A stretch of DNA of 18,904 bases from Promethearchaeota archaeon (GTDB taxonomy: Archaea > Asgardarchaeota > Lokiarchaeia > Sigyniarchaeales > SOKP01), in assembly GCA_016930515.1 (NCBI GenBank), contig JAFGGO010000094.1, positions 1-18,904 on the forward strand. The letters are read 5' to 3'. The position numbers were made by a program, and so were the translations under genes. Below the pieces are notes generated by a model that was not told where the DNA came from, made no database searches, and was given only the letters and a program-made list of their open reading frames with translations. How positions within the stretch are numbered: position 1 is the first letter of the stretch; every line of letters begins with the position of its first letter. Below are positions 1-18,904 of the stretch, piece after piece.

Positions 1-281
1 GATATTTTAAAAAAAAGCAAGATGATGGGTTTCTTAGGATTGATTTTCCTGTTTTTAAATCTAATTATCGTTAATCTTGTCCTATAAAAATATACATAAT
101 ATTTTTTGCCTCTCGCTCAAATCTTTTTGGTTTTTGGGTTAATATTATTGTTAGCAAAATCTTTGGAAAATTTTTAATGATTCAACGAAAACTCATTCTA
201 TATTTTATTAAATTAAGCGATACGAAATAAATTCATAATAAATAATTAGAAGATAATTATCGATAACTGACATTTCATCGC

Positions 282-431
282 TCAACAATTAATAGGAAGT
301 TCCTGACCTTTTCTATTTAAATAATCTTTTAAATAACCCGGTTGGATTTTTATTTCGTCGTATAACCAATTAAGTAATCTCATTTTCGAATTGTATATTT
401 GTATTTCTTCTTCGATCAAGTCGATGTGCAT
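282..431 (-). CDS. Possible small hypothetical protein (49 aa, MHIDLIEEEIQIYNSKMRLLNWLYDEIKIQPGYLKDYLNRKGQELPINC)
   Basis: Hand-translated ATG(429-431)..TGA(282-284), below the ORF-track cutoff. Protein-like composition, same strand as neighbours, no recognisable motif. Confidence 0.35.
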   Translation of the reverse strand: MHIDLIEEEIQIYNSKMRLLNWLYDEIKIQPGYLKDYLNRKGQELPINC

Positions 432-586
432 GAGATGATTCCACTTTTTTTTGTATTATTAATATTAAAAATATGTCTCGTTAATTATTAGGAAGAGTAG
501 TACCGAAATAGTATACTGATGTTATCACGATGGCACATGCTCAAACGAGGAATACGAGTGTTTTTAGGAAAAAAAGGAAGAATAAC

Positions 587-835
587 TTAGAATTTGTAGG
601 GAATTTTTTCTTGATTTTCTAAATCTAATTCGTTCACAATGATAATAGTCTTTAAGATCTTTCGTTCCTTGGTTTTAAAATCAATTTCCTGAATTTGAAG
701 AATACCCTCGTCGTTTTTTGGAATGTACGAAAAGATCTCTTTTAACACGTCCTCCATTGAGTAGCGATTTATTCTCAAATTCTTTTTTTGAACGCCTTCA
801 AATATGCCCTTATAAAACTTTTTATATAGCTCCAT
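587..835 (-). CDS. Small hypothetical protein (82 aa)
   Basis: ORF track; G-rich SD-like GGGGTAGAG just upstream of the ATG; no recognisable domain. Confidence 0.55.
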   Translation of the reverse strand: MELYKKFYKGIFEGVQKKNLRINRYSMEDVLKEIFSYIPKNDEGILQIQEIDFKTKERKILKTIIIVNELDLENQEKIPYKF

Positions 836-1080
836 TTTTTAACTCTACCCCAATGGTTGTTAATGTGAATGTTAACTTAACAAAAACCTCAATTACCTGT
901 CAAATAATACATGATCATTCGTGCTATTAAATGTTAGCAAGTCACAAAACTTTTAAACAAAAATGTATGAAACTGAACACAAATTCTTTCAATGTTTATT
1001 AAAAAAATTAAAGAACACACCCTGAATATAATTCCTAATAATAAAGAATAAGGAAAAAGAAAAAAAGTAAAATATGATTT

Positions 1081-2037
1081 CTATATCAATTTTTCAGGAG
1101 GTTGTATCTTTAGGATTTCTAAGGATGCTGGAACTTCAATAAAGTAATACCCTTTCTTTAGGAGCTTTTTGTGTATTTTATCTATCGTTTCTGGTATTAA
1201 CTGTTCGTAAACAATCAAGGCAAAAGCTATAATACCAGTAACAAATAAAGGAAGGAAAATCAATATTAATGGCGTCAGAATTGCGACGTCTCCTGGATTA
1301 AGCACGCTAAAGCACCTGACTATAATATTATAGAGGAGTATAACTGTCGATAATCCTGTAAACGCTTCTAATAATCTTTCAAATAAAACATATGTACCTC
1401 TTAGGGTTGGTGTCCTAAGATCGTTTGGAAAAATTCTATAGAACATTACTCCTGAGTCTTCCAACAACCATATGGGCAAAGCTAAGAATAATGCTAAGAA
1501 CATGAAAAAAAAAGTACCTAAAAACATTGCTTCCGCCAAGTTCAAGGTACCAGCAATAATATCCGTTTGAACCCCCCTCATATTTGCCCTAAAAAGTGGA
1601 CCCATTCCTATATTAACCAAGTAGGCCGCGATGGTAAAAGAGAAGAATCCTATAGTCCAAGATCTTTTTATCAATATCCAAGTAGTTCTTTTTTGCTCTT
1701 GTCTTATCATTCCGTATTCTGGAGCGTTTCTTCCTAAATAAGAGATTTTATGTAGTTTGATATATCCCGTGAGAATCAAGGGTGCGATTTTAAGAAATAA
1801 TAATAATATTACAACTGGGAGCAGGTACAATATCAAAATATCCGAGATCAATGGACCTGGGATGATGACAACGAACTCAGTTAAGTATTCGTCTGGAATG
1901 AACGGATTCTGGATAAGTTTCAATCGAAATAAAATGCCTGCGATAAAAATTAGAGAATATACGAACAGCGACAGGATTAATCCAATATATATCCATGTAA
2001 ATTTTTTTTCTATTTTGAATATTTCTTTTAATTTCAT
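1081..2037 (-). CDS. Hypothetical polytopic membrane protein (about 6-7 TM segments)
   Basis: 318-aa ORF with several long hydrophobic stretches and a WLLEDSG motif after a TM helix; no family assigned. Confidence 0.8.
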   Translation of the reverse strand: MKLKEIFKIEKKFTWIYIGLILSLFVYSLIFIAGILFRLKLIQNPFIPDEYLTEFVVIIPGPLISDILILYLLPVVILLLFLKIAPLILTGYIKLHKISYLGRNAPEYGMIRQEQKRTTWILIKRSWTIGFFSFTIAAYLVNIGMGPLFRANMRGVQTDIIAGTLNLAEAMFLGTFFFMFLALFLALPIWLLEDSGVMFYRIFPNDLRTPTLRGTYVLFERLLEAFTGLSTVILLYNIIVRCFSVLNPGDVAILTPLILIFLPLFVTGIIAFALIVYEQLIPETIDKIHKKLLKKGYYFIEVPASLEILKIQPPEKLI

Positions 2038-2176
2038 AATTATCAGGTTATACTATTGATTTTTAAAATTATCGAAGAGATTGAATTCAATGAATATATT
2101 TGGGATGGAATTCCATATTAAAGAATTGAAAGATCAGGCCGAATGAAATAAGTAAAAGGAAGAACTTTAATAGTTA

Positions 2177-3079
2177 ATGTCAAACAAAATTAATATAGCA
2201 GAACCAGAAGAGGATCTCAGATTCATTGATGTTCATTGTCACTTGCCGTTTCCTCGTCCTAAGAACGACACGCTTCCTTCCGACGAGGAGCAGTACGAGT
2301 CTTATTTCAAGATCGGTGGCGTATACTTGATTACTTGCTCGATTGATATGAAAACCTTGCGTTTAATCCTTCCATTTGTCAAAGGGAAAAAAAATATGGG
2401 ATTCACATGTGGATGGGCACCTCAGACAGTGACATATACACCTAAACAGCAATATCTAGATGAATGGAAGAAATGGATCGAATATGTAACATACAATTCG
2501 AACGATTTCTTGGCCATTGGGGAGGTTGGTCTAGATTTTCACCACGCAAAAGATCTAAACAAAAGAAATCAGCAAGTTGAAGCTTTAAGGAATATTTTTG
2601 AAAAAACCGAAGACCTTGGAAAACCTTATGTTTTACATGTGAGAAACGCCACAGAATACGAGCGTGATGAAAATACTCCGGATCATTCCTTTAACGAGAA
2701 AGATGGCGCAAACAGGGAAATTCTCAAGATTTTAAAAGAATTCAATATAAAACCTAAAAATGTAATGTGGCACTGTTTCTCCGGTCCAGAAGAATACGGA
2801 GAACGCTTAGCGAAGCAAGGATTCCTTCTTTCTGTTCCAAGTTCTTCGTTTGGGTTTATCCGATGGCGGAAGGCTTTCGGAAACGCTCCTTTGGGATCAT
2901 TAGTAACCGAGACCGATAGTTATTATCAACATCCTTTTAAACGAGGTCCCGTGAATGTACCCTCTAACGCTCGTTATTCAATAGCTGCTATCGCTCACGC
3001 TCGCAACGAACCTCAAAAAAAAGTAAGTAAGATCACTGTGGCAAATGCCGTTAAATTCTTTAGATTAGAATTGTTATAA
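2177..3079 (+). CDS. tatD: TatD-family metal-dependent hydrolase (DNase)
   Basis: TatD motifs in the expected order: IDVHCHL, AIGEVGLD, VLHVR, WHCFSG, LVTETD. Confidence 0.9.
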   Translation: MSNKINIAEPEEDLRFIDVHCHLPFPRPKNDTLPSDEEQYESYFKIGGVYLITCSIDMKTLRLILPFVKGKKNMGFTCGWAPQTVTYTPKQQYLDEWKKWIEYVTYNSNDFLAIGEVGLDFHHAKDLNKRNQQVEALRNIFEKTEDLGKPYVLHVRNATEYERDENTPDHSFNEKDGANREILKILKEFNIKPKNVMWHCFSGPEEYGERLAKQGFLLSVPSSSFGFIRWRKAFGNAPLGSLVTETDSYYQHPFKRGPVNVPSNARYSIAAIAHARNEPQKKVSKITVANAVKFFRLELL

Positions 3080-3148
3080 TTATTTCATATTAATCTTTTA
3101 TTTAATAACCGTATTATGATTTAAAAAGATAGTAAGAAAAGTAAAAAT

Positions 3149-4192
3149 CTAAGTGGAAAGATTAATCAATGAATGTTCTACGAATTTTAAAGGATTGTTT
3201 GCGTATCCTGAAAAATCCAACCCTCCGAGTTTATTGAGTAAATCCTCGGGGATCTGGGTTTCTTTCAACCATAAAGAAGTCAGATTCATCAAGGCTTCGA
3301 GCCCTTTCACTTCCATTATCTCATTTTCTCCAATATCGAGAGTGTGTAGATTACTTAAGGTTTCGAGTCCTTTAATTTCTCTGATGTTATTTGAAGAAAG
3401 AAATAATTTTTCCAAGTTTACCAGAGAGACCAACCCCTTGATTTCGGTAATGTCGTTTTCCTTGAGGTTTAAGATTTTAAGATTCGTTAGAGTATCGAGC
3501 CCTTCAATTATTTGTATTTGGTTTCCATTTAACCATAAGGTTTCCAAGTTTTCTAAAACCTCCAAACCTTTTATTTTGGATAACTGGCAGTTATTTAAAT
3601 ATAATTCCCTGAGTCCCATAATGTGTTTTAATCCAGTGATGTCTTTGATGGGATTTCCGCTTATGTTCAAAATCTTAAGGTTCATAAGCCTATCTAAGCC
3701 TGAGATCTGCGAAATTTGATTTCCCGAAAGCCAAAGCGCTTCGAGATTCTCTAAATGTTCGAGGTTAAAAATTTCTGTAATCATATTCCAAGAAAAATCG
3801 AGCTTTTGCAAGTTTTTAAGTTCTTCAAGACCTTCAATTTTCGTTATTTGATTACCTCTGAGGTGCAATTCCTTCAAATTTTTCAAGGCATCAAGACCTT
3901 TTATTTCAGAAATCTCGTTGCTTGTCAAATGGAGAACCTCTAAATTGCTCAAACCTTCCAGACCGGATATTGCTTTTATGTTATTACTTCCAATGTTCAG
4001 TATTTCGAGTTCGTGGAGCTTTTCCAACCCTGTGATGGCTGTAATTTCGTTCGAACTAAGCTCTAAATTTTTTAAACCCTTAAGTTTTTTAAGGCCTTGT
4101 ATTTCTTCGATATTTTTTATCTCTAACAATCCTAAATCTAAAAAACCGTCTTTCATCTCGTAGATTGTGCCATTAAATTCTACTTCCGACAT
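3149..4192 (-). CDS. Leucine-rich repeat protein, SDS22-like 22-residue repeats
   Basis: About 13 tandem 22-aa repeats of consensus LxxLxNLxxLxLxxNxIxxIxG; no signal peptide or TM segment. Confidence 0.93.
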   Translation of the reverse strand: MSEVEFNGTIYEMKDGFLDLGLLEIKNIEEIQGLKKLKGLKNLELSSNEITAITGLEKLHELEILNIGSNNIKAISGLEGLSNLEVLHLTSNEISEIKGLDALKNLKELHLRGNQITKIEGLEELKNLQKLDFSWNMITEIFNLEHLENLEALWLSGNQISQISGLDRLMNLKILNISGNPIKDITGLKHIMGLRELYLNNCQLSKIKGLEVLENLETLWLNGNQIQIIEGLDTLTNLKILNLKENDITEIKGLVSLVNLEKLFLSSNNIREIKGLETLSNLHTLDIGENEIMEVKGLEALMNLTSLWLKETQIPEDLLNKLGGLDFSGYANNPLKFVEHSLINLST

Positions 4193-4441
4193 TTAAATCC
4201 CTCGTTAATTTTCAATTATCAGTTAAAAAATACTGATAATTTTCATATCAACACTTCTTAAAATGTCATAAAAACTTATAAATTCTTGGAAATTTGAATA
4301 TTGTGCTTGATACGACTCTTTTTCATGTACAAAGGCATGTATATCTCGTATCGTTTAAGAGATTAAATAAATTCATATTCATTAACTTTTTCTGATTAAA
4401 ATGATTCTTTCACATGTGTTTTCTACATACGAGGACTCAAG

Positions 4442-4837
4442 ATGAATGAAAGATGTCGTGATTGTGGAGAGTGCTGCATTGAAACCGAAATGCCGCTTTC
4501 AAAAAGAGATATCGAAAAAATATTCATGCATCTTGATAAAAAAACTAATTTGGAAGATTTTGCAATTAAAAACAAGGATGGCAACTTTCAATTGAAGAAT
4601 AATGGAAATTATTGTTTTTTTTTTGATAAGAAAAATAAAATTTGCTCCATTTACAATTTCAGACCCTTAGGTTGTCAGTTTTATCCCTTAATTTATGATG
4701 TTGAAAAAGATGAATGTGTTCTTGACGATTTATGCCCGAGAAAGAATTTATTTATCCTTGAAGGTCGTGAATTTCAAATTAAATGCAAAGATCTCAAGCA
4801 GTTTATAAAGAATGAGTTAAACATTTCATCTGATTAA
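4442..4837 (+). CDS. YkgJ-family cysteine-cluster protein (CxxCxxCC, putative Zn/Fe-S binding)
   Basis: CRDCGECC at the N-terminus, then CFFF...CSIYNFRPLGCQFYP and C-x5-CP; GAGGA SD-like upstream. Confidence 0.88.
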   Translation: MNERCRDCGECCIETEMPLSKRDIEKIFMHLDKKTNLEDFAIKNKDGNFQLKNNGNYCFFFDKKNKICSIYNFRPLGCQFYPLIYDVEKDECVLDDLCPRKNLFILEGREFQIKCKDLKQFIKNELNISSD

Positions 4838-4840
4838 CTA

Positions 4841-5794
4841 CTATTCTTTCTGTTTTAATCGTTCTTTTTTCGCTTTCCTTCTATCTTCAATTTTTTCCTT
4901 TTGGTGTTGTATTCGCTCTTTCAACGAGATATGTTCGGCTTGTTCATCGTGTCTCCTGAGGTATAAGTTATCGTATTTTTCTCTTAAGGTATCATAATCT
5001 CCAACATGTTCTTTAATTACGCTTTCTAGGTTTTTTTCGAAAAACCTGTTTTTTTTAAACTTTTTTGCGGGAATTCCCACATAAATCCAATCTTTCTCGA
5101 GCACTTGACCTACTGTTGTAGCAGAAGCTGCTGCAAGAACGCAATTATCCTGAACCTCCGTACCGGGCATGATAATAGCGTGTGTTCCAATTCGAGAGTT
5201 ATCCTTGATTGTTGTCTTTCTTATAATTAAAAGATTGCCTACAATAACTGCTGACTGAATAATTGCTCCCTGTCCAACCACGACATTATTACCAAATTCT
5301 ATAAATTCGCAATCTACCCATCCTTCAAAAAGCGAGTTGGAAAACTTCGTTTTGACACCAAACATTTTAAAACAAAGATTGTCCAAAAAGGGAAACGGAA
5401 ATTTATGGGATAACCAGATAGGCCATCTTTTGATGATATTCCTTATGTTCCAATAACGATAATCCTTATCTGAGGGATCGCGAAGAAAAACTCCTTCTCG
5501 AGGTTTGTGGATTAAATTAACGAATCCTAAGAGTAATTTAGCAAACACAAGCGATACCAATACGGCTGTTAGATACATTATGAATAATACCAAGGGAAGT
5601 AATAAATAAAAATGAATGTCCCGCCACGCAAAAATAAATTGCCAATTGTACATTTCCTGCCAAAACACCCAAAATTCAAGCAAGATTGAAGCCATGCTAA
5701 CCCACATTAAGAACGCATAAAGTAATGCGTATTTTTTCTTGACCAATATGGTTGTTGTAAACGGTCCTGCTTGTATTGATGATGGTACGCTCAT
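4841..5794 (-). CDS. Membrane-anchored left-handed beta-helix (hexapeptide repeat) acyltransferase-like protein, type C' (paralog of 7706..8626)
   Basis: Two N-terminal TM helices, HKPREGVFLRDPSDKDYRYW, hexapeptide repeats (FGNNVVVGQGAII, IKDNSRIGTHAIIMPG), terminal YVGIPAK. Confidence 0.88.
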   Translation of the reverse strand: MSVPSSIQAGPFTTTILVKKKYALLYAFLMWVSMASILLEFWVFWQEMYNWQFIFAWRDIHFYLLLPLVLFIMYLTAVLVSLVFAKLLLGFVNLIHKPREGVFLRDPSDKDYRYWNIRNIIKRWPIWLSHKFPFPFLDNLCFKMFGVKTKFSNSLFEGWVDCEFIEFGNNVVVGQGAIIQSAVIVGNLLIIRKTTIKDNSRIGTHAIIMPGTEVQDNCVLAAASATTVGQVLEKDWIYVGIPAKKFKKNRFFEKNLESVIKEHVGDYDTLREKYDNLYLRRHDEQAEHISLKERIQHQKEKIEDRRKAKKERLKQKE

Positions 5795-5817
5795 TTTTTA
5801 ATCGTCTTTTTATTTAT

Positions 5818-6741
5818 TTATTCTTGGGTGATTAAGTCTTTCTTATCTTCGTCAATATTTACCTCGTGCTTTACTTCATAATAACTCTCGTTGTCGACAT
5901 CGCGCATTTTGATTATATCTCTTCTTGATTCTGCATACTTGTTTTCTTTTATCTTCTGAGGTGGTACTCCCATATAAATCCATCCCTCTTCAAATATTTG
6001 ATTGTAATTAGTAACTGATAGTGCAGCGATAACCGTGTCCTTTCCAACAATACTACCTGGAGCAATAGTGCAATGTCCGCCAAGAACAACATAATCGTCT
6101 AAAATAATTTTCTTGATTATCAAGTAATTACCAACGATCATTGAACCCATCAATGTCACGCCTTGTCCTACTAAAACATTTCTTCCCATCTTTACAAATT
6201 CTAAGTCGCACCACGCATCGTGTAAGTGGCTTGAAAAATCGAGATTTAACCCGAACCAGCGAAAACCGAGTATGTCGATAAGGGGCGTCGGAGAATTGTT
6301 CATGAACCATATAACCAGCTTTTTTATTTCAGTTCTTAAGCACCAAAATTCAAAATCCGAGTTTCCTTTTTCGGCGAGAAATATTCCTTCTTTTGGTTTA
6401 TGAATGAGGTTTATTAAAACAAGAAATAACTTACTTAAACATATACAGGATAAAATGAACAAGTAATACATTGCAAGGAGTATCAAGGGAAATAATGCGA
6501 TTTGGAGGATCCATAATAAGGGATTTTCGTTGACCGCAAACCAGATGTATTGATAAAAAACGACCCCTACAAAGAAACCGCTCAGCCATAATATGGGAAT
6601 ATAAATTATTAGGAATTTTACGCTCATCCTGCTAATTGCGCTACTCGTGGTAAAATCGAGTAAATAATCGTCCTTAGACTCTTCTATTTTAACCTGTTCT
6701 TCCATATTAACAGTTCTATCTTCTTCTTCAGATTCGATCAT
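5818..6741 (-). CDS. Membrane-anchored left-handed beta-helix acyltransferase-like protein, type B' (paralog of 8623..9558)
   Basis: Two TM helices, HKPKEGIFLAE, DAWCDLEF, hexapeptide repeats (MGRNVLVGQG, LDDYVVLGGHCTIAPG), YMGVPP. Confidence 0.88.
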   Translation of the reverse strand: MIESEEEDRTVNMEEQVKIEESKDDYLLDFTTSSAISRMSVKFLIIYIPILWLSGFFVGVVFYQYIWFAVNENPLLWILQIALFPLILLAMYYLFILSCICLSKLFLVLINLIHKPKEGIFLAEKGNSDFEFWCLRTEIKKLVIWFMNNSPTPLIDILGFRWFGLNLDFSSHLHDAWCDLEFVKMGRNVLVGQGVTLMGSMIVGNYLIIKKIILDDYVVLGGHCTIAPGSIVGKDTVIAALSVTNYNQIFEEGWIYMGVPPQKIKENKYAESRRDIIKMRDVDNESYYEVKHEVNIDEDKKDLITQE

Positions 6742-6742
6742 A

Positions 6743-7675
6743 TCAATCCGTTTCCTTTATTCCCTCATTTTTCATCAAATCCTTTTTTAAAGAAGCGAAC
6801 TTGTTTTTAAGTTCGTCATCTCTTTCCAAATCTTCCTTGGTTATTTGCAAGTATTCCATTGTTTTTCTCTTAAATATTCTACGTAAGGGAATTCCATAAT
6901 AGTAGTTATCACCCTTGACGGCGTTAAATTTTGATGCAGAGGCTAATGGTAATAAGTATGCGTTGTCGTTAATTTCGCATCCGGGGGAAATAGCATTTGA
7001 TGCCGCCATCGTAACATTATCGCCGATTTTAACTTTAAAATACGAAATATTTCCAAATGTTCCATCAACCATATGCGATGTCGTGATGCTATTTGGTCCG
7101 ATGTAGCTATTCTCTCCAATTTGTATAAATCTATCTCCGCATACTTGTTCTTCCATCGTTGATCCCTTACCAATTTTATTGGAACCAACAAAATTATACA
7201 TCCACCTGATCAACCATGGAAGTGGACCCTTGGAAAAGGCATTTTTTGGATATTTAATCATAAACGATCGAATGTGATAAAAATTCAATATCCTACTTGG
7301 AATATTACGAGGGATGACGCCATTTTTTGAAGGTTGTAGCTTTTCGCTTAAATTCCACCAGAATCGAACGATTAAAGCGACGAAAAAGAGGTGTGTTAAA
7401 TAACAAACAACTACAACTATTGGAAAAGCAATGAAAGTTATTAAGGATAATGGTTCGGTAAATAATGATATTATACTTTTCGTTTGTAATACATAAGGAT
7501 ATAGAAAAAATAATGCGTATAAAAAGAAAATAATGCTTGGAACGAAAAACGATCCTAGATATGTTGTAAAAAAGGTGAGTATATGCCAATAAGGTTGTTT
7601 CTTTATCTCTTCTTTTATTACTTCTTTAGTCCCGTTTGAGTTTTGATCGGTTTCTTCATAATTTTCTTCAAGCAA
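6743..7675 (-). CDS. Membrane-anchored left-handed beta-helix acyltransferase-like protein, type A' (paralog of 9555..10481); TTG start
   Basis: Two TM helices, GVIPRNI...YHIRSF, hexapeptide repeats (IGKGSTM, IGENSYIG, IGDNVTM), TSHMVDG, YYGIP; TTG at 7673-7675 with GGGGTA upstream. Confidence 0.87.
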   Translation of the reverse strand: MLEENYEETDQNSNGTKEVIKEEIKKQPYWHILTFFTTYLGSFFVPSIIFFLYALFFLYPYVLQTKSIISLFTEPLSLITFIAFPIVVVVCYLTHLFFVALIVRFWWNLSEKLQPSKNGVIPRNIPSRILNFYHIRSFMIKYPKNAFSKGPLPWLIRWMYNFVGSNKIGKGSTMEEQVCGDRFIQIGENSYIGPNSITTSHMVDGTFGNISYFKVKIGDNVTMAASNAISPGCEINDNAYLLPLASASKFNAVKGDNYYYGIPLRRIFKRKTMEYLQITKEDLERDDELKNKFASLKKDLMKNEGIKETD

Positions 7676-7705
7676 TAAATAAATACCCCATAAATATCCG
7701 TAATT

Positions 7706-8626
7706 TTAGGGTTCAAACCCTTTTATTAACCTTCTTTTTTCTTCTTCCTTCTTTTTTTTTAACAAGTGTTTTCGTTCCTTCCACGATAGGTCTTTGTCGT
7801 ACCATTTAGTGAATTTTTCTTCGTACTCATCTCGAAGTACTTCGATGTCTTCCAAGTTTACAATCTTCTCTTCTATATTATCTTCAAAAAATCTATTTTT
7901 TTTATATTTTACGGCTGGTGCGCCAAGATATATCCAACCCTCTTCTAGAACCTGTCCAACAGTAGTTACCGAGTTAACGGCGAGCATGCAATTCTTTTTA
8001 ATGTGCGTTCCAGGCATGACTACAGCATGGCCTCCAATCCTCACATTATCTTCTATAATTGTCTTCTTAACGATGAACAAGTTCCCAACTATCAAAGCCG
8101 ACTGAACGATACTCGCCTGACCTAAAATCACATTCTTTCCAAATTCGACTAATTCGCAATCGACCCATCCTTCAAAAAGGGAGTTCGACAAGCTTGTTTT
8201 TACTCCGAACATTTTAAAACATAGATTATCTAAAAATGGAAGGGGAAATCTATGAGATATCCACGCTGGCCACCATTTGATGGTATTTCTTAAACTCCAA
8301 AATCGATAATCCTTATTAGATGGATCTCGAAGAAAAACGCCTTCCCGAGGCTTATGAAACATTTTTACGAATATCAATAATAGTTTTGCAAAAATTAGTG
8401 AGATTAATATTGATGTGATGTAAATAAAAAAGATCATGGGAATGAGAAAAATATAGAAAAATATTGGCGGAAAAATTTGGTACGCAATTTTCCAATAGAA
8501 AAAAAACTCTATAATAGCTGATAACATTGAGATCCAGAACAGAAATAGGTAACATATAAGGTATCTTTTTTTTACCAACACTAATGAAGCAAATGGACCT
8601 GCTTTTAAACTCGCTGGAACGCTCAT
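7706..8626 (-). CDS. Membrane-anchored left-handed beta-helix acyltransferase-like protein, type C
   Basis: MSVPASLKAGPF N-terminus, HKPREGVFLRDPSNKDYRFW, SNSLFEGWVDCE, hexapeptide repeats, YLGAPA; ATGA overlap with upstream gene (8623-8626). Confidence 0.88.
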   Translation of the reverse strand: MSVPASLKAGPFASLVLVKKRYLICYLFLFWISMLSAIIEFFFYWKIAYQIFPPIFFYIFLIPMIFFIYITSILISLIFAKLLLIFVKMFHKPREGVFLRDPSNKDYRFWSLRNTIKWWPAWISHRFPLPFLDNLCFKMFGVKTSLSNSLFEGWVDCELVEFGKNVILGQASIVQSALIVGNLFIVKKTIIEDNVRIGGHAVVMPGTHIKKNCMLAVNSVTTVGQVLEEGWIYLGAPAVKYKKNRFFEDNIEEKIVNLEDIEVLRDEYEEKFTKWYDKDLSWKERKHLLKKKKEEEKRRLIKGFEP

Positions 8627-9558
8627 TCGAGTTTTCCTCCATTGTTAGTGGCTAATCCTTTTTTATCCTCATCAATATTTATTTCGTGATTCTTTTTATA
8701 TTTCCTAAGACCATCAACATCTACAATTTTTATAATCGGTTTTCTTGATTCGGCAAATTTATTTGGTTTGAGTTCGATAGCAGGAATGCCAAAATAGATC
8801 CACCCTTCTTTAAGTACTTGCATGAAATTAGTTGTAGATAATGCTCCAACTACGGAATCTGATCCAATAAAAGTTCCAGGGGAAATTGTAGCGTGTCCAC
8901 CGATAACCACATAATCGTCTAAAAAAACCTGCTTAATGATCAAATACTTTCCAACGATATTTGCACTAAATATAATCGATCCTTGTCCTACTAAACCTTT
9001 TCGTCCTATTTGAATGAACTCTGGGTCAACCCATGCGTCGTACAAGCTGCTAGAAAAATCCATTTTAATACCAAACCAACGAAACGCCCAAGCGTCTATG
9101 AACGGAATTGGAGAATTACGGGTAAGCCATAATCCTATTTTTTTTATAGCAATTCGCAAACTCCAATAGCAATAATCCTTATTTTGTCGTTCAGCAAGGA
9201 AAATACCTTCCTTTGGTAAATGAACGAGATTAATTATGATGAGAAATACCTTACAACAAATCAAAACGCCAAAAACAAAAACCACATAAATTATAAATGC
9301 TTCAAATGGAAATATTACAATTATTAATATAAATCCAAACAAATTTTCGCTAATGAATTTAAATGCGATCACGAGTGCTTCAAAATACATGTAAAATACA
9401 ATTATTGCCCCAAAACCCCCTATCCAAAAAATAAGTAAATAAACAAAAATAAATCTCGAATTTACCTGACCCAAGGCGCTACTCGTGGCAAAATCAAGCC
9501 GGAAATCCTTTTCGTCACGATTTTTATTGGCGTTCTGAAGATTTTTTTCGTTAATCAT
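8623..9558 (-). CDS. Membrane-anchored left-handed beta-helix acyltransferase-like protein, type B
   Basis: LDFATSSA, two TM helices, HLPKEGIFLAE, DAWVDPEF, hexapeptide repeats, YFGIPA; ATGA overlap with upstream gene (9555-9558). Confidence 0.88.
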   Translation of the reverse strand: MINEKNLQNANKNRDEKDFRLDFATSSALGQVNSRFIFVYLLIFWIGGFGAIIVFYMYFEALVIAFKFISENLFGFILIIVIFPFEAFIIYVVFVFGVLICCKVFLIIINLVHLPKEGIFLAERQNKDYCYWSLRIAIKKIGLWLTRNSPIPFIDAWAFRWFGIKMDFSSSLYDAWVDPEFIQIGRKGLVGQGSIIFSANIVGKYLIIKQVFLDDYVVIGGHATISPGTFIGSDSVVGALSTTNFMQVLKEGWIYFGIPAIELKPNKFAESRKPIIKIVDVDGLRKYKKNHEINIDEDKKGLATNNGGKLE

Positions 9559-10481
9559 CGTTCTTCTTGAGATATATTTTTATTATCTTCTTGTATATTT
9601 CTTGGTATTTCTTGATTTATTTTCATTGATGTTCCAAGTTTGATTTGTTCGGGAGATAGTGCTAAATACTTTTGAATCTTCTTTATCGTTAATTTTCTCA
9701 TGGGCACGCCAAAATAATAATTCTTTCCGAGTACATTGAAATGCTTACCCGCATGGGCTGCTGGTAACAAGACAGAATTATCTCCTATTACACCTCCAGG
9801 ACCTGTGGCGTTCCATCCGCCCATCGTAACATTCTCTCCAATTTTAATTTTAAAATTTGAAATGTTCCCAAATATTCCCTCAACAACATGAGATGTAAGC
9901 ACGGAATTTACTCCTATATAGACATTCTTTCCAGTTTCTAAATATTTATCTGCACATACTTGCTCCTCTATTGTAGTACCTTTCCCAAGAGAATTAGTTT
10001 TCACGAAATTATATAACCAAGTTGTTAACCACGGAAATAATCCTTTTGAAAACATGTATTTTGGATATTTTATAATAAAAGAGCGAAGGTGGTAATAATT
10101 TAAAGTCTTGCTATGAATGTTCCTTGGGATGATACCGTCTCTTGAAGGGGACCTCTTTTCGGTTATTGCCCATAAAACGCGCGTTATTAATGCAATTAGA
10201 AACAAGCGTAAAAGGTAACAAAATAAGAAAACTATTGGGGTAATTAAAAGAATTAAAAGAGAATCTAATTGTGAAATTATAGCTAGAAAATTCTCAGCGA
10301 GCAAGATTTTTGGATAGAATAGGAATATGAAAAATAAAATGAATAATACACCCGCAACTATTAGCGACCCTAAATAAACTATGAAAAAGGACAAGAGAAA
10401 CCAGTGAAAATGAAGCTTTACTTCGTGCTTTGGTACTTCTAAATTAGTATTTTCGCTCTCGATTCTCTTTTCTGTCAACAT
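9555..10481 (-). CDS. Membrane-anchored left-handed beta-helix acyltransferase-like protein, type A (first gene of the six-gene operon)
   Basis: Two TM helices, GIIPRNI...YHLRSF, EEQVCAD, TSHVVEG, hexapeptide repeats, YFGVP; GAGGT SD upstream of the ATG. Confidence 0.88.
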   Translation of the reverse strand: MLTEKRIESENTNLEVPKHEVKLHFHWFLLSFFIVYLGSLIVAGVLFILFFIFLFYPKILLAENFLAIISQLDSLLILLITPIVFLFCYLLRLFLIALITRVLWAITEKRSPSRDGIIPRNIHSKTLNYYHLRSFIIKYPKYMFSKGLFPWLTTWLYNFVKTNSLGKGTTIEEQVCADKYLETGKNVYIGVNSVLTSHVVEGIFGNISNFKIKIGENVTMGGWNATGPGGVIGDNSVLLPAAHAGKHFNVLGKNYYFGVPMRKLTIKKIQKYLALSPEQIKLGTSMKINQEIPRNIQEDNKNISQEER

Positions 10482-10861
10482 TTTACCTCTAAAAAAGGGG
10501 AGGGAATATTTTTCTGCTGTTAAATAGAAAAAAAATTTAAATTTTAAAAATAATGGGATTTAATCCAAAATTAGATTCCTATCCATTTTTTTACACACCT
10601 ATTAAATATTAAAAAATCTGTCGTAAAAAGGAAAGAAAAATTGTTAAATTAAAGATAAAAAGAACCCATTAAAGCTAATGATAAAAAAGAATTGATACGA
10701 TACTTCAAAATATTTAATTATCACATCAAAGAGATAGGTAGCTTCTATTAATAACATAATAAAAAAACCTAGGAACTTTTATATTTTTCTTTAATTTACA
10801 CTTTTTGAAAGTATTGGAAAAAGAAACACATTCTAATATCTCACACCCATAAAATATATGG

Positions 10862-13129
10862 ATGATACCCTTCCGACTAAAACTGGGGCTCGAAATGAAA
10901 GAAAAATCAATATCGTTTATCAAGGATTTATATCCAACCGTTTTCAATTCCAAGGGGGAAAAGAAGACATTTGATGAATACAACATTGCAATTATTCTCA
11001 ACAAGGAAACGGGTCTCGACATGAATGTGGCCGAAAACATTGCTGAAAATGTTGTAAGGTCAATTATAGGTCTAGGCGTGAAAGAAATCACGACTACATA
11101 CATTCGAGAGCTAGTTTGCGTTGAACTTACTCAGCGAGGAATGCACAAATATCGAAATCTATTTGCTCGAGCGATAAATCTGGAAGACATTCATTTCAAG
11201 CTAGACGAAGAATTTATTGATTCCTACAAGGGAAAACAACCAAATTGGGGCCCGTTGGGTTACATAACTTACAAGAGAACGTACGCAAGAATCGTCGAAA
11301 ACGAAAATCGAAAGGAAGAGTTTTGGGAGACCGTGCGAAGAGTCGTTGAGGGATGTTATTCCATTCAGAAAGAACATTGCACGAAATTAACCCTTCCGTG
11401 GTCGGATTCAAAAGCTCAACGATCTGCTCAAAAGATGTTTGAAAAGATCTGGAACTTTAAAATGAGTCCTCCTGGAAGGGGGATGTGGATGATGGGAACA
11501 GAATTCATCGCACGACACGGTTCCATGGCTTTAAACAATTGTGGCTTCGCATCAACGGCCGACATACATTTAAAACATTCTAAGGCTTTCGAATTCGTCA
11601 TGGACGCCTTGATGCTTGGAGTTGGCGTCGGTTTTGATGTGAAAGGAGCGGGAAAACTTACTATAAAAAAACCAGAAGGGGGTAAATTCGATTTCCAAAT
11701 CCCAGATAGTCGCGAAGGATGGGTCGAAGCATTGAAATTGGTTTTAGAGGCGTTTTTTCTTGGTAAACAATTACCTAAATTCGATTATTCCCTCATTCGT
11801 CCAAAAGGAGAACCAATTAGGGGATTTGGGGGGGTTGCGTCCGGTCCAGAACCCTTGAAAGAAATGCTTGAAGATGTTGAAAAAACATTAACAACTCGCA
11901 TAGGAGAATACATCACATCCCTGGACATAGTAGATATAATGAACTACATTGGAAAATGCGTGGTGGCGGGAAACGTTCGTCGATCGGCTGAAATCGCTTT
12001 GGGAGATCCCATCGATTTTGATTTCGTTACAGCAAAGCAAGACGAAGAAAAGCTTTATTCTCACCGATGGGCGAGCAATAACAGTATTTTTGCCCAGAAG
12101 GGATTGGATTATTCTTTCATTTCCGAACAAATCGCCGTTAATGGAGAACCGGGGATATTATGGTTAGAAAACGCTCGTGCCTACTCTCGAATGGGCGGAG
12201 CACCTGACTTCAAGGACAAGAAAGTTGCTGGAGTAAATCCATGCGGAGAACAATCGTTGGAAAGCTTTGAACTTTGCTGCTTGGCGGAAACTTTTCCCTC
12301 TCATCACGAATCGTTTGAAGAATTTAGAGAAACTCTGAAATTTGCGTATTTATACGCAAAATCGGTTACTCTCGTGAACACCCATTGGAAAGAGACAAAC
12401 GCCGTGATGCTTAAAAACAGGAGAATGGGCATCTCTCAAACCGGAATTATTGAGGCGTTTGTTAAACACGGAAGAGCGACCGTGTTAGATTGGTGCGATA
12501 AAGGTTACCAATATCTTCAAAATGTAGACGAGCAATATTCTGATTGGCTTTGCATTCCGAAATCTATTAAAAAAACCACGGTCAAACCGAGCGGAACTGT
12601 TAGTCTTTTACCAGGTGTCACACCAGGGATACATTATCCTCATTCGGAATATTATATCAGGAGAATCCGCATTTCAAAAAATTCCGACTTGATCGACATT
12701 GTTAAGGAAGCAGGATATCACGTGGAAGACGACCTCTATTCGAAAAATTCGTTCGTAGTAGAATTTCCCATACACGAACAATATTTTGATAGATCTAAAA
12801 ATGATGTGTCGATTTGGGAGCAAGCAGAGAACGCCGCAGCATATCAAAAATACTGGAGCGACAATCAAGTATCAATTACAATCACTTTCCAATCCCACGA
12901 GGCGAACCAAATCAAGCATGTGCTTGAATGCTACGAAGACAAACTAAAAAGCGTTAGTTTTCTTCCCATATCCGATCACGGATACAAGCAAGCCCCTTAT
13001 GAGGAAATATCGAAGGAAACATACGAAGAAATGATTCGTAATATTAAACCCTTGAATCTTACAGACACTAAAGATCGTGTTCTTGGAGAAAAATATTGCG
13101 ATAGCGATAAGTGCGAAATTCGATTCTAA
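10862..13129 (+). CDS. nrdJ: Class II (adenosylcobalamin-dependent) ribonucleotide reductase, monomeric RTPR-type core with N-terminal ATP cone; true start may be the ATG at 10895
   Basis: YKRTYAR, PPGRGMW, LNNC, GNVRRSA, catalytic NPCGEQ, TTVKPSGT and a C-terminal redox pair CDSDKC; first ~100 aa resemble an ATP cone (FD..I...L.KETGL...AE.IA..V....TT.YIRELV..EL). Confidence 0.93.
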   Translation: MIPFRLKLGLEMKEKSISFIKDLYPTVFNSKGEKKTFDEYNIAIILNKETGLDMNVAENIAENVVRSIIGLGVKEITTTYIRELVCVELTQRGMHKYRNLFARAINLEDIHFKLDEEFIDSYKGKQPNWGPLGYITYKRTYARIVENENRKEEFWETVRRVVEGCYSIQKEHCTKLTLPWSDSKAQRSAQKMFEKIWNFKMSPPGRGMWMMGTEFIARHGSMALNNCGFASTADIHLKHSKAFEFVMDALMLGVGVGFDVKGAGKLTIKKPEGGKFDFQIPDSREGWVEALKLVLEAFFLGKQLPKFDYSLIRPKGEPIRGFGGVASGPEPLKEMLEDVEKTLTTRIGEYITSLDIVDIMNYIGKCVVAGNVRRSAEIALGDPIDFDFVTAKQDEEKLYSHRWASNNSIFAQKGLDYSFISEQIAVNGEPGILWLENARAYSRMGGAPDFKDKKVAGVNPCGEQSLESFELCCLAETFPSHHESFEEFRETLKFAYLYAKSVTLVNTHWKETNAVMLKNRRMGISQTGIIEAFVKHGRATVLDWCDKGYQYLQNVDEQYSDWLCIPKSIKKTTVKPSGTVSLLPGVTPGIHYPHSEYYIRRIRISKNSDLIDIVKEAGYHVEDDLYSKNSFVVEFPIHEQYFDRSKNDVSIWEQAENAAAYQKYWSDNQVSITITFQSHEANQIKHVLECYEDKLKSVSFLPISDHGYKQAPYEEISKETYEEMIRNIKPLNLTDTKDRVLGEKYCDSDKCEIRF

Positions 13130-13329
13130 GCTTTTATTATTTTTGTTGAAAATAGAATCGCGAAAAGAATAATATCTACCATTTAAATCATTCATGATTA
13201 TCCCAAAAAGATGCTATAATTATAGAATTTTTGACTATTGATAAATCATTGAAGACTTACAATGAGTAAAAAATAAAAGCTCCCGAGATAATTATTAGTT
13301 TATCGAAAAAAATAAACAACATTTTATGA

Positions 13330-14229
13330 TTGATTATGGCAAAAAAGAAAACCACCTCAAAAAAAACAACTACGAAAAATACAACCGAAGAAAAAACAAC
13401 TAAAGGAAAGGAAAAACCTCCAGAATCGCTAGTAGAGAAAAAACAAACCGTTTATAAGAAAATGAGAGTTAACATGTGGAGGACTCGACTTCACGGCGAA
13501 GAATTAGGCATCTATCAAAGTCTTAAATACCGCGCCAAGACGAGATTATATGCAAAAGACTTCGACACCGAAGGCGTGGTTGAGATCGATGGGGAAAAAA
13601 AATGGATCGTGGCATACAATAAGGAAAAATGGCAGAACAGGACCAAGGACAACGCAAGGCTCCTTCTCAGGTTATTTACAATACTAGAAGAAAAAATGGG
13701 TGTTGGTACGGGAGGAAACTTCGTGGGCGGTATTGAGTTAAGCATTACTCATTCGCTCATTCAAAGCTATGAAATAAAACACGCCGCTCCAGTATTTTTC
13801 GTGCAATTACCTCGAAGCCCAGACCTCATTAAGATCGTCAGAGGGTGGAGATTACAAGGAACGAGATGGAGTTGGCCCCTCCTTCCTGAGAAAAAAGAAG
13901 ATAAGCTTCAAATGGTCAAGGCCCGGGGAACGGTTGGATTGGGAAGGGATTACGATATATTTCTTGGTGATGTGAAAATTGCTCGAGTTGACAACCAAAG
14001 AATGACAAAGGACACCGAAATCGAGATCTTCGACGAGAATTTAGCCAAGGATAGCCACTTCGTGGCAATTTTAGCTTTATTTGGAACCTTGGTCTTCTTC
14101 ATGAAAGATGTCGAAGAAATCATAGAACACAATTATAAAGGGATGAAGGAAACGGGTACGACCGATTATAAAGTGCCGAGACACGAAGCAATTCTCTTTA
14201 GAAATCCTCGTTTCATGACGAGGAAATGA
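13330..14229 (+). CDS. Hypothetical protein with Lys/Thr-rich N-terminal tail; C-terminal half possibly Tubby-C/LURP-one/scramblase-like (alternative start 13336)
   Basis: 299-aa ORF; run of beta-hairpin-like segments ending GRDYDIFLGDVKIARVD...TEIEIFD...followed by one hydrophobic helix (FVAILALFGTLVFF). The ORF is well supported; the fold call is tentative. Confidence 0.75.
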   Translation: MIMAKKKTTSKKTTTKNTTEEKTTKGKEKPPESLVEKKQTVYKKMRVNMWRTRLHGEELGIYQSLKYRAKTRLYAKDFDTEGVVEIDGEKKWIVAYNKEKWQNRTKDNARLLLRLFTILEEKMGVGTGGNFVGGIELSITHSLIQSYEIKHAAPVFFVQLPRSPDLIKIVRGWRLQGTRWSWPLLPEKKEDKLQMVKARGTVGLGRDYDIFLGDVKIARVDNQRMTKDTEIEIFDENLAKDSHFVAILALFGTLVFFMKDVEEIIEHNYKGMKETGTTDYKVPRHEAILFRNPRFMTRK

Positions 14230-14230
14230 A

Positions 14231-14258
14231 TTTTTTTTTTTCTGATTTTATTTTTTTT
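14231..14258 (+). terminator. Oligo-T tract, probable archaeal terminator between convergent genes
   Basis: T11 at 14231-14241 and T8 at 14251-14258 immediately after the stop of 13330..14229. Confidence 0.5.
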
Positions 14259-14336
14259 GTTTATTGTAAAAATTTAAAGAAAGAAAAATAAAATATTGTC
14301 TTTTTATTTTTAAAATTTCTTGATATGGGATTTTAA

Positions 14337-15107
14337 TCATACATTATTAGACTTTTTCCACGCTATGTACGCCTTGGTCTCTTTCCCGCGATAGACTGCA
14401 TTCTTTCCGGTCATTTTTTTATATGCTTTATGTAATTCTGCTTCGCTCATTCCTTTTAGCTCTTCGGTCTTGATTTCCTCGTCTATCTCTATTTCTTCTT
14501 CGATCTTTTTCGCTCTCTTGAGCACGGCGTATACGCCATGACTCCATAATACAAACACAATGAAAAAGAAAAGAATCACGAGTAACATCATTGCGGCAAA
14601 CCATATAATCCAGATACCCACGCTAAAAGTTACCGCCCAACCAAGCCACAGGTTCCAGACCCAACTATAAAATTCTGGTGGTAAAAAGAAGACGATGACC
14701 ATCGTAAGGGTAAAATATGTCCCAAGAATAACTGCTGCAAAAAGCCATCTTAAGACATTATAATCTTCGTATTTTTTTGCGATCTTTCTGTCAGGGAATA
14801 GCATCCTACAAAGCTTGTAAATCCCTCCCCGAAACAGGGCGTAAAATATCACTAAAAGTACGGCGTGTCCAGTAAAAATTCCTCCTATTACGGCAGCTAT
14901 AAAGGAGGGTGCTTGGCTGAAAAATACATTCAAACTACCTGATTGGCTTAGTAGAATGATGAGTGTGACCCACATCCCTAAGAAAAATATTGCTATAGCT
15001 AAAATGAAAGCGTAATAAAAAGTTCTTGCTGTTCGAACGTCCCACGTTGAATATTCGTCTAAGGGATCTTTTTTTCTGCTTGGTGCTGATCTTGGTGCTC
15101 TTGGCAT
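14337..15107 (-). CDS. Hypothetical 4-TM membrane protein with charged C-terminal domain
   Basis: Four hydrophobic segments in two similar hairpins, then an acidic coiled stretch and YKKMTGKNAVYRGKETKAYIAWK. Confidence 0.8.
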   Translation of the reverse strand: MPRAPRSAPSRKKDPLDEYSTWDVRTARTFYYAFILAIAIFFLGMWVTLIILLSQSGSLNVFFSQAPSFIAAVIGGIFTGHAVLLVIFYALFRGGIYKLCRMLFPDRKIAKKYEDYNVLRWLFAAVILGTYFTLTMVIVFFLPPEFYSWVWNLWLGWAVTFSVGIWIIWFAAMMLLVILFFFIVFVLWSHGVYAVLKRAKKIEEEIEIDEEIKTEELKGMSEAELHKAYKKMTGKNAVYRGKETKAYIAWKKSNNV

Positions 15108-15226
15108 TAAATATCAACTCTGTAAAGTTATAAAATATTTCTAAAGGCTGAATTATTTCATAATATTTTTTCTATTTTATTAATGTTAGTTTTTACCACT
15201 TTCGGTTTTCAATGTCTTGATGAATA

Positions 15227-15646
15227 TCATTCTATTTTGGTGTGACATGATGGACAAATCGATGCGCTCGAAGGTATTTGCGCTCCACAAAACTCACAAA
15301 ACATTTTCCCTGTCTCTTTATTTGTCTTGGATTTTTCTTTAGCTTTCTCTACTTTTGCGAGTACCTTTCCTTTCGAGGTTGTAGTGTCAATTTTAGGTTT
15401 CTCTTCCTCTTGTTTCTTGATTTCTTTCATTTTCTTGAAATCAACCGCCGTATAGCAGACAGGACAGTGCTTCTTTTTCACAAACCTGAATTGATAAATT
15501 ATATAGATTATAAGTGCAATTCCTAGGGTGACAAGTATTGCAATTCCCCAAACCACCTTTTGCATTGTTGTTAGCGGCTTTTTAATTGGTTTAACTTCTT
15601 TCTTACATATCCTACAGTATCCCGTGGTAATAACTATCACCTTCAA
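15227..15646 (-). CDS. LITAF-like zinc-knuckle membrane protein with additional C-terminal zinc ribbon; start codon uncertain (TTG/GTG)
   Basis: CRIC - hydrophobic segment - HCPVC, then a Lys/Glu-rich linker and CEFC-x10-CPSC. Confidence 0.75.
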   Translation of the reverse strand: MKVIVITTGYCRICKKEVKPIKKPLTTMQKVVWGIAILVTLGIALIIYIIYQFRFVKKKHCPVCYTAVDFKKMKEIKKQEEEKPKIDTTTSKGKVLAKVEKAKEKSKTNKETGKMFCEFCGAQIPSSASICPSCHTKIE

Positions 15647-15733
15647 CCTAATATTGGAACTTAGTACTTAAAGTATAGTTTTTTTAGTTTATAAGATTTT
15701 TTTATTAAAGGAATGCATGTTGAATGATGATTT

Positions 15734-17053
15734 TTGAAAATAAACGAAAATTCGTATTACATTGAGACTTACGGTTGTGTTTCAAACAAAGCTGACTCGC
15801 TCATCATGTCTGAAGTTTTGGATAAAGCGGGCTTTACGAAGACTACGCTTGAGGCTGCACAATATGTTATTGTAAACACTTGCGCTGTAAAAGAACAAAC
15901 TGAAAATAAGATAAAACAACGGTTGGGAGAATTAAACGCAATATTTGGGGCACTCCCTAATAAATATATTATAATTGCTGGCTGCTTGCCTCATGTGGAA
16001 TCTGGTTATGAAAAAAAACTCAAAAAAATAATTCCTTCCTATTCTGCCATTATTGATTTGGATAATATAAACGAGATTCCTGAAATATTTCGAATGTTAA
16101 AAAATAGTGCTAGGAACCAAATCTTTCCTGCAAATAAATCGATCGATAAAGCCAAGATCATAGTTAGTCCGCACCATAATAAGATAACGGGAATCGTGCC
16201 AATCTCAGAAGGTTGTCTTGGTTCGTGCACCTATTGTTGCGTTAAAAACGCTCGAGGTCGTTTAGTTTGTTATGATCCTCAAAATATATTTAATAATGTT
16301 AAGTACCAGCTCGAGCATGGCGTAAGACAGGTATATCTAACTTCGCAAGATTGTAGCACTTATCAATACGGGAACATTCGTCTCGTTGACCTGATAAAGG
16401 ATATTAGCTCGATAAAAAAAGATTTTTTTTTGAGGATGGGGATGATCAATCCAAGTTTCTTAATTGAAAATATATGTCAATTAGAACAAATTTTTAAGAT
16501 GAGAAACATCTATCAATTTTTACATGTGCCCATCCAATCGGGAAGTAATCTCGTTTTAGAACGAATGGAACGGCCTTATCTCATTTCTGATATCGTAGAA
16601 CCGCTTGAAAAGTTACGAAAACAATTTCCCTTTTTGACTATCTCTACCGATGTGATCTGCGGATTTCCTGGAGAAACTGAATACGATTTTTATCGAACGA
16701 TAAATTTCATAAAATGGTTAAAACCCGAGATACTGAATATTTCAAAGTTCACGCCGCGTCCAGGCACGAAAGCTAAGCACATGGAACAACTAGACGGGAA
16801 GGTTATAAAAAAGCGCTCTCTTCGAATTTCAAATGTCTTCAGGATGAGCCTGGAAAGAACAAACGAAAAGTGGTTGAATTGGAGCGGGAAGGTGTTAATG
16901 CTTCACCATGGACAAAAAGAGGGGCAAGCATTTGGGAGAAATTTTGCATATAAAAATGTGTTTATAGAAGATTACACTGGAACATTTGGAGAATTCGTTA
17001 GAGTAAAAATAACTCATGTTGATGGTTTTAACCTATTTGGGACTATTACTTAA
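15734..17053 (+). CDS. MiaB-like radical SAM tRNA methylthiotransferase, probably archaeal/eukaryotic t6A37 methylthiotransferase (e-MtaB/CDKAL1 type); TTG start
   Basis: UPF0004 domain (IETYGC..N.ADS, VNTCAV, IAGC), radical SAM motif CLGSCTYC, HVPIQSGS, DVICGFPGET, C-terminal TRAM-like domain. Confidence 0.9.
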   Translation: MKINENSYYIETYGCVSNKADSLIMSEVLDKAGFTKTTLEAAQYVIVNTCAVKEQTENKIKQRLGELNAIFGALPNKYIIIAGCLPHVESGYEKKLKKIIPSYSAIIDLDNINEIPEIFRMLKNSARNQIFPANKSIDKAKIIVSPHHNKITGIVPISEGCLGSCTYCCVKNARGRLVCYDPQNIFNNVKYQLEHGVRQVYLTSQDCSTYQYGNIRLVDLIKDISSIKKDFFLRMGMINPSFLIENICQLEQIFKMRNIYQFLHVPIQSGSNLVLERMERPYLISDIVEPLEKLRKQFPFLTISTDVICGFPGETEYDFYRTINFIKWLKPEILNISKFTPRPGTKAKHMEQLDGKVIKKRSLRISNVFRMSLERTNEKWLNWSGKVLMLHHGQKEGQAFGRNFAYKNVFIEDYTGTFGEFVRVKITHVDGFNLFGTIT

Positions 17054-17070
17054 TTTAAGTTTAAAAGAAT

Positions 17071-17084
17071 AAAATAAAAAAAAA
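17071..17084 (-). terminator. Oligo-T tract, probable terminator of the vhuA-hdrCB-vhuU transcript
   Basis: Minus strand reads TTTTTTTTTATTTT about 25 nt downstream of the SECIS-like hairpin, just before the convergent methylthiotransferase stop. Confidence 0.5.
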
Positions 17085-17108
17085 GTTAGTTTTAAGCCCG
17101 TGCGAGAG

Positions 17109-17152
17109 CCAGTCCCGTCCAATCCAAATTTTTTATTGAACGATCAACCTAA
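17109..17152 (-). promoter_or_regulatory. SECIS-like element (eukaryote-type kink-turn hairpin) overlapping the vhuU stop codon
   Basis: Minus-strand RNA UUAG-GUU-GA-U-CGUUCAAU-AAAAAAUUUGG-AUUGGACG-G-GA-CUGG: lower stem UUAG/CUGG, 3-nt bulge, tandem GA/GA, 8-bp upper stem (7 WC + 1 GU), loop starting with an A run. Folded by hand only. Confidence 0.75.
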
Positions 17153-17293
17153 ACCAACATTTAACTTTCGAGAATAGATCTCTTCGCCCCGCTCGTCAAC
17201 GACCGTGACGTGTGCGGCGCACGATAGTCAGCAATCAAAACATCTGACAATCATTTCCAATACATTAACTACTCCTTCTGGTACGTCACTCAT
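17144..17293 (-). CDS. vhuU: Selenocysteine-containing small subunit VhuU of F420-non-reducing [NiFeSe] hydrogenase (49 aa; Sec22 from in-frame TGA at 17228-17230)
   Basis: Hand translation MSDVPEGVVNVLEMIVRCFDC-U-LSCAAHVTVVDERGEEIYSRKLNVGLG*; matches the hydrogenase large-subunit C-terminal motif (E..R.yDPCxSCAxH) with TGA at the first ligand position; SD-like GAAGTGA upstream; starts 29 nt after hdrB. Confidence 0.92.
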
Positions 17294-17322
17294 CTTATTA
17301 TCACTTCGCATTTAAATTTGGT

Positions 17323-18201
17323 TTATTCGAGACCGTGTTTTTCTAACAGCTCCTTTGGCCTGGAACGATGGAATTTCATGCCCATTTCGTCCGATTTTAT
17401 ACCAAAAGACAAAGCCAAAAGCTCGGTTAAGTACAAGATCGGTAATCCGTAACTCTTGCCTGAGATCTTTTCTGCCTTTTTCTGGTTGGTATCAAACTGT
17501 TGGAAGCACGCTGGGCAAATCACGACAAACGCTTCTGCACCTGCCGCAATTGCACTATCCATTTTATTAGCAAGGATTTGCATGGATGGTTCTTCTTCTG
17601 TATTTCCAACGCCAGAACCACAACATAGCATTTCTTCCTCGTAATCCACGGGTGTTGCGCCGGTTGCCGCCACGAGTTCGCGCAACTTTTTAGGCTTCAT
17701 GGGATCGTCCGTCTGAACAAGTTCGGAAGGTCGATTGTAGTGGCAGCCAGTATGACACGCAACTTTTAGGCCTGTGAGTTCTTTGGTGACCATTTCCTTG
17801 ATCTTTTCCACACCGACTTCGTGTAAAACTTCCACGAAATGCTTTACGGTGGTGGTTCCTTTAAATTCTCTTCCTACTGCGCTCAGAATCTTGTTTATCT
17901 TTGCTTTTTCGTGTTCGTCGTGGTTTAGTTCCTTGTTAACGACCTTGAGCGTTTGAAAGCACCCGTTACACAAGGATACAATGTCTTTTCCTTCTTGTTC
18001 TGCAATCGTGAGGTTTCTGGCGCCCATTGCCAACCAGCTCGTATGATCAACCGAATTAAATCCCACGGGATCGGGACAACAAGCGAATGGAGCTTCCGAT
18101 GTTTTCACGCCGAGCTTGTCAAATACCTTTCTCGCTGACGCTTCAATAAAAGGAATCCTGTTTCCAATCGTACAACCTTGGAACATCTTATATTCTGTCA
18201 T
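17323..18201 (-). CDS. hdrB: Heterodisulfide reductase subunit B (CCG domains)
   Basis: FQGC, CCP, CNGC, HTGCH, CCG and CPAC motifs of two cysteine-rich CCG domains; adjacent to hdrC; GGAGG SD. Confidence 0.93.
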   Translation of the reverse strand: MTEYKMFQGCTIGNRIPFIEASARKVFDKLGVKTSEAPFACCPDPVGFNSVDHTSWLAMGARNLTIAEQEGKDIVSLCNGCFQTLKVVNKELNHDEHEKAKINKILSAVGREFKGTTTVKHFVEVLHEVGVEKIKEMVTKELTGLKVACHTGCHYNRPSELVQTDDPMKPKKLRELVAATGATPVDYEEEMLCCGSGVGNTEEEPSMQILANKMDSAIAAGAEAFVVICPACFQQFDTNQKKAEKISGKSYGLPILYLTELLALSFGIKSDEMGMKFHRSRPKELLEKHGLE

Positions 18202-18214
18202 CTTTATTCCTCCA

Positions 18215-18709
18215 TTATTTCTTTAAAATTACATTTAATTTTGTTTCGTTTAAGATTTTTTGAACCTCTTCAACACTAGGTTCTTCTACCTTGGGAAGGC
18301 CCAGTTGTTCCCTTCGCTTCTCAATAGCGGGTTGCATCGGAATTGCTTTTCCAGCGTCGTAAATCGTGGATGCTTGTGTCGTATAATAATCAGGACCTTC
18401 TCCCCTAGCAATGCTCATGTTTTTTAAGACTGTAAATATTTCCGTGAGCTCGATTTTCTGTGGACAGATCTCGTCGCAAGTATCGCAAACAGTACATCCC
18501 CAGATTGCAAAATTGTTTTTTTGACCATTGAAGACATTCAAACCCAAGAACGATAGCATTATATTTCCTCTCGGGTTGTATCTATCTGGTGCAACTTTTG
18601 AAACGGGGCACACATCAGTACATCGACCGCACTGGTAGCAATATTTTAAAGCGTCTTTTATGTTAGCATCCATTGCTTTTTTTCTAAGTTCGTAATCTAC
18701 ACTTACCAT
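18215..18709 (-). CDS. hdrC: Heterodisulfide reductase subunit C (2x[4Fe-4S])
   Basis: CYQCGRCTDVCP and WGCTVCDTCDEICP ferredoxin motifs; directly upstream of hdrB. Confidence 0.92.
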   Translation of the reverse strand: MVSVDYELRKKAMDANIKDALKYCYQCGRCTDVCPVSKVAPDRYNPRGNIMLSFLGLNVFNGQKNNFAIWGCTVCDTCDEICPQKIELTEIFTVLKNMSIARGEGPDYYTTQASTIYDAGKAIPMQPAIEKRREQLGLPKVEEPSVEEVQKILNETKLNVILKK

Positions 18710-18747
18710 TATTTTTCACTTAAAATATTATTTGATTGGTAAATAAA

Positions 18748-18904
18748 TTATTTGATCCACGGATCCGGAAGCTTCAATCCGTCCAGTGCCTTGTCTTCGA
18801 ACACCTGCTTTGCCACGTGCATGAGGGTTTTTTCGATACCGGCGATGTTGTGATTCGTCGCCACCAGCAGGTTGGCCTTCTTGCACATGCCTTGAGCGTC
18901 GGAC
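18748..18904 (-). CDS. vhuA: 3' end (partial, runs off window) of a [NiFe]-hydrogenase large subunit, VhuA/MvhA type, lacking the C-terminal DPCxxC motif
   Basis: Hand translation ...SDAQGMCKKANLLVATNHNIAGIEKTLMHVAKQVFEDKALDGLKLPDPWIK*; D..G...KANL.VAT.HN is the conserved late segment of group 3 (Mvh/Vhu) large subunits; TAA at 18748-18750. Confidence 0.8.
   Translation of the reverse strand, partial: SDAQGMCKKANLLVATNHNIAGIEKTLMHVAKQVFEDKALDGLKLPDPWIK

Follow-up and report, generated by a model that had tools for sequence, protein, structure and literature searches.

Six paralogous membrane-hairpin beta-helix proteins in a Lokiarchaeial genome form two candidate heterotrimeric acyltransferases

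Classical left-handed beta-helix (LbH) acyltransferases are homotrimers, and LacA, maltose acetyltransferase, and YvoF, which have three active sites per homotrimer, are soluble proteins with neither a transmembrane (TM) hairpin nor a linker. The Pls/PosA family, exemplified by epsilon-poly-L-lysine synthetase and the delta-poly-L-ornithine synthetase PosA, has a membrane region (TM1–6 with C1-C2-C3) contained in a single chain. To our knowledge, no LbH enzyme has been described in which three paralogs form an obligate heterotrimer with one active site and a six-helix-bundle anchor, and our literature search found no paper describing the Asgard three-subunit system reported here. The window analyzed is the whole 18,904-nucleotide stretch of contig JAFGGO010000094.1 from a Promethearchaeota archaeon (assembly GCA_016930515.1), in which six genes encode proteins of three types, designated X, Y, and Z. 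With a little better than even confidence, we predict that each X-Y-Z set is a heterotrimeric membrane LbH acyltransferase with one X-based active site and a pantetheine-thioester donor. If true, this would be the first LbH acyltransferase known to us of the three-paralog obligate heterotrimer type, anchored by three hairpins.

The six-gene locus and its active-site histidine

The six open reading frames at positions 4841–10481 are co-oriented on the minus strand and encode proteins of 306–317 amino acids. The features of the locus are as follows.

10482–10861, no strand: AT-rich intergenic region flanked by X1 and a divergent class II ribonucleotide reductase gene; presumed promoter of the six-gene unit
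9555–10481, minus strand: X1, His-bearing (putative catalytic) subunit, 308 aa; TM hairpin at approximately aa 37–93; His198 at nt 9888–9890
8623–9558, minus strand: Y1, His-less subunit, 311 aa; its start overlaps the X1 stop (ATGA)
7706–8626, minus strand: Z1, His-less subunit, 306 aa; its start overlaps the Y1 stop (ATGA)
6743–7675, minus strand: X2, second His-bearing (putative catalytic) subunit, 310 aa; TTG start; His201 at nt 7073–7075
5818–6741, minus strand: Y2, second His-less Y subunit, 307 aa
4841–5794, minus strand: Z2, second His-less Z subunit, 317 aa; C-terminal tail rich in K/E

The X1/Y1 and Y1/Z1 overlaps are 4 nt long, the remaining gaps are 1, 23, and 30 nt, and the GC content is 0.29 in the interval 10001–11000, which includes the AT-rich intergenic region. 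In BLASTP comparisons, the proteins fell into three paralog types of two copies each, in the gene order X-Y-Z-X-Y-Z. Copies of the same type were 48% (X1/X2), 49% (Y1/Y2), and 57–59% (Z1/Z2) identical; between types, the identity was 36–38% for Y versus Z and 21–26% for X versus Y or Z (E 1e-10 to 1e-17).

All six proteins share one layout, with a membrane hairpin of two helices, a conserved linker, and an LbH; two hydrophobic segments lie within the first ~110 residues of each. Hexapep was the top Pfam match in five of the six proteins; three exceeded the 27-bit cut-off of PF00132 and one further protein fell just under it. The LbH strands of the acyltransferase superfamily are present in the predicted folds of both X1 and the natural fusion P0121. 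The predicted fold of X1 (pLDDT 77) comprises two successive TM helices, a strand, and two helices, followed by the LbH coils. Foldseek gave a probability of 1.00 to the LacA, MAT, and CysE families, and the nearest solved folds were CoA-bound galactoside and maltose O-acetyltransferases. The best Foldseek matches, LacA, maltose acetyltransferase, and YvoF (TM-score ~0.6 on the target), share with the Asgard modules the LbH fold and the loop behind the catalytic His, although their sequence similarity to these modules was marginal (E 0.01). The K/R residues in the N-flank and behind TM2, together with the K/E-rich C-tails, suggest that the LbH faces the cytoplasm. An earlier note, made from the sequence, had described six co-oriented, coupled paralogs of ~310 amino acids, in three types repeated twice, each with a TM hairpin, a linker, and a beta-helix. 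The ORF map, ATGA overlaps, short gaps, BLASTP identities, hydropathy, Hexapep matches, and X1 fold all bear this out, and the motifs that it named correspond to invariant columns of alignment A1 (G116, R133, P150, P228-G229, and Y256-G258-P260).

The general-base histidine of the superfamily, at the position of LacA His115, was found in the X type only. His198 of X1 aligned with this catalytic residue within the family motif S-H-x-V-E/D, and S197 and H198 were invariant among 15 X-type sequences. In Y and Z, the His column holds Ser/Gly-Ala/Ser, and Y1 has SAN in place of SH. The His was kept in all the single-module relatives examined, namely 12 bacterial rows (11 stand-alone genes and the LbH part of a GT21 fusion), two Poseidoniales, and five other Asgard families. 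Because X alone carries the general-base His, a single active site per complex would be expected. A gamma-carbonic anhydrase identity was also considered and rejected, the three zinc-ligand histidines not being present as a set in A1.

Relation to the Pls/PosA family

The earlier note had proposed that each set is an obligate heterotrimer equivalent to the Pls terminal region split into three genes. The similarity to that region is real. TIGR02353 was the top NCBIfam match for the Z type and one Y copy (Z2: E 4e-11, residues 29–249 on profile positions 5–216, including the TM part; Z1: E 7e-9, residues 26–244), and an hhalign comparison of A1 with the Pls modules gave a probability of 98.6% (E 5e-16) over the LbH part only. 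Family membership did not follow from this similarity: on the 695-position TIGR02353 model, the six proteins scored 13.7–42 bits against the curated whole-protein cut-off of 423.1 bits, and weak TIGR02353 matches were present in all 14 control genomes.

Like Pls/PosA, the Asgard system has three modules of two TM helices, a linker, and an LbH per functional unit and a catalytic-position His in one of the three, and its order of secondary structures fits the published AlphaFold description of PosA, in which each module consists of two TM helices, a strand, and two helices, then the LbH (PMC10522769). In contrast to the three tandem modules of the single Pls chain, the Asgard modules lie on three genes (or 2+1), with one module in each gene of this locus. 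The His is in the first gene (the middle of the Z-X-Y fusion) rather than in the last module, and the N-terminal adenylation and thiolation (A and T) domains of Pls are absent from the Asgard proteins, as are a carrier and a PPTase from the genome.

The Asgard modules are linked with the Pls/PosA group by uncharacterized stand-alone bacterial proteins with three 2TM-LbH modules (P0183, Omnitrophota; P0222, P0250, Elusimicrobia; and P0228, with an N-terminal SDR). The Asgard module profile retrieved them with E-values of 1e-24 to 1e-40; they scored 157–184 bits on TIGR02353 and could be aligned over the whole Pls terminal region. They resemble the Asgard system in lacking A and T domains, in the His of the middle module, and in the linker motifs P-x-x-G ... 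W-x-L ... LGA[KR], but are single chains of 650–690 amino acids. Their module 2 always carried the His, and one protein also had it in modules 1 and 3.

In the module tree, all the Asgard modules formed one clade separate from the C1–C3 modules of Pls, and the modules of the bacterial three-module proteins formed a further, distinct clade (SH-aLRT 89). The AU test rejected a topology uniting the His-bearing modules from the three lineages (p 2e-121); composition bias and long branches qualify both the tree and the test. No shared descent with C1, C2, and C3 was thus recovered, and a reading of X/Y/Z as C3/C1/C2 orthologs by cyclic permutation was ruled out. The Asgard triad therefore appears to be its own triplication of a single-module ancestor and not a fragmented Pls; of the earlier proposal, the heterotrimer is retained and the split Pls is not. 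These results indicate that the Asgard, Pls/PosA, and bacterial stand-alone lineages probably represent three independent triplications. The His is confined to X in the Asgard form and to C3 in the Pls/PosA family, and the recurrence of one His-bearing module in three independently arisen triplicated lineages suggests that the membrane architecture needs one active site per trimer. In layout, the system is like the polymer-making end of Pls, and its origin is separate. Our literature search found no experimental structure of the Pls membrane domain, the PDB having the A domain only (7wew), so the three small archaeal proteins might be used as a model for that domain.

This likeness raises the question of whether the trimer is a carrier-free polymer synthase, in which an activated monomer (aminoacyl-CoA or similar) is added repeatedly to a free chain and the product is threaded through the six-helix bundle. 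The architecture shared with the C1–C3 region, the single His-bearing module in both, the TIGR02353 and hhalign matches, and the H-x-x-E spacing common to X, Pls C3 (THLFED), and the single-module relatives are all consistent with it. However, the Asgard modules did not arise from Pls, the hhalign similarity is limited to the LbH part, the A domain, T domain, and PPTase are all absent, and an aminoacyl-CoA-forming enzyme is not known here. Furthermore, the bacterial single-module relatives adjoin GT1 genes, and one is fused to a ceramide-glucosyltransferase-like GT21 domain, which fits simple glycoconjugate acylation. We regard polymer synthesis as improbable.

Fusions, co-occurrence, and the predicted heterotrimer

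X was found in 68 of the 68 genomes of the window's family and in seven of the seven of the sister family, and Z in 68 of 68 and six of seven, respectively, so that X and Z occur together throughout the window's family. Z was the best-conserved type, with orthologs 53–67% identical. Natural fusions join the types in one chain, as Z-X-Y (P0121, 805 aa; P0125, 797 aa), as Z-X (P0122, P0123, and C23 in the window's own genome), and as X-Y (585–650 aa, in many copies). The predicted fold of P0121 (pTM 0.80) has two TM helices, a strand, and two helices, then an LbH in each module; it was built from an alignment of 10 sequences, and of its five models, one was confident and four had a mean pLDDT of 55–67. 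Arrays of related genomes contain fewer Z genes than X or Y genes; G228, for instance, has five X, five Y, and three Z. A 1:1:1 ratio is therefore not the rule everywhere, and different pairs may have a Z in common.

The fusions, the confident fold of P0121, the co-occurrence, the ATGA overlaps, and the single His-bearing type make it well supported that X, Y, and Z would be subunits of one heterotrimer, although Y and Z might play some role besides making up the trimer. In the predicted complex, three LbH prisms would be arranged about a pseudo-threefold axis on the cytoplasmic side of the membrane, with a six-helix bundle built of the three TM hairpins below them. The single active site would lie at the interface between X and a neighboring subunit, with His198 (X1) or His201 (X2) as the putative base, and Y and Z, with no catalytic role of their own, would supply the rest of the binding site and of the membrane bundle.

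The six genes might instead encode separate homotrimeric isozymes, three kinds in two copies each, with no heterotrimer. The homotrimeric state of the classical enzymes and the single-module relatives in bacteria and other archaea, which are presumably homotrimeric, fit such an arrangement. Against this, Y and Z lack the His that all single-module members keep, the types are joined in single chains in fixed orders, X and Z co-occur in every genome of the family, and the genes are translationally coupled, all of which make separate isozymes very unlikely. We give still less credence to a non-enzymatic trimer, a structural or transport module comparable to the gamma-carbonic-anhydrase-like heterotrimer on mitochondrial complex I: the top PDB sequence matches of Z2 are gamma-carbonic anhydrases, with CA1, CA2, and CAL of complex I among them, and the catalytic His is lost in two of the three subunits, but all 15 X-type sequences keep the His and the Ser before it, the His is conserved in all lineages of the wider family, and the fold neighbors are CoA-dependent acetyltransferases.

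Donor, possible products, and gene neighborhood

The proposed heterotrimeric acyltransferase would use a pantetheine thioester. One relative (P0246) is a single module fused to a PP-binding domain, which, together with Pls, suggests that the family takes such donors. The earlier note had seen no adenylation or carrier domain in the window; domain searches likewise detected no A or T domain there, and the six proteins carry Hexapep-type Pfam domains only. It had left the donor as acyl-CoA or a carrier encoded elsewhere. A domain search of the 94%-complete genome detected 12 AMP-binding (acyl-CoA-synthetase-like) genes and no PP-binding or ACPS domain, which makes acyl-CoA the likeliest donor on the basis of genome content. 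The acceptor would most likely be membrane-associated or passed through the membrane; the earlier note had named a poly-amino-acid, or an acylated lipid or surface glycan, as possible products. Every examined genome of one Lokiarchaeial family has several copies of the system, and its product is probably important to these relatives of eukaryotes.

Around the cassettes of other Asgard families, no conserved gene partner hinted at a substrate; the neighbors there are mutually unrelated (helicase, homocitrate synthase, GDPD, aminotransferase, CBS, and ADP-forming CoA ligase). Within the window's family, a CxxCxxCC gene, an LRR gene, the class II RNR, a DUF1295 gene, and a heliorhodopsin gene are syntenic, which is no evidence of a functional link because the genomes are close relatives. 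In two metatranscriptomes of the source study, no contig fell on the stretch, which says nothing either way about expression. PADLOC gave no match for a defense-system reading, and the ESM Atlas matches were only unnamed or "acetyltransferase family" clusters from the same phylum and Bdellovibrionota.

A more specific and decidedly speculative version of the acyltransferase reading is that the X-Y-Z sets are membrane-lipid or glycolipid acyltransferases, which would use acyl-CoA to attach ester-linked acyl groups to Lokiarchaeial lipids or lipid-linked glycans, the many paralogous sets making different products. If true, archaeal relatives of eukaryotes would have a new class of enzymes that make ester-acylated membrane components, with a bearing on the archaeal-to-bacterial lipid transition. 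Three observations touch on this lead. The top NCBIfam match for the X type, and for one Y copy, is the ether-lipid acetyltransferase YvoF (NF058585); the bacterial relatives include the GT21 fusion and GT1-adjacent genes; and the DUF1295 gene, which Pfam places among steroid-reductase/ICMT-like membrane enzymes, is located immediately upstream of X. The DUF1295 assignment was confirmed by Pfam in one related genome, and a similar-sized co-oriented ORF occupies the same place in five others.

Six genes of three module types

The operon at 4841–10481 consists of six co-oriented ORFs of 306–317 aa, flanked by two genes on the opposite strand:

9555–10481, reverse strand: X1, first ORF in transcription order
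8623–9558, reverse strand: Y1, second
7706–8626, reverse strand: Z1, third
6743–7675, reverse strand: X2, fourth
5818–6741, reverse strand: Y2, fifth
4841–5794, reverse strand: Z2, sixth
10862–13129, forward strand: class II ribonucleotide reductase with an ATP cone, upstream of X1
4442–4837, forward strand: CxxCxxCC protein (PF03692) of 131 aa, convergent, with its end 3 nt from that of Z2

An ATGA overlap was found at both X1/Y1 and Y1/Z1, and gaps of 30, 1, and 23 nt at Z1/X2, X2/Y2, and Y2/Z2, respectively; the genes are translationally coupled. BLASTP among the six proteins separated them into three types with two copies each, as the earlier note had proposed, with identities of 48% (X1/X2), 49% (Y1/Y2), and 57–59% (Z1/Z2) within types, and of 36–38% (Y versus Z) and 21–26% (X versus Y or Z) between types. 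The ORFs, hydropathy, and Pfam searches also agreed with its description of co-oriented paralogs with a TM hairpin, a linker, and hexapeptide repeats: the first ~110 residues of all six proteins contained two strongly hydrophobic segments, and a hexapeptide-repeat model was the best Pfam match in five of the six, with a weaker such match in X1. The motifs that it named map to columns without variation across the six aligned proteins. The system falls within the hexapeptide-repeat acyltransferase superfamily, and no paper on this Asgard system was found in the literature.

A 125-aa ORF (10726–11103, reverse strand) extends across the 5′ end of the ribonucleotide reductase gene and is probably not a gene. 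The source run of the window is a 2021 sediment metagenome, and seven short contigs from a 2017 hot-springs metagenome (a different study) were ≥99% identical to parts of the operon within 5216–8312. Two metatranscriptomes contained no contig matching the window, which has no bearing on expression.

A proposed X–Y–Z heterotrimer and its histidine

Natural fusions were found in the fixed orders Z–X–Y (P0121, 805 aa; P0125, 797 aa), Z–X (P0122, P0123, and a gene on contig C23 of the window's own genome), and X–Y, and X and Z co-occurred in all 68 surveyed genomes of the window's family. The fold of P0121, predicted from a 10-sequence alignment, had a pTM of 0.80 and a mean pLDDT of 76.8, with disorder limited to the N-terminus and the two inter-module linkers. 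Each of its modules, as well as X1 folded alone (pLDDT 77), consisted of two long helices, a short strand, two helices, and the coils of the left-handed beta-helix (LbH). The same module layout has been published for PosA, whose terminal domain in the AlphaFold model has three LbHs packed like those of trimeric acyltransferases over six membrane helices (PMC10522769). The earlier note had proposed that each three-gene set is an obligate heterotrimer equal to a Pls-like terminal module split over three genes. From the fusions, co-occurrence, coupling, and fold of P0121, we infer, with good support, an X–Y–Z heterotrimer, whereas the equality with a split Pls module is contradicted by the phylogenetic tree and AU test described below.

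Among solved folds, the nearest were CoA-bound galactoside and maltose O-acetyltransferases, with serine acetyltransferases next. His198 of X1 aligned with the "TGH" of Escherichia coli LacA, at position 115 counted from the alignment start; the general base of LacA is His115. Ser197 and His198 were invariant among 15 X-type sequences. In a module alignment of 67 rows, the His was present in all single-module members, that is, 12 bacterial rows (11 stand-alone genes and the LbH part of a GT21 fusion), 2 rows from Poseidoniales, and 5 rows from other Asgard families. In the triplicated forms, it was confined to X in Asgard archaea and to C3, the third module of the membrane region, in four of four Pls/PosA family proteins (Q-T-H-L-F/Y-E/H-D), and it occurred in module 2 of the bacterial stand-alone three-module proteins (3/3), one of which (P0250) additionally carries it in modules 1 and 3. 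On the simplest interpretation, the His is catalytic, homotrimers have three sites, and each triplicated form was reduced to one.

Relationship to the Pls/PosA family

TIGR02353, the NCBIfam model of the Pls/PosA membrane region, was the best NCBIfam match of Z1, Z2, and Y2 (for Z2, E = 4e-11 over residues 29–249, including the TM hairpin), with the six proteins scoring 14–42 bits, far under the cut-off of 423 bits. Weak matches to this model were also present in all 14 control genomes, so such matches alone are not specific.

A profile of the six proteins matched 616 proteins at E ≤1e-10 among 1.8 billion representatives. These included bacterial stand-alone three-module proteins of 650–690 aa, namely P0183 (Omnitrophota), P0250 (Elusimicrobia), P0222, and P0228, the last with an added SDR domain. 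They scored 157–184 bits against TIGR02353, annotated Pls/PosA genes aligned with 93% of P0183, and these bacterial proteins bridge the Asgard and Pls groups. As true family members, we used Streptomyces Pls, a second Streptomyces member, an Azospirillum member, and an A. baumannii synthetase, annotated as an adenylation-domain protein and taken as PosA, all from annotated plasmids. The Asgard profile matched these four with E-values of 1e-3 to 8e-17 (Z = 1e6), mainly in the LbH, and hhalign of the Asgard modules against 12 Pls modules gave 98.6% probability (E = 5e-16, 109 columns) over the "G-x-K/R" motif and the LbH, with the membrane part outside the alignment. A PDB search returned only the A domain for Pls.

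In the maximum-likelihood tree of 65 modules, all Pls modules formed one clade (SH-aLRT 98), the bacterial three-module proteins another (89), excluding the long-branched third module of P0250, and all Asgard modules a third (89), in which single-module genes of other families were basal, followed by the split between X and Y+Z (96). A tree constrained to join the His-bearing modules from all three lineages was 223 log-likelihood units worse (AU p = 2e-121). The separate clades and this test argue against a Pls terminal module split into three genes. As it stands, the tree indicates that the Asgard triad arose by independent triplication of a single-module ancestor, with composition bias and long branches as a caveat. 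The window system differs from the Pls/PosA terminal family in its sub-cut-off scores, its lack of A-T domains, its separate chains, and the descent of its modules; it is not a member of that family but would work like the Pls/PosA terminal domain.

Distribution, surroundings, and possible substrates

In an even sample of 301 genomes from the phylum, the window's family had X-type matches in 68/68 genomes and strong Z-type matches in 68/68, and the sister family in the same order had them in 7/7 and 6/7, respectively, usually with at least seven matches per genome. Outside these two families, the relatives were all single-module, weak, and scattered; one outlier, genome G241, may reflect incorrect binning. 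The closest relatives of Z2 (58–78% identity) were hypothetical or "DapH/DapD/GlmU-related" proteins of Promethearchaeota/Lokiarchaeota MAGs, and a few NCBI labels among them (Thor-, Odin-, and Hermodarchaeota) conflict with the survey and may come from wrongly labelled bins. The genome of the window (94% complete) carries a third set on contig C23 (fused Z–X, then Y), an X-like gene on contig C85, and a gene pair that could represent a two-type form of the system:

C159, 24978–26592, forward strand: divergent adjacent 2TM-LbH gene pair, with IFSHLIY (His) in one and VSFGVEA (no His) in the other

In related genomes, cassette arrays adjoin the same ribonucleotide reductase gene and consist of X, Y, and Z genes, or of X–Y fusions (585–650 aa) followed by Z, with equal numbers of X and Y and fewer Z (5:5:3 in G228). 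In six related genomes of the same family, CxxCxxCC homologs (44–48% identity) flank or separate the cassettes on the opposite strand. In the window, an LRR protein is also encoded downstream of the six-gene set, convergently. Within the window's family, a DUF1295 gene precedes an X gene by ~125 nt, confirmed with Pfam in G228 (locus L031), and an ORF of similar size and the same orientation occupies this position in five further genomes; the relationship among these genomes is too close for such synteny to count as evidence. The window itself has no DUF1295 gene between X1 and the ribonucleotide reductase gene. Heliorhodopsin, DUF1761, DUF6512, and UvdE genes are interspersed among the cassettes in related genomes (L031, 12560–13399, and neighbours). 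In other Asgard families, the cassette neighbours were unrelated to one another.

No adenylation, carrier, glycosyltransferase, or lipid-synthesis gene was seen in the window, in line with the earlier note for the first two. The window's genome contained neither a PP-binding domain nor an ACPS-type PPTase, and none of its 12 AMP-binding genes (open frames of 413–668 aa) was on a contig bearing an LbH locus. Pls draws its donor from a pantetheine arm, and thioesters of CoA or ACP are the usual donors of LbH acyltransferases. P0246, an uncharacterised metagenomic protein of 1821 aa, has a single 2TM-LbH module (13–236) fused to a PP-binding domain (325–390), followed by long right-handed beta-helix/NosD repeats (745–1247), and is a carrier-linked family member outside Pls. 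The donor here is therefore most likely acyl-CoA. K/R residues in the N-flank and after TM2, together with K/E-rich C-tails, would place the LbH in the cytoplasm.

For the acceptor, distant relatives (the GT21 fusion, GT1 neighbours, and an Atg22-like MFS gene) give leads only:

L053, 8744–10729, forward strand: GT21/GT2 glycosyltransferase domain fused to a 2TM-LbH module (Oligoflexia MAG)
L053, 11346–12074, reverse strand: second single-module gene near the fusion
L103, 8040–10585; L116, 5277–7797; L120, 7996–10528: Atg22-like MFS gene (Pfam assignment from L103 only) paired with a His-bearing single-module 2TM-LbH gene (two Poseidoniales MAGs and a syntenic MAG labelled Methanobacteriota)

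The GT21 fusion may hint at glycolipid acylation by the wider family, and GT1 genes adjoin three proteobacterial single-module genes. The Atg22-like MFS gene precedes the single-module genes of Poseidoniales as a conserved pair, in which the ~600-aa MFS gene overlaps the start of the LbH gene.

Follow-up and report, generated by a model that had tools for sequence, protein, structure and literature searches.

A predicted selenocysteine-containing VhuU with a Loki-type SECIS at its stop codon closes a hydrogenase operon in a Lokiarchaeial genome

Does the seemingly intergenic gap that follows hdrB in this Lokiarchaeial contig encode a protein whose reading frame runs through a TGA codon? The window analyzed here, meaning the whole stretch of 18,904 nucleotides, was first interpreted from its letters, and that sequence-only reading proposed a hidden selenoprotein, VhuU, in which an in-frame TGA takes the place of a nickel-ligating cysteine of a hydrogenase. 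Having compared the locus with known proteins, with related genomes and with published RNA elements, we place at about 95% the probability that the minus strand from 17293 to 17144 encodes VhuU as the last gene of a vhuG-vhuA-hdrC-hdrB-vhuU operon, with UGA predicted to be read as selenocysteine (Sec) by way of a Loki-type SECIS element (lokiSECIS). Locations of the features discussed are collected in Table 1.

Table 1. Features of the window, related vhuU copies and genes of the Sec machinery (plain numbers are window positions)
Feature	Location	Strand	Basis or remark
vhuU coding sequence	17144..17293	minus	49 codons and stop; translation, MvhA/VhuU alignments, NF041786, orthologues
vhuU start ATG	17293..17291	minus	translation
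In-frame TGA, codon 22	17230..17228	minus	predicted to be read as Sec; replaces first Cys of DPCxxCxxH
vhuU stop TGA	17146..17144	minus	translation
Loki-type SECIS, three-armed	17085..17158	minus	MFE fold, covariation, geometry of PMC4989117
SECIS helix I, 5' strand	17158..17151	minus	inside codons 45-47
SECIS core U-UGA	17147..17144	minus	UGA is the vhuU stop codon
SECIS helix II	17143..17135 paired with 17123..17115	minus	9 bp
SECIS apical loop	17134..17124	minus	11 nt, begins AAAAAA
SECIS 3' core GA	17114..17113	minus	
SECIS small side hairpin	within 17112..17095	minus	
SECIS helix I, 3' strand	17092..17085	minus	
Run of nine U	17076..17084	minus	directly after the SECIS; read from sequence
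hdrB	17323..18201	minus	292 aa, two CCG domains; PF02754, E 5.5e-28
hdrC	18215..18709	minus	164 aa, 4Fe-4S dicluster
vhuA, truncated, last 51 codons	18751..18903	minus	runs off the contig end at 18903; stop 18750..18748
Six tandem paralogous genes	4841-5794, 5818-6741, 6743-7675, 7706-8626, 8623-9558, 9555-10481	minus	306-317 aa
Second vhuU copy	G000 C145:38217-38363 (L047:8218-8364)	minus	one residue different, R35Q
Cys-form split vhuU	L077 (G039:C117) ~2992-3135	minus	TGT at the Sec position; behind a vhuA-like gene
SepSecS	contig C134		470 bits, over cut-off
SelD	contig C18		191 bits, over cut-off; one in-frame TGA of its own
EFSec-like	contig C27		238 bits against a cut-off of 242
PSTK-like	contig C20		129 bits against a cut-off of 290; best family match, full length
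tRNA-Sec(UCA)	C27:123585-123631 + C134:32764-32706		split over two contig ends; BLAST

A short frame that continues past the TGA

Translation of the minus strand from 17293 to 17144 reproduces exactly the 49-residue peptide quoted in the sequence-only reading, which had named no strand for it. As the plus strand at 17144-17293 yields no frame on translation, vhuU is assigned to the minus strand. The list of open reading frames under table 11 contains none of at least 60 aa at the locus, which bears out the statement that the gene had been missed by the frame track. A phmmer search against all PDB sequences matched VhuU residues 3-29 to the C-termini of MvhA-type large subunits, among them 7t2r_D 425-451 (E 6.7e-5), 5odc_F 424-451 and 9sw2_F 424-450. 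Codon 22 aligns with the Cys of DPC in the MvhA chains, so the TGA does stand at the first nickel-ligating cysteine, as had been proposed. The same codon aligns with the X (Sec) of the solved methanococcal VhuU, 9sfi_M, a 27-residue chain of which residues 3-27 are covered by the alignment. What is found, then, is a small separate reading frame homologous to the C-terminal nickel-binding segment of Mvh/Vhu, with an in-frame UGA at the first Cys of DPCxxCxxH and with the Cys and His downstream of it.

The best NCBIfam family of the peptide is VhuU itself (NF041786; E 4e-13, profile positions 4-42 of 45), at a score of 48.9 bits that falls short of the equivalog cut-off of 70 bits. On our assumption that the NCBIfam VhuU and VhuA equivalog cut-offs were fitted to methanogen sequences, this score speaks for a distant orthologue and not for exclusion from the family. 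The earlier reading had also passed over the motif at the predicted Sec, which is D-C-U and not D-P-U. Cys takes the place of the invariant Pro of DPC/DPU before the Sec position in 54 of the 59 Sec-type genes collected (the rest have Pro, Phe or Asn), and 52 of the 59 have an extra Cys three residues upstream; the fused hydrogenase of the same genome, on contig C104, keeps D-P-C.

Conservation of orthologues beyond the TGA, and interchange of TGA with TGY at codon 22, had been named beforehand as checks, and each came out on the side of read-through. The vhuU gene was found in 56 of 61 related genomes, nearly all copies having exactly one in-frame TGA, and because both the frame and the sequence past the TGA are kept in these genomes, the peptide match and the downstream conservation are, as judged from the alignments, far beyond chance. 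Codon 22 is TGA in all 31 family-level vhuU genes aligned and in both paralogues of the genome, so the TGA is not a read error; in one relative the codon is TGT. Past the TGA, summed nucleotide diversity in the 31 family-level genes is 3.3, 0.66 and 11.5 at codon positions 1, 2 and 3, and codon differences from the window copy comprise 346 synonymous and 113 non-synonymous changes, a pattern like that before the TGA. Over codons 23-44 the third positions vary and the residues are invariant, one Arg for example being written with four codons, and the extension that follows His28 is under protein-level constraint.

The second copy of vhuU in the same genome, on contig C145, has many synonymous base differences from the window copy and compensatory changes in its SECIS stem. 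The TGT form occurs in genome G039, where it ends in TAA followed by a U tract and where a scan of the locus found no SECIS. The same genome holds a Sec form as well (G039:C15), a combination that recalls the Vhu/Vhc pair of Methanococcus.

Two hydrogenase clusters and the partner subunit

The hdrB gene, whose orthologues are 72-91% identical, stops 27 nt upstream of the vhuU start. At the other end of the cluster, and overlooked in the earlier reading, the contig edge cuts off all but the 3' end of vhuA. Its product ends in ...PDPWIK-stop, immediately short of the position at which the VhuU part of fused MvhA starts, and the fragment matches the VhuA chain 9sfi_g (418 residues) over residues 384-417. 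The same vhuA 3' sequence is found at the end of contig C145, and each of contigs C150 and C74 closes with vhuG and, behind it, the 5' part of vhuA. Evidently the assembly is broken inside two near-identical vhuA paralogues, and vhuA of the window cluster is not assembled in one piece.

Both clusters are intact on a 672-kb contig of the relative G028, in which type A has the order vhuG-vhuA-vhuU-hdrC-hdrB and type B the order vhuG-vhuA-hdrC-hdrB-vhuU. The window is of type B: compared with the type-B cluster of this relative, identity is 81% for HdrB and 79% for HdrC. The C145 copy sits in a type-A arrangement, vhuA-vhuU-hdrC-hdrB, with hypF about 3 kb downstream. A full-length orthologue of the type-B VhuA (in L084) has 434 aa and aligns with positions 3-417 of the 418 of the solved VhuA (E 7e-122). 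On MvhA, which has 473 residues, this protein spans only 3-416 and VhuU spans 424-451, which indicates that the two together tile the fused enzyme and that a partner VhuA lacking the C-terminal segment is encoded in the same cluster. As with VhuU, the NCBIfam equivalog cut-off for VhuA is not reached (464 against 800 bits). In nine MAG loci besides that of G028, found by way of HdrB and all from named Promethearchaeota MAGs, vhuU comes immediately after hdrB. No vhuU lies within 3 kb at L096 and L097, two loci whose HdrB shares 72-73% identity with that of the window, so the link between hdrB and vhuU is common and not universal.

Several other genes were noted along the way. The small subunit VhuG has about 461 aa (L048:267-1652, which is G000 C150; L084:4887-6272), of which only residues 13-168 match Oxidored_q6, with some 290 residues beyond the model. 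Elsewhere in the window, four of the six tandem paralogues on the minus strand at 4841-10481 give weak hexapeptide-repeat matches, and the other two match no Pfam family at E <= 1e-5. A leucine-rich-repeat protein of 347 aa (LRR_4, E 5e-62) is encoded on the minus strand at 3149-4192. Convergent to the vhu operon, on the plus strand at 15734-17053, lies a MiaB-like radical-SAM methylthiotransferase gene (UPF0004, Radical_SAM, TRAM), the end of which is 31 nt from the far end of the SECIS.

The SECIS element and the selenocysteine machinery

Overlapping the vhuU stop codon is an RNA element that the earlier reading had overlooked. Codons 45-47 (GUUGGUUU) pair with the downstream sequence AAACUAAC as helix I, and in the minimum free energy fold a side hairpin between the core and the 3' strand of helix I makes the element three-armed. 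In the text of PMC4989117 the lokiSECIS is described as a stem of 9 bp above a UGA core, topped by a loop of 11 nt in which adenines are conserved, and the window element is alike in its UGA core, its 9-bp stem, its 11-nt loop led by a run of A and its GA. The likeness extends to the published VhuU.1, in which the SECIS core UGA is likewise the stop codon (PMC4989117). The published core is stated to be always AUGA (PMC4989117), whereas that of the window is UUGA; the first core base is U in the genome of the window and in three close relatives, as in the window copy, its C145 paralogue, L018 and L023, and A elsewhere. The element thus combines lokiSECIS geometry at the stop codon and compensatory changes with a first core base of U in place of A.

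The structure is borne out in an alignment of 32 orthologous elements: 92% of SECIS cells are paired, a share that falls to about 50% once the partner is shifted by one column. Changes on both sides are seen in 12 of the 21 pairs; in helix II they occur in all seven inner pairs, with 98% of cells paired, and in helix I a U to C change at the third position of a Gly codon is matched seven times by A to G in its partner. None of 500 shuffles reached the observed pairing scores, a statistic that overstates significance as kin are not independent; neither the control with shifted partners nor the count of distinct pair types is affected by kinship. The fold energy of the whole region is no better than that of shuffles (z -0.78), so the structure rests on covariation and not on energy. 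The strict SECIS pattern fits 31 of the 40 Sec-form genes scanned, and most of the nine misses show the same hairpin by eye, with one extra base in the 5' stem or a similar deviation. An Rfam scan of 16800-17400 returned nothing relevant and no family matching the element. Among the nine misses, L067 and L070 (G037 and G044) have an odd core: the hairpin UUUUUCUC/GAGAAAAA lies 3' of vhuU with AUGC, and not AUGA, before it and GAAG after it, which may be a variant SECIS core of that genus. Archaeal terminators are oligo-U tracts, and the run of nine U directly behind the window SECIS is likely the transcript end of the operon.

The genome encodes the machinery that Sec insertion calls for, a point on which the proposal could have failed: SepSecS, SelD, EFSec-like and PSTK-like genes and a tRNA-Sec(UCA) are all present (Table 1). 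The tRNA gene is in two parts: C27 ends with its 5' portion and C134 with the remainder, and the two share an identical overlap of 31 nt. Once joined, the gene shows an acceptor stem of 9 bp and the anticodon UCA, and its T-loop is interrupted by about 30 nt of extra sequence (an intron); it lies between the EFSec-like gene and SepSecS, and it is 94-98% identical to genes of relatives that score over the Rfam cut-off, as tRNA-Sec does in 26 of 41 relatives' genomes. It was recovered only by BLAST with those relatives' tRNA-Sec genes. In the genome itself, the Rfam tRNA-Sec search gave only a tRNA-Ser(GCT) as its best match, an Rfam scan beside EFSec found nothing, and ARAGORN reported no tRNA-Sec, whether run on the complete genome or on the two contig ends once joined; the contig break through the gene, together with its T-loop intron, explains why it was missed. 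The published Loki tRNA-Sec is alike in both respects, its T-loop intron being 31 nt long and its gene lying near EFSec (text of PMC4989117).

A further frame was seen at L082 (G043:C520), on the minus strand about 7355 from the reverse-complement start. It looks like a thioredoxin fold, has an in-frame TGA in U-x-x-C, and is probably the Prx-like selenoprotein of published lists.

Competing readings, known relatives and significance

Under table 11 the frame ends at codon 22, and the peptide alone gives Pfam PF00374, a model of the whole subunit, a weak match at its end (E 0.67). Both observations would suit a TGA that is a true stop, or a misassembled TGY, in front of a 21-codon non-functional remnant of a decayed hydrogenase C-terminus. 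To such decay we give almost no credence, given that independent assemblies keep the TGA in every one of the 31 family-level genes, as do both paralogues, that a strong coding signature runs on past it, that a covarying SECIS follows, and that VhuA lacks exactly the VhuU segment, leaving the nickel site incomplete without VhuU. UGA might instead be read as Cys or Trp, through near-cognate decoding or genome-wide recoding, so that the product would be a [NiFe] and not a [NiFeSe] enzyme; the Cys form of the split gene in one relative indicates that Cys is chemically acceptable at the site. However, TGA ends vhuU at codon 50 in the window's family (TAA or TAG in other families) and the remaining window genes have long open frames under table 11, which together exclude genome-wide recoding. 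Moreover, the SECIS is absent from the Cys form whereas the strict pattern is widespread among Sec-form genes, and a dedicated Sec pathway is encoded, down to a SelD with a TGA of its own, all of which makes reading as Cys or Trp very unlikely.

It could also be argued that the 3' half is conserved solely as RNA, be it SECIS or regulatory structure, and that no extension is translated, since codons 45-47 form helix I with the joint Gly-codon changes described above. A vhuU of another relative (L025, G015:C49) lends itself to the same argument, having an in-frame TAA six codons past the His with the downstream codons and SECIS kept; this TAA is either an error or a sign that the protein can do without most of the extension. 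Yet codons 23-44, which lie outside the RNA structure, show the third-position variation with invariant residues, and the SCAAH ligand motif sits past the TGA, so that conservation as RNA only is exceedingly improbable.

The proposal that UGA is recoded as Sec to give a [NiFeSe] site draws support from the Sec machinery, the conservation, the SECIS and the Sec/Cys pair. On this reading, VhuU is the part of a [NiFeSe] hydrogenase of group 3c (Mvh/Vhu-type) that forms the C-terminus of the large subunit and has a gene of its own, which in this member of the Lokiarchaeia (Promethearchaeota) closes the operon vhuG-vhuA-hdrC-hdrB-vhuU. At the UGA of codon 22, selenocysteine would be inserted through tRNA-Sec(UCA) and a factor of the EFSec type, with the eukaryote-like lokiSECIS as the signal and with the UGA of its core doubling as the vhuU stop codon; this second UGA would terminate translation because it lies inside the SECIS. 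Sec22 and Cys25 of VhuU would supply two of the four Ni/Fe ligands, alongside His28, and VhuA, of about 434 aa and without the C-terminal motif, would supply the other two Cys ligands. VhuU would then assemble with VhuA, VhuG, VhuD/HdrA and HdrBC into a cytoplasmic electron-bifurcating, hydrogen-cycling complex.

The sequence-only reading had further suggested that a maturation protease removes the 21 residues after His28. We infer that these residues would be cut off after metal insertion, and a candidate for this step is a protease of the HycI family that contig C30 encodes, which scores 67 bits against the model of the maturation-protease superfamily. The NCBIfam VhuU profile of 45 positions runs past the His as well, and the VhuU chain 9sfi_M, as deposited, has a single residue beyond it. 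Since the fused hydrogenase on C104 has its His as the last residue, cleavage is not needed by every hydrogenase of this genome.

In Methanococcales (NF041786 and NF041785; 9sfi_M and 9sfi_g) the large subunit is split at the same point, with Sec at the first Cys of the C-terminal nickel motif, then SCAAH, and a C-terminal extension past the His. The differences are that methanococcal VhuU reads ...RAYDP-Sec... whereas the window protein reads ...RCFDC-Sec..., that the host of the window is not a methanogen, and that the window VhuU and VhuA score below the equivalog cut-offs. The SECIS of methanogens is of the archaeal GAA_A type and lies in the 3'UTR, whereas that of the window is kink-turn-like; and vhuU of methanogens directly follows vhuA, whereas hdrC and hdrB stand between the two genes in the window. 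The same nickel-binding segment is found in fused MvhA of MvhAGD-HdrABC (5odc_F) and, in a Sec form too, in the periplasmic [NiFeSe] large subunit 5jsu_B. Unlike these single polypeptides, the window encodes the last 30 or so mature residues as a gene of its own.

That Lokiarchaeota use Sec, VhuU included, had been stated in the sequence-only reading and agrees with the literature. VhuU is one of five Lokiarchaeial selenoprotein families in the text of Mariotti et al. 2016 (PMC4989117), where it is alike in having about 50 codons and a single Sec, and 'FrhA/MvhA/VhuU' is given for 68% of Sec-using Asgard archaea in that of an ISME J 2024 paper (PMC11227280). With the family described in these archaea in 2016 and 2024, the finding is correct and the locus, lokiSECIS included, is already known in kind. 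Four details are not found in the text of the two papers, supplements aside, namely the order vhuA-hdrC-hdrB-vhuU, the D-C-U motif, the third SECIS hairpin and the overlap of helix I with the conserved last codons (PMC4989117 and PMC11227280). Gene order, D-C-Sec motif and the overlap of helix I with codons amount to a line of annotation and not to a new category.

Two of these details invite a proposal that, taken jointly, we regard as rather doubtful. By analogy with thioredoxin reductase, the vicinal Cys-Sec dyad could form a selenenylsulfide, which, if true, would be a redox or oxygen-protection switch at the nickel site, or a maturation handle. In type B, with vhuU moved behind hdrC-hdrB, the SECIS comes last in the operon, which could tie the completion of the active site of the hydrogenase to synthesis of its Hdr partners.

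For annotation the consequence is a practical one. Gene callers halt at the TGA and leave an annotated hydrogenase without two of its four metal ligands, with the result that the hydrogen metabolism of the organism would be misjudged, and hydrogen cycling by Mvh/Vhu-Hdr is central to current models of Asgard archaea living with partners. The eukaryote-like SECIS is, in addition, the main evidence that the eukaryotic Sec-decoding signal is older than eukaryotes. This locus offers a clean and well-supported example, with two paralogous clusters in one genome, a Sec/Cys pair among relatives, and a coding sequence that doubles as a SECIS stem.

Follow-up and report, generated by a model that had tools for sequence, protein, structure and literature searches.

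A probable Loki-type SECIS element with a three-way junction fold at the 3′ end of vhuU in a Promethearchaeota archaeon

Introduction

Within the 18,904-nucleotide stretch of Promethearchaeota DNA analysed here (the window), a short gene on the minus strand contains UGA twice in one reading frame: once at the position of a Ni-ligating residue, where it would be read as selenocysteine (Sec), and once as its stop codon, which lies in the core of a putative SECIS element. How can one message use UGA in both ways, and what kind of element carries a stop codon in its core?

As first defined, the lokiSECIS combines the core AUGA (“always AUGA”) with a stem of 9 bp, a loop of 11 nt that starts with five A and ends with G, and GA on the 3′ side, which is replaced by AA in the elements of VhuU (Mariotti et al, 2016, Mol Biol Evol 33:2441, PMC4989117). 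In its published consensus, the base before UGA is A, rarely G. The same authors reported that the core UGA of Lokiarchaeota VhuU.1 doubles as the stop codon, accounted for its not being recoded by a minimal-distance rule and gave essentially the explanation that the ribosome melts the element (PMC4989117). The element of frhA and vhuU was later named the Asgard type I eSECIS-like structure, with the model NNGAN...[G/A]ANN; in that account the AUGA motif is frequently overlapped by the stop codon, and frhA elements have lower stems with UGG/CCA-type pairs (Huang et al, 2024, PMC11227280). Both studies draw Asgard SECIS elements as a hairpin to which no more than a lower stem is added, and SBP2 was not found in their Asgard searches (PMC4989117, PMC11227280). 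Since the layout was published for VhuU.1 in 2016 (PMC4989117) and repeated since (PMC11227280), the placement of the stop codon in the SECIS core cannot count as new in itself.

Results

The vhuU gene (17293–17144 on the minus strand, stop codon included) has 49 codons by our own translation. Its translated product is the Sec-containing C-terminal piece of a [NiFe(Se)] hydrogenase large subunit with the motif D-C-U-x-x-C-x-x-H. The Sec codon is the UGA at 17230–17228 (codon 22), which takes the position of the first Ni-ligating Cys and aligns with the Cys of DPCxxC; 90 relatives have TGA and one Cys homologue has TGT at this place. The second UGA (17146–17144) stands in frame with it, 28 codons downstream, and terminates the gene. 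An earlier note, made from the sequence alone, had read UGA in vhuU both as Sec and as stop and had located the stop in the SECIS core, and both readings hold at these coordinates.

With Sec read as Cys, the best NCBIfam family of the peptide is VhuU (NF041786, E = 3.9e-13), at a score of 49 bits that does not reach the curated cut-off of 70 bits, and a Pfam search with the 49-residue peptide gave no match. Further matches of the peptide are the C-terminal ends of MvhA/Vhu large subunits and 9sfi_M, a mature methanococcal VhuU chain whose 27 residues align to residues 4–29 of the product, so that the tail of the vhuU product lies beyond the mature peptide. The identification as vhuU rests on NF041786, the motif, the PDB matches and the vhuA fragment found upstream.

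That fragment is the 3′ end of vhuA (18903–18748, cut by the contig end); it is followed on the same minus strand by hdrC (18709–18215) and hdrB (18201–17323), and vhuU starts after a gap of 29 nt. The four genes probably form one operon. The order vhuA-hdrC-hdrB-vhuU (17144–18903), by which two pieces of a hydrogenase large subunit are separated by hdrCB, is also present in at least three other loci (L016, L026 and L030), and hdrB adjoins vhuU in 29 of 30 related loci, downstream of it rather than upstream in most of the rows looked at. Every one of the 90 Sec-vhuU genes examined has a Cys next to Sec (D-C-U, at 17236–17231 on the minus strand in the window), in place of the D-P-C of other hydrogenases; this vicinal pair is therefore a phylum-wide trait of vhuU and not a peculiarity of this genome. 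Elsewhere in the window, six co-oriented and tightly packed ORFs of about 306–317 aa each fill positions 4841–10481 of the minus strand.

The coordinates that the earlier note had given proved exact on the minus strand. The stop UGA (17146–17144) doubles as the UGA of a SECIS core UUGA, of the NUGA...GA kink-turn type. The 3-nt bulge GUU (17148–17146) precedes the 5′ GA of the core (17145–17144), both bases of which lie inside the stop codon and pair, as tandem G.A/A.G, with the 3′ GA at 17114–17113, the partners of A17144 and G17145. The bulged strand of the kink-turn thus comprises 17150–17146 (C-stem A17150 and G17149, bulge G17148, U17147 and U17146) and the non-bulged strand 17114–17111 (G17114 and A17113, then C-stem C17112 and U17111). 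Above it stands P2 (17143–17115), the SECIS upper helix with its apical loop, in which 17143–17135 pairs with 17123–17115 over 9 bp with the first U.G included and over eight Watson–Crick or wobble pairs without it; the loop (17134–17124) has 11 nt, with six A at its start and GG at its end.

Two further helices surround this arm. P1, the outer helix of the junction in the RNAalifold consensus, has its 5′ strand (GUUGGUUU, 17158–17151, minus strand) in the Val-Gly-Leu codons and its 3′ strand (17092–17085) in the 3′UTR, with seven pairs joining 17158–17152 to 17091–17085. P3 is a G+C-rich side hairpin (17110–17095) with, in the minimum free energy (MFE) fold, 5 bp (17110–17106 with 17099–17095) and the 6-nt loop UCGCAC. 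The junction starts 72 nt downstream of the Sec UGA. Directly after P1 follows a run of nine U (17084–17076), likely an archaeal transcription stop to judge from the sequence, and a convergent gene ends at 17053. No RNA runs matched the interval 16900–17900, for which two metatranscriptomes of the same study gave nothing either; the only dataset that matched there is the likely source metagenome.

The MFE fold of the single sequence is no more stable than those of shuffled sequences (z = −0.93), and stability alone is therefore uninformative on the vhuU element. As to the drawn fold, which had a lower stem of UUAG (17152–17149) and CUGG (17112–17109), its bulge, GA core, upper helix and loop stand. 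The two outer pairs of its lower stem (U17152.G17109 and U17151.G17110) were rejected: they are specific to this sequence and not conserved, and they compete with the conserved P1 and P3. Because of this clash, the lower stem of the kink-turn is reduced to two or three pairs, and the element becomes a three-way junction.

When 400 genomes of the phylum were searched in six frames, 321 gave a vhuU match, and 90 Sec forms were taken from AT-rich and GC-rich families. The earlier note had asked whether the stop is always TGA at this position: in 89 of the 90 Sec-vhuU genes, it is a TGA placed exactly 28 codons after Sec and inside the NUGA core. The exception (L027, on contig C58 of genome G185) has a 2-nt insertion before the core that brings up a TAG one codon earlier and leaves the SECIS otherwise intact, which could be due either to misassembly or to a real separation of the stop from the core. 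In L076, the only Cys homologue examined (with TGT), the gene ends with TAA after 29 codons instead of 28 and lacks the SECIS element.

The base before UGA is A in 81 of 89 orthologues, U in seven and C in one. The UUGA of the window, which the earlier note had marked as a departure from eukaryotic SECIS, is thus real and a minority variant. The variable base occupies the synonymous third position of the last Gly codon. A link between the U before and the U after UGA was considered and rejected, as AUGAU forms also occur.

Covariation, which the earlier note had suggested checking, was assessed on 89 distinct vhuU 3′ ends, with a RNAalifold consensus, 500 shuffles and controls with slid partners. 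The consensus contains the three helices, of which P1 and P2 covary strongly. Counted on the junction as described above, paired cells make up 93.8% of the total, compared with 80.7% in shuffles and 28–45% with slid partners, and 263 cells are changed on both sides, compared with 74 in shuffles. In none of the 500 shuffles were the observed values reached for paired cells, doubly changed cells, further pair types or covariation score; 37 did reach the observed number of pairs with changes on both sides. All nine pairs of P2 show changes on both sides among orthologues, as do six of the seven pairs of P1, in which 96% of cells are paired. In the 66 genes that share the VGLG tail, silent third-position changes in the Val and Gly codons go together with changes of the partner base in the 3′UTR: the third base of the Val codon and its partner are U-A in 51 and A-U in 11 genes, those of the Gly codon U-A in 38 and C-G in 24.

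The kink-turn is more uniform. Of its C-stem, the G(−1b)–C(−1n) pair below the bulge is present in 88 of 89 orthologues and the A–U pair in 62; the third bulge base, L3, is U in all 89. Among the core purines, G is found in 89 and A in 87, position 1n is A in 88, and the fourth purine, 2n, is G in 70 and A in 19. The C–G pairs and the loop G of P3 are likewise invariant or nearly so in the 89 orthologues, its loop keeping an invariant G and a near-invariant C. RNAalifold places P3 in a register of two pairs with an 8-nt loop, the alternative having at least three pairs and a 6-nt loop; as these pairs are constant in vhuU, the gene gives no means of choosing between the two registers. At the place of P3, the genome's other seven SECIS elements have a hairpin with a different stem sequence and a similar GC-containing loop, and the three-way junction is common to all eight.

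These further elements correspond to what the earlier note had proposed to look for after hdrA, vhuD and selD. A strict pattern, which required TGA, a helix of 9 bp with no more than one mismatch, the loop AAAAA.....G of 11 nt, and GA or AA, has seven matches in the 4-Mb genome, where about 0.2 would be expected (five 4-Mb second-order Markov simulations gave 0, 0, 0, 0 and 1), and all seven lie at the 3′ ends of selenoprotein genes. The six other than that of vhuU follow SelD, three HdrA-VhuD pairs, a lone HdrA with three Sec and a small unlisted gene with the motif A-U-G-U-U-G. A covariance model of the vhuU junction (R1), built from the 89 orthologous 3′ ends, retrieves every other SECIS of the genome (E = 1e-12 to 2e-3) and has a single strong match in the window (17168–17062, 82 bits, E = 1e-22), the next best scoring 9 bits; there is accordingly no better SECIS elsewhere on the vhuU transcript, a finding that would have spoken against the earlier reading.

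Some of these loci have features of their own. A second copy of vhuU in the same genome (G000 contig C145, 38217–38363, minus strand; locus L097) encodes a 96% identical protein 200 nt from the contig end and has its own junction SECIS, with a UUGA core, one stem mismatch and an R1 score of 90.7 bits. It escaped the strict pattern because its loop starts with ACAAAA, and was recovered by protein search and by the covariance model. The small gene with A-U-G-U-U-G (L002, 3109–3564, plus strand; G000 contig C43 around 4861) contains three in-frame UGA, and here too the terminating UGA belongs to a SECIS core, of the AUGA form. The lone HdrA (L006, 1474–3453, plus strand) also has three in-frame UGA and no VhuD behind it; its own SECIS lies at 3522–3619, 89 nt after the stop; for the other three HdrA genes, the SECIS stands behind VhuD and is shared with it. 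The Sec codons of HdrA in this genome are served by SECIS elements about 2 kb away. Given this distance, and the 29 codons of the Cys homologue, the 28-codon spacing in vhuU may reflect the length of the hydrogenase propeptide and not a need of the SECIS.

Compared with the published lokiSECIS, the element belongs to the same gene family and agrees in its 9-bp stem, its 11-nt loop with an A-rich start (the first five bases mostly A) and a final G, and its UGA core that is also the stop; its GA...[G/A]A core is formed by 17145–17144 and 17114–17113, and it lies at the 3′ end of a gene whose in-frame UGA, vhuU codon 22, aligns to Cys. It differs in having U where A (rarely G) precedes UGA, hence UUGA instead of AUGA, GA on the 3′ side where VhuU elements have AA, G instead of A as the penultimate loop base, and a three-way junction with a conserved side hairpin instead of the published hairpin. 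The earlier description of a Loki-type, eukaryote-like kink-turn SECIS holds.

The resemblance to eukaryotic SECIS has limits. Rfam scans of the whole window and of 17040–17240 alone gave no match to a SECIS family at E up to 10. Eukaryotic type I elements (Rfam SECIS_1 and relatives), which are bound by SBP2, have an upper helix of about 12–15 bp, compared with 9 bp here, a real departure that the earlier note had remarked on, and they further differ from the window's element in its U before UGA, its overlap with coding sequence and its three-way junction. By model and by helix length, the vhuU element is not a member of a eukaryotic SECIS family. With the vhuU SECIS of Methanococcales and Methanopyrus it shares the gene, the Sec position and the location at the 3′ end of the message, but these carry a GAA_A bulge below a 3-bp G+C stem in place of a kink-turn, and between 17158 and 17085 there is neither a GAA trinucleotide nor an upper stem of three G–C pairs.

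Canonical kink-turns include Kt-7 and those of box C/D RNAs, and kink-turns within three-way junctions are exemplified by the “k-junction” of the TPP riboswitch. As a sequence pattern, the 89 orthologues contain all parts of a kink-turn (C-stem pair, 3-nt bulge, tandem G.A/A.G and NC stem), with the Watson–Crick pair and the other key positions near-invariant as in the canonical cases. As in the k-junction, a third helix joins next to a short C-stem; in the window it joins two pairs below the kink and not at the kink.

Discussion

The element at the 3′ end of vhuU is very probably a SECIS of the Loki type (Asgard type I “eSECIS-like”), folded as a compact three-way junction. Its sequence, geometry, covariation and strict link to Sec genes are observed, and from these, by comparison with known elements, we infer its function. 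In the proposed fold, P1 would join the last sense codons, Val-Gly-Leu, to the 3′UTR; next would come the kink-turn, with its invariant G–C pair, 3-nt bulge and tandem G.A/A.G pairs, then the 9-bp P2 with its A-rich 11-nt loop, and the short G+C hairpin P3 would close the junction. At the moment when the Sec UGA occupies the A site, the junction downstream would still be intact and would recruit the Sec-specific elongation factor (EFSec) and Sec-tRNA, either directly or via a kink-turn binder, and Sec would be put at the Ni-ligating position. When the ribosome arrives at the stop 28 codons later, it would have unwound P1 and the kink-turn, and its entry channel would be occupied by the 5′ strand of P2. 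As no SECIS would then be left at the second UGA, this codon would be read as a stop; such melting is mechanically reasonable. The tail after the conserved His is probably a propeptide removed at hydrogenase maturation, and its cleavage would leave the tail codons free to double as RNA structure. As to the factors, only two ORFs with an L7Ae domain, of 125 and 128 aa, are present in the genome, and no SBP2-like protein is evident in it.

The coincidence of stop and core might have no role of its own: the UGA would be fixed by the RNA motif and the frame by the protein, so that an in-frame core UGA simply is the terminator, with no need of a melting safeguard other than the general failure of recoding at a UGA too near the SECIS. 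We hold this for rather doubtful, though far from negligible. It agrees with the SelD and VhuD genes of the same genome, which end with UAA or UAG 2–25 nt before cores of the same SECIS type and thereby indicate that the SECIS does not need a stop codon in its core in order to function; with the insertion in L027, behind whose earlier TAG the core persists; and with the published account, which invokes a minimal-distance rule and not a dedicated device (PMC4989117). It fits less well with the retention of the overlap by 89 of 90 genes across AT-rich and GC-rich classes, which goes beyond simple inheritance given the many indels at other places of the element. The difference from melting at the stop is one of emphasis only, and sequence cannot separate the two.

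Recoding of the second UGA at a useful rate, which would add a Sec-containing C-terminal extension, is in our judgement very improbable. The frame does stay open for 28 codons past the vhuU stop in the window, and EFSec and Sec-tRNA are present in the cell, but the open frame beyond the stop extends over anything from 2 to 79 codons in the 90 orthologues, 23 of which have a second stop within three codons, one- and two-base indels occur among them just downstream of the stop, and the bases there are constrained as paired RNA and not as codons. The ribosome would, moreover, have to traverse the very element that directs recoding. Still less credible is a hairpin unrelated to Sec, such as an L7Ae-binding regulatory site or the stem of an operon terminator, which the textbook kink-turn pattern and the run of nine U after the structure might suggest: the element follows every selenoprotein gene found in the genome as well as the 90 Sec-vhuU genes and is missing from the Cys homologue, and in most relatives it is further genes, not a U-run, that come after it.

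We return to the Loki-type SECIS folded as a three-way junction. This junction is the only part that goes beyond the published accounts (PMC4989117, PMC11227280 and a 2026 review), none of which, nor a text search, yielded a description of a third arm of the Asgard SECIS. It is a tentative proposal, with nearly as much to be said for it as against it, that the functional Asgard SECIS is in general such a junction, its kink-turn arm clamped between the outer helix and the side hairpin, and that the loop of P3 may offer a second recognition point for a factor that replaces SBP2.

The junction bears on experimental design, as constructs should carry the outer helix and the side hairpin and not the published stem-loop alone. 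For reporters of Asgard Sec decoding, the 90 genes with their fixed 28-codon spacing, their synonymous sites that covary with the 3′UTR, and the junction common to all eight SECIS of this genome, may provide a base for comparison. The window itself adds one more well-supported lokiSECIS, of the minority variant with a UUGA core, which shows that the nucleotide preceding UGA can vary with the choice of Gly codon. Signals of the class to which the element belongs link archaeal with eukaryotic selenocysteine decoding.
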